A stretch of DNA of 62,904 bases, the filler included, from Dirinaria sp. TL-2023a (taxonomy: Eukaryota): NCBI GenBank assembly GCA_051941275.1. It is 9 parts of 9 records of this genome, joined end to end, with 100 filler letters (N's around TTAATTAATTAA, not from the genome) between each part and the next. Parts side by side here need not be neighbours in the genome. Positions count along the whole stretch, not along the records: positions 1 to 6,932 come from JAVEBF010001388.1; 8 more parts are not named here. The stretch is one strand, 5' to 3'. Both the position numbers and the translations under genes were made by a program. The notes beneath the pieces were generated by a model. It had not been told where the DNA came from. It did no database searches and saw only the letters and a list, made by a program, of their open reading frames with translations. Below are positions 1 to 62,904 of the stretch, piece by piece (within the stretch, counting starts at the first letter, position 1; each line of letters begins with the position of its first letter).

Positions 1-234
1 GACTACAACCCAGATAGCGGAAGTCGCTATTAATCTTTTGAAGTGAAGCCTTTCTACATTCTCGGCTCACGAGAGATTTGAGATAGTCTCCGATGGCGCC
101 AAATTTCATTGTGCGAACCTTGCAATTCTTCCAAACCGTCATTTCTTTTCTTGCAATGATTGCCACACTTGAAAATGAACATATGCTAGCGCGCTAAGAC
201 GAACGAAAACGAGGGGTTTTGGAGATGTGGTCTC

Positions 235-2141
235 CTACACGTCTACACGCTGTCTTGGATGTCTCATTGGTTTTTCTTTCTGCTGCCAATAGAATGTCCC
301 AGCTATGGTGAGACTGGTAAGTAAAATTGTACATCCTACAAAGAAACCGATTTCTTTTTGCAGCTCGACACTGGGACTGGCTGAATGCATCGTTGTAAGT
401 TGGGCGATATTAGTACTGAAGAAGGACTGCCCTCATTTTGTCAGATAAAGTGGTGCATAAAACGGGGAAGACTTAGGGAACCTACAATTATCAGGCTAAC
501 AGGAAGATAGATCATTGCAATGAAGCTGATAATTCGCATCGTTCTGGAGTCATAATGGCTTGTTTCTAACATCGAAAGCGTCAAATCAGATTGGAACGAA
601 GATCTCTGCGCAAGACTTCGCAAAGTAGACCCGTTGTCGTGGATTACTGCATCATTCCTGTGGTCTAGGATCTTGAACAGCTGAGCTTGGTCAATGCAAG
701 AACATGGTCATCCTATTTTGCTGTGGGATTCATTGAGCTCACCAATGACCTTGTACTCTTGGCAGACTCCAAAAGCGACTCCAGATCATGAATATGTAGC
801 TGGAGACTTTTGTGGCACTCCCAAATCTTCATCTCATAACAGTTCCATTGTACCGCTGTGAGAGTAATTCTGCCGCTGCTCGATTGTTGTAACGTCTGGC
901 AGTATATCTTGATATCAAGTAATGTCCGCAGCTGTGCTCGCATGATGGATAAGATTCGTCGAATCTTCCCCAGCAGAAGCTCCATTTTCTGACAGTCTGC
1001 AAATTCTAAGCTGTAATCCTGATCTAAGCGTCGATCAACCTCGGAGAAACAAGCAATCTCGTGCTAAGGAGCGTCTTAGTCGACCGGTGTTGCTTTAAAG
1101 CCGCAGTACTCGCCAAGACTCACTAGATTCGACAATCGTTCTGCTAGATAACGTATATACTGTTTCCAATTTCTTTGAGAACGAGCGAAGATGAGTATAT
1201 GCAGTGCTACTGGATGGAGTCGATCTGCGGGAGTGCTTGAGGCAACCGGGTCACTGCTTTCACAGCAATCGATACAGTCGCGGATGGGCTGTGCTAGCTG
1301 AACAAACATCCAAGTAGAGGACTCTTGAGCAAAGCATAGCTTATGATATACTGCGGTCTGTCGGAGCGACCACGGGTCCTTGAGTGCAGGCCGTCTATGC
1401 TTCTCTACATGATATAGATTGTACGCAATCTCTTTTGCAAGTCAGAGATGAAATTGCAGCGTTAAAAAGCATGACACTTACCGCAACACGAGATGCGATT
1501 TGACACTCGGTCTAAGCGTCGAAATATGGGAAAGCATCTCGGAGACGGCTCATCGATCTCTGACGTCTTGAGGCCAAGCCCACAAAGAACTTCGACGAAT
1601 ACTGGGAAAATGTCGAAGTGTTCAACAAGCATGCGAAACATGCCGAGGGAAATCTTCAAGGGGCTCCAAGAGCTCGCTTGCTCAATGAATCTGTTGCTAG
1701 CCAACTAGAGCTGCATAAGAAGGGGAGAAGTCACGATCGACGCGTACATAAATGTGTCGCCACTGCGAGCGCTTTGTCTCTATATGACAGCAGATATATC
1801 AGCTTTCTCAGCAGTCTGAGTGGCGAGGACTTTCTGCGTACCTCAAGTAGGGCTCCTAATGCAGGCTCAGTAGTAATGGTCTCACGTTCGACATTTGGGA
1901 GGCCTAGACTCACCAGATTTAGCTACTGACATGGATCCAGCCACACTTGAATCTACAAACCGCCGTCGTTGCGCTGTTCCTGCCACAGAACGTCAAGTAC
2001 CAGCTTTGCCTCATATTCCGATTCTTCCGGGACGAACAATGCGTGTGAGTCTTCAAGCAAGAGTTGTGGATAGTAATGGTCATCCTCAAGATCAACGCTC
2101 GTTCCTTGAGGTCCTCCCCGAGGCGACGCCACGATGGACAT
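235..2141 (-). CDS. Fungal CorA-like (2-TM C-terminus) membrane protein, 8 exons, ~499 aa
   Basis: Exons 2141-1961, 1903-1842, 1779-1748, 1690-1482, 1431-1124, 1063-743, 680-486 and 426-235 splice at GT..AG sites into 1500 nt with no stop. Motifs typical of fungal CorA-like proteins: IEQASSWSPLKIS, EIAYNLYHVEKH..DPWSLRQTAVYH, HP..LH....RNWKQYI, DSRTMRIISFIAMIYLPVSLIISFFSTN (TM1) and EIGFFVGCTILLTSLTIAGTFYW (TM2). Confidence 0.8.
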
Positions 2142-2614
2142 GGGGCCGTCAGATTTTTTTTTAAAACAAGATCAAGTTTTTCCGCCGCAACTATACTAAA
2201 CATTTCTATGCACTTTTGTTTGAGGGCTAACGTCTATCTTGTATTTGACCTTTCGAGACATTCGGCGATGCGGACAAAGCCCTCGATCTTGATCAAGGTG
2301 TCAAGGCTGTGCACGCATTAGGGTGTGAAGGCGTCCTGTACGGCAACTGTAAGCCGACCAATTAGATGTCTTTGATATGAGAGCACGGCAGCCTTTGGCC
2401 CCCCCTCCTTTACGTCTCTACTATAGAAGAGCGCATTGGTTGGCGTGGCATAGGTACAGCCTTTTCCAGTGCAACGTCCTATTACCTATGCTCGCCCCAA
2501 CGCCTCCCAGAGCTCCCATATTGTGTCTAGCAGGAAGCCTCGTACAGCTCTCGAGGTTAACCTTGCGTCTAACTAAGGGATAATGACAGAGCACTCATCG
2601 GCTGCCGCGTCGTA

Positions 2615-2918
2615 ATGCCCGCAATAGTGACGTACACAGAGCGCTACATTGATTTAGGAAAACTTACAGCGCTCTTGAGAGAGCTTTTTCCTGACAACTT
2701 CTCCGTTAGGGTATGTACCCAAGGCGCGCAAGAGAGGCCGGCATTGGAAGCTCATTCTTCTTCCAATACCAGTCAAGAGATAACAATGTGACCATCTCAG
2801 CCCCAAGAGAACTCACACAAGTAGATGGGATTACAAAAAATCGTCTGAGGTGTGCGGGCTAAACGACCCTTCCATTCAGGTTGAAATCCGGTCGACCTGG
2901 TACGCCAATGCCAATTGA
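2615..2918 (+). CDS. 60-aa microprotein, 3 exons, not in ORF track: MPAIVTYTERYIDLGKLTALLRELFPDNFSVRSRDNNVTISAPRELTQVEIRSTWYANAN
   Basis: Exons 2615-2710, 2773-2820 and 2880-2918. Introns are gtatgt..ccag (62 nt) and gtagat..tcag (59 nt), both phase 0 with branch-like gctcat/gctaaa. The product has an amphipathic beta-alpha-beta-beta-alpha-like pattern. Confidence 0.72.
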
Positions 2919-2974
2919 GCCCGAAGGTCACAGGTGACGCTTCGCATCTCCTTAAATTCGGAAAAGCCCAGGCA

Positions 2975-5900
2975 ATGCCTCCTAGCCTGGAGACTCCAGG
3001 CTCGGAATCTTCTGGTCTATTTAAGCTTCGCAATGGCATTGAAGACTTGCGGTGCAAAGCCGCCGATGGCCACTACTTCAATCCGCAATCCATTAGGAAG
3101 CTTTGCACACCTGAATTAATCAAGGCAGCGGTTCATGACTATCCATTTCCGGCTCATAAGAAAGATGGAATAGCTCAGAGCATTCTCTGCAACGGCATCC
3201 TGATCTTTTGCATCCTTGTGCACATCAGGGCCGAGCATTTGATGGTAATCTTACTGGAACGTGATGTCTCCAAGAAGCTCGATAACCGGCTTCCTATGGA
3301 TTCTGGTGCGCTAAGCTTCATGCAGCGTGAAGAGAGTAGAAGGTTCTTTGAGGTACAGTGGGAGTTTCTTCCAGTTAAGCTACCCAGCCGGGAGTACTTG
3401 CAGATTGACGAGCATTATATACTGCCTTATCTAGAAAATCGGCGCCACGCAGACCGCGGCGGATCTTTTGGTGATATCTACAAGGCCACTTTTGAATGCT
3501 CGATGCAAGATATGCTCGAGTACCCCGAGCCGAACAAAGAGGGAGGAATGGTTACTGTCATTCGAAAACAGATTCGATTCAATGAGAACATTGAAGGCTT
3601 TGCAAGGGAGAGGAGTTGCTTAGAGATCCTGCAACAGTTAAAGCACCCAAATATCGTGGAATTGCTTTGTTCTTATACCTACAAGGGTGAGCACAGTCTG
3701 ATTTTTCCCTGTGAAGACATGGATCTCGACGATTTCTTCAAGAAGGGAAGATACCGGGACTTTCAATCCAATCCTACATTCTATCTGGCGGTTTATGGCT
3801 TGATATCTGCCGTGGAATATTTACATAACTTTCAAAGCGATGTAAGGGAAGACTTTTCAACTATGATCGGGTCTCACCATGACATTCGACCGCACAATAT
3901 TCTGGTTCGGTCCAACACTTTCATTCTGGCTGATTTTGGTCTTGCAAAAATGAGTGAAGAGGGCAAATCGTCCACATCGATGAAAGGTGGGGGAGGGGAG
4001 TACATGGCACCGGAGTGCATCAAAGGAGGCAAAATCGGGCGAGCAGCAGATATATGGTCCCTCGGCGGCGTGTTTCTGGACATTGCGGCGTACATCGAAG
4101 ACGGGCCTGAAGGTCGAATTCGAGCTCAAGATAAGCGAGAGGGAGGTGGCCCGTACGTTGATGCAACGACCACCCATTTTTTTTCCACCGACGGCAATTT
4201 GAAGACGGGGGTTATTGATTCGATTCAGAAACTCCAAGAAAACCCCGAGGACAAGACACTACGCACATTCCTACTTCTTAGTAGAAGTATGCTTGGTGTG
4301 AACCAAGAAACCCGTCCAAGTGCGCCAACAGTCCGACGGAACGCAGCATATATTGCTATCAAGTCACTTTTCAGAGAAGCTTTACAAGACATGATAAAGT
4401 GGAGAGAGCAGTTGGGGGAAACTGACGCCGGTAGAATATGGGAAGATACTTGGAAGCTTTGGGCATGGGGTGAGGAGGTCGGTATCAATGGAGTCAATCT
4501 CGCGACCAAAGAATTTAAAGAGGCTATACCTCACGCCGATAAAACCGAAAAACGTTTACAGAACATCCTGACCGAATTAGTACGGGCCCTCGGCAGTGAA
4601 AAGCTGCTTCAAAAGAGGACTCCTGTACAGAGAGGGCCAAATGGAGTATCTGCACCTGGACAATATTACTGCATAGGAGCTTAGAAAATTAATGATCGTA
4701 TAAGAGATCTGAGAACTACTCTTCCGGATGATTATGGGAAGAGAATCAAGGCTCGCAAGGCCTGCTACGGTAAGTATGCTGATTATGATCCTCCCAAACT
4801 GCCATCCATGTCCGATGAGCTTTTGCAATCTTCAGATCACCCTGCAACGGGAAGTGGGGTGCGTTCAGCCAGTGTATCGCCATTGGGAAGCGCCTGTATT
4901 GATCCCATGCTAAATAGTGGACTCGAAGAGCTACAGCTGAAGGACATTTCGGTCGGAGAACATAATGAGATGGGACCGCCAAAGGATGTTGAGACAACCT
5001 TTGATGAGCCCCAAGAGCCTACATTGACGCAGGGCACGCATCATACTGACAGAGACTCGCGGCAACTCCAAACTATGAACTCTAAAGACTTGGAGTATTC
5101 AAATCATAGTCACGCTGAGCTTGGCACATCTGTGTCACAGAAATCGCTTATTCTGCCTTCCCCGGAAGAGCAGCGGACGGCAACACCAAAACCGACCAGG
5201 ACCGAAGCTGGCAGCAAATTTGAAAGTAGCATCTTCTCAACATTAAGTGGTCCTGAGAAGTCAACAAATGCCACAAGCATCGAACCTGGAAATTCAGTTA
5301 GTTTGGGTAGCAGGCACATACACAATGAAAGAGCCTCGTTTCGCCGGCCGCTGTCTTCTTTGCGTCTGCCAGACCCTGTGATTCGCGGTGGGTGGCCTGA
5401 GCGTGGCTCTATTCTCGAAGGGACTGGCATTTCGGCTCATGTGTAAGAGAAGTCTCTGAAGCATGTTACCCCGCTGACTCTGACTTGAAGCACTTATGAA
5501 ACCGCCACTCGTCAGCGCGATACTAAACGCTTCGACACCCACATTCTCACCGTCGACGACTCGAACGAAGCATTTATCGTCGTATACTGTATCAGCAATG
5601 ATTTCAATATCTCTTTGTGCCACAGTCGTAAGGCCTGAGCACTTTTTATCTTGACACGCTCAGCAAACTGATTAGAGACGAAGTCAACGAGTCGGCTTCT
5701 GCATACCCACACACTGACTACCTCGTCGGTGGCAAAGGTTCGTTACCAAAAGTGCACTTCTTGGGCGCACAGATTGTGTATGAACAAACAAATTTAACAA
5801 TGCCTTCGTCTAAGGCCCCGGCCGAAGGGCACCTACTGGCTCCAGCAAAGACGCGGATAGAGTCAGGAAACATAAGTTACACCTTTGCTTCTTCAGACGG

Positions 5901-6506
5901 TAGGTTGCGTAACTCGTGGACTCAGTTGGATTCCTGGTTGACGATCAAACTTCAGACTGCAAAAAGTTTCGTTCAGCTGTTTGGGGACGAGATCTATTGC
6001 AGTGCATCGGTGCACACCAAATCTCTGGGCCATCTGTCAAAGAGGCCGAATCCGTAAATATAAGTCTGTGGAAAGAACGATCCGCACCGGAAAAACTCAC
6101 CGTTACGTTTCGGGCGCTACTCAAGGGTGCCAAGGAACGAACTGTGGTCGAACTTGCTCGTAAGTCTCCTATATGGAAATATAAAGTTTTCGGAGATCGG
6201 TACTGATCTCTTTCGTGCTTCAGTAGCAGGTGTAGATCCAATAGGATACCAGAAGGACAGAAATATCCACCTCTATATCGAACCTCTACAGGAACATAGG
6301 GAGGCTACCAAGTCGAAAAAGCGTGTACGACCTCAAGAAGTCGTGATCAGATTCCGCTCTCACCAGGGTAAGAGTAACCATTCTCAAGCTTGGATTCTTG
6401 CTCGATGAGTTTCTGACCATGAACTTGGGTTGCTATAGATTGCGATTCTGCTTGCCTTCGGATTGATAAGGCTCTCCCAGGTGTGAGGCTAAGATTCCAA
6501 CACTGA
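2975..6506 (+). CDS. Accessory protein kinase (kinase + HeLo-like helical region + disordered linker + PH-like tail) with one in-frame TAG at 4682-4684
   Basis: Kinase motifs GGSFGDIY, VIRKQ, FARERSCL, HPNIVELL, HHDIRPHNILV, ADFGL, YMAPE and ADIWSLG. The frame continues past the TAG to 5442. Further exons 5491-5627, 5684-5899, 5956-6159, 6224-6367 and 6439-6506 splice in frame. Length is 1078 aa if the TAG is decoded and 569 aa if not. Confidence 0.8.
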
Positions 6507-6932
6507 ACTGTGATGCTGCATTACTGAGTTCTCATTCCTTGCGCCGTGTTGCGCTTTCTTGGGTATAAAGAGTTCTGGCTTGCGCATGATTTGATCATCC
6601 AAGAATTCCGCTTGCCACTAGCTGCTAACACAGCTCTTGACCCGAGGTTTCGTTCTCTGTCTATACCATCATGTTTTGTGTATCTGCAGACAGAATCCAC
6701 GATCTAATCGTGGTGGTTTTCGTATCATCTGAGCCCCAAGCTTTCGATTTACTTGTAGTTGAGAATCTTTCATCGAGTGTCTATTTAGTCGAATACCTCG
6801 TCGACACGTTTCATTATTTTCGACGTCTCGTGACTCAAAGCCACCGACTAGGCTCAGCAGCAAACGATGATAAACACATTTTCGAAATAGACTCGCAATT
6901 GACGCTAAAAACTTGATCTCTAAGCTAAGATC

Positions 6933-7032
6933 NNNNNNNNNNNNNNNNNNNNNNNNNNNNNNNNNNNNNNNNNNNNTTAATTAATTAANNNNNNNNNNNN
7001 NNNNNNNNNNNNNNNNNNNNNNNNNNNNNNNN
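6933..7032. other. Artificial contig spacer N44-TTAATTAATTAA-N44
   Basis: Exactly 100 bp; identical to seven other spacers; the 12-mer gives stop codons on both strands. Confidence 0.97.
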
Positions 7033-7071
7033 GATTGAAGCTGATTCCAAGGCTCGCCTTAATACTACTAG

Positions 7072-7913
7072 AGGACTACGTGCTCTTCGACTGCCCCGGG
7101 CAAGTGGAGCTTTTCACGCACCATGACAGCTTGAGGAACCTGTTTTTCCGGATCCAGAAGATGGGGTATAGAGTTCGCTTTTACCCTCTTATTTCTCGCG
7201 GTTGCTCATGGCTAATGTGTATTGGCGTTTGATTACAGCTGGTCGCGCTCCACCTGACGGACTCCTATGCCTTGACGCTGCCCTCCCTCTATATCTCGAC
7301 GCTTCTCCTCTCTCTCCGCGCGATGCTGCAGATGGATCTCCCGCATCTCAATGTCCTGACCAAAATCGATAAGCTGGCTTCTTACGGCCCTTTGCCGTTC
7401 AATCTGGACTACTACACCGAAGTGCAAGATCTGTCCTTTCTGCTCCCTCACCTTGCGGACGAATCGCCGATGATGCGCCATCCCAAATTCGAAGGCCTTA
7501 ATAATGCGGTCATTGGACTGGTGGAAGACTTCGGTCTGGTCGGATTCGAGACGTTGGCGGTAGAGGACAAGAAAAGCATGATGACATTGCTGCAGGCTAT
7601 TGATCGCGCGGGCGGATATGCGTTTGGTGGTGCCGAGGGCGCCAATGATACGGTGTGGCAAGTCGCGATGAGGGAGGGATTGGGGAGGATGAGCGTACAA
7701 GACGTGCAGGAGAGGTGGGTTGATTATAAGGACGAGTGGGATGAGATGGAGAGGGCGCAATTGGAAGAAGAATTGAGGGCGAGCGGCGTGAATGGCCGTG
7801 ACGGCGCTGCAGAAAATGGTGATCAGGAGGATGATGATGCTGACAGCGACGAGACTGGATTTACGGCAGGAAGGGTCCCGGATAGTGGTGTGAAGGTCGT
7901 GCGGCGAAGTTGA
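7072..7913 (+). CDS. GPN2: GPN-loop GTPase 2 (5'-truncated by contig edge)
   Basis: DYVLFDCPGQVELFTHH, MLQMDLPHLNVLTKID and LPFNLDYYTEVQDL; intron 7173-7238. Confidence 0.92.
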
Positions 7914-8026
7914 ATTGAGCCATCATCCAGCATAGTCCAGCGGCGGCGTCCTCGGTCATCTTCCTGATCTCTTACTAAAGGCGGCCTGTTAGTCTTACCT
8001 AGAACATTTCCAGGAGTCCTAATCTT

Positions 8027-8747
8027 TCAATCATCTTCGTCTTCACCACTCTCCAATTCTTCACCATCATCATCATCATCATCCTCTATTCTTGCCGTAG
8101 CCTGCTCTCTACGCCCAGAAACACCTGGCTTTCGTGCCCCATCAAATGGGCCAAAGATCGCTTCCAGATGCTCCGTAGCGCTCTCCATGGCCCCGCTCTT
8201 CGCCTTCAGAATAGCCGCCCTAGCGCGCCTCACAGCCTCCTCTTCCGACTTCCTAATCGTGCCAGATACCCTCACGACACGAATCACGCACGGCTTCGCC
8301 CGACCCTGAGGCGAGGGTTTAGGAAGGTGCGTCGTGAACGTCAAAGCGGCCCAGACAAGACGATAATTGTCGCGGGAGCAGCGAACGATGGCGGTTGATG
8401 TCGCAGGCGAGAGGTATTTGACTAACACACAGAAACTTTTTGTATCAGCGGGGGCCTGATTGATGGTGGGGTAAGGTAGGAAAGTGGCATTCGCAGAGTT
8501 TGACCATACCAGACAGGCCATTGGCAGTGATGCCAGCGCCATAATCGCCGTAGAGCAGCTGCACCTGGTCTCTGATGCAGCGCACGAGCACTTGTGGCGT
8601 GAGGTAGTCTGGGGTTGGCTGGTTGAACTGAACGATGTCCGGGACTGCTGGCTTTGTAGATGACGGGTTCCTTCCAGGCGGAGGGACTTCCCCGGCTTCA
8701 GGATAGAGGAAGTTGACTAGGAGGTATCGGTGTTTTATTCGAACCAT
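8027..8747 (-). CDS. POP5: RNase P/MRP subunit Pop5
   Basis: MVRIKHRYLL start; VKYLSPATSTAIVRCSR and RVVRVSGTIRKSEE; intron 8509-8422. Confidence 0.92.
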
Positions 8748-9144
8748 ATTATTACTATTATTCTGGGGCAGAACGTAAATAGTGCTAGACGTTTTACCTA
8801 CCTTACTCAATGATGAAGCCACACGTGCGACGAAAATACCGGCAAGGATATCGGTAGGGAGAGCGAAGGCTAGAAGCGGCAGCGGACCGCGGGGAAGACG
8901 GACTCGTGCATTAGCTAGTAAGTTTCTATCCAACCTCTCGGCTAAAAGGCTACTCATATCTACCCGAGGAGCGGAACTACTTCCGTACCTGATTCTATCT
9001 AAGGTAAAACTTAACGGACCCCCACAGAATTTGCTCAACTGTGCTCAACTGTGCACAAGGTCGTAATACCGTACATTAGCTACAATATAATGCATGTCCA
9101 TAAGGTAGAGTCGGCCAGCATTTCTCTGTGATTAGCCCATTCCC

Positions 9145-11466
9145 TTAATTCGTCCCACCTCCAAGCAAACGACCCATGACCAAGGCCTCGACTTTGTTTC
9201 CCTTTTTCAACGACCCTTCTCGTGCCGGAAGACAGAGGAGTGCATTGGCCCCTTTCAAGCTTCCCACGCGCGAGCTGCGCTGGCCTCCGGTACTTGCTGC
9301 TTCCAGGGCCCCATTGCTCGCAGTATAGACACTAGCTCGGTGATACTCTGGTCTCTGTTTATCCAAGCGGATGTCATGAGCCAGGGTCACAGTCACCTTT
9401 GGTAAACCTGGCGGACGAACACCGCAAGCTTGGTGTAGCGAGGGTAGAACAAACAGGTGAGAAGTGACAACCGCGGATGCAGGATTTCCCGGTAGTGAAA
9501 AGATCAGACGAGTCTCTGGATCCCCGGCATTGTTCTTGAAGGGGACCGTGGCAAAAGTAGTCGGTTTACCAGGTTTCATTGACACTCGGCCAAAATGTAT
9601 GGTTCCGCCAAGCGAACGTTCAATTGTCGGCTTGAGTAGATCAAGCTCGCCCATGGAAACTCCGCCAGTGGTAATGATGACCGAGACCTTACGCATCGCG
9701 TCGCGGATGCTTTGTTCTAGAGCGCCTGGCCTACACGTATTTAGTGATCTCCTAATTAATAGATAATTGTGCACTTACGTGTCTTCAGCGACACCGAGGT
9801 CCACAACCTGAAACCCCCAGCCTCGCACAGCTGCCATAACTGTAGGTCGATTGCAATCTCTCACTTCCCCCAGTCGGAGCTCGCTTGGTCGATCATGCGG
9901 TATGATCTCGTCACCTGTGCTCATGACACCGACCACCGGTTTCTCATAGACCATAACTTCTGCCTTCCCAACAGAAGCCAGCAAGCCGAGTTCGCCGCCC
10001 ACTGCAGTGATTTCGTCTCCCTTCTTCAGGATCACATCCCCATACCTGATGTCGCTGCCAACCTCACGCACATTCTCGTTCGCCTTTACCTCGTCGGTTA
10101 AAATCTCAACGATTTCTTCTTCATGGCCATCTTCGGTCATGCTGCTGAGCTTTGTGTCCTCCACCATCACGCATGATGTTGCTCCCGGAGGCAACGGAGC
10201 TCCAGTGGTTATTCGAGCAATGGTTCCCGGTTCGAGCGGAGGGATCTCCCCAGGGGCAGCATGCGAGACTGAAGCCACGGGGAATGATCCCTTACTGCTT
10301 ACCCCATCTTCTGATACGGCGATTGCATAGCCGTCAACGATGCTTGCTCGGAATGCGGGAACCGCCTCCTTGGCTAAAACGTCTTCAGCGAGGACGCGGC
10401 CCACGAGCGCTGGATCTACGGGCGCCTTGACTTGCTTTGGACTTGGCGTGTTCTCCGAGATCAATTGGAGAGCATCTTCAACTGAAAGCATAGCGTAAGG
10501 CGACTTGCGGTGACGAGCTGAAGGGCCGGCTGTTGGGTCATTCGGGATTGGACGGTCTTCCGGTTTTGTGTGGGCTTTGGGTACCAAATGCCCACCGTGC
10601 GCGTGAGAATGGCCATGGTGATGCTGAAAAATTTGGCTATTCTGTGCCTTGGAGGTGCGAACACTGACGCCAGCCTCGTGCTCGAGCTTCTTTACACCAC
10701 CAGCATGCAAGGTCCGGGAGTCTCCTCCGGCTGCCTGCATACAAGCGTGGGGTAAAAGCTTAAGCACTGATGCCAGATTCTCTTTCGCTCCTTTGGGTGA
10801 GCCAGGAAGTGTGAGGATCAGTGTCCTCTGTCGCACGCCTGCGACAGGCCGTGACATCATGGCAACTGCCAATTCAATGAGCTTGGATTCCTCCTTTCTC
10901 ACCGGGAGAGTAGCCTTGTCCGTAGTTATTTGTTGTAGATAGAATTATGCAGGTACTATTCATTAAAGAGACAGTGCGTAGAAATGAGAAATATATCAGA
11001 TTAGAGATTGATAGGAGAACTTTGCTGCCCACTTACATGGCGTAACCTCCAAAGATGAAGCGAGCATACCATGACTATAGCCTTAGCCGTGCTTTCCAGT
11101 GAGTGTATAATACAAGATAACTTACATGAGGCCAGGTGCTTCCCTATCGAGCATAGGCTTGATAGCTTCTGGAGTAAAATCCTTGGACGTGAAGCCAGTG
11201 CCTCCCGTGGTCACGATCAAGTTCATGTAGTCATCATCGTCATCACAGAGCATGCTGACATGCTGTCGGATGGCCGCGACATTATCAGGAATAATAATAG
11301 TCCACTCGATCGCCCACTCGGGTTGGCTGCCACGCTCGCTGCTAAAGGTCTCTATGAGCGTGTCTTCAGATTTATCCGTGGAAGGGTCGTTGAAGGCGGT
11401 GTCGGAGATAATCAGAATTGCAGCTTTCAACTTTGTGCCCTCCATTGCGTGAGACAAAAACGACAT
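9145..11466 (-). CDS. cnxE: Gephyrin-like molybdopterin adenylyltransferase/molybdenumtransferase (MogA-MoeA fusion)
   Basis: G domain: LIVTTGGTGF, LTLPGSPKGAKENL. E domain: FRASIVDGYA, RITTGAPLP, STGDE, TTGGVSMGELD, MKPGKP, LPGNPASA. His-rich linker. Several introns; start Met at 11466 or 11445. Confidence 0.93.
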
Positions 11467-11916
11467 TCAGGATTTCGAAGGAAGTTAGGGTCTGGTGTTA
11501 TATATGTAGTGCTTTCTCATATGATAATCCTAGGCATTGCAGGAAGGAGGTGTTCCGACAGAACGCCCCGCCTACGGTTTCTTCATCGCATGAAACGGCT
11601 TGGACACACGTCCCCCGATTGCATTGACTACAATGGCCGAGAGCGATCGGACCGGTGCGAACTAGCCGTCGACGGCAAAGAAAACCGGGTCAGGGAATGT
11701 ACAAATGCAACAACAACCCGGGGAGCAGCTACGTGCGTTCCCTGGCGTGCGGCTAGACTTCATCGGCTATGATATGCATTTACGAACGATATCCTTCGTC
11801 CAATACACCGCCAAACGCCTTCTCCCACCGCGCTTACATGCAGATATAAGATACATATTTTGTCGCTATCATTCCCCTTGTCGACGGCTGACCCAACTCC
11901 CACATTCCGCCGTCAT

Positions 11917-12732
11917 TCATTTGAAGTCATGCGCATTGCCCGATATTAGAAGACCAATGATGAGTCCAAAGAGGCCCAAAACCGAGCTGAAGATCTCAAT
12001 GACGAGGATCTTGACAAACCTAGAGGGGAGTTCTTTGGTCAGAAAGCCGGGCTTGTTGGGGGTTTGGCACACGGCTTACAGCGACGAATCTGCAGCGTCC
12101 GCCAGAGCAGCACTGCTTCCGTTGATCCCTACAGAAACGCCACAGATGAGGTTGCACATGCCAACCAGCAAGCCTCCCCAAAACAATGCGTAGCCAGTGA
12201 AGTAACTGTCCCTAGAGTACAATGCATCACCCTGCACGGAGTTCAAATGTGCGGAGAAGACGATCGACATGATGACGCCGTAGATGGCCACGACTTCGCA
12301 AAAGATGATTGAAATGAGGTTCTTCGTTCGGATTCGAGGTGCTTTGACGCCTCCACCTATGATGGAAGAGCCCGTTATGAAGATACCCCTGTAGCATCGC
12401 CGTAAGTTTTGGTCCACAGCTTTTCGGCCCTTTTTTTGAACGTACCATGCCGCCCCTACGACAGACAGTCCAATGCAGAGACCTATTCCAAGACTTGACC
12501 ACGCATAAGGTGATATGGTTTCGAGAAATTGGCCGACCTACGCATGTTTGTTAGATGAGACATGTGAGGCGTTTTGCTTGAAATCGGCTAACATTAAAGA
12601 CTTCACCCTCCTCATTGAATAGTAAGTCTGGTGTATGTTAGCTAAGAATCTTGATTTTGGTGGCCATTTCGTACATAGTCCGACAACACCTAAGCCGACG
12701 GCGGCCCCGCCTGTCCCATAAACAAGACTCAT
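11917..12732 (-). CDS. VMA16: V-ATPase proteolipid subunit c''
   Basis: [37 protein letters not shown] and [23 protein letters not shown]; several short introns. Confidence 0.93.
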
Positions 12733-12972
12733 AATTGAGGGCGGACGGCAGCTAGTCCGCAGACCTAGAAGGAGATGTGAGGAGCGGGTAAGGGTTGAAG
12801 TAGTGTAGAATTGTGGTGAATGTGGTGTTGAAGGTCTGCCCCGGTTGACCAAAAGCAAAGTCGCCGCAATCCAGTCCGATGAGTCAGCACCGCGCTAGCA
12901 GCTGGATGTTCTTCCTTATTACTCCGCTTTCAACAATGATCCCTTGTCATCACCATCACCCAAATAGCAAAG

Positions 12973-13446
12973 ATGAGCAACCGAGATTACTACGAGCTCT
13001 ATCGCCGTAGCAGGTACTGTTCTTCATGGCCGGTGCTTGCTTGTTCAAGAAGCAGCCTCACTGACATCTGTGCAACCAACAGCATCGGGATCGCACTCAT
13101 CGACACCCTCGATGAGCTCGTCAACCAAAGCAGCATCGAGCCTCAGCTCGCCATGAAGGTCCTCGCTACCTTTGACAAAGCGGCCTCCGAGGTCCTGCAA
13201 GAAAAAGTCAAAGCGCGCATGCACTTCAAGGTGGCTTCGCTGCGGTCTCCATAAACTTTTAACCATCTGGCTAATTCAGATTGTGCTTTGAAGGGCCACC
13301 TGGACACCTACCGCTTCTGCGACGAGGTCTGGACATTTCTGATCAAGGATGTCAATTTCAGATTGGACAATCAGAGCAACATCTCGGCCGAGAAGGTGAA
13401 GATTGTCAGTTGCAACTCGAGGAGGCCGGGCGAACCCCAAGCTTGA
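12973..13446 (+). CDS. TOA2: Transcription initiation factor IIA gamma subunit
   Basis: YYELYRRS | [23 protein letters not shown] | [25 protein letters not shown]; 2 introns. Confidence 0.95.
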
Positions 13447-13961
13447 TCGTATGGGGAGTCGGGACCGTCAAGCCTGCCAAAAGCTGCAATCATAAAATTC
13501 GCGTCACTGGAGCTCCAGCAAGCGACGATCGTCAAGCTGAAGCTCATTGAGTGGTTAATGGTAAAATGGCGTGGAGACAAGCAATGGTCAGCTCCCACAA
13601 GTGAGGAGTGTGGAGTTTTCAAGGATAGATAGATACCAAAATGCGGAATTCAGATGACGAGCTGCCGAATGTCGAGAAAATCCTGAAAATCTATCAATTT
13701 CGATACAAGATGCTGTATCTATAGACCGCTTGTATTTTCATGTACGTAGATCTGTGCCGCAGCGGTTCTCGACTTCCCAATCTTGCACCCAAACCCCAAC
13801 GAGCCAACACAGACTCCAACCTCCGAACCACCATGCCCATCTAACCCATCCCGAAAAACAATTATTCTCCCAAAAATCTCCAAACTCTTTCGAACGAAAG
13901 ACTCATCTCCTCACATCTCGGGCCGTACCCTCCGCCCAGACACAGCCGCGATATCCCATCC

Positions 13962-14061
13962 NNNNNNNNNNNNNNNNNNNNNNNNNNNNNNNNNNNNNNN
14001 NNNNNTTAATTAATTAANNNNNNNNNNNNNNNNNNNNNNNNNNNNNNNNNNNNNNNNNNNN
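13962..14061. other. Artificial contig spacer
   Basis: N44-TTAATTAATTAA-N44. Confidence 0.97.
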
Positions 14062-14063
14062 TT

Positions 14064-14064
<1 letters not shown>

Positions 14065-14102
<38 letters not shown>
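14065..14102. repeat. Poly(T) homopolymer at contig end
   Basis: About 38 consecutive T, followed shortly by a (TA)n run. Confidence 0.9.
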
Positions 14103-14424
14103 CAACTTTCTTCTCTCGTTTAGAATATATATATATATATAAATGTATATATGTACATGACTCAGGCTCAGGCAGGCATGGTTGTTTTTTTTTATTGAGC
14201 CGGTGTGCTTCGTCCCACCACTGCATAAGAAGAGAAATACCTTTGTCGTCGTGAAATTTTGACGGAGGGTTTTTATAGTCGGTTTTCGATCATGATCAAG
14301 GTTCTTTTCTTATAAGTGGGGTACGCAGTTTTCATATCTCAAGGCCCGCTGAAGAATGGCGGTAACGCACGCATCATTCATTTTACAAATATGGGCCAAA
14401 AAGAAAAAAAAATTTAATTACAGA

Positions 14425-15436
14425 TCAAAGCGTGGCTTTCTCAACCAGCTGCCACCTATCACCACCTTCCACTACAAGCCGGACCTTGCCTTCGCGTTCC
14501 AGTTTCTGTAAAATTTGGAGCACCCCTTTCGCGGCCGGCTCGTACAGGTTCTCGGGATAATCCTTGTAGACGACTTTCACGATCTCCATCGGGGTTCTTC
14601 CCTCTGTGCCCGCTTTCGCAAGCACTTCCAGCACTTCCTCTTCCCTCTGCTGCCGGTGCGCTATGTACTCTTTGATCTTCGCTCTCCCGTCCTCGATAAC
14701 GGCGCCATGGCCTGGGTAGGCTCTGCCGTCGAACTGCTGATACATGTGCTCCAGGCTCTGGAGGTACGTGGCCAGATCTTCGAAAACGGCCGTGCCGTGG
14801 CCGAGCACGTTGTCGCCTGTGAACATCGCGTTCTCCTCTTCTAGGATGAAGGTCATGTGATCGGTTGTGTGGCCGGGGCTGTGGAAGGCACGCAGTGTTG
14901 CGCCTTCACCGGTGAAGACTTGGCCGTTCACGATCTTTGTTTGTCCATCCGTAGGCTCGTTCTTGTGGATTGTCGCATTAGGGCAGATTTGGAGGAGATC
15001 TCGGACTCCGCCGACGTGGTCGGGATGCCAGTGTGTAATGAGTGCCTGCGAGATGGTCGTGGCTTCGGAATCGAGAACAGACGAAAGGAGGCTCGACCAA
15101 GAAGCTTTGCCTTCGCCGGTATCGATGAGAAGTCGCTGCCGTCCGGTGCCGATGAGGTAGGTATTTGTCCCTTGCGGATGTTGAGCTCATAGTTGGATGC
15201 ATGAGCGCTTAGAGTACCTTGTAAAGTGAACTGCGGTTTGATCCGTAAGTGTATTGCTGTTTGTCCGGCGATAAGAGCGATTACCGAACCTTGCTTGGGT
15301 TTCCTCCTAGGATTCGAATGACTAGCGGACTGAGTCGCTCGATCTCGTGTAGCTGTGGTAATTGAGTCGCCATCGATCTTTTGCTCGGTTTGGAAGGCTT
15401 CCAGATACTACGCAACTGGATTCGTAGATGATGCAT
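14425..15436 (-). CDS. Metallo-beta-lactamase-fold protein (LACTB2-like)
   Basis: RILGGNPSK|FTLQ|GTNTYLIG, LIDTGEG, THWHPDHVGG (HxHxDH), SPGHTTDH, FTGDNVLG and YPGHG. Conserved Met at 15373 with an upstream in-frame Met at 15436. Confidence 0.9.
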
Positions 15437-15590
15437 GAAGCACCGGAGGAACCGCAGCAGTCCAGTTTATCGATTAGATGAACCTCGGCACGAAAAGTCT
15501 TGGCGTACTCGTACCATGGGAGGCCCGTCGTTATTATTAAGCCAGCAGATTCCCTGTGTTCTCTCAACTTGTGTCTGGCGGAGGCAGAAG

Positions 15591-16508
15591 CTACCACTGA
15601 GCGTCTTCATTTATAGCTGCGACCGGAGCACCTGATTCTTCCCGAGCCTTCATGAAACTCGAGACTCTTGTGTCTTTGTCAGTATATCCTTGGGCTTTCT
15701 CCATCCGCGTCCGGACATTTTGAGTGCATTCAGAGTTAATACTTTCCACCTTTTTGATGTAAGAAATCTCTTGATCTCCAATCCGCGTAGCTTGACCGAT
15801 ACCGCCAAGACATGCCACGATTGCGACGAGCGAGAGAAAGCTCCCATTGGATAAGTAGACAGGTTGTTGCGGTTTCCTTTCCTTTCCCTCATTTTTTTGG
15901 TACCACCGTTCCCAATCTTCCCAGGTGGCGTTCCGAAAGGGCGATGAATCATTATCTGCGAAACCCGACCAGTGAACATCCGAGTCATAGCTCCAGTGAT
16001 CCCATCGAGCTCGACGTTCGGGCTGCCCATCCCAGCCTGCACCAGAGTTATCGTATGCTCTTCGTTTGTCAGGATGTGATAATATGTCATTAGCTGCCAC
16101 AACTAGTCGATAGCGTTCAACCATGATAGCATGCGCTAATGGTTCGCCATCAGGGTTAGAACGATTGTGAGGGTGTCGATCAGGGTGGTATATCTTGACT
16201 AGCTCGTAAAATCGTCGTTTGGAGTAGGGATCACTTCCTTTCTGTTGGAAGATTTGGTAAGGTGTAGGCAATCTGTTGCTGTCTGTTTTGGGCCATTGAA
16301 TGTCCTCGGCGAAGCATTGCTCATCTTTCACAGTAGCATAGGCGCGCGATGGTGCCGGATAGCGGGCTTTCGATGAGCATCTATCTCGGATGAACGAGGC
16401 TTCTGTATGATAGACGTTTGGTGAGGAGACTGAAGGGTGGGAGGGACAGAGAAGAATGTGACTTGTGCTGTAGCAACCCGAAAGGACTCCAGGCTTCCTG
16501 AGCAACAT
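15591..16508 (-). CDS. J-domain (DnaJ) protein, mitochondrial JID1-like
   Basis: PTPYQIF..KRRFYELVKIYHPD..ERYRLVVAANDILS..KRRAYD, NATWEDWERW, and a C-terminal hydrophobic segment. Confidence 0.85.
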   Translation of the reverse strand: MLLRKPGVLSGCYSTSHILLCPSHPSVSSPNVYHTEASFIRDRCSSKARYPAPSRAYATVKDEQCFAEDIQWPKTDSNRLPTPYQIFQQKGSDPYSKRRFYELVKIYHPDRHPHNRSNPDGEPLAHAIMVERYRLVVAANDILSHPDKRRAYDNSGAGWDGQPERRARWDHWSYDSDVHWSGFADNDSSPFRNATWEDWERWYQKNEGKERKPQQPVYLSNGSFLSLVAIVACLGGIGQATRIGDQEISYIKKVESINSECTQNVRTRMEKAQGYTDKDTRVSSFMKAREESGAPVAAINEDAQW

Positions 16509-17643
16509 CCCTTGGAGGTAGCATTAATACAAGCGTCTGCCCCAAATCGACGATATGTACACATAAGAATGATAGACCATTGGTAGAAGATGGTGCCTCC
16601 GCTACGATGACGTTAACAACAGGTGAGGGTTAAGGTAGGGTATTTAATAAGTTCGCGATCTCCAATCGATAAGATAAAGCTCTGTACAGCCTTGAACAGT
16701 CAGTCTTCTTCCAGTAAAGCGCGCCGTACTCCCTCATTGCCAGCCTGCTCAACTCTAGGTAAAGTAAGGTATATTAGAGGTTGGTACCTCATAATTCCTG
16801 GGTCACACGATCGAGCACTAATTTCCGAAGCTCTCCTAAATTTTTCAGGATCAAGGGTCATATGGCCGATCGAGAAATATACCTAGGCAGAGAAGCTGAT
16901 CGCTAAGGGATGCATCTCAGCCTATCGAAGCATCCGATTTGAGCAGGCGGAGAAGGAAGAAAAACATCAAAGAAGGAAGTAGAGGGCTGCCGCGTGTTCG
17001 AATGTCAGACAAGCTCCCACTGGTGCCGTTGCGTGGGCAAGTTAAGTCTATGCTCCGATTAACTTTCTTACTCTACTTGCATTTTCCTTGTCCGTTTAGA
17101 GGAAGTTCATAAAAGCGACTTCTGAATGTAAATTCTTAATCGTCAACAGAGACTGGTAATACTTCAACGTGCCCGAGTGTCGAATAATAATAAATCTCCA
17201 TTCATTGCTTCTGATCGGATTGAGCTTTCTTTCCTTTCCTGTTTCCTAGAATCTTACACGTTAGATAAAGGGAGGAGATGTAGCTGTTCCCATCTCGCAA
17301 ATACCTGGTTTATTTTTAATTAGAAAATGACGTTAGAGGAATATATACTCGTTTGATGGCGTCTTTTTTGAAATTGTCGAAATTAACTAAATAAGCGTTG
17401 AGGCCGGAAGTCTGGTAATATATATATATAATTACCTTTCCATACGGGTTACTGCATGTAAGTGTCGCGATTCCTCATGAATTTCTTATTCGAAAGTACT
17501 TCTTGAACAATGACCAGTCTCCAACGCTGGCGTGATCAGGCATTCCAGCAGTAGCTTCTTTTCAGCAATGGTAAAATTGTTGCAATTCCACTAATTGAAA
17601 GGACAGAGTATCAATTCGCTTCATTATCATCTTGGCCATACAT

Positions 17644-18508
17644 TTACTCCCCAAAGGTCTCACCGCTCATCAACATTCCATGCCGCGCACAAGCCGCAAA
17701 CCCTCCCAGCGTGAAATTCGTCATAAAGGACTCTAAATATGCAGCCAGCACCTGTCCTAGCGCTTTCGGGCCCTGGCCTACCTCTGTGATAGTAATTTCA
17801 GATTCAGGGATCTGGAGGTCGGTCGTTACCATCAGACCGATAGTCTTCGATAAAGAGCTACCTTCGGAGAATAAAAGATTGGCTAGAAGGCTCTTTCCTG
17901 TCACACCGTGGGCACTGAGGTTAGTGTGTGTGCTTTGAATTTTGGAGAGACCGGTGGTGGTTTGGAAGGCGAAATAGATGCTAGTCATGTAATTCTGCAG
18001 CGCTAGAGAGGGTGTTAGTGGCGCGGACTTTCTCATATTGAGCACAATTCTATCTTCGAGAAGTTCATGGTAAGGAAGGGGACGAGAGAACGGCCTCTCA
18101 GCTGGTCTGGAGGAGTCACTTACACCAAATGCTATATGCCCCGTATTGCATCTCTATAGAGGCCGACGCTAAGTTTTCTTTTTCCCGAGAGGGTTCTGGA
18201 CAGGTATTTGGGCCGACTTGTGCGCAGCCAATCTCTCCACCCTCGTCAGTTTCAGCCATGCCAGCTTCACGCATGAAACAGTTAGCCCAGAGCTCGTCCG
18301 CATGGCAGCTTCTAGTCGTGGCGTTCCATCGATTCATCCAATCTTCCATATAGAGCACATCCCAACATTTTGCTTGGAGGTTAGAATTGATATCTCGGCA
18401 TTCTTGTACAGATGCAGCACGTTGATGAAGAGAGCGCGATGGCACGACAAACGCCATAATGTTACTGATGAGCGATAGAGAATATAGCAGTGAAAGAAAG
18501 ACAAACAT
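17644..18508 (-). CDS. Cys-rich secreted protein of unknown function
   Basis: Signal-peptide-like MFVFLSLLYSLSLISNIMA; six Cys in exon 1 (CRD..CWDVL..WN..C..WANCFMR..C..C). A gtaagt..ctag intron (~18124-18003) joins in frame to ORF 17644-18045. Confidence 0.7.
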
Positions 18509-19378
18509 TATGAGTATCTTGCGCTCAGAAGGCTACTATGACAGAAGATAGTGGAATAATGTCAAACGCGAAACAACATCCAATTGCTTCACACTGAGAA
18601 GATCGTTCCGCTTACAGAGGGAGAATTCCAGGGTCATGTATAGCTTATATAGACCTACCGAGAACGATGAAGCTTCGAAACTGGACTCTGGGAGCCGCGT
18701 GGGACAGGAGGAGCAAACTCGGCAGACTGAGAATGCAGCAAGCCAAGTTCGAAACCGCCGGTTTGTTGGTTGTTCGCTTAATGAGCGAGCCTATTGATGC
18801 GGTCTAGCAATTTGTATGGCCGACTAAGCCTTCTACAGGCAGGCAGGAGAAAATACGCACTTATTGTGGCCATGCCGTCGCTTATCGCGAGCAGAAGAAC
18901 AAAGGATCGATACTTTTCGCTTTTACTAGCTATGATTCCGCGAAAAATATATCCGGCGGCAAGATATATTTCCTCAAGCGCTGAGCTAGTTTTCTGTCTA
19001 CTGTTCTCTGTTTGCTCGACATTCATATTATTGTGGTAAGCTCCTAAATCTTTGAAAAAGATTGTACGACTCGTACGCTTTGTTATTGAAGTCGCTTAAT
19101 TCTGAAGAGACGAGGTCGAAACTACGGATTTTTTGACGATCTAAGGGTCAAAGGGCAGCGGAAAGACATTTAGAAGCCGCCGAGCACATCGAGATCGACT
19201 GACCATCTTCTTGTGTCGCAGCGGAGCCCGTCCCAACGCGATCCAAGGCGCTTGCAGAGGAAAGCCTTTGATCAAAATTCGAAAACAGCATAGCGTAGTC
19301 ATCATTCACCGGAGTGTCGTTGCTCGACTCCTCCAACAACTCCATAAGCCCGAAAATATAGATACTCATCAGTACAGA

Positions 19379-20377
19379 ATGATTCGTCCCAGATTCGTCA
19401 CCATATCTACCTTGTTGGCCATGATGACGCTTGGGCAAAGCCAAATATATCGTTCATCACCCAAGTGGGATTATCGTAAGGTGGTGGCACTCGACGATTC
19501 GAACTGCAAACAGAACGCAATTAGTCTTGACGGTCAACCTACTGACCAAAAGGCGAGCCTGCAATATGCATTCGGCGACGCAAATATCATTGCCCACGCG
19601 GGTGTGCGGGCTGCCGCAAACCCCACCGAGCCCCCTTTCAATTATTTTTTCCACCCAAGCGACAATGAGACGGTGGTGCAAAGCCTCCAGATGGTGATTG
19701 ACTTAACGGAAAATGTCACGAGCTTTGGCGGGTCCCATCTCGTCATGAATTGTAACAATCTCCAATGGTGTACGCTACCTAATCAGTGGGGCTACACACA
19801 AGTCTGGTCGCCAACATTTAAATGGTGGGAGTGAGTCCATCCTGAGTCACTTCTTTCTTCTCTTTTCCTTTCTCCCTCCTCTAAGACAGGACGCGGAACC
19901 GTACGTCATGTCTACAGAGCGTCAGTTCGACTATTCTCAATAACATGTACTTGACATTTCAGCTTTTATATATACCTGGTACGATACTGACCTGGAGATC
20001 TCCTCAGAGTTACTATCTGCGATTACGCGCTGGAGACGCTGCAACGCAACCCTCCAGCCTGCACGGGAACCCCGGGTCTGCCAAGTCTCGGATGGGTAGG
20101 TCTGAAGTATTTACTCCAGATGTGGGATATCCGGGATCAGATTGGCGTGGTCGGGAACTATGCTTTTGGGCCCGCGGCCTGTCATGCGTTGGTCACGAAG
20201 GGCGACGATGATGACGCTTCGTGGAACGCGGAGAACTACGCCTACATGGCGAGCTGGGCGTACGATCTAGGATTAAACGGCGGTCCATGCCTTGAAAGAT
20301 GGGACCTCAACCCGTCGGTCCTATTACCGCCTTGGGCGACAAATGGTACCACCAATCGCCACGCTGGCTTCGATTAG
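19379..20377 (+). CDS. Secreted deuterolysin/M35-like metalloprotease homologue lacking HExxH
   Basis: Signal peptide MIRPRFVTISTLLAMMTLG; AFGDA..IA..G, PFNYFF, VTICD, SLGW.GLKYLLQ, NYAFG..C and NAENYAYMA; intron 19831-20007. Confidence 0.68.
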
Positions 20378-20977
20378 CCAATCTGCGCCTGGCATGGTGG
20401 TCCTAGCCCTATAGACTGCGCGATTGACGGCTTCAGCGGCTCAAAAGCACCTTCAAAAGTTCGGAGTGCAAAGATGAATGTCAAGTAGTGCCAGTATTTT
20501 CAGATTTCTCAAATGGCAAACTGCCCAGCATACGTTGAGTTTTGCATCCCTCATGTGGTGGCGCGGTAGAGATTGATTTTCGACCTGAAGCAATCATTCC
20601 GTGGGGCATATAGCTGGCTTCTGTGGACGCTTCGCACTTCCTCGAGTGAGCATCTCTTCTCATACTGTGACTAAGAGAAAGTTCAACGCAGGCGACATTC
20701 AAGCAATCGAAAGAATTTTCGGCTGAGCTTTTTCCGTATTCAATCTCGCTGTCTTATTACAAAACACCGTCTGCAAAGGACTATATTGCCAAAACCCGGC
20801 ATTCCGTGGCCGAAAAGAAACCAAAAAAAGCCTCGTCAGTGGGCAAAATTTCTCGAAACATGGACTGAGAGCGTTAAAGAGCAAAGGCCAGCATGAGTAA
20901 TGACCCTTCTTTTAAAAAAAAAAAACAAAAATAAAAAATAAAAAAATAGAAAAAGAGAGATAGAAAGAGAACAAACA

Positions 20978-21077
20978 NNNNNNNNNNNNNNNNNNNNNNN
21001 NNNNNNNNNNNNNNNNNNNNNTTAATTAATTAANNNNNNNNNNNNNNNNNNNNNNNNNNNNNNNNNNNNNNNNNNNN
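20978..21077. other. Artificial contig spacer
   Basis: N44-TTAATTAATTAA-N44. Confidence 0.97.
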
Positions 21078-22748
21078 AACTGTAGGTACTTTTTTTAAGT
21101 TGTAGGGGGGCCTGCTAGAGATTAAGGTAGGTACGGAGTACGAATAACGAGTATCATGCCTTTTCAACCAGGGCTGAGTCAAGGACGATAATAAGTAGTA
21201 AGTCGTAGGTCGGGGAGGCACACCGAACAAATCGATCAGAATAACTATAGTCTTGCAAGTAATAGGGGAAGACTGTACTCGTATGTTATCAATTTACCTT
21301 ACTATTGTACTTCCTACCTTACCTTTATTATTATTCCTTGGCCGGAATCTCACTCCGCACTGCACCGCCATCTCATCCTCGTTAATTACCCGTTCCTTTC
21401 GCAATTGCGATTACTGCCTTCTACAAAACTCATTGCAAAATTTTTCGCATATTTCGTCTCACACACACACCAGATTTCGTGCCTTTGCGCATGCCAGGGC
21501 AAATATCACTCAAATCTCCCACTGGCTTTGCCGCCAGATGCTGAGACTGCTGCCAATCGCAGCCACACCTTTACTGCCCGAGACCTCGCCTTTGTGCAAG
21601 CCTCAAACATCATCAATCCTCCAAAACGCCACACCCGGCCGGGTTTGCGCGAATGGCCGTACCGTTATGAGTGATGGTCGTTGCGATCGTGAAGGATGAC
21701 GGGAAGTCTAGGGGCACAGCGGGAGGATGACTGCTCATGAGAATGATGTGACCTCCCTGTTGACCGGCCTGTCCTTTGTGGAGTGATCAATGATGAATCG
21801 CCATCTCACCATCCTAAACCTACCTATTCGTGGCCGAAATGAGATCATCGGTTTTGCGACTAGATTAGTCTGTAGCTAGAGATTGTCTCCTTAACTAAAT
21901 AGCTGGGGCACAGCATGTTCTTCTACTTTGCTGAAAACTCCGCACACCCATCGTGCTTAGATAGATTCGTGATCATGTTCCAAGAAGTCAATCAGATGTT
22001 GGGCTCGGGATCGCTCGGTAAACACCAAGAGCACTGGGTTGGGTACCTTTTAAGGCGGAGGGATCTCCGCTCTCCAATTCACGAGTAGAAGTCTCGTTTT
22101 GCAAGAAGCCCGTCACACAATACTCTTGCCGCCGCACGATGCAGTGCAAAGGTGACAGTATTATTATGGGCCAAAGTAAGAATAACCTATTTTAGTATTT
22201 TGTGGCATTAGTAAGGATAGGATGCGTTCTTTGAGACCCGAGCCCGCGTCTAATTCAAAGGGCACGATGACCGCTTATATGAAGCGCAGCGGAGAGTCGA
22301 TGGAGTTGAGCCAGTGAGGTTGGCAAAGAAGTTATGTACTTTAGATGATTGATATACAATCCCGTACTGTTTTCCCATGCACTTCTGAAAACCTATGAGC
22401 CTAGATGTATGTACGCGGTCTCGGTGTCCATGTAAACGAAAGCTTGTGCATGTACTTTGGGGCTTAAAGCTGCCAATCGGGTGCCAGAAATCGATGATCC
22501 CAAAAGTGGTGGAAAAGCATGTTTTTTCCATTGTGCATCACCCACGGGAGATCAACTGGATCAGCTTCCTGACACGGAAGCGACAACAAGCGCGCGATCC
22601 AAGATTTTGTTCCTAAGGTACCACTACTGTACCCCATTTCTTCACTACCACGACGCAGTACCTGGACATCTTTCCTTTCTCTTTGCTTACCCCGCCATCG
22701 ATTCCGCTGCTCTCTACCAGCACAGATCGGCTCTGGCCAACTGCCAAC

Positions 22749-24236
<1,488 letters not shown>

Positions 24237-24917
24237 CATCCCCCATTATTAGATCGACTGAATCATCAGGCTTTGGAGTACGAGCAATGAATGGTCAGAC
24301 ACTCGCATAAGGGCTTGTTGGGTTACCAATGCCAATCCGAGAGACGAGACGACCTTTCTATGACAATGGTCTTTTGTCGCTGCTTTTCCTGCCAATATAT
24401 TTGTAACATGTTATTGAGAAAGCGGAAGTCTTCAACCACGCAACGCAGCAATCCTTCGCCTGTATTGGATCGAGTTGTCTCGTAAGCTGATGCATCTCTA
24501 ATTGACCAAAACATCACCGAGCGGAGTAGTCGCACAAATGCTACTGCACACATCTTTCGTCCATATATATCAACAGAGAATAGCCACAACTATTGAAGCC
24601 GCAATCAAGCCCTTCCCCTTGTCCCGAGCTTTAGGATAACTACCTTCAGTTACCTTACCTTAAGGCGAGGTATGTAAGGTAAAGAAGTATGTACCCGAGG
24701 TACCTATCTTACCTAAGGTAGGTAAGGGACCATCTCAGGGTTTGCGACTTTTTAGGGTTGCAACGGATTGGGCTTCGCCGCTAAAGTATCCTTTTTGACT
24801 CAGGTATCCAATACTTCTAAAGCTTTGAAGTACTTGCTTGTGTCCACCGAGGATCGCTCTGCTCTATGGTTGGATGCGCTTCACGTGTGCCATGGACCAA
24901 TCGCAAGGAACGCCATA

Positions 24918-27157
24918 ATGACACGGGTCAGCACTTTCTCAACCATTGTCTGCGTTGTAGGCTTTCATCATGCCAGGTCCAACTCCTTCCCCATCTCCAA
25001 GGATATTCAAATAATTGCTCTACAGAGGACCTGAGATCGAAGCTTGGTTTGGCGTGGATGATGGACAAGACCCAGCAGCAGACAATGATTGGACCTATCT
25101 TCCCTTCATGGCCTTGTCTGATGGCGCCCACGCGTAAGAGTGTGACCCTGACTCAATAAGAACCCGCTCAACTCGGTAGATCCACCGAAGATTTCTCCTA
25201 CTTCACCCTTCGACGAAACGCCACAGACTCCGAACCTGCCACGTCCGTCTTTGGAATATCGTGTACGCGACAGATGGACTCAAATGAGCTCTTGAAACGG
25301 CCCCCGGACGTTACGCGAAGTACAGTACAGAAGGCGGTTGTTGCAATCGCTGGTAGTCCTCAGTCATTTGGTCAGCTACGTGAAAAGCTGTCCGTGGTCA
25401 CAGGGGCTTGGTTTGCGCAGCGGTAATGGGACAAGAATATCGCTGGAGTAAGGTAAGCTGACGAATGTGTAGAGATTTTTCAGACGTCGATATCCTAAAG
25501 GTTGGTGAGTGACCATCGCTATGCCTCGGAGACTGGAGCCAATCGGTGTCGCAGAAATTCCAGGAGAGTTTGGTCAAGACGTCACCGGGTTCAATCGATG
25601 ACCACGAGGATTATCTTGGTAGGCGCATGCAATACATACCTTCAACTGTCAGCTCATGAGAATAGGCCTCTCCCTCAGAGAACTTATTCATGAGTTCAAG
25701 CACCAGACATTGGTACTATTCAAATGCTGTCTTTTACAGCCCAAAGTAATACTTTTCCCACCTTCCACCCACCGGATACTGAAATTGTATAGATGCTTTT
25801 CTTCGGGTCTCGATGCGAGAGGCTATGCATGATGCAATTTGCTTTGATATCTCTCATACCCGCTTTATTACGAAATTTGGAGGATTGCGCAGATCCCGAG
25901 CTTGACGGCTACGAGCGGAACCTCGTAATGCCTACGTCTTTACGAACAAGTGAACGAAAGTCTTGTATGGTGGAAACCTTCGAGGCGACGATAGTGGCTA
26001 ATTAGGACCAGTACTCGCGTATATGGGACTTCCATTACAGCTCTTCGGCAAAGGGGCACTCTTTGGCCCTTACACTCCGCTGCAGCAGCTGGATATGCTC
26101 GCGGATCATGGGACAAAGTCCTATATCGTTGGATCTACGAACTCTCTTCTTCTCCAGCAGAAAGACAGATATAGTGATATCCTCATAAATGTAAGTTAAG
26201 CCTCACATCAATAACTTTGTGGCGCTGATCCCTCAGCTCGATGATACTTCGGTCATCATAACTTCGACCTCCCTTCGTACCGCACTTAGCCTTTCGGCAG
26301 CTGATCGTCGCTGGATCGACTTTCTCTCACAAACTGTTGCTGACACGTGGGATGAGAAAAACCCGTCGCGGCCGATAAGTATGGGCTACATGGGATCAGA
26401 AGATTTCATACGACTACAATTTGAAGAATATCTTCTTGCTTTGCTCTCTTCTATCAAGTATCACGTTTATTTGACCTCATCAACACAAAGGCCACCACTC
26501 GCCACCATCGAAGGCGATCCTGTGCAAGACTTCAACATTGAATGGATTCATGTCTGGCGCCGTTCATCGTCCTTCAACCTATTTGATACCCATACCGACT
26601 CGCACCTCTTCGACATTGTGGAGCCGCGGCACCCAACTGCTGGTAATCTCTCATTTGAAGACATCCAGCGCCGCTTGACTCAACAGATTCAGACTCTTCA
26701 CCTGGATGATCGTTTCGCAACCAGTAAAGAAGCATTCAATCGCCGCTTCGCTACTGGGCAGAAAAAGGTTTCTGCAGCAGTCAACAACCTATGGGCGGAG
26801 ATTGAAGCTGTTCGCGAAGCCCAGCAACGAAAGCGGGCTGAAGCAGCCACTCGTCCTACCACTCCGCAGTCTCTTGCAGAATCAGAGAATTCTAAACCTA
26901 GAGTGGGACCGGACATGGCCGCTGCCCAAGCCAGCGTTGCAGCGGCAGGCCAAAAAGCTGGTGCGTATCTTAGCAGTTGGGGTACGTGGGCTGCAGATAA
27001 GCGGAAAGGATGGGGCAGAACGTCCAGCAGCCCAGATGTGAAGAACCCGTCCGTCTCAACCAGTAAGCTTAGCCAAAGGGGGTGGGATTCGGCTGTTAGG
27101 AGTCCAAATAAGAAAGTGGAGACGGGCGGTGACGGCATCGGGAGACTAGATGCGTAG
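24918..27157 (+). CDS. AVL9: Late secretory pathway DENN-like protein Avl9
   Basis: VCVVGFHHAR|GPEIE, LPFMALSDGAH, TRSTVQKAVV, QFALISLIP, GSEDFIRLQFEEYL; multi-exon. Confidence 0.92.
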
Positions 27158-27991
27158 AATTGTAAAGGTAATAAATGTAGGAAGTGGACTAACCTTGCTG
27201 TTTCTTCTTTGTACTGTTGACCCCACACCACTGCTCCACTTCAGAATTACTTGTCTCCTGATTGCTTGATGTCCTCTGACTAGCACTCCAACTTTTGTCT
27301 CCATCGCTCTGAGCTCTTTTGCTGGGTGGACCAAGTCGCTCTTACGCTTACTTCACCTCTTAAGAGCTCCTTATCATCTCTACAGTATTTCGTGATGACG
27401 TTGTCTGCCCCTTATACAAATTTATAATATCCGTCCCATAAACCCTAGTAGAGTATGACAGTAGTGCGGCTCCATAGACGAGAAGCTCGAAATATTGTGT
27501 GTCGAGCCCGAAACCTCATGCATTAATACCATGACCCAGTTTATGCTTTCTACGTTGGTAATTCCTTAATAGATAAGATTGCCCGTTAGTTTATTCTAGC
27601 AGATCAATCGTCGTTATCTACTCTCCGCGAAAAGAGGAGGAATAAATTTAAGATAGAGCGACTCGGGAAATTAACTCACGAATTCATCTAATCGACCTCG
27701 AAGACGAAGGATCTTATCTCTGAAATACGCTCAATTCAACTTTTTTGCCGTCGTCGAATGATTTGCCTGAGAGACCCTTTGCCGAAGGAAACCAAACAAA
27801 CAAATATTGGGTCCTCTTGCAATAGTGTCAGATGGGACCACAGTCGGACTCAGATCTCTCTAAGTTTTGGACGATTGATGAGTTGAAAAAAGATCGCTCG
27901 TCGTCACATGCAAAAGTTTAGAGAAAACCTGCTTGATTCAACGAGAACGAGTGACTCTTGAGTTGGGTGAGTTTACTTCATCGATGCAAGT

Positions 27992-28091
27992 NNNNNNNNN
28001 NNNNNNNNNNNNNNNNNNNNNNNNNNNNNNNNNNNTTAATTAATTAANNNNNNNNNNNNNNNNNNNNNNNNNNNNNNNNNNNNNNNNNNNN
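27992..28091. other. Artificial contig spacer
   Basis: N44-TTAATTAATTAA-N44. Confidence 0.97.
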
Positions 28092-28873
28092 CTATATAAT
28101 ATATACAAAAAGTCCAGCCTTGGATTTATTTTTTCTCCTGTACGAGTACGAGTACCCAGTCCTACTCCTATTTTCCTACAGCCACGAGTCTTCGTTCTCA
28201 TAATCCCTCATGATAAATTTCTTTCATTAAAAACGCGATGAGGATATAAAATAAGATAAGATAAGGGAGCCTTTGGGTTTTGCATTTAGATCTATTTCTA
28301 TGCCTCAGTTTAGGGGGTTGGAAGGAGGTACGGTAGGGTTGGTTACTCATGACTGATGACATGATTGATATGGCTGGTGAACACGTGCTTGGAATGGGTT
28401 TGTTTTCTACTATTGTAAATAAGGTTAGGCAAGGAATGATATGTAGAGGTGATAGGGGAAGTATGAATGGATTCAGAAAGACAGAGGGGACGAGAGAGAG
28501 GGGAGGGAAGATGTTGAAATGAGGAAGGCCAAAAAATTTTTTTTTTGTTTCTTTTCTGCTCGTCACTTCTGACCTTTAATTGGTAGGAAAAGAAAGAAAG
28601 AAGGGGAGAGGGAAAGAGGTAATCTTCTTTTGATCTCATTTGATTCATTCATGATCATTACTTCTCGTTATGAATATATGCCTTCGTGTCATATACGGCC
28701 GTCTGGAGCAAATGCAATGCAATGCCGTTCCGGCTCTGCAAAACGCATTTTGCCGTTTCCAAAAAAAAAAAAAAAAAAAAAAAAAAAACACAAAGCAGGC
28801 TGGCTCTCTGGAGCACTTCTTTGCGTGCTTGCGCTGAATGAAGGAAAAGGAGAAAAGTAAAAGCAGATTGTCT

Positions 28874-31203
28874 TTAATCATCGTCTTCATCTTCTTCGTC
28901 CTCATCCTTTTCTTCTTCTTCTTCATCCTTTTCCTTCTCCTTCCCCTCCATTTGAAGCTTCGATTTCTCCTTAATCGCAAGCACCCGCTCTACATGCTCG
29001 ACTTTCAATATACTGCCCCGACTCTGGGCCAGCATCAGCGCCATCTTCAACGCGCTCTTGATCTCCCTCGCACTCAGCTCCTTCTCCGCCAACCGATCAA
29101 GATCTTCGCGTCTGAAATGGCGCTGTTTGAGCGGCAAAGCGCCGTTGATTGCGTCCTTCCAGACTTGGCGCCTGGACGAGACATCGAGGGCAGGGACTTG
29201 GATCAGCAGGTCGAACTGCGCCGCGAGGAGGGGCTCGAATTTATCGGTGAGGGTCGTGGCGGTGAAGAAGATCAGTCCCGGGTGGGTGGAGAAGTGGTGG
29301 CGGAAGGTGGAGGCCGTGTCAGCTTTTCCGTATTTGTTCAGGGCTTTCTCCATTAGGAGATCGATGTTCGTGACTAGCAAGATGGCGCCCCATTCCCGGC
29401 AGTGGTGCAGTACCTTCACCATATTGTCCTCGAAACTATCCCAGTCGCTGATCATCTCGGCCATGTCGACGGGGTAGAGCGGGGCGTGCAGTTTCTCGGC
29501 TATGGCCTCGACTAGGGATACTTTCCCCATCCCGGATGGGCCTGCAAGGCAAATGGTCGTACCTTTAGCCCGCTTTTCTGGGACAGTGGCTGGGGAAGTG
29601 GTGCTGGGCAAGTAGGCTTCGGCAACAGCGAGAAGCAGATCTTTCTCGTCTGCAGGGAAGATGATGTCATCGTAAGCATCCTCGTTCCACACAACGTCGT
29701 TGATCTCGTCCACGTCGACGACGGCTTCAAGTAAGTTAGCACGCACAACTTCGCGCTTCACAAACCCAGGTTGGGCACTCACTCCATTTCTTGGCTTTCA
29801 AGTCGAAGGCGGCAACATCGGGGACTGTGATCAGCAGTTGATCCTCTGTCAAGGTTTGATGAGCGCGGTCATTCAGGAACTTCTTGACTTCTGTAGACTT
29901 TGACCATTCATCCCTCGCTTTTCGGAGGTCGGTGACGTAGCGGCGCTCTCTTTGACGTTTCAGACTTCCTGGGCTGGAAACTCGGCCGCCATTCGGGTAG
30001 CAATCGAAGAAGTTCTCTTTGACCAATGGGTCGAGACCCTTTGCCATTTGTGGGCAACCCACAGCTGTGGGATTGATCATGAGGCGGTCACCAACTTGCA
30101 GCTGCCAGGGTGTTAACGATACGCCATTTACTCAGGGAAAGGTTACTTGCGGGTTCTTCCTTCAGCTTGCGTTGGTAGGTAGGTTCTCCCACAGGACCAG
30201 TAAATGTCTTCACTTCACATTTAGTCAGACTGGCAAATTTCCGCGCACGTTTGAGCACTCTAGCTTTGATCCCCTCGCGATCTGGATGCATCTCGAGAGG
30301 CATGGCTGGTAAGTCGGACAAACTCATCGCTCCTCCTTCGTCACCGAAGTTGCCGGTAGACGTTCCTGTACCAAAGCGGGCACCGTCCCAGCACACAGCA
30401 TCGCTAACAACCCTGAAGATATCGTCACCTTTGCTACAGTCATAATAAGTGGATTGGATCTTTTCGATCACTTCTCGGCCAAGGTAGTCTTTGCGATAGA
30501 TGAACTGGCCAGGCCTGAAGATTGTCCACAAGCTCGAATAGGTAATATTGCCGTGTAACTTGCATTCTTCGAATTTTTTCAGCGGCTTCTCCACGACTGG
30601 TCGGATGGCATCTTGCAAGACCTGGAGATGCCCCCGCGTCTCTGCATCAGAGTGGCTTTCGGCAAGATTATCGAGAATTTCCCAATTGTGCACCAGAGAT
30701 TCGAATGGCGCATTGAGCATGATGCCAAAGAGGCTTTCGGCGGTGGAATAGCCAGGGTAGTCCTTGAGAGCCTCGATCAAGGCTGCTTTGATGAGAGGGC
30801 TACGAATGCGGATCCGTTCGGTTTCGGAGCCGCCTTTTGCCGTGGTACATCGTTTCTTCATGACGACGACGGCGAATTGGTCAAGCCAGTCCTCATTCGG
30901 GTGAAGCACTTCCCCTTCGCCTCCATCGGGGGTTTCGACAGTCGTAGCATATCCGTGAAGGCCATTTCGGTGACGGTACTGCGTTGCTGATTCGCAGCGC
31001 ATTCCCTCTGTAATGCCCTCGAGGCGCACGGGCGGAGTCACCGTGCGCGGAGGCGGCTGGCAAGGCTCTGCGCTGATTTTTTCGTCTCTGGAGCCATTGC
31101 TGCTTGTGAAACTGCGGATTGACAGATTGTCGTCGTGGTCATCGACATGGCCAATGAATCCGTTGCTAGTATTCTTGCCGATGGGCATACGGAGTGCTGC
31201 CAT
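28874..31203 (-). CDS. Fungal AAA+ ATPase family protein with degenerate Walker B
   Basis: N-domain IRIRSP..APF..LVH.W, ITYSSLWTIFRPG, WDGARFG. AAA module with GPSGMGKV, AIAEKL..PLY and LSAREIK. GC-AG intron 30150-30102 and a GT-AG intron at ~29783-29728; acidic tail. Confidence 0.85.
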
Positions 31204-32034
31204 ACTGCTGGTGGGGGAGTTGGTCAATACTTCGTTTCTTGCAAGGCTGAGAACCTGTGGTGGGGGAAGAGGAGGTGGGCAGAAGAGCCCAGTTTTGGGG
31301 TCTTGGGGAGAACTTTATGTCTTCTCATAGCGCTTCGTATGAAGCAGCTTATTGGAGATAAGCAGCTGCATCGTGAACGAGGCATCTCCAGGCAGCACTG
31401 CCCCGCTAACTGCTGCATCTCAGCCGGCATTGGCTGTCAGCCTTGCCAGATCAACGTGAGCCATCCAATCACCGAGTTTCCCTTGGATCCTCTGCGCTAT
31501 GATCATGGTCTGAGCCTGTAGGAGTACAGTACTGTAGAATGTTCGACATGATTCGAGGGTTCTACTGTAGAGGCTGAAGCATGTCGATACCTAAGTAAAC
31601 GCCAAGCACCCGCCAAGTTTGTTCCCATAGCCCGAACCCTGAACCCTGGCTCACCTGGACCGAGGCCCCTTCGGCCCGTTGTTGTACCTTACTTACGCCA
31701 AACCTACAGAAACATAAAATCTTATCCCATGTAGGTAAGACCTTACATTATTACTTGGTGGTAGATGATAGAATCATAGATAGTCTAACCCCACTCGTCC
31801 CTTGCTCTCCCCCCCGCACGCGCCACGGAGGCGAAAGATGACTGTTCCCTTCACTAACACGAATCGATTGCTCCCGTCCGATCTTGCTTTTGCGGCCACA
31901 TTCTGATTATCTGATAGTCTTTACCAAAGCGTGATTGATCATTCACGCGTCATTGATTGGCCCTGAGCTCAACGCTAGAGGCCAGGCCAGACCACTGGAG
32001 CTTTTGTCCGGTGCCGGCGAAAGGGAAGCAAACC

Positions 32035-33861
32035 ATGTCTCCCCTCGATGCGTCATTTATTCTCTGCACTGCCAAGACACTTGCCTGGCAATCTCGAAGA
32101 AGCTGCACCGCTACTTGGGAAAAGCTTCAGAGGAGGCGAGAAAATCTGAAAGGCCGTGAGTCCCCAAGCCCCTAGCTTTACGCATATCAGCTTTGCATTG
32201 TTAGTATTCCCCTTTTGAGCCATGTCACGATAGACGGTTTCCTTTTTGTGTGAGCTGTATCATATCCAACTGATGCCCCATAGTCCGTTCGAACCGTGTT
32301 CCCAGAACACACTCTTCTCGAAGCATGGCTACAACGACCCACCTCCGAAGCCTCAACATCAACAACATCAACCCTCATGTGCGCGAAGCCAAATACGCCG
32401 TACGTGGGGAACTTGCCGTACGCTCGGAAGAGTACAGAGCCAAGCTGAAGAAAGGTCACCCGCCAACCCCTCCTGACGAGTCCCTTCCATTCGACAAAGT
32501 CGTCAGTGCCAACATTGGCAACCCCCAGCAGCTCGACCAGAAACCTATCACCTTCTTTCGCCAAGTTCTAAGCCTGCTCGAACACCCTCCTCTACTGGAC
32601 AATGAAGAAGCTCTGATAAAGTACTTCGGCTACAAGCAGGATGTAATCGATAGAGCGAGGTGGCTGTTGAAAGAGGTGCACACTGTAGGAGCATATAGTC
32701 AGAGTCAGGGTGCACCGGGCATCAGAGAGAGCGTGGCCAAGTTCATCGAGAGAAGAGATGGATATACTTCGGACCCTGGTTCAATATTTTTGAGCGCTGG
32801 TGCTTCGTCCGGGGTCAATACCCTTATGAACGTTATCTGCTCAAAGCCTGAAACGGGGGTCTTGGTGCCCATCCCCCAGTACCCACTGTACACTGCCACG
32901 CTTGCGGTGCTGAATGCGAGATGTGTGCCTTACTACTTGGAGGAGAGCAAACAATGGGGAACGAACCTCGCTACAATAAAGGATTCGTACAAAAAAGCCA
33001 AATCTGAGGGCACAGATGTCCGAGCAATCGTGGTCATCAACCCTGGTAACCCTACAGGTGCAGTCCTGTCGCCGGAGGACATCCGAAATGTTCTTGACTT
33101 CGCAGCGGAGGAGAAGTTGGTCGTTCTAGCAGATGAAGTCTACCAAACCAACATCTTCATGGGGAAATTCACATCCTTCAAAAAGGGTCTCCGGGACCTC
33201 CAGAAAGAAGTTCCGGGGAAATTTGATAACGTAGAGCTGGCATCTCTCAACAGCATATCCAAGGGCATGGTAGGCGAATGCGGTCATAGAGGTGGCTACT
33301 TCGAGCTCGTAGGGTTTGACCCAGAGGTCGCCGCACAAATTTACAAATTTGTCAGTATCATGCTTTGCCCACCAGTCATTGGACAATGCTTGGTCGAGAT
33401 GGTGGTGAACCCGCCCAAACAAGGTGATCCAAGTTTCCCGCTTTACCAGCAGGAATACGATGGCATAAAGAATGATCTAAGGACGAGGGCAACGGCATTG
33501 TATGAAGCCTTCCAGCAAATGGAAGGAGTAGAGTGTCAAGATCCACAAGTCAGTTCTTTCCCCTCCGTCCAATATCGGGGTCTCAGGAATGCTCACGAAG
33601 TCATAGGGATCTATGTACCTCTTCCCAACCATTACCATCCCGCCTAAAGCTCAAGAGCAAGCCAAGAAAGAGGGCAGGCAGCCCGATGAGTTCTACTGCT
33701 TTCGATTACTAGATGCCACGGGCATCTGCGTTGTGGCGGGTTCTGGGTTTGGACAGAAAGAAGGCACGCTGCATTTCCGAACCACTTTCTTGGCTCCCGG
33801 TACCGAGTGGGTAGGCAAGATCACTGACTTCCACCAGAACTTTATGGATGAGTTCAGGTAG
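32035..33861 (+). CDS. ALT1: Alanine aminotransferase
   Basis: AKYAVRGEL, ANIGNPQ, GAYSQSQG, INPGNPTG, ADEVYQ, SISKG..GECGHRGGY (PLP lysine). Intron 33549-33606; upstream exon 32035-32155 splices in frame ahead of Met 32325. Confidence 0.95.
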
Positions 33862-34371
33862 GTGGGTAAAAATTACTGTAGATATATCTATGATCTCCGA
33901 GCTGGCAGAGAATGAATCATTCTATCTCCTTGCGACTAACTAGTTCCCCTACTTGCTCTTTTCTCCTTAGCCTACCTTATCCTACTCTTTTCCCCCACCT
34001 CAAATCGTTGACTTGTGTTTGATGCTCGTAATGTCTACTTCTTCTCATCTCTTTGCCTTTTGTGTATGTTTTCGCTCGGCACAGCCTTTCTGTGCACAAT
34101 GGTGCTTACTCGTAACCGGAGTGCTCCATTACAGTCTGTAAGTTACTTTTCCTCCCTAACCCTCTTACTAACTCGATATTCGATCTAGGCCTTCTGTGGA
34201 TGGATAGAAGGGAATCTTATCCGTTCAGACGGCTTCAAACCCGAGATTGATAGTGTGCAACAGGTAATAAGAATATCCACGAAGAAGCCCCCACTTGCCG
34301 CCTGCCCCCCCCAACACCTTCCTCAGGGGCCTCCTTCATTCCGAAGACACAAATCCGGCGCCTTGAAGCTA

Positions 34372-34994
34372 CTACGACCCCGCCGCCCCCATCCCTCCCA
34401 ACGCACCCCAAATAATCATAGTAGTGTCACTGCTCCTCTTCCTCTCTATCTCCACCACCGCCAACAGGCTAACAACCACCTCATCCAACAACCCCTGTGG
34501 GAAATCCCGACTCGCGACCACGATCGTCCCCCGCTTACTCACACGACCCCAAAAACTCCAGCTCTCGAATCTCGCAACCCATCCTCTTTTCCCTTCCGTC
34601 GCCACACATACCAGCTCCGCCCTCGCGACAAATTCCCATTTCAGAATCCCGAGATACGAAGACTGGAACCGGTAGCCGAAGAATCGGGACCAGGTCAGGG
34701 CGTGTGGCTTGTCGCGGAGAATGATCGTCGCTTGCCGGGTCATGGAGTGGAAATCAATTGTTCCAAGCGGGGTTTCTGGAGAAGAAGAAGGGGAAAATAT
34801 CTCCACCATCGCATGCCGCGATAAACCCGTGTGCCAGGAGACGGTGTACCAGGGCGTGGGGATGCTGTTGGTGTCGGTGATCATTAGGCCGCGGCTCGTG
34901 AGAATAGGCTTGGAGATGAGCAAGGTGTGGGGGATCCGGGCGCGGGTTGTTGAAGATGGATGGGGCTGCGGGCGGGTGCTGGTTACGGGAGGAG
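34372..34994 (-). CDS. Hypothetical fungal protein, possibly tubby-C/LURP-one-like fold (5'-truncated)
   Basis: Frame is open to the contig edge. Beta-rich pattern (LGTIDFH, YRFQS..G.LKW, VARFE..G.I) ends in helix LLDEVVVSLLAVVEIERKR with a Gly-rich tail. Confidence 0.6.
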
Positions 34995-35094
34995 NNNNNN
35001 NNNNNNNNNNNNNNNNNNNNNNNNNNNNNNNNNNNNNNTTAATTAATTAANNNNNNNNNNNNNNNNNNNNNNNNNNNNNNNNNNNNNNNNNNNN
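34995..35094. other. Artificial contig spacer
   Basis: N44-TTAATTAATTAA-N44. Confidence 0.97.
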
Positions 35095-36069
35095 GTGCTT
35101 GGCCCACCCAGCCCCAGAAAAAGAGAGAAGAGAAAAAGAGAGAGAGGGAGAGAGTGTGAGAAGTGAGAGTGTAAAGCCCTTCTGTTCCATACCGCTGTTA
35201 CGGACAACCGGTTGTACCCCGCCCTTACGTGTCTAATTTGAACGGTCAGAAAGAAAAAAAAAAGCCTGTTGTTGTGTGGAGGAGATCGGGTTCGCGTTCA
35301 ATAATAATACTAAGGTAATGTAGATTGTGATTGTTCGTTGCTTCTTGCATCGCTTCTGCCCAGCGCGTCTTGCTGCTTGCTTTGTTGCTCACTCACTACT
35401 TCGCCCCGGACTACACACTCCCTGATTCGCGATCGTGGATCACTTTACCCCAACCCCTCAAGCCCAACCCAACCGACTCCCCCCTCGACCCTCACTGGCT
35501 TGTTGTGTCGAACCACCTTATTTGCGGCCTTCCAAGGCGCACTCTGGAGAAAACCAAAAAATAAATCTGGATGCCTCTTGCCGACGCCTTTGCCAGGCAT
35601 CCTGGTGTGCTAATTTGACTGGTCATGGCAGGCTCCCTACTCAAGTGGCGTTGGCCTCGCTGGAAGCGCATCGTCCCTCCTACTAGACCCTTCATCTGCC
35701 GAGGAGTCCAAACGCTCTGACACGAGGCCATTATTATTATCGCCCCAGCCTACCGGAACCTTGCGATCTCAGGTGAGCATTCCTCTATGCGTCTCTGGGC
35801 CTGACTACTACCCATTACCCATTCGTCATCATCTTCTGGTCGCCGCTGGCTGCTATTGCACCCGCTTTGGCCTCAGCTTCAAGCTCTCGCCGCTACCGCG
35901 CACCGCGCGTCAAGCTCCCCCTATACACACACACACATACACACACTCTGCCTCTCCTTGACACTGTCCTACCTGGGCTTGGACGCGCTTGCGCACCGCT
36001 GTGTGACGTGCTAGATCATGATGCTGACAAGCGCGCTTTCCAGATGGGTCGCTGCAAAGTCGGATCGAC

Positions 36070-39000
36070 ATGAGTATGCCAGGCTGGCTCAACGACGCTA
36101 ATCCACTCCCAAACGGTGACAATGGAGCCTTCAACCAGTCCGCCGATCCCATGTCTTTCATGCAACCCAATTCGAACTCCTTCGACTACACTCGGCTGCA
36201 GCAGCAGGACCTGCCGCAACACCTGCAGAATGGCAGCGTCCGCAATGGCTCCCCAGCGTTCCAAAACCCTCAGTATCAGACGCAACCTCTTGTCCCTTCG
36301 AAGCGGCCCCGACCACGAGAAGAAAATGTCGCAGCGTCGCCGAGGCAAGCTCCGGGGGCGATATCAGGTCCAAGGTCACAAACACCTCAGCAAGGATCCT
36401 ATGCGGGGCTTCAAGGTGCCGCCAATGGAGCGCAATTCCCGGGAATGACTTCCTATCAGCAGTATCCGAACGCCAACAGCACCGCAAACCAGTCGCCCGT
36501 CATGCAAAATCAAATTTTCGACCAACAAATGGCCACCCAACGCATGCAGAACATGTCCCCCGCCGCGTTCTCTCCCCCTCCGCAGGGTTTTCCGCAGCAA
36601 GCATCACCCGTATCCTCAGAGCATGGAAGTCGAAACAATACGCCGCACAATGGAGGCCAGAATTATGGACCGGGCATGCAATACGGAGTGAATCCAAGCC
36701 AGCCTTTCACGCCGCCAACAGGGGCAAATCAAATGGCTCCTCCAGGACAATTCAACCAAGGCCCTTCCAATGTTCAGCAACAGCAGCAGCAGCAGCAGCG
36801 AATGAGTCAATTAAGACATCAACAGCTCATGCGTCAACTCCATCAGAACAATCCTCTGCAGAACAGACAGCAGGGAAGCCAACCCAATCCATCCATGGCC
36901 AACCCTGGCCAGATGGTTGACTATCAGATGGCATCGCGAGCGCAGCACGTGCAAGCACAGCAAGCACAGCAAGCAATGATGATGAGACCAGGCAATAATT
37001 TGGAGCAACTGGTCCGAAATATTGCCCAATTCATGCAACAGCGCGGTCAACCCTTCAACCCACATCCAACGGTAGCTGGGCGGCCGATCAACCTCTTGCA
37101 GCTGTTCACCATAGTCGTAAGGATGGGGGGCTCCAAAAAGGTGGCCGCGACGCAACAATGGCCAATGGTAGCTCAACATCTGGGCATACCCAATCAGCAG
37201 TATATGTCAGCATCACAGGAGCTTCAGTATTTCTGGCAACACAATCTTGCTCTCTACGAAGTGTACTACTCGCAGCAGCAGCGACAGCGTCATATGGATC
37301 AGCAGGTACGAGCGGCTGCGCAAGGGGGAGATCCGGCCACAACTCAGGGCCCATGGTCTCCATTGCAGCAAGCCATGTCCCAGTCCCCAGACCCTCAAAC
37401 CCAGCGTTCGATGCAAGCTCAAGCACCCGCTCAGATTGACCGTCCACCAAGGCATGTGCCTGGCCAGAACCATGATCCCGGTCAAGGCCATCAAAATGGG
37501 TTTCCACCCCCACAACAAGGGGGCCGAAACCGAGCGCCAAGTGTATACAGTTATCCTCAAGTGGGATCGGCTCTTCCGCCGCAAAGCGCGGCCCTGCAAG
37601 GACAGCGGCGAGCACAGTCCCAACAGTCCGGAGTGTCTAATGTCAAAGACGAACGGCCTCTGACCCCACAAAACTTGACTATCAAGCCTAAAGGGAACGA
37701 GCCAGACGCGCCTCGACAGGATCTAGAAAAGATCAAAGACCCTTTCAGCCCCAGAATCGACCGTTACATGGTGGGATCGGAATCTGAAACCCACGGGGGC
37801 TTGCAAGTCAACTGGTGGAAGCCCGAACGAAAGGCTGGTCAGCCTGAAATGGGCGACAAGGCCCTGGAGGACTTGATCATGGCAAGACCCTGGGCGCCCA
37901 AGGTCAGCGAGCTCGGATTAATTGACATTCGAACGCTCATCTTATCTCTCCGCTGTGGATTGCATGCAGAAGTTCGCCTTGCCCTGGACACACTGGCTAC
38001 GATATCTATCTCACGGGAGACGATGGCGCTTTCCCTGGACAAATGCGAAGATCTCGTCGAGGCCTTGATCGAATGCGCCGAAGAGCAGCTCGACGTGCTT
38101 GCGGAACATGCCACGGAAGTATCGGACGAAATGCTGATCAATTCCTACGAAGAGACAGTTCGAGGATGCGAAACCGAGAATTTGTCACTGCAAGATGTAC
38201 CAGATTTCGAGACCGAGGAATACGAGCTTGGACGCTCTGTCGACAGGCTAATCTGTGTCACGACCATACTGCGGAATTTCTCCGACATCCCAGAGACCCA
38301 GAAGCGGCTAGCAAACCCTGCCCTCGTCAGGTTCTTGACGACTGTGATTCGATATCTCGGAACCCGGAATATGCTGCTCCGGTCTCACCGTAACACTCTC
38401 GATTTCAGCAAAGATGCCGTAATCATCTTGAGCAACCTATCCCAGGAGCTTGATTTGCCAGGAAAAGAAGAAGCTTTGTCGATACTTCATTTTTTGCTGT
38501 CTTTTGCGCCTGCGCCGGCGCCCACGAATGCGGAAGGAAGGGATTTGGTATTTCCTTCCTACGAGCCGCTCAGCAACCGCTATTATCCCTGTGCTGTGGA
38601 GTCTCTGGCCAAACTCTTGGCTAGAGATGACCCGAATCGGACGTTTTACAGATCGATTTTTGTTCTTGACAGTACCTCTAGTCCACCCTACGATATACTT
38701 ACCCGCACTTTTGGCCTTGCAATAGCAGGGCTCCCTAAAAATAATGATCCCAGGTTTCGCTCGTTGAGCGTGAGCGCAGTGCGGGTCCCCATCATGGCAT
38801 TGGGTCTCTTGGCAGCCGAGATCATTGCAGGATTGATACCGAACTCGGAGCACAGACTAGCTCGAGTGTGGCTGACTTCGCAGGACGGTTTCGCTGCAAG
38901 TCTCGTGGATCTTTGTTTCATATACAGCACATTACGAACTCAACAGGCCCAGCAACATCCGAGAACACCACACGATCAGGATACTCACGGACATGGCTTG

Positions 39001-39189
39001 ATCACACAACATGGTATGGCTACGCTGCTCAAGCTTGCCGAAAAGGCAAAAGATCCCGAAACATCTATTGCTTGGCTTCCATCTGCAATTCTACCGAAAA
39101 AGGATCGTTTGCTTGCCGCGCTATCTAACCCTCTTACGGATGGCACCCTATTACGACAAATGTGTGTCTACGCCGGCACGGAGATCTAG
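36070..39189 (+). CDS. SWI1: SWI/SNF ARID subunit Swi1/Sol1-like
   Basis: 1039-aa ORF with a Q/P-rich N-terminus, an ARID domain (GRPINLLQLF..V..MGG....W..VA..LG) and C-terminal LGLIDIRTLILSLRCGLHAEVRLALDTL and TILRNFS. Confidence 0.88.
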   Translation: MSMPGWLNDANPLPNGDNGAFNQSADPMSFMQPNSNSFDYTRLQQQDLPQHLQNGSVRNGSPAFQNPQYQTQPLVPSKRPRPREENVAASPRQAPGAISGPRSQTPQQGSYAGLQGAANGAQFPGMTSYQQYPNANSTANQSPVMQNQIFDQQMATQRMQNMSPAAFSPPPQGFPQQASPVSSEHGSRNNTPHNGGQNYGPGMQYGVNPSQPFTPPTGANQMAPPGQFNQGPSNVQQQQQQQQRMSQLRHQQLMRQLHQNNPLQNRQQGSQPNPSMANPGQMVDYQMASRAQHVQAQQAQQAMMMRPGNNLEQLVRNIAQFMQQRGQPFNPHPTVAGRPINLLQLFTIVVRMGGSKKVAATQQWPMVAQHLGIPNQQYMSASQELQYFWQHNLALYEVYYSQQQRQRHMDQQVRAAAQGGDPATTQGPWSPLQQAMSQSPDPQTQRSMQAQAPAQIDRPPRHVPGQNHDPGQGHQNGFPPPQQGGRNRAPSVYSYPQVGSALPPQSAALQGQRRAQSQQSGVSNVKDERPLTPQNLTIKPKGNEPDAPRQDLEKIKDPFSPRIDRYMVGSESETHGGLQVNWWKPERKAGQPEMGDKALEDLIMARPWAPKVSELGLIDIRTLILSLRCGLHAEVRLALDTLATISISRETMALSLDKCEDLVEALIECAEEQLDVLAEHATEVSDEMLINSYEETVRGCETENLSLQDVPDFETEEYELGRSVDRLICVTTILRNFSDIPETQKRLANPALVRFLTTVIRYLGTRNMLLRSHRNTLDFSKDAVIILSNLSQELDLPGKEEALSILHFLLSFAPAPAPTNAEGRDLVFPSYEPLSNRYYPCAVESLAKLLARDDPNRTFYRSIFVLDSTSSPPYDILTRTFGLAIAGLPKNNDPRFRSLSVSAVRVPIMALGLLAAEIIAGLIPNSEHRLARVWLTSQDGFAASLVDLCFIYSTLRTQQAQQHPRTPHDQDTHGHGLITQHGMATLLKLAEKAKDPETSIAWLPSAILPKKDRLLAALSNPLTDGTLLRQMCVYAGTEI

Positions 39190-39674
39190 TATGGCCAAGG
39201 CATGTGCTGGCGTTGATTGGAAAGGGCGTTGGGTAATGCCGAGGTGGGAAAGGATGTAGAACAGAGAAAAGTCATTGGATGCTTGATCAGGACACACATA
39301 GCATCGACCGGCGTGCACTTGTATATCACACAGCTTTTTCTGTATCCTACAGCATGGGCAGGATACCTTTTCAATTCACCTTTGGCTTGGAAATAGCGGG
39401 GCTTGCTGCATTTGTACAAATCAACATCGCTACATAGGAAACGAGCAGATTCGTTGACGATTCGGATCGTGCCTAAGGGTCAATGTCCCGAGTGATTAGT
39501 AAACCTCCACTCAAGCATGCCTCCGTAGCTCTGGCTCACAGGCCAGGGGTTCAAGGGGAATAAAGTTGTCAAGTCGGCATAACAAAGACCTGAGTTCCAT
39601 GATTCGCCGTGATTTCGGGTGGTGCTTGACGCAGTATATACAATATCGCTTTCCCGAGACAAGCATCCATGGGT

Positions 39675-40305
39675 TCAGAACTGCCGATCTATCAGGAACT
39701 TCGAAACGTCCGCCTGTCTCCAACCCTACCCAAACAGTGATTAGCCAACCTGATACCGGATCACACACATCCAGGTGTTTCTACACCACCGAACCTACCT
39801 TGATCAAGATATGGCCCGTCAGCTGGTTAATCCTGCATTCCTTTTCCTCCAACTTCATCGCCTCCATCAAGTCCCTCCGCAGCGCACTCACGTCCCCGTT
39901 GATCTTCCTCAGTCTCGTCTGCTTCAAATTGCCCCCCCTCTTGGCGAGCTTGTAGATCGGCAGCTGCTTTGACGGCGTGCGATGGACGTAATACGGCAAG
40001 CTCTCGATAGCGGCCGGATCTGGGGTGGGCGGCGTGACGAGGATTTTGGAGGGTGAAGGGTGCCGTTTGGGTCGATTGGATGGATGCGCTTTCTTGCGAC
40101 GGCGAGAAACCGGGGTGGTTTGACCGGGGAAGGTTTGACGGCCGATGTAGTTGGCGAAGGCCGCGGCTGTTCGTTGTTGGATGAGGGGACAGAGACGGGG
40201 TGGTGGGAGAGTGGTCTGTGGGGGTCTTTGGAGACGCTGAAGAGAAGATGAACGGGGCAATGGTAGAGGGCGTAGGAATGGCAGCAAAGAGGTAGAGGCC
40301 ATCAT
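39675..40305 (-). CDS. IMG2: Mitochondrial ribosomal protein L49/Img2
   Basis: LPYYVHRTPSKQLPIY..KRGGNLKQTRLRKINGD..INQLTGHILIK|GW; one intron near the 3' end; basic presequence. Confidence 0.9.
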
Positions 40306-40538
40306 TGGAATCGAGGCAGTTTGAATACTGTACAACAGAGATCTCATTGCGCCTACCTTACAGCACAGTACTTGAAGCTTCGTGAAGCGATTGACTAGCG
40401 CGCGTTTACTAGCGTGGTTGAAATCTTGGCGCACATCGGTGGAGTTTCATTTTCAGATTGCTGATTGCTCGCACCACTGTTCATTTCTGCAACAATATCT
40501 CGAAAGCCAAACCCACTCACCTCACCTCCTCCGTAATC

Positions 40539-41975
40539 ATGGCAGATAATAAACCTCCAACCGCAGAAGCTTTGACAAATGGCACAGTTTCCCACCCCGA
40601 AACCAGATCAGCGGCCGAAATCGCTGCAGAATATGACCTTCTCCCCAAACTCATCCCTCACCTCGATCGCCACCTGATTTTCCCTTTGCTCGAATTCCTA
40701 TCCGGCGAAGAGTTCGAGGATCCGGAAATACTAAAGTCAAAATATGAGCTCCTCAAACAGACAAACATGACCGATTACGTTGCGACGCTATGGCAGAAGC
40801 TGAACGACAGCGACGAAGTGCCCGAGGAGTTCCGGAGCAAGAGGGACGAAGTGCTGCAAAGGCTATCACTGTTCCAAGATGAGACGAGCAAAATCGATGA
40901 GCTCCTCGGCGACGAGAGCGTCACATCGAACCTGCGAAGCGACAAAGTCGCCAACCTGAAATTCCTCGAGCAGCAACACGGAGTCACGATCGAGATGGTG
41001 GACATGCTCTACAACTTCGGGCGCTTCCAGTACAGCTGCGGGGACTACAACAGCGCCGCGCACCTGCTCGACCAATTCCGCATCCTCTCCACCGACAACG
41101 ACAAAGCCTCGTCGGCGACGTGGGGGAAACTGGCCTCCGACATCCTGACCACGAACTGGGAAGCGGTGATGGAAGAAGTGAACAAAGTCAAAGAATCCAT
41201 CGACACGAAGCTGTTCAACAACCCGCTCGCGCAGCTTCAGCACCGCACGTGGCTCATCCACTGGACGCTCTTCCCTTTCTTCAACTACGAACCCGCGCGC
41301 GACCTGCTGACCGACCTCTTCTTCTCCCCCTCCTTCATCAACACCATCCAAACCGACTGCCCCTGGATCCTGCGCTACCTCGCCGCCGCCGTCATCACGA
41401 ACCGCAGCCGCACGAGGAATACAGGGCAGTACCAGAAACAGCTCAAGGACCTCGTCCGCGTCGTCCGACAGGAGGGTTACGAGTATAGGGACCCCGTGAC
41501 CGAGTTCGTCAAAGCGCTGTACATCGATTTCGATTTCGAAGAAGCGCAGAAAAAACTCGGCGAAGCCGAGGAAGTGCTCAAGGGGGATTTTTTCCTCTCC
41601 GCCACCGCCGACGCTTTTGTCGAAGCGGCAAGACATCTCATTAGCGAAAGCTACTGCAAGATCCATCAGAGGATAGATATCAAGTACGCCTTGTTCCCCC
41701 ATCCCCCATCTTCATCTCTCCCCGCTTAACCTAATGAAACTATCTAAACATAAAAAAACAGGGACCTCTCCGCGCGCCTGGGGCTCAACGAAGCCGAAGG
41801 CGAGAAATGGATCGTCAACCTGATCCGCGACACGCGCATGGACGGCAAGCTCGATTACAGGGAGGGCACCGTGCTCATGAACCACCCGGCCAACTCCGTC
41901 TACCAGCAGGTCATCGAGCGGACGAAAGGTATGCATTTCCGCACCAGTGTTTTGAGTTCTGCCGTTGCGAAGTAA
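40539..41975 (+). CDS. INT6: Translation initiation factor eIF3 subunit e
   Basis: [43 protein letters not shown] and [18 protein letters not shown]; intron 41684-41761. Confidence 0.96.
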
Positions 41976-41978
41976 AAG

Positions 41979-42078
41979 NNNNNNNNNNNNNNNNNNNNNN
42001 NNNNNNNNNNNNNNNNNNNNNNTTAATTAATTAANNNNNNNNNNNNNNNNNNNNNNNNNNNNNNNNNNNNNNNNNNNN
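41979..42078. other. Artificial contig spacer
   Basis: N44-TTAATTAATTAA-N44. Confidence 0.97.
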
Positions 42079-42534
42079 GTATTTCAAGTATGAGTATGTT
42101 ATATTCCTTTCATCTGCCATCCCTGGGATCGGAGGGGGTTTTTTGTTTGCGTGTGTGAGACTTTTAGGGGTAAGATAATGATCTCAGTTAGGACGAGCGG
42201 TGGATCAGGGGCGAGGCATGGGGATTATCAAGGTATGCATTGGGTAGGGAAAGCCGAGAGGGTAAAGTTATGTTGTCGTCGTTGATGACGGCGTGGAATT
42301 GCTTCTGCGTCCATGCCTATTTCTCCACGTCTACATGCTATGCGTGAGTGAATTAGATCTCGTATCGCCTTCAACAGGGCAGCCGCATGGCTTGAAGAGA
42401 AACCTGTGAGAGACCCAGGATCGAGGTAAAAAGCAGTGTGCCTTGACACCCTTTACGCCTGAAACACCCCGAATCCCCTAGATTGCAAATCTGCCTTGAA
42501 TTTTTAAAAAAAACCCCCCTCTTTCCGCGATTTC

Positions 42535-43726
42535 TTAGACCGTGCCCGCAATACTCAGTTCTCGTATTTCCCCCAAGACGCCTTCAACCCTTGCATCCAG
42601 GTGGCCCTGCGCGTACTGCTCCCTCGTATCCGCATCGAGGAACTGCTGCACCTGCGCCATCCGGCTGTACGCCTCGGCGCAGAACCTCAGCTGGATCTTG
42701 ACCAGCGCCTCGAAGCTGGGATCCAAATAGGGCACGCGGAGGTCGATGAGTTGGGGCAGTTCGGAGAAGAGTTGCTCGTTGAGGGCTTCGTAGGCGGTTT
42801 TGGCGAGCTCGGATTCCCGCTCCGCGCGGGGCAATTTGGAGGGGTCTTTGTCGGGTTTTTCGACGAGTTTTTTCACCCGCGCCCGGGTTGCGTCGTAGTC
42901 GAGGAGTTTGTGGTTGCGTTTTTTTATGCCTGTTTATCGCGAGGGGTCGTTAGCTACACGCAAAAGGCTTTGTATTTCGGAAAGGGCGGATGGGAAACCA
43001 TGGAACCTACATTCATTTATGTCAGGAAAATAGGCGCAGAAACGAGAGATGGGTTCCAGAACGGTTTGTCTGCAAGGCAAGTCAGCTTCCAGGGGATCGC
43101 CGGTCATATATGCGATAGCGCTGGGGAGGTAATGCATACCGAAAGGGTCCATCCAAGGCTTTGATGGTCTCGGCATCCAAGTCCTCCACTGCTTGCTTGT
43201 AGCTCCGGCTCACCCCATCGTTCGCACCTGCGTCGCCGTAGAAAGCGTCTATCGTCTCTGCAATTCGCATCTGGGAGGCTGTCATTGCTGGAGCAAGATC
43301 AGTATCCTGTAGCAGTCCCTCGTTGAATGAATCAGAGCTGACCTCGTAACGAGTCTAGATAGCCCTTTGCCTCTTTCTGTAGCCGGTTTGCTGCTGATTC
43401 CATGGTGCGGTATCGCCTACGATTCATTTCTCTCAGCTTTCAATCATCCGCAGACATCCTTTGCTTCTCGGAAAGTCAAAGCCGTACCTCTCTTCAACCT
43501 CATAGTCTCGATCGTTGGTCTTCTCGACGTGCCCTAGACATTCAATGAGCCGGCGGTCTCGGATAGCCCGCGTTCCTAAAAACAGCATATTTTCGTACCG
43601 GTTTTCATCATCACCTGGGTCGTCGCCCGGTTGACGTTCTTTTTGAAACCTATCATAGGCTCCGTTAGCATCTAGGTAAGACATTGTAGACCCACGTTAC
43701 TCCAAGGTCTTACCTGCCCACGACAT
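42535..43726 (-). CDS. RVS161: BAR-domain amphiphysin Rvs161/Hob3
   Basis: MSWA|GFKKNVNRATTQVMMKT, MTASQMRIAETIDAFY and LPQLIDLRVPYLDPSFEALVKIQ; multi-exon. Confidence 0.96.
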
Positions 43727-44753
43727 CTTGGTGTACTTCAAGCGCCCCAGACACTAATGGAAGACGGTCGACCGCTAGATCAGAGACTGAGTCTCGTAGT
43801 AGAAGCCAGCCTGCTCCAGTGAGCTACCGCGGAATCAGATATACTTGGGACATGGAAGAAGCAATGTCAAGGTTGGCGTACGCCAAAACGTTGGGTGACC
43901 AGTGATTCGCTGGCTACAACCCCATTCCAACCCTGAATCTTCAACGCTCCATCTTCAACGCTCCATCTTGACAACCGAATATCAAGTCAATGAACTACGA
44001 CTACTCCAATAGAGTAGCTATGTCAAAGGAAAATTCAGGTGATACTATCCATATGCCCAAAATATCAAGAGCTACTAGGATGCTACCTACATCGGTATTC
44101 GATTAAATTTTCTAACACCAAGCGTGTTGGCTGACTTTCCAGCTTTACGAGATCGAGGACGTCTTGAGGGAGAGCGCTGAAAGAGAAAAGTGAAGAAGAG
44201 AACCTAAATGGGTAACTGATTATACCCAACCTAGCTGCAATCTCGACCCCGTCTTGAGCCTCTGATTCTAACCAAAATTCGGATCGAACCCTGGAATGGT
44301 CCACGAAGACTTGAGGGGAAAAGAAAGCCAGCAAAAGGCTCTAAGTCCCACCTTGTATAATACTCTCATAATATGGACCTTGGTGAATGGCCGACAGGTA
44401 AGGACACTTGCAGGTATTCCACTGCTTATTACATTCAAGCTCGCACCGAAAATGGCATAGTGCCGAGCTGTAATCATAACGATACTTTACAATGTGATGC
44501 ATCGGACCTGAGGTAGTACGGCTCTATCTTTCAAAAGCCCACCCACTGTGCTTCTAAAATAACGCATAGTACGGGCTACCAAGAACACCATGCCAGAGTA
44601 CTAGATCCACCAGACGCGAATTAAATGACCGATGGGTATGCAGTGCAGATAACAGGGAGCTAATTAGATTGTCATCATCATTCGGGCATAAGTCGTAGCG
44701 ACAGGGACGAGGGAGGATCAATCGACAAGCGCCAACGCCTCCCTCTACACGGG

Positions 44754-46373
44754 TCAGAAGCCTTCCTGAGCAGCTTTGCAGATGCGTATTTCGTGGCCCC
44801 ACTCGGATCGGAGAACTTGCGTGGCAGTGATGCGACGTGTTGGATTGGGATCCAGTATAGAGTAGATGACATTACGACAGCGGGCCTTGGATGATTTTGT
44901 TAGCCTGGATCCCTGGCTCAAAAGGAGAGGTTTTCAAGAGCTTACCCTGTGTAAAGTCTCGATGGGCGCGTAGCCATCATCGTCTCTTCTGCCTTCAAGA
45001 TACCGTTCATAGAACTCGTCCTCATCTCTCTTGGCAACGCGCCAGAGGTGTCGACCGGTCCTCATGGCCATATAGATGACCCCAGTAGCCCATACGTCAA
45101 CAGCCCGAGGATCAAACTCCTTGTCAATATACTCTTCAGGAGCAATGTACGGCGCCGATCCGCACAGACCGGCGGTCATATGTGCTTCTTTTTCCCAGGC
45201 CATACGGAAGCATTCGCCATTGCCGAAGTCGGTAATCTTTAGAGAACCATGGGTGGTCAGAAGGAGGTTTTCAGGCTTGAGGTCTCGATGCGCAACGCCC
45301 ATCTCGTGCAGGTATTCGACGCCAGACATCAGCTGCTTGAAATAGCAATCGGCTTCCGCAACCTCTAATTTGCCTGCGGCCAACACAAGTGTGTAGAGGT
45401 CACCACCAGCGCAGAATTCCATAACCTCGCAATAATCGCCTTTAGCGTCCTTCAATAGATCCAGAGTATGGATGACGTTGGGATGCCGCAGTGATGAAGA
45501 AATGCAAAATTCGGCGGTGAGGCGCTTTTGGTATTTTCTTGAAGACTCTTGTGGTCGCCGACGAAACTCCTTCACTGCATAGAGCAATTCGCCCTTTGAC
45601 GCGTCTTTTTCGTCCTTGCTCTTGTGGGCGATGCGCACTATGCCAAAGGCTCCGCGGCCGACTATCTCCTGACATTTGCCGTACTTTTGGACCAGGTTGG
45701 CAGTAGCGTTCGGGCCGCCCTGTTTGTCGGATGCCAACTTGTCCCGCTCATTCTTGAGCTGATCGACCCAGCTGGACATCAGCGACAGCTGTTGGTCGTC
45801 ATTCTGCCTGTCTTCTTTTTTCTTGCCACCAATCATCTCGCGCAGCATATCCGACAACTTCTCTTGTCGCTTAGCGCTCTTGAGGGTATGCTGATGAGTT
45901 CCATCTGCGTGGATCTCGAATCTTCGAAGATGCGGGTCCGGGTCTTTTGGTGCCAATTTGATATTGGCCACACTCGCGCTTCGCTCTGATCCAGCGACAG
46001 ACTGGGGTCTCTTGTCTGTATAGGACGTTTGTCTGGAAGGTGTTTTCGGGACCCACGATCGTACTGTGCTGTCGGACTCGGAGCCGCTTTTCTCTGTGCC
46101 TCGGTCACGCGAAGTCTCTTTGCCTTCTCTCTCCGAAGGGGGTTTTGCATGAGAGAACATGCGGCTCAGCCGACCAGTGATCCCAGGTTTCCTGGAGACA
46201 GATGCTTCATTGTGACCGTTGGGGAGCGTGGCGGGTTCTTCGGGAATGGCTGGGGCGAGATGAGCGGCTTTGCCATCGTGCGACTGGATGGAAGAAGTGG
46301 AAATGGATGGTGAGGGGGATGTCGTGTTCAGTTGTTGCGACGGGCGTCGTGCAGAGCTGATATCGCTGCTCAT
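44754..46373 (-). CDS. SAT4: HAL4/SAT4-family Ser/Thr kinase
   Basis: [62 protein letters not shown]; one intron near the 3' end; the ORF may extend upstream to 46484. Confidence 0.9.
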
Positions 46374-48956
46374 GGCTTCTGAAGAAAGGAGAATTTCGGA
46401 GAACAGATATGTACAAGGAGAAATTGGAGGTGGGGGGTTTGGTGAGCGCGAAACGGGTTGGGCAAATGCCCTGCCCGCCGCCACGAGTGGTTGGCTTCAG
46501 TACAAGCAGCGACCAGAGCAGCACGTTTCGAGTAACCTAGGAGGGAGGAGATTCGGGAAAGGCGGGAGGCTTTTAAAGTGATTTGGAATGGAGCTAGAAA
46601 GAGTGTCGCTGCACCTGGCAGGTTCTCCTCAACGTGTTACCTAAGCAGCAATAATGAGCCAGTGACTTAGTAATAAGTGTGCCGAGAATGGTGTGTCGCG
46701 AATTATCCCGCAAACTCTGAAGTGGGCACAGTCACGGCGGACCCTGACAGTCCTAATACCACAACCTACCCTACAGTATGTTTCAATGGCGCGTCGTACG
46801 CAGCATGCAACAGATGCTTCGGGAAGGCGCAGGACGAACGGGGGAACGATTTTTCGCAGTCGGCGAAGGGTGACGGGATGTGTGAGCTGAGCAGAGTCCA
46901 GTCGAGGGTCTGATTTGCTGAGTGAGGAACAGTAGCGGGGGAAGATTGGCAGAAGACTTGGACGTGAATTTGGATTTGTGCGTTGGTTGAGTGGGAGCTT
47001 AATTTGATTCAACGCTACTCGAGCGAGGTAGTAGTTGTAGGAGTAGGAGGTGGGGAAGGGTGAAGCCAGCCATGTCGCCGCCGGCACGTGAAAGTATGGA
47101 GCTATCGAGCTGGTCTAGACGATGAAGGTGCAAATGAAAAGCAGAGGGAGGATGATGGTTTGTGGTGTCGTTGTTCATATTGACTGTGGTGGTCATTGAC
47201 CATATTATTGGAATTGGGGAGTGTGAAGGAAAAGGAGAGAGAGAATGGACGAGTCGCAGTTTCACGGATCGCTCTTTGTCCTCTTTGAGGGCATCGTCAA
47301 CACCTCAAGGTACATGCAACTGGGGTTATTATTATCTATTGTCATCATCGGGTTCTGATTCGTTCACCCACTCGGCTGAGCTGCAAAAGGAATCGGGTCG
47401 AGGGTCGAGGGGGTGTCTCGGTGTGTTCTGCAGTCACACACCCATGTGAAACACACACAGCAAAGGCGAAAAGGCGAATAAAGGGATCGACAAAGATTTG
47501 TTCAACCTTCCTTTTTTTCTTTTCCCGTCCTCCCGAGAGCATGGTGACCCGTCAATCCCGAATCTTGGAATCGGTAACACACAGACTTTGCTTGCTGCTT
47601 ACTGCTTAACTACCCTACCTTACCTTAGGTATGCTTTTTCCCTGTTTTATTCTTTCTTGCTTCCTGCAGACCGGGAGCGGTGAGAGAGTAAGGTATCTTA
47701 CATGCCTTACCTTACTGTGGAAACAAGCTTCGCAGCGCCAAGCAATCATAAATCCCGCATACAAAAAGGTAGTACGGAGTACTCCGTACCCTGACTCTCC
47801 TTTACTTACCCTAACTTACCTAAGGTCTGCCTGCCCAGTGCCCGCAGCGAGCTGAATATTTCCACGCCCATGCTTTTGCACGTGGTGGCGTTCTTTGGAC
47901 GAGGTTACTGTTTCTGTGAGAAACGTCGGCTTGCAGCATCGCCATCGGTATCTGTGCATGAAGCGTGTGTGTGTGTGTACCTATCCATCCAGTTGAATCT
48001 TGGACGGGGGTTTGTCGATACGAGCTTACGCCCATCTCACCAGACTGAGCGTGGGCAGGAAAGGTTCAATTTCTCCGAGATAATGCAAGCTCTGGTAAAA
48101 TATCTTAGTCATGGTAGTCCGATCATCTCATTGCTCGTCGTATTTGCTGCCCTTATACCTACCATTCGGCGTTGGATCGTCTGCTTCAAGGGCTACCACT
48201 GACGTAGGGACTGTTGGCATCAAGCTTCCTATTATCTTCCTATTATCTCCCCCCTCATTTGGGCGTCTTACCACCTTATCTTACTCTCTTGTTAAAGTTG
48301 GTCACTCTCCCTCCAGGATCATTGTTTGCTGTACCCTCGAAGTCTCTGCAGGGTCTTTGTCTATTTTCCTTTGCAAGGGCGCCAAGTTGCTTGAATCAGG
48401 AGGACCATTAAAAGTACCACAACCAGACCACCTCAAGAGACACCATGAACAAGAACCTAGAAAATGGATCGATGTGCTATGAGAACCCATGCCGCTGGGG
48501 TCTGTGAATAAAGCGAGCTTTAGACTTTCCCAATACGTCTTGGAACTGGGGAAGGGGAGAGAGAAGGAAACTCCCTTAAGAATTGCTCTGCTCGGCCGCC
48601 AAGATTACCTTATCCTTAAAAGGCGAAATCCGGAGCCCACTTGCTCGAGTATCAGAAGGGAATTTTCCTGCCGCCGTTTTCACGTAGAATCGTCACAACT
48701 ATCTCGTCACTGTTATTTTGATTCGCTAGCAGAGCCTTCTCCTGGATCCAATGAAATACATAGTAACATATAATTCAACAAGAACAAAGAACAAGCTTCA
48801 AGCAAGCATTATTGTAACTCTGAGAGAAACATTAGCAAAGTCGTCAGGTCATTGCCCCATGTAGTACCTACCTTACCCTCGCTACCTCAATTTTCACCGT
48901 GCTCGAGGGCTCTAGCATTTCTCGCTTAGCACATATCGGTAGGCTTGGCACTTAGG

Positions 48957-49056
48957 NNNNNNNNNNNNNNNNNNNNNNNNNNNNNNNNNNNNNNNNNNNN
49001 TTAATTAATTAANNNNNNNNNNNNNNNNNNNNNNNNNNNNNNNNNNNNNNNNNNNN
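48957..49056. other. Artificial contig spacer
   Basis: N44-TTAATTAATTAA-N44. Confidence 0.97.
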
Positions 49057-49392
49057 GAGTGGTGGCGGTGCAGAGCCCGCGACGTACGCATGGGCTACCT
49101 GCCGGGCGTTTACCTCGAGATCGTGCAGCGCAGACCACCGGCACAGGCGGCGGCCGCGAATCGCCAGATCACAGAGAAAGGCGAGAGCCGAGCCAGCACC
49201 ATGAGTGGCAGTGGCAGTGGCAATAGCCGCGGCGCCGAAGAGAGCAGAGCCAATAGTCTGAAGGTTGAAGGGGCCAAGGTTGCGGTTCCGGTGCCGGTGG
49301 CGGCGGTGGGGAAGAAGATGGCAGTAGATAATAAAAGGACCGAGAACAGCATCACCCCTGAGAGCTTTCAGAGGGGCGGGTTCTACTCTTGA
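49057..49392 (+). CDS. 3' end of an SH3-domain-containing protein (truncated by contig edge)
   Basis: The frame from 49057 reads EWWRCRARDVRMGYLPGVYLEIV, matching the SH3 WW..G..P..Y signature, then a low-complexity tail. Confidence 0.65.
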   Translation, partial: EWWRCRARDVRMGYLPGVYLEIVQRRPPAQAAAANRQITEKGESRASTMSGSGSGNSRGAEESRANSLKVEGAKVAVPVPVAAVGKKMAVDNKRTENSITPESFQRGGFYS

Positions 49393-49895
49393 GGTTCTTT
49401 TTTTTTTCTCCCATTAAATCTCAGGGCAAAAAAACCTAGAGCTATCTATCAATCTATGGAGGCTCAGCGTGAAAAGCAACGGTGGGGCTGCTTTTTTGGG
49501 GAACCAGCGGTTTTCGATTGGTTGACGATGGAGCTGCTCTATGTGTATTATTGCCCTACCTTAGGTACCTTACTTCAGGCGGTTGATTGGATGGCGCGAA
49601 GCAATGGAAAGCCCGGGAGCTGAGGTAGATATTGGGTAGGTAGCTGCACGAGTTGGGCTATTGGTTCGAGGGGGGGCTTTTGAGGAGGAACATAAGGTAC
49701 TTTACAGTACCTTATTATTACATAGCGAGAGCCATCATTATATTGAAACGTGATTTAAAAGATTTTCCATCAAGATGAAAGGCCCCATGTAGCACACTTG
49801 TGTATAAATCGAACTTTCTTACTAAATATTGCTTTCTAATCGTCGGGATCACGCTCACTTCAAAACCCACTGCATATCTTTCTTTTTTTTTTTTG

Positions 49896-51615
49896 CTAAC
49901 CTGCGCCTCTCCTCCCTCCACCACCAGCACCCCCACCGGTGTTACTCGCATGCGCCAACAGGAATTTGCAGCACGTAAGCGTGTACTTGCACGCCCTGGT
50001 CCACGCCTCGTCTGTGCTCGTGCCTAACTTGATACTCACATCGTCGATCTTATCCTTCCGGATCCGATACGGCAGTGCGGAGCCCTTGGCTTCGTCTCCC
50101 CCTCCTCCGCGATCCGTCAGCGAGGGCCGTGTTTTATTCGGGGAATGAGATGAAGGGCGATTGCTGGGCGGAGAAGAGAATGGAGGGGTCGAGGAGGAGG
50201 TCGAGGTGGAGGCGTGCACGAACTCGCCGAGTTGCCGCAGACATTCGAGGAAGGCGACCATGCCTGCGTCGAGACGGCGGTGGAGCAGCATTCGACCTAT
50301 CGGCAGGTCGCCGGAGGAGAAGAGGTCAAGGGAAGTGATTTTGGGTTGGAGCTCGTCTGCTGCTGCCGCCGCTGCTGGTGACGCAGCATCGGACCGTGTG
50401 GAGGCTGATACAGTGGAGGACTTGGTCGAGGGCGGGTATTCGATTTTTTCGATCTTGCTCGTGCTGCCCATGGGTCTGACGCGGTAGCCTTTGAAGGCGA
50501 AGCCGAGCTTCTCGGCAACGGTGGCTAGCAGAAGCGCGGCATTGCCCCAGGCAGCATTGATCTCGCTCCAATCTACGTTCTGGGGTGCTGGCAGCCGTCC
50601 AAGTCTCAGCCCATTGATGGTTCCGAAATATCCATCGTGCCCGATGCAAAAAGTATCGTTGTAGACATTGGTGCGCTGCAGTCGCTCCAGTTGCTGCGTA
50701 TCGTGGTCGTAAGCAGCATTAAGCGCATCTCGCTCGTTCTGAAAAGAGGAGAGTTTTAGAGCGAAGGCATTGCGCGATCGCCAAAACTCTTGCTCTTCCA
50801 GGTCAAGGGACATGGATTGGGCCTCTAGTTCGGCGATTTCTTTTTCCAAAGCGGCCTTCTCGTTCTCAAGCGAAACAAGGTCTGAGAATGCTTTCGCTTC
50901 CGCATCTTGGGCGCTCTTGAGAGCTGATTGGGCTTTCGAAATGTCGTTCGCTGTAGGCGCGTTGTTCTTGAGGCTTTTGAGAAAGGATACATAGGCGTCA
51001 CGTTCTTTTGTCGCCGAGTTATGACGATCTGCTAGCGAGGCGAGTAAAAGGTCAGTACATTCTGTGCAGATGGGATGGTCGATATCGGATCGCGCAGATA
51101 GTATCTCGAAAAGGCGGTTTGCCATCTCAGCGCTGTGAGAGAAGTTTTCAGAGCTGTTGCTCATTCCCGGAGGGGTACTATCTCCACCTTTTGTTGGTGC
51201 GGTCTTGGGAAGGCTGATGTGACCATTTGTCACGGGCTGGGGAGGGACGACTTGGGAATCTGTGAGCATGACAAAGGACATCGCCGGGTTGTCTTTCAAA
51301 TCGGGTTTTGTGGATGCCGCAACCGCAGGTTGGGTCGCAAGGGTTTGACGAGCCTGGGGGATGATGCGTTTGAATGTTGGAGACGATGCATCTTGAGAGA
51401 CGCGGTGGTAGAGATCTTTCCTATCTTCAGGGTAGGGTAAACGGACTGCATTCGTATGCTTATCGACAGATCTTCCAGCTGAGCCTGAGACGCGTTAGTA
51501 TCACGTTACGGACAAGGAACCACGACGGACCTACAAGGAGGTCAAAAGCTGCTGGGTTGAGGTCTTGCAAGGAGCTGTCAAGCCTCAGCGAGGTCCGACA
51601 CTTCTGACAATTCAT
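49896..51615 (-). CDS. ATG6: Beclin/Atg6 (Vps30)
   Basis: MNCQKCRT..LNPAAFDLL, DIDHPICTEC, LQRTNVYNDTFCIGHDGYFGTINGLRLG, WSEINAAWG and WTRACKYTLTCCKFLLA; one 5' intron. Confidence 0.96.
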
Positions 51616-53869
51616 AGTCATGCTCTTCTTGAACTCCTCGTCTTGAAAACTTCGATGGGTAAGAGAAACGCAGGTCTCGAGCCCACGATCCAGACACTTG
51701 AATGCTTGGCATACATGGTAAGGTACCCAGCCCACATGACGAATCTAGATGGAGCAGAAAGGAATCGATACCGATCTAGCGCGACAGCCGCGATAGACGA
51801 AGACTCGGCTTGGCTAAGATTCACCCGATCAAGCGGAAGTGAGTGTGCTTCTACTCACAAATAGGTTTGAAATACGCACGGAAAATGGAGATACTGCAGT
51901 GCTCAAATGATGAGACTTGAGCATTACGGCGCTTCACAAGCTCTGCTCCAGAACGGTACAACCTTGTTGCGATGCTTTGGCTCCGCGCGATGGCAATCGG
52001 CCCTTGCTTTTCCATGGGCTTATACATCTTACCAAACTGTATAAATGAGGAAAAAGTGCTCAACATGAGCAGAAGTCCTGCGTCATCAGGGACCGATGCG
52101 ATTCCGAGCTATTAGGTGCTAAATAAGCTGAAGAAGCTTCTACTACGAAGAGCCTTTAGTTGCTCTAGCGTTACGAACTTCAACTATATGTAACAGGCAG
52201 TGAGTAGCGAGGCCCCTTTCCTGCTCCAAGCTACTCCGAAGTTTTGGATCTAGAAGAATACCCTAGTGAAAACCAGGGACTTTTTAAACCGAAAAATTCA
52301 GCTTCGCCAATGGATTTGCAACTTATATGGGTGAGCGCCCTTCGATCTCCAAATTGGACACAGATTGGGCAAATATGCCACGATATATTGGCTGGTGGTA
52401 GCAAAATTGCGAGTTGAGAACTCTGTGGCTGATCTACGCAGCAGCGTGGGTCACTATGGCCTACATTCGGTCGCCTTACCTACAGCATACCGCGAACTAG
52501 AATGCTTTGAAGATCTGAAGGCGGAAAGATACAGCCATTCCAATGGGATACAGGTCTCGGAGATGGAATCCAGCGAAGTGCATTTGGAACACCATGAATG
52601 GAATGAAGTTGTCAGCCAGGCATCTCCTATGGAGTTGGTGATATTTGGCCACTTTGAAAGCAGAATCAATCGAGTTGACAAGGAACAAAAGTTACGAATC
52701 CTGACTTGTCACATTTGTATGAGGATCCTAAGGTATGTCACGATCAATTGCACCATTCGTCGCAGCTCGGAAGTAGCTCCGTCAGTCCCTGTGCAATGTG
52801 GAGCCATTGAATCTTCCCCTTGAGCTAGCGTTCTAGCGCGAAGTATCTTGAAGGAAACGCCGGAATATGTATCTACACAAAACAAGGCACTGATGAAGTT
52901 TCGCTTTTCGAGCTCGCGACACATAGTGGACTTCAAAGTACAACTACGAACGACAGCGCTTTCCTGATCGGCTTTCTGGCTACCTCTCGCAAATTTACAG
53001 GCGCTTAGAACCCCTTGTGTGAACAGTAAGTGAGCTAAATATTTTCGGTCTTCTTGCAGCTGAAAAGTCTTCTTCCTGGTCCATTATTGATAGCGCTCGA
53101 GAAAGGGGTAAGGTAACCAGTGGCTACCTATCTGATGAGGTATTTTACCCCGATAATAATAATCTCAGGTGAAATTTTCACATGGAATGAACCGGCGCAC
53201 TATGCCCAAAGCAACCAAGAAGCTGCGACAGGTCCTGGCGGGGTAAAGGACTAAAGGGACTGTAAGTCTGTACCTTCCATGTGCAGGAAAAAACGTGTCG
53301 AAGGATCCCCGCGGTTCCCGGCCTTGATGCACGATGATCGAATTCTCTCCTTGCGATTCCCCCCAACGCTTTTCCTTAATGGCTCAAATGCTCCTAGAGG
53401 CCCATCCCAACTGGTCAATGAGATGGCGCCATCGCGGAAATTTCCTATCGGGCACTATCTTCCAGGATCCCAGATTCTTCAATTGCAGATGCTCGGAGGA
53501 TGCCTTGGATCAGCCCATGTGAAAAAGAATTTTCAATTCATTTCAAGCTGTGCTTATATACGGTATTTTCCTTTGCAAACCAACGAGATGTCCCAATCCG
53601 TGAAACAGCCTCGTTTCCTCATTGTACCCCTTGACAGGCTTTGCACTTGACGAACTCCTAATAGTGCCCGCTTCTGTTGCTTGTACTATCGCTCCTCGCC
53701 CTGCAGCACTTCATTCTATCCCATGTCCCTGCAGTGAGGAAATACCTCGAGCTTCACCTTCCATAAATGTCAAGTTCTTGATACATTCCAGACTCCAGAT
53801 CAGGTCTTATCACGGGACTCAAAAGTTCCGTACGACATTTTCAATTGCTAAAGCCACGGCCTGGGCAGT

Positions 53870-55278
53870 ATGGCTGCTGGAAACATGGCTACAAACGGCA
53901 CGCAAAAGGATAGTCTATCACCGCCTCCAGAGGTGCGGCGGGGAGTTCGACGACTCTCATCCATGAGCACAACTTTCGACGAGCTGTCGCTGGGGCCGTC
54001 GGTCGTCGTTCCTCCAGAGCATCTGGAAAGGCCCAGCGATGCGCATGAGACTGCGGCGGCGATGGAGATGGCCAAACGCCATCTCAGCAAAGCCGCCGCG
54101 GAAGAACTTGCTAGCACACCTACAACACCCCCTACAACATCCACGACAGACTCTTACGCTTTTGCCTTTGATATTGATGGCGTTCTTATCCGCGGAGGAA
54201 AACCACTGCCAGAAGCCATCGAGGCCATGAAAGTGCTGAACGGTCAAAACCAATATGGCGTAAAGATGTAAGTTGTCGTAGCACTGTATCTGTAAGCAGA
54301 GTCACTGATTGCAATAGACCATACATCTTCCTGACCAACGGCGGTGGCAAGACGGAAGAGGAGAGATGTTTGGATCTGAGCAAGCAGCTGCAGATGGAAG
54401 TTTCTCCTGGTCAGTTCATCTGCGGCCACACGCCGATGCGAGAAATGGCCGAGCAATACAAAACTGTGCTCGTTGTTGGCGGAGAAGGGGAGAAATGCCG
54501 TGAAGTCGCCGAAGGATATGGGTTTAAAGATGTCTGCACGCCAGGCGATATTATCAAGGACAACACTGCGACGACACCATTTCGAAAGCTCACACAGGAT
54601 GAGCACGACCATTCACGGCAGCGCAACTTCGGAGAGACGGAAATCGATGCTATCTTTGTGTTCGCAGATAGCCGAGATTGGGCAGGAGATCAACAGATCA
54701 TTCTGGATCTTCTGATGTCCAAGCATGGACGACTCGGTACCCGTTCGGAAACATTCGATGAAGGTCCTCCGATCTTCTTCTCCCACAATGACATGGTTTG
54801 GTCTACCTCCCATGACCAAAGTCGGCTTGGCATGGGGGCTCTTCGCGCTTCTTTGGAGAGTCTCTTCAAAGCAATGACAGGCAAAGAAATGCAATCGACG
54901 GCATTTGGCAAACCTCAGATTGGCACGTTCCAATTCGCGACACGTTTACTCCAGCAGTGGCGGAAAGATGTCCATGGGATCGACAAGCCGCCACAAACGG
55001 TCTACTTTGTGGGCGACACACCCGAATCCGACGTCAGGGGCACGAACGAGTTCAACGATTCTCCGTACTCGGAGAACACGTGGTACTCCATCCTCGTCCG
55101 CACCGGTGTCTTTCAAGAAGGCACGAAACCTCGATTCATTCCCCGAGCCACGGTGGACAATGTGCTCGAAGCTGTGAGGCACGGCATACGAAGGGAAGTG
55201 ATCAAGGCCACGAAGACCCAGAACGTCAACGGCGCTATCGAAGATGGAGGTGCGATTCTCGAAGAGGAGCACGCATAG
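53870..55278 (+). CDS. HAD-superfamily subfamily IIA hydrolase (CECR5/HDHD5-like)
   Basis: FAFDIDGVL, PYIFLTNGGG, FGKP, YFVGDTPESDVRG and ILVRTGV; intron 54268-54318. Confidence 0.92.
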
Positions 55279-55932
55279 ATGACTATGTGCATTGGGGGTC
55301 TGTTCGGCCGACACAGCTCGGCTGCTTTTGATCATATATTGAGATGGGGGACTTTGCACCGAAAAGGCATACCATTGGCGTTCTGTGGGCCCTGTGGCGT
55401 TGCCATGCACGAAATAAGGTAGCGCTGGGCAGTGTTCCTTTGCCTGATAAAGTACTGTAGATACCCACTACAAATCACAGAGCATCATTATTCTTTCTCC
55501 CGCGCGGCGAACACCGGGACAAAACCCCCAAGCAGTCATTGTGCCTATTCGAATACAACTGCATCTTATGAACGTTGCCCAAGTCTGAGTCCCGTGACCC
55601 AACAAGGTACTCGTCAGCTCATCTCATATGCAAAGCATGAAGAAGAGAATAAGCTCCAACCTGTTGATTAAGGTAATGTCTGTGTAGAGAGTAATGACGA
55701 CTAGTACAGTAATAAAGCTTCATTGTTTCGGGCTTGGCATGCCGCACGCTTCCTGTTAAGGGATCTGGAACCTCGATCGAGACGGGGATGGCTGTGGCTT
55801 TTGTGCATATTATTATTATCATTATTCCCCATACTCGAATATGGCTGGTGTGGCTATAGGTAAGGTTTGGAGTGAATCCTTCGGCGAAAGGCGCATCGGG
55901 CCCTCGTGCCCTCGGCCTGCCTGGGGATCATC

Positions 55933-56032
55933 NNNNNNNNNNNNNNNNNNNNNNNNNNNNNNNNNNNNNNNNNNNNTTAATTAATTAANNNNNNNNNNNN
56001 NNNNNNNNNNNNNNNNNNNNNNNNNNNNNNNN
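55933..56032. other. Artificial contig spacer
   Basis: N44-TTAATTAATTAA-N44. Confidence 0.97.
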
Positions 56033-56083
56033 CTTCCAATCCAACATCATCCCTCCCGCCCGCAACCCCACCGGAGCCCCATC

Positions 56084-58453
56084 ATGAAGCGGTCAACTTC
56101 TCCTTTAGACCAGCACAATCAACACCAAAACCAACCCCATCTATACGACCCGCCGTCACATGGCCCTCAGCAACCGCTCCTCTTCAATCCGGACTGGAGA
56201 ATTCCTGACGCTGCTCAGCTGGCCTATCCCCTCGACAACAACTTCGCTCAGCAGTACGAAAACGGCTACACGGTCCCTTACCAAATCTCACCCACCGACT
56301 TCATGTCGCCACAACCGCCGCAGATGAACCATGGCTTACAGATGGACTATCTCCCAGTGGGGAGTCACATGGACTCCATGTCCTTCGAGTGGCAGGACTT
56401 TCAGACCGAACCGATGTTTTCAGCAGCCAACGGCCTACCGGACATGAATATGGCGCCTCAGACTTTGCCAGGGAGCTCCCCAACTGATACATGGCTCGAA
56501 GTACGCTCGCTGACCAGTAGTGGAAGCGACAATGGCTGGGCCTCGATCGAGTATCCGCAACACTCGCCGCAGGAGCCGCAAGCCGCGCCAGCGATCTTTA
56601 ATCCCGGTCAAACACTTCATGGTCAGACACTGGGTCAGACATTTCACAACCGAACTCTGTCCGACTCATCATACTCGGATCTGGAGCTGCAATCTCGACA
56701 TTCGTGGAGCAGTGGCTATGGCGATATCTCGAACGCGATCAGCTCTCCAGGAACTGATAGCCTCGGTGATGTGGATCTTCACCACGAACATTTCCACGCC
56801 CATGACCAGAGTCAAAATGAAGACACGAGGACTAATCGGCCAAGCGCACCCGCTCTCGTGTCCTCCCCATCAAAGCCAATCAATATCAAGAAGTCGTCGT
56901 CTCCCCCTCAAAGGTCACCTATCTCAATCGGTAAAAGCTCTCCGACAAGGAGGCAGTCTCGAAAGACTTCCGGTACGAAAGCAGCGAAAGGTATAGCTCG
57001 CAGACCATCGCAAGCACCGAAATTGGATACCGAAAAACGCATAGGGCGGAGAAAAGGCCCGCTTCGACCAGAGCAAAGGAAGCAGGCTGGCGAGATTAGG
57101 AAGCTTGGCGCCTGCTTGCGTTGCAAATTTCTCAAGAAAACTGTAAGCAATGACTGAGTTGGTTGCGCTGCGTACATACTGATGATGAACAGTGTGACAC
57201 CGCACAATGTGATAGTGGGGAAAAGTGCAGAGGATGTAAGCCCTCCCACGCTCGCCTGTGGGTGGTACCTTGTACACGGATTGATATCAAGGAGCTTGCG
57301 TATTTCATGAAGGATTGGAGAGCCGACTATGAACGGCACGTAAGCCTGGCATTTTCAATTGGCAACGTCAAGGGGGTTGGTGACACTGAGCGGACACTTT
57401 ACATCACCCATGGCTATGGTCCTGTCCTTCCAGTAAGGGCGCGGGAAGTCTTCGTGCGAGACGAGCGATGCTTTGGGGTCGAGTGGGTTGAGAGTTTGCA
57501 TAGTCCGCCGCGAGAGCATACGGTCAGCACGGCCAAGCTTTCTGCTGGAATAGAAGGGATCAAGCCGGCCTTACTGAGCGATTACATCGACAAACATATT
57601 GATGACGGTTTCGAACAGTTTGTTGACGACTACTTCGAGGGCACGCCGTTCCTCACGGAGATGCTCAAGACGGTGTATCGCTATTGGCTGCTTGAACGTA
57701 CGCCTGTCTTGCGCAAATGCTTACAATTGTTGGTCTCATACAACCTCACGCAGCATGTTACGATGGTTATTGGTGTCCCAGACGAGGAAGGCTTTTTGGG
57801 CAAGATCCGAGATCCGACTTCCAAGTTCAGGGGCCAGACGATCGCGCCTGTCATGATCAATTTCCAGATCAAGTGCGGTCTGGCAAACATGTGGCGAGAG
57901 CTACAAAAGGAGATCCTCGAGGAACTTTCGGTATTGTACTCGAGTGTTTATACGAGGGACAAGCTCAAGCACTGGCCCACGATTTTCATGACAGCTACGA
58001 TTCTGCTCGGAGTTTGGGAGGAAATGCAGTTTGATTGCCAGTACCGGATTCCGGTTGGTATTCCAACCACGGGCTACTGTGCCGGTGACTGACGCGATAT
58101 CTAGGACCAAGAAGTTGTGTCTAAATTCTGCGATGACATGGAGTCTACGCCGGTGGGGGTTATTGTCGGCCTGTTTTCGGCCATATCCCAAAAATTGCCG
58201 GCGCTGCGGGACTGGGATACCGAGAAGCACCATACACAGCTCCAGTCGAACTACGCCGTATGCACTGCGTTGACCGAGGTCCGGCAACACGTCCACCGCT
58301 ACGGTAAGCATGCGTCCACGATCTCGCGCGTTCACACTGACTGTTCCGGTAGATGAATACCTTCGCACTCGGCCGACGGCAAAGTTCGACCGGGACGACT
58401 TCGACTCCCTTTCCAGCAAGTTTGTTTCCAAGCTCGTCATCCGCCCAAACTAG
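56084..58453 (+). CDS. Zn(II)2Cys6-like transcription factor with central zinc cluster
   Basis: RRKGPLRPEQRKQAGEIRKLGACLRCKFLKKT|..CDSGEKCRGC..LWVVPC; low-complexity N-terminus; introns at 57143-57192, ~58054-58104 and ~58304-58352. Confidence 0.85.
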
Positions 58454-59006
58454 GGATTCTATATGATTCGATGCCATTTGATGATTCAACGCCAGCGCCA
58501 AAATGAGTGATTATGATTGATCTAGACGCCATCTCTCAAAGAGCGGCGTCAGCGTAAAACGTGAACATGGCGCGACCGACGATACACTGTAGCTTATTTT
58601 CTTTCGCTCAGGGGGCTTGAGGCCAGAAGGGCATTGGTTTCAAGCTCGTTTTACGACTTCTGGTGACCTGGATGTATCAACGATCACGACGTTTACGGTG
58701 GGAATGTGCCAGCATCACTGGACTTGTATGACCACTTCTTTTTGATTCTTCAACTCACCATGTTCATTGGGGGATAGTCGCTGAAGACGATGTACGTCGT
58801 TTTAAGATTTATAGAGATAGCTGGCTAGAAGCAGTGGGATACCCGGTTGGCTGTCGAAATGCCTTCACATCTTTCGAAGACACACCGGAGTGACACGAGG
58901 TTGATAGGGTGACCACCATGATCAATCGTTTGTCACATTATTCTTTCTTGAGTCTCGAACTTCCTGTGCGGGCATCACGTGCAGTGTGACATGCCGATTC
59001 TAGATT

Positions 59007-59020
59007 GTTCCGGGAAATTC
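59007..59020. promoter_or_regulatory. Possible heat-shock element upstream of polyubiquitin
   Basis: gTTCcgGGAaaTTC is an imperfect alternating nTTCn/nGAAn array ~320 bp upstream of the ATG; UBI4 orthologues are known Hsf1 targets. Confidence 0.35.
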
Positions 59021-59330
59021 CATGGGCAAGTGAACGGGAAAGCGTGCAGTACGCAGTCTGGCAGTCTTGGTGGTGTACCTTAGGTAAGCGAAAGTGGGCT
59101 GTGTCATCGAAGCTCAACCCGCCCTTTCCCGATGTGCAACACTAAAGTTGCTTAGGTAAGCTGGTAGGGTAGTCACTTCCTGCCTTTTCCTAACCTACAA
59201 ATACCCGTCTTCCTCCTTCTCCCATCTCTCATTCTTCCCATCAACTGCCAACCACCAAATACTCGTCTTTTGCAAGCGATCAACTTGAACCCATACATAC
59301 ATCCTTCAATACAGTTTCAAATCCGTCATC

Positions 59331-60371
<1,041 letters not shown>

Positions 60372-60766
60372 TTGTTTAATAGCCTGGTGTTTTGTTTGAT
60401 TTTCGGAGGTTCATGGCTGGTGTCTCATGGTCAATGATTGACGCCCTCTTCAGATAGCACGTAGCATGTTTTTGGTATCCAAGTCCAATATGACTACATT
60501 CAGCCAGTACATGATTCACCATGTTCAAAGCGCGAAGTGGTTTCTGCGTAACATCATGTTAATACCTTCCGAAACATGTGACATGAACAAATCATAGTTC
60601 AGTTCAACAGCTCTTCGGTCCAATCCCTCCAGTCAGCATTTTACATCGCTACTTGCTCACCACTTTCACGAGAAATGATGTGACCTCGGATCTTCCAAGC
60701 AGATCCCTCAGCAGCAGTACAGGAATCCGAAAGGCCAAGTATGAGGGCCACACAGTCAACGAGCCC

Positions 60767-62904
60767 ATGCCGTCATTCTTCTACCATCTAGCTGTCGACC
60801 TTGATGCGCCCGCATCTACCTCCTCTCAGATACCCCAAAAACCCTGGGACGCTTTCTCAAGTACAGTGAGAGCCGGCAATAGACAATCACATGCACAAAC
60901 ACGGGCACAGGTATCACAAGAATCACAACTCCCATTAGGTGAAGAGCTTGGAGTGCAAGGCCCGAACCAAACAGCGGGACAGTCAGATCCTCATCAAGCG
61001 GCTGCAAGTCTCAATTCTGCTCCAGCCATCGTACAAGATTGGCGTTACGGCAGCATCCTGACGCAGGAGATTGAGATGGCGCCTGGGACTCAAGAAGGCT
61101 CGAGTGAAATTATGCCAAAACGCGATACACTCCTCAACAACGGTATATCTGCCGGTCCGAGTGGTCTTGCCACCAAAGGTCGGTTCGAGCCTTTAAACTC
61201 AGAGGAGGAAGAGCTGGGACGGGGAGTTGTACGGCTGTACCGAGACGGGGAGGAAACGCCTGGGTTGTACGACAAGCCTACAATAGGCAAGAGCAGCAAG
61301 GCAGGAAGGGCGCTACAGCGGAAAGACGAAGCGGAACAGCCAGCATTCAAGGACGAGGATTGCACTACGCTATGTATACTCGCGGTGCCCTCGTACCTGA
61401 CCCCATCCGACTTCCTTGGCTTTGTAGGAGAGAGGACGAGAGACGAAGTCAGCCATTTCAGAATGATCAGGACGGAGAGGAGTAATCGATATATGGTGCT
61501 GATGAAGTTCCGTAACGGGAAGAAAGCGAGAGAATGGAGGATAGAGTGGAATGGGAAGGCTTTTGATGGGATTGAGGTATACTATACTTCGTTTCTCCTT
61601 CTATGAAGCAGACTCGCTGACAGCTTTCTTTAGCCAGAGACAGCACACGTCGTCATCGTCTCCTCCATCACCTTCCTCACCCCTTCCAATACCTCTCAGC
61701 CGACCTCGTACCCTACAACCCCCAACGACCCTTTCACACCCTCTCAACCCTCTACCTCTACCCGCCCTTCAACGACAAGCAAACCTCTAGCACCCCCAAC
61801 CCCTTCCCTTATCGAACTCCCCACCTGTCCGGTCTGTCTCGAGCGGATGGACGAATCTACCGGGCTCTTGACGATTCTTTGTCAACACGTATTCCACTGC
61901 AGCTGCCTGCAAAAATGGCGGGGAAGCGGGTGTCCTGTATGCCGATATACGCAAAAAAGCGAAATATCCAAGACTCGTGGGGTTTCCTCATCATTTCCAT
62001 CATCGCTGGAGCGTGACGGCGGCACATCAGCAGCGGCCGCCACAAACCTCAACGAATGCTCCGTCTGCCGCTCGGAGGCGAACCTGTGGATATGCCTGAT
62101 CTGCGGCAGCGTAGGCTGTGGACGGTACGACGCCGCGCACGCGTTCCGGCACTTCGAAGCCAGCGGGCACGCCTTCGCGATGGATCTCAGCACGCAGCGG
62201 GTCTGGGACTACAATTCGGACAGCTACGTGCACCGGCTGGTGCAGAACGCGCACGACGGGAAACTGCTCGTGGATCTCTCCTCCTCGACCTATGACGGTC
62301 CGGGCCAAGGCCAGTACGCACAGCAAGGGCTCGAGTACCCCGACGCGGAAGACGACTACGACGACTTCGTCCCGCGCAGCAAACTGCACAACGCGGGCAT
62401 CGAGTACACGGCGCTCCTGACCAGCCAGCTCGACAGCCAACGCATGTACTTCGAAGGCGCCCTGGAGCGCGCCGCCGACAAAGCCAGCCTGGCGTCCCAA
62501 GCCGCGGAAAAGGCGACGCACCGCGCCGAAACGCTGCAATCCCAACTCGACGACCTCGCGCTCCAGCACACCCGTCTTTCGGAGAACACGGTGCCGGAGC
62601 TCGAGAAATCCACGTCCCGCGCGGAGAAGAAGGCCGAGAAATTCGAGACCCTGGCCCGTTCATTGGGGAAGCAGTTTCGGGAGGAGAAGACGGTGAGCGA
62701 GAGCTTGATGGCGCGCATCCGCCATCTGGATTCCCGGATCGAGGAGATGGGGTTACGGGAGGAGGCGTTGACGCGGGAGAAATCGGAGGCCGAGGATACG
62801 GTCCGCGACCTCATGTTTTCGCTCAGCGGCAGTCGGAAGATTCAGGAGATGGGCGAGGAGGTCGTGCAGGGGGATGTCAGTGTCCCCCCTCCTCCTGCTG
62901 TTGC
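60767..62904 (+). CDS. ETP1: BRAP2/Etp1-like RING and UBP-zinc-finger protein (3'-truncated)
   Basis: LCILAVPSYLTPSDFLGFVG, RYMVLMKFR, ELPTCPVCLERMDE..CQHVFHCSCL..CPVCRY, LWICLICG.VGCGRYD..HA and RVWDY; coiled-coil end. Confidence 0.92.

Follow-up and report, generated by a model that had tools for sequence, protein, structure and literature searches.

Several described systems share parts of their layout with the three-gene cluster reported here from a lichen fungus. In MLKL/RIPK3 necroptosis and the plant MLKLs, as in the long-form relatives of the cluster kinase, an active kinase is associated with a helix bundle and a pseudokinase-like domain (DUF7580 in the relatives), and MLKL 4HB, HET-S HeLo and plant CC domains are the best structural matches of the long-form bundle. 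Unlike MLKL/RIPK3, however, the long-form relatives unite the active kinase with the bundle and pseudokinase in a single polypeptide, the cluster kinases carry their bundle internally whereas that of HET-S and of MLKL is N-terminal, and the kinase described here has no pseudokinase. It was reported that some fungal HELL domains occur in proteins with a kinase or pseudokinase domain (PMC12881547), and that review mentions neither CorA-fold protein nor microprotein neighbours. Constant neighbours of these two kinds distinguish the cluster from the MLKL, RIPK3 and HELL systems. HET-S/NWD2 and other fungal NLR-effector pairs resemble the cluster as tightly linked genes with a HeLo-type bundle, and a TPR_10/TPR_12 repeat protein adjoins the cluster in many loci; in contrast to these pairs, neither NACHT nor NB-ARC was found in Pfam scans of seven of the TPR genes, and coupling in the cluster would proceed by phosphorylation instead of amyloid templating.

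On the membrane side, the CorA, ZntB, Mrs2 and Alr1 proteins (PF01544) resemble the CorA-like protein of the cluster in having an alpha/beta domain at the N-terminus, a long stalk helix and a pair of membrane helices at the C-terminus. CorA-family membrane effectors also occur in bacterial type III CRISPR systems; there, as here, the gene of a CorA-fold protein, the presumed output, lies beside that of a signalling enzyme, but the cluster is eukaryotic and a protein kinase replaces the cyclase and nucleotide signal. No description of a kinase-microprotein-CorA cluster was found in the literature searched.

The window, the whole stretch of DNA that was analysed (62,904 nucleotides), is composed of nine contigs of ~6.9 kb joined by N/stop spacers. 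Contig 1 (1-6932), from a Dirinaria lichen-fungus MAG, carries all three genes, namely a CorA-fold gene on the minus strand, a 60-aa microprotein gene and a protein kinase gene (Table 1). The preliminary description had placed the ATGs of the first two genes head to head and the kinase ATG (2975) directly behind the microprotein stop, and both distances were matched to the base. The divergent intergenic region presumably serves the CorA-like and microprotein genes as a common promoter region; a search of 80 related loci gave no conserved ORF piece from it, only isolated matches with E of at least 0.23. The spacer before the kinase appears too short for a terminator and promoter of its own, so the microprotein and kinase are likely to be carried by one shared or overlapping transcript.

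Table 1. Positions of the cluster genes and their parts on contig 1
Feature	Position	Strand	Remarks
CorA-fold membrane protein gene (PF26616 'CorA-like')	235..2141	-	7 exons, 493 aa
CorA-like exons	2141-1961, 1903-1842, 1704-1482, 1431-1124, 1063-743, 680-486, 426-235	-	
Divergent intergenic region, CorA-like ATG to microprotein ATG	2142..2614	.	473 nt, read directly
Microprotein gene, 60 aa	2615..2918	+	exons 2615-2710, 2773-2820, 2880-2918 (stop included)
Microprotein introns, phase 0	2711-2772 (GTATGT..CAG), 2821-2879 (GTAGAT..CAG)	+	
Spacer, microprotein stop to kinase ATG	2919..2974	+	56 nt
Protein kinase gene	2975..5446	+	single reading frame interrupted by TAG; stop TAA 5444-5446
Family-specific N-terminal domain, ~160 aa	2975..3460	+	kept in 12 of 27 aligned relatives, the ones that include the N-terminus
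Catalytic kinase domain	3461..4348	+	every core motif present
Helical region aligned to HeLo-like bundle of long-form relatives	4349..4890	+	alignment to L045; end approximate
In-frame TAG, codon 570	4682-4684	+	inside sequence that orthologues translate
Downstream stretch, earlier joined to kinase as 'PH-like'	5447..6932	.	no relation to the unit found

That the three genes constitute a genuine conserved fungal unit can be stated with high confidence. The unit was traced in 80 metagenome loci (60 non-redundant groups), the best 80 of 430 kinase relatives, and the relatives used for fetching were only 23-40% identical. Counted in these loci, which were picked via the kinase, the three genes were found together in 30/60 groups and in 21 of the 25 flanked on each side by 5 kb or more, the other four being two with the kinase alone and two without a CorA match at E<=1e-5. 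Where at least 3 kb of flank was present, CorA accompanied the microprotein in 26/29 groups and was found in 0/4 groups without it (Fisher p 0.0009). In 30 of 31 groups, no more than 2.6 kb separated the CorA match from the kinase or microprotein. The median distance to the nearest edge of either was 1152 nt, and the pairwise distances of the genes were correlated (Mantel r 0.74 for kinase and CorA-like, 0.60 for kinase and microprotein, 0.43 for CorA-like and microprotein; 21 groups), at values reached in none of 2000 permutations. The unit is well supported by these adjacency counts, short CorA distances and Mantel correlations, and the test named in the preliminary description, whether homologues are unlinked elsewhere, did not refute the linkage. 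The gene order of the window is the commonest (13 groups), but 11 different arrangements were found and the strand varies too, which indicates that the linkage outlived rearrangement.

The designation of the third gene as a protein kinase was confirmed by Pfam (Pkinase, E 2.1e-24, 86.7 bits vs the cut-off of 31.7). The Gly-rich loop (from 162), Lys198 (VIRK), HHD (301-303), Asn308, DFG (320-322) and APE (345-347) are invariant or nearly so in the family alignment and, judged from sequence, mark a catalytically complete Ser/Thr kinase. Similarity to solved kinases is generic only (best 6cth_A, E 2.9e-14), and a Pfam scan of the N-terminal domain gave no match. The gene had been drawn to 6506 with a PH-like domain at its end; neither survived, as the C-terminal motif and the stop at 5446 are common to six orthologues (P0004, P0005, P0011, P0022, P0029 and P0038), and the sequence behind the stop was rejected as part of the kinase. 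Six pieces of that stretch had no Pfam match (best E 0.034), its ORF pieces gave nothing in the 80 related loci, and a 141-aa ORF (5632-6054), searched against 1.84 billion representatives, had no real relative, its one match (E 2.5e-4) being a five-fold lamin-tail repeat protein.

The in-frame TAG reflects either a nonsense change or an error of assembly. The tblastn alignments of P0004, P0005, P0038 and P0002 cross it uninterrupted, P0004 having Q there, and the NCBI model P0001 (803 aa, 100% identical) spans it via a 60-nt 'intron' (4625-4684). The kinase copy in the Dirinaria MAG may be impaired because of this premature stop, and the cassette could then be a decaying relic, with a kinase pseudogene and a linkage that is merely inherited, as the loss of the DUF7580 tail from this short-form kinase and the weak donor of microprotein intron 2 (GTAGAT) would also suggest. 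Against decay, the CorA-like and microprotein frames are intact, the 569 aa encoded ahead of the TAG retain the N-domain and a complete kinase domain, shortness is shared by close orthologues (627 and 637 aa), and an isolated base in the consensus of a MAG may simply be wrong. A relic is somewhat unlikely.

The TAG falls about two thirds along the helical region. The bundle of the long-form relative L045 (model pLDDT 84) was compared with 48,161 chains, and the best match was the HET-S N-terminal domain (2wvo_A, Z 10.6, rmsd 3.0, 138 residues), followed by the CC domains of plant NLRs (Rx, Z 9.2; MLA13, 7.5; NRG1.1, 7.2) and MLKL (6.7 and 6.5), in a fold class in which the common arrangement alone may reach Z ~13. 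Foldseek gave nothing for the bundle at E<=0.001 (HET-s at rank 47, E 2.3), and Pfam HeLo was below threshold for the window kinase (12.7 vs 23.2 bits) and reached E<=1 in just 5/27 family members. In Pfam, the HeLo-like label of the preliminary description was not confirmed. DUF7580 was detected in 16/27 family members, and its combination with the bundle in the long-form relatives suggests, by analogy, an MLKL-like layout. Further kinase-family ORFs, belonging to a kinase-TPR neighbour gene, are present in 26/60 groups; TPR_10/TPR_12 repeats were found in all seven kinase-TPR genes scanned, and Pkinase or PK_Tyr_Ser-Thr matches in 6/6 of those whose kinase ORFs were scanned (L002 left out). 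The TPR-kinase is absent from contig 1.

A 58-codon ORF is by itself meaningless, as 28 ORFs reach 50 aa or more within the first 8 kb. Among 65 intergenic and downstream ORF pieces searched, repeated matches in related loci were obtained with the microprotein piece alone (13 at E<=1, best 1.3e-4). The 60-aa gene proposed earlier is real: its three-exon structure (32+16+12 aa) with both phase-0 intron positions is kept in 41/80 related loci, and an HMM, trained on the same loci as those searched, detected it in 54/80 at domain E<=1e-4 (13 beyond the 41 full models) and in none of the reversed-sequence controls. Searched with exon 1, the microprotein matched no Pfam family and no PDB chain. Since it co-occurs with both partners while order and strand vary, this cytosolic product of ~60 aa is encoded by a separate gene and represents a new family whose intron positions are conserved.

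It might still be argued that the ORF acts mainly in cis, as a conserved uORF throttling kinase translation through a peptide without a partner. In 25 of the 39 groups having a microprotein it lies directly upstream of the kinase on the same strand, and the spacer (median 198 nt, n=19) is 23-112 nt in 9/19 cases; that of the window measures 56 nt, an arrangement reminiscent of conserved-peptide uORFs and bicistronic fungal transcripts. Unlike these, the microprotein ORF is assembled by splicing of three exons, and in 14/39 groups it is placed differently, on the opposite strand, behind the kinase or next to the CorA gene (e.g., L014, L036, L044, L055, L062, L078 and L080). In addition, the whole peptide is conserved, with one motif over exons 2 and 3, which probably exceeds what a stalling uORF usually needs. 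An action mainly in cis is accordingly improbable.

The CorA-like gene named in the preliminary description was recovered as a spliced frame, open from the ATG (2141) to the stop (237-235), with six introns of 57, 137, 50, 60, 62 and 59 nt, all GT..AG. The orthologue P0121 is identical to its product at 372/498 positions and collinear with contig 1 in tblastn from 2141 down to 250; in Foldseek its AF2 model (pLDDT 75.4) had, among the matches listed (to rank 37), CorA chains throughout, best 4i0u_B (E 1.1e-5). Kinase control of transporters is common, and the kinase and small regulator could accordingly tune a CorA-type divalent-cation transporter in ion homeostasis, with no part in cell death or non-self recognition. 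The CorA fold and a weak Pfam CorA match in the C-terminal half (PF01544, E 3.9e-5, 23.6 bits vs the cut-off of 27) are consistent with this explanation. Unlike CorA, ZntB, Mrs2 and Alr1, however, the protein stays below that cut-off, is placed by databases in a separate family found in Ascomycota, and has FFSTN, varying among relatives (IFSSN, IFSSG, FYSTP and others), at the position of GMN, the hallmark of CorA magnesium channels. The HeLo-like bundle, pseudokinase tail and TPR_10/12 kinase neighbour are typical of immune and cell-death proteins, and the presence of two clusters on one contig (L019 and L045), together with only 34-37% identity between groups, would fit a diversifying family over a housekeeping one. 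Ion homeostasis is slightly less probable still than the action in cis.

The cluster might be suspected to be a selfish element of the toxin-antidote or spore-killer type, or a strict allorecognition (het) locus in place of a general signalling cassette, since a small protein lies next to a potential membrane killer, the order varies and there are several copies per contig; this is very unlikely, as the three genes co-diverge to ~35% identity in many groups, like genes under long vertical retention. Hardly credible is a ribosomal peptide natural product, with the microprotein as precursor, the kinase as modifying enzyme and the CorA-like protein as exporter: a short peptide gene with a variable C-terminal tail does lie beside enzyme and membrane protein genes, but the alignment has no signal/leader-type architecture, conserved Cys or repeats, the neighbours include no known tailoring enzyme, and CorA-fold proteins are not known to export peptides.

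The lichen-fungus trio, kept in many fungi, points instead to a not yet described unit for signalling or cell death. Membrane or cell-death signalling is a tentative reading, a little short of an even chance, and the whole statement, conserved cluster and mechanism together, stands about evenly balanced. The cluster would be a kinase-controlled cassette for membrane signalling or regulated cell death, in which the kinase becomes activated and the TPR-kinase, where present, is the likely sensor. The microprotein would be produced coordinately with the kinase, in many cases probably off one transcript, and might serve it as stoichiometric brake, adaptor or substrate; its PRxLT motif contains a near-invariant Thr/Ser that has Arg at -3. 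Output to the membrane might pass via the CorA-fold protein, which presumably forms a pentameric pore gated by its cytoplasmic domain, and alternatively or additionally through the HeLo-like bundle of the kinase itself.

The linkage of the three genes is the decisive result of this analysis. JGI metagenome contigs were scanned with the kinase alignment, and the best 80 of 430 relatives (23-40% identity) were kept as loci with at most 10 kb per side, which formed 60 groups at 85% nucleotide identity; identity between these loci and 11 named relatives was 27-53%. The CorA-like gene was detected in 45 of the 80 loci and in none of the reversed controls, when its orthologue P0121 and a second database protein, P0122, were used as tblastn queries (E ≤ 1e-3). 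All three genes were found together in 30 of the 60 groups, whose loci had been chosen by kinase similarity, microprotein and kinase only in 9, kinase and CorA-like gene only in 1 (L004, a locus with an upstream flank of only 146 nt), and the kinase alone in 20, for the most part on short contigs or with the most distant kinases. When only the 25 groups with 5 kb or more on each side are counted, 21 contained all three genes and 2 the kinase alone; 2 of the 25 showed no CorA match at E ≤ 1e-5, and one of these (L048) has weaker matches. The module proposed in the preliminary description is therefore found linked elsewhere, and the three-gene unit is real and conserved, which supports in part the interpretation given there. 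The order seen in the window, in which the CorA-like gene on the minus strand is followed by a plus-strand microprotein and kinase, is the most frequent (13 groups), but ten other three-gene orders also occur. No more than 2.6 kb separates the CorA match from the kinase or the microprotein in 30 of 31 groups (median 1152 nt). Across 21 groups, the three genes show correlated pairwise distances (r 0.74, 0.60 and 0.43; 0 of 2000 permutations as high), a correlation to which shared species history contributes. When the microprotein is located upstream on the same strand, the median spacer between its stop and the kinase ATG is 198 nt, with 112 nt or less in 9 of 19 cases, and such short spacers suggest that both genes may be carried on a shared transcript.

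Coordinates of features in the window and in two related metagenome loci (L019, L045)
Feature	Position	Strand	Remark
CorA-like gene	ATG 2141 to stop 237-235	minus	best splice model over junction windows, 493-aa open frame
Microprotein exons	2615-2710, 2773-2820, 2880-2918	plus	60 aa, stop ends at 2918
Microprotein introns	2711-2772, 2821-2879	plus	
Kinase gene start	ATG 2975	plus	569-codon ORF
'Intron' of NCBI kinase model	4625-4684	plus	60 nt, GTACAG donor
TAG in kinase frame	4682-4684	plus	
Kinase gene end	TAA 5444-5446	plus	last residues and stop common to six orthologues
ORF downstream of kinase	5632-6054		141 aa
First spacer between pieces	6933-7032		
ORF on contig 2	7323-7913		presumed GPN-loop GTPase
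Bundle of intronless long form	L045:11372-11989		modelled
Kinase-TPR gene, example	L019:13543-16325		C-terminal TPR_10/TPR_12

The unspliced microprotein ORF comprises 58 codons and by itself means nothing, because the first 8 kb contain 28 ORFs that reach 50 aa or more. When 65 intergenic and downstream ORF pieces were compared with 1.0 Mb of related loci, a series of matches was obtained for the microprotein piece only (13 at E ≤ 1, best 1.3e-4). The exon-1 matches start with Met, end at a GT donor and keep the same codon phase across loci; exon 2 is short and ends with a PRxLT-type motif followed by another donor, and exon 3 opens with an acidic-Glu-Ile motif and runs to the stop. Based on a strict pattern search, complete three-exon models were identified in the window and in 41 of the 80 loci; their sequences align well, and the bulk of them are 55-66 aa long (extremes 55 and 84 aa). 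The product length and stop position in the preliminary description agree exactly with this model. A microprotein HMM detected domains at E ≤ 1e-4 in 54 of the 80 loci and in none of the reversed-sequence controls; since 42 of these same sequences served as its training set, only 13 additional loci are independent of training. The copy number is one per locus, and neither the 80 loci nor the remaining eight contigs of the window contained intronless, fused or extra copies. It could be supposed that the microprotein is simply exon 1 of the kinase, but this was ruled out by its opposite strand or detached position in 14 of 39 groups, and it is therefore a gene of its own.

A Thr/Ser with Arg at position -3 is nearly invariant in the aligned microproteins, and the alignment contains no long hydrophobic stretch. 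The exon-1 peptides (n = 26) matched no consistent Pfam family, and a PDB profile search with exon 1 returned one engineered protein (E 0.043), which was counted as no PDB match. The microprotein is rated as a new family. The spliced 60-aa gene is real though it is missing from the annotation retrieved for contig 1, in which P0001 is the only protein, and gene finders probably miss this family throughout Pezizomycotina. Matches to PMAIP1 (Noxa, a BH3-only death protein) were obtained with 2 of the 26 peptides (best E 0.006) and were taken as chance, curious as they are in this context. The first helix of the microprotein (RYI..L..LL, ~2645-2700) resembles a segment close to the beginning of the kinase N-domain (Y[FI]..x..L..L, ~3065-3120); hhalign of the two chose the RY[IF]..L..L pair, which was not significant (probability 0.95%, E 0.058).

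The kinase ORF matches PF00069 Pkinase (E 2.1e-24, 86.7 bits vs. a cut-off of 31.7) and contains all the catalytic motifs (K198, H301-H302-D303 with N308, D320-F321-G322, and A345-P346-E347), the residues of which are invariant or nearly so in 27 relatives; among solved kinases, only generic relatives were found. P0001 (803 aa), which NCBI names a hypothetical protein of a metagenome-assembled Dirinaria sp., is 100% identical to the window kinase. Dirinaria is a lichen-forming fungus. The reading frame goes on for 253 codons beyond a single TAG, which the NCBI model excises as an 'intron' with a poor donor. Four orthologues (P0004, P0005, P0038, and P0002) align straight across the TAG, where P0004 has Q, so that the coding sequence carries here either a nonsense change or an error of the consensus. 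The preliminary description was essentially right and erred only in extending the kinase gene to 6506 and in giving it a PH-like part: the gene ends at the TAA shared by the orthologues, and a profile scan of the sequence downstream of it (5447-6932, in six pieces) returned no PH family at E ≤ 5 and no Pfam match. This region, which has no counterpart in the 80 related loci, holds several ORFs (50-140 codons) that have plausible GT..AG junctions but no relatives, and its 141-aa ORF found no real relative among 1.84 billion representatives; the region represents an orphan gene or else is non-coding. The window (62,904 bases) is made of nine pieces of ~6.9 kb, with the cluster on the first of them (1-6932), and the boundaries of the pieces are paired N runs around the stop-codon spacer TTAATTAATTAA, which lies between the first two pieces and recurs as seven further spacers. 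Because the pieces are separate contigs joined by spacers, features on different pieces are not genomic neighbours; the ORF on contig 2, which we take to be the housekeeping gene of a GPN-loop GTPase, lies on another contig than the cluster.

The relatives of the kinase comprise a short lichen clade, which ends as the window protein does, and long forms of ~950 aa with a C-terminal DUF7580, present in 16 of 27 aligned family members. Neither DUF7580 nor a second kinase-like domain was found in P0001 or in the orthologues P0002 and P0005. The DUF7580 consensus has a kinase-like C-lobe signature and reads as a probable pseudokinase, because HKN replaces HRD and DFG is absent. In the long forms a helical region sits between the kinase domain and DUF7580. 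The corresponding bundle in the window starts at about residue 459, after the kinase domain and thus not at a free N-terminus as in HeLo and MLKL executioners, and the TAG cuts it about two thirds in. A HeLo-like part had been claimed for this kinase. The Pfam HeLo profile (PF14479) scored 12.7 bits over residues 494-552 of the window kinase, below the cut-off of 23.2, and at E ≤ 1 it matched 5 of the 27 members of the family, with a best E of 0.046. The bundle of an intronless long form (locus L045) was modelled with pLDDT 84 and pTM 0.76; a Foldseek search with this model gave nothing at E ≤ 0.001, with HET-s at rank 47. In VIA-align against 48,161 chains, the top match was the HET-S N-terminal domain (2wvo_A; Z 10.6, rmsd 3.0 Å, 138 residues), followed by Rx-CC (9.2), MLA13 (7.5), NRG1.1 CC-R (7.2), and MLKL (6.7 and 6.5). 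As helical bundles often reach such scores by arrangement alone, HeLo-likeness is considered no more than probable at the family level.

Single minus-strand ORF pieces and single exons of the CorA-like gene had no Pfam match. P0121 (498 aa, 75% identical, with a precomputed PF26616) was found with one exon as query, and its tblastn matches are collinear on contig 1 from 2141 down to 250. The splice model consists of seven exons and six GT..AG introns (57, 137, 50, 60, 62, and 59 nt), and its product is identical to P0121 at 372 of 498 positions. An AlphaFold2 model of P0121 (mean pLDDT 75.4), built on an alignment of 89 rows, most of which were exon fragments taken from related loci, contains an alpha/beta domain together with very long helices and a helical hairpin at the end, and the CorA-fold features (alpha/beta N-domain, stalk helix, and two C-terminal membrane helices) are thus predicted in it. 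Among the matches listed by Foldseek against PDB, down to rank 37, there were CorA chains only; the top one is 4i0u_B (E 1.1e-5, probability 1.00), with TM-scores of 0.26/0.35 that are low because the long helices are differently oriented. The modelled fold is that of CorA, which upholds the naming of the gene as CorA-like. The protein does not qualify as a member of the CorA magnesium-channel family proper, because two defining features are lacking: the PF01544 CorA profile stays below its cut-off of 27 bits in P0121 (23.6 bits, E 3.9e-5, C-terminal half only) and in P0122 (15.3 bits), and the GMN motif, which ends the first membrane helix in CorA magnesium channels, is absent, its position being occupied by FFSTN in the window protein and by FFSTN/Q, IFSSN/G, FYSTP, or FVSTT in the relatives (15 groups examined).

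The family PF26616 'CorA-like' (Ascomycota) is precomputed on both P0121 and P0122, and a fresh Pfam scan of P0121 returned no PF26616. The ESM Atlas neighbours of P0121 are Ascomycota clusters named 'CorA-like transporter domain-containing protein', and PF26616 is present in 60-84% of the members of the nearest clusters. Word-based searches for CorA-like proteins, with the best 8000 candidates scored, found at least one and at least two, numbers that have little bearing on family size. One intron of the CorA-like gene, just before the FFSTN/IFSSN motif that closes the first membrane helix, has the same place in the window (485-427) and in several distant relatives, for example in loci L034, L004, and L051.

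Kinase-family ORFs outside the primary gene were detected by ORF clustering of the flanks in 26 of the 60 groups. TPR_10/TPR_12 repeats were present in all seven such genes scanned with Pfam (L002, L005, L019, L021, L022, L043, and L064), with no NACHT or NB-ARC in any of them, and the kinase domain precedes the repeats in the six with kinase ORFs scanned (all but L002). No similarity was found between the N-terminal ORF of the TPR-kinase and the kinase N-domain (E 1.6 and 2.7). Contig 1 of the window, up to its end at 6932, holds no kinase-TPR gene.

It was reported that some fungal HELL domains are located inside kinase/pseudokinase proteins, with no mention of CorA in the accessible part of that source (PMC12881547), and Pkinase is listed among the N-terminal domains of fungal NLRs (PMC9815663). 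In a literature search covering journals other than subscription ones, no mention was found of DUF7580 or of 'CorA-like' together with 'Pezizomycotina', and no description of such a cluster. We rate the kinase as belonging to the known fungal MLKL-like proteins, and the CorA-fold protein and the microprotein as its new partners. What is known of regulated cell death in fungi comes mainly from NLR/HeLo amyloid pairs and gasdermin/protease pairs; to our knowledge, kinase-driven, MLKL-type control in fungi has only been hinted at by domain architectures, and we know of nobody who has connected a CorA-fold protein and a microprotein to such a kinase. The present locus is concrete and widely conserved, and ties an active kinase with a probable HeLo-type bundle to a CorA-fold protein and a three-exon microprotein.

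An immune or cell-death type of family appears to fit the cluster better than housekeeping ion transport, based on the kinds of parts, the pair of clusters L019 and L045 on a single contig and the ~35% identity between groups. The kinase would relay a signal, for which the TPR-kinase would be the sensor in loci that have one; the microprotein would be made together with the kinase and bind it or be its phosphorylation substrate; and the output would arise at the membrane via the CorA-fold protein and/or the HeLo-like bundle. In the wider family, the kinase has a tail of helix bundle and probable pseudokinase in an MLKL-like layout, and a TPR-kinase neighbour occurs. A more far-reaching reading, which we regard as unlikely, is that this single locus of filamentous fungi encodes a necroptosis-like pathway complete in itself. 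The TPR-kinase would sense a cue and activate the kinase, to which an MLKL-like executioner (HeLo-type bundle and pseudokinase) is fused, the co-translated 60-aa microprotein would keep the system off until phosphorylated or displaced, and the CorA-fold protein without GMN would act as pore or membrane docking site. If this were true, CorA-fold proteins would form a class of membrane effectors in eukaryotic immunity, parallel to the CorA effectors found in type III CRISPR systems of bacteria. The four small parts are clonable and directly testable in Neurospora, Podospora, Aspergillus, or yeast.

The kinase family seems to multiply locally. L019 and L045 are two complete clusters of different subfamilies, ~25 kb apart on one metagenome contig, and L041 contains two further kinase-family genes.
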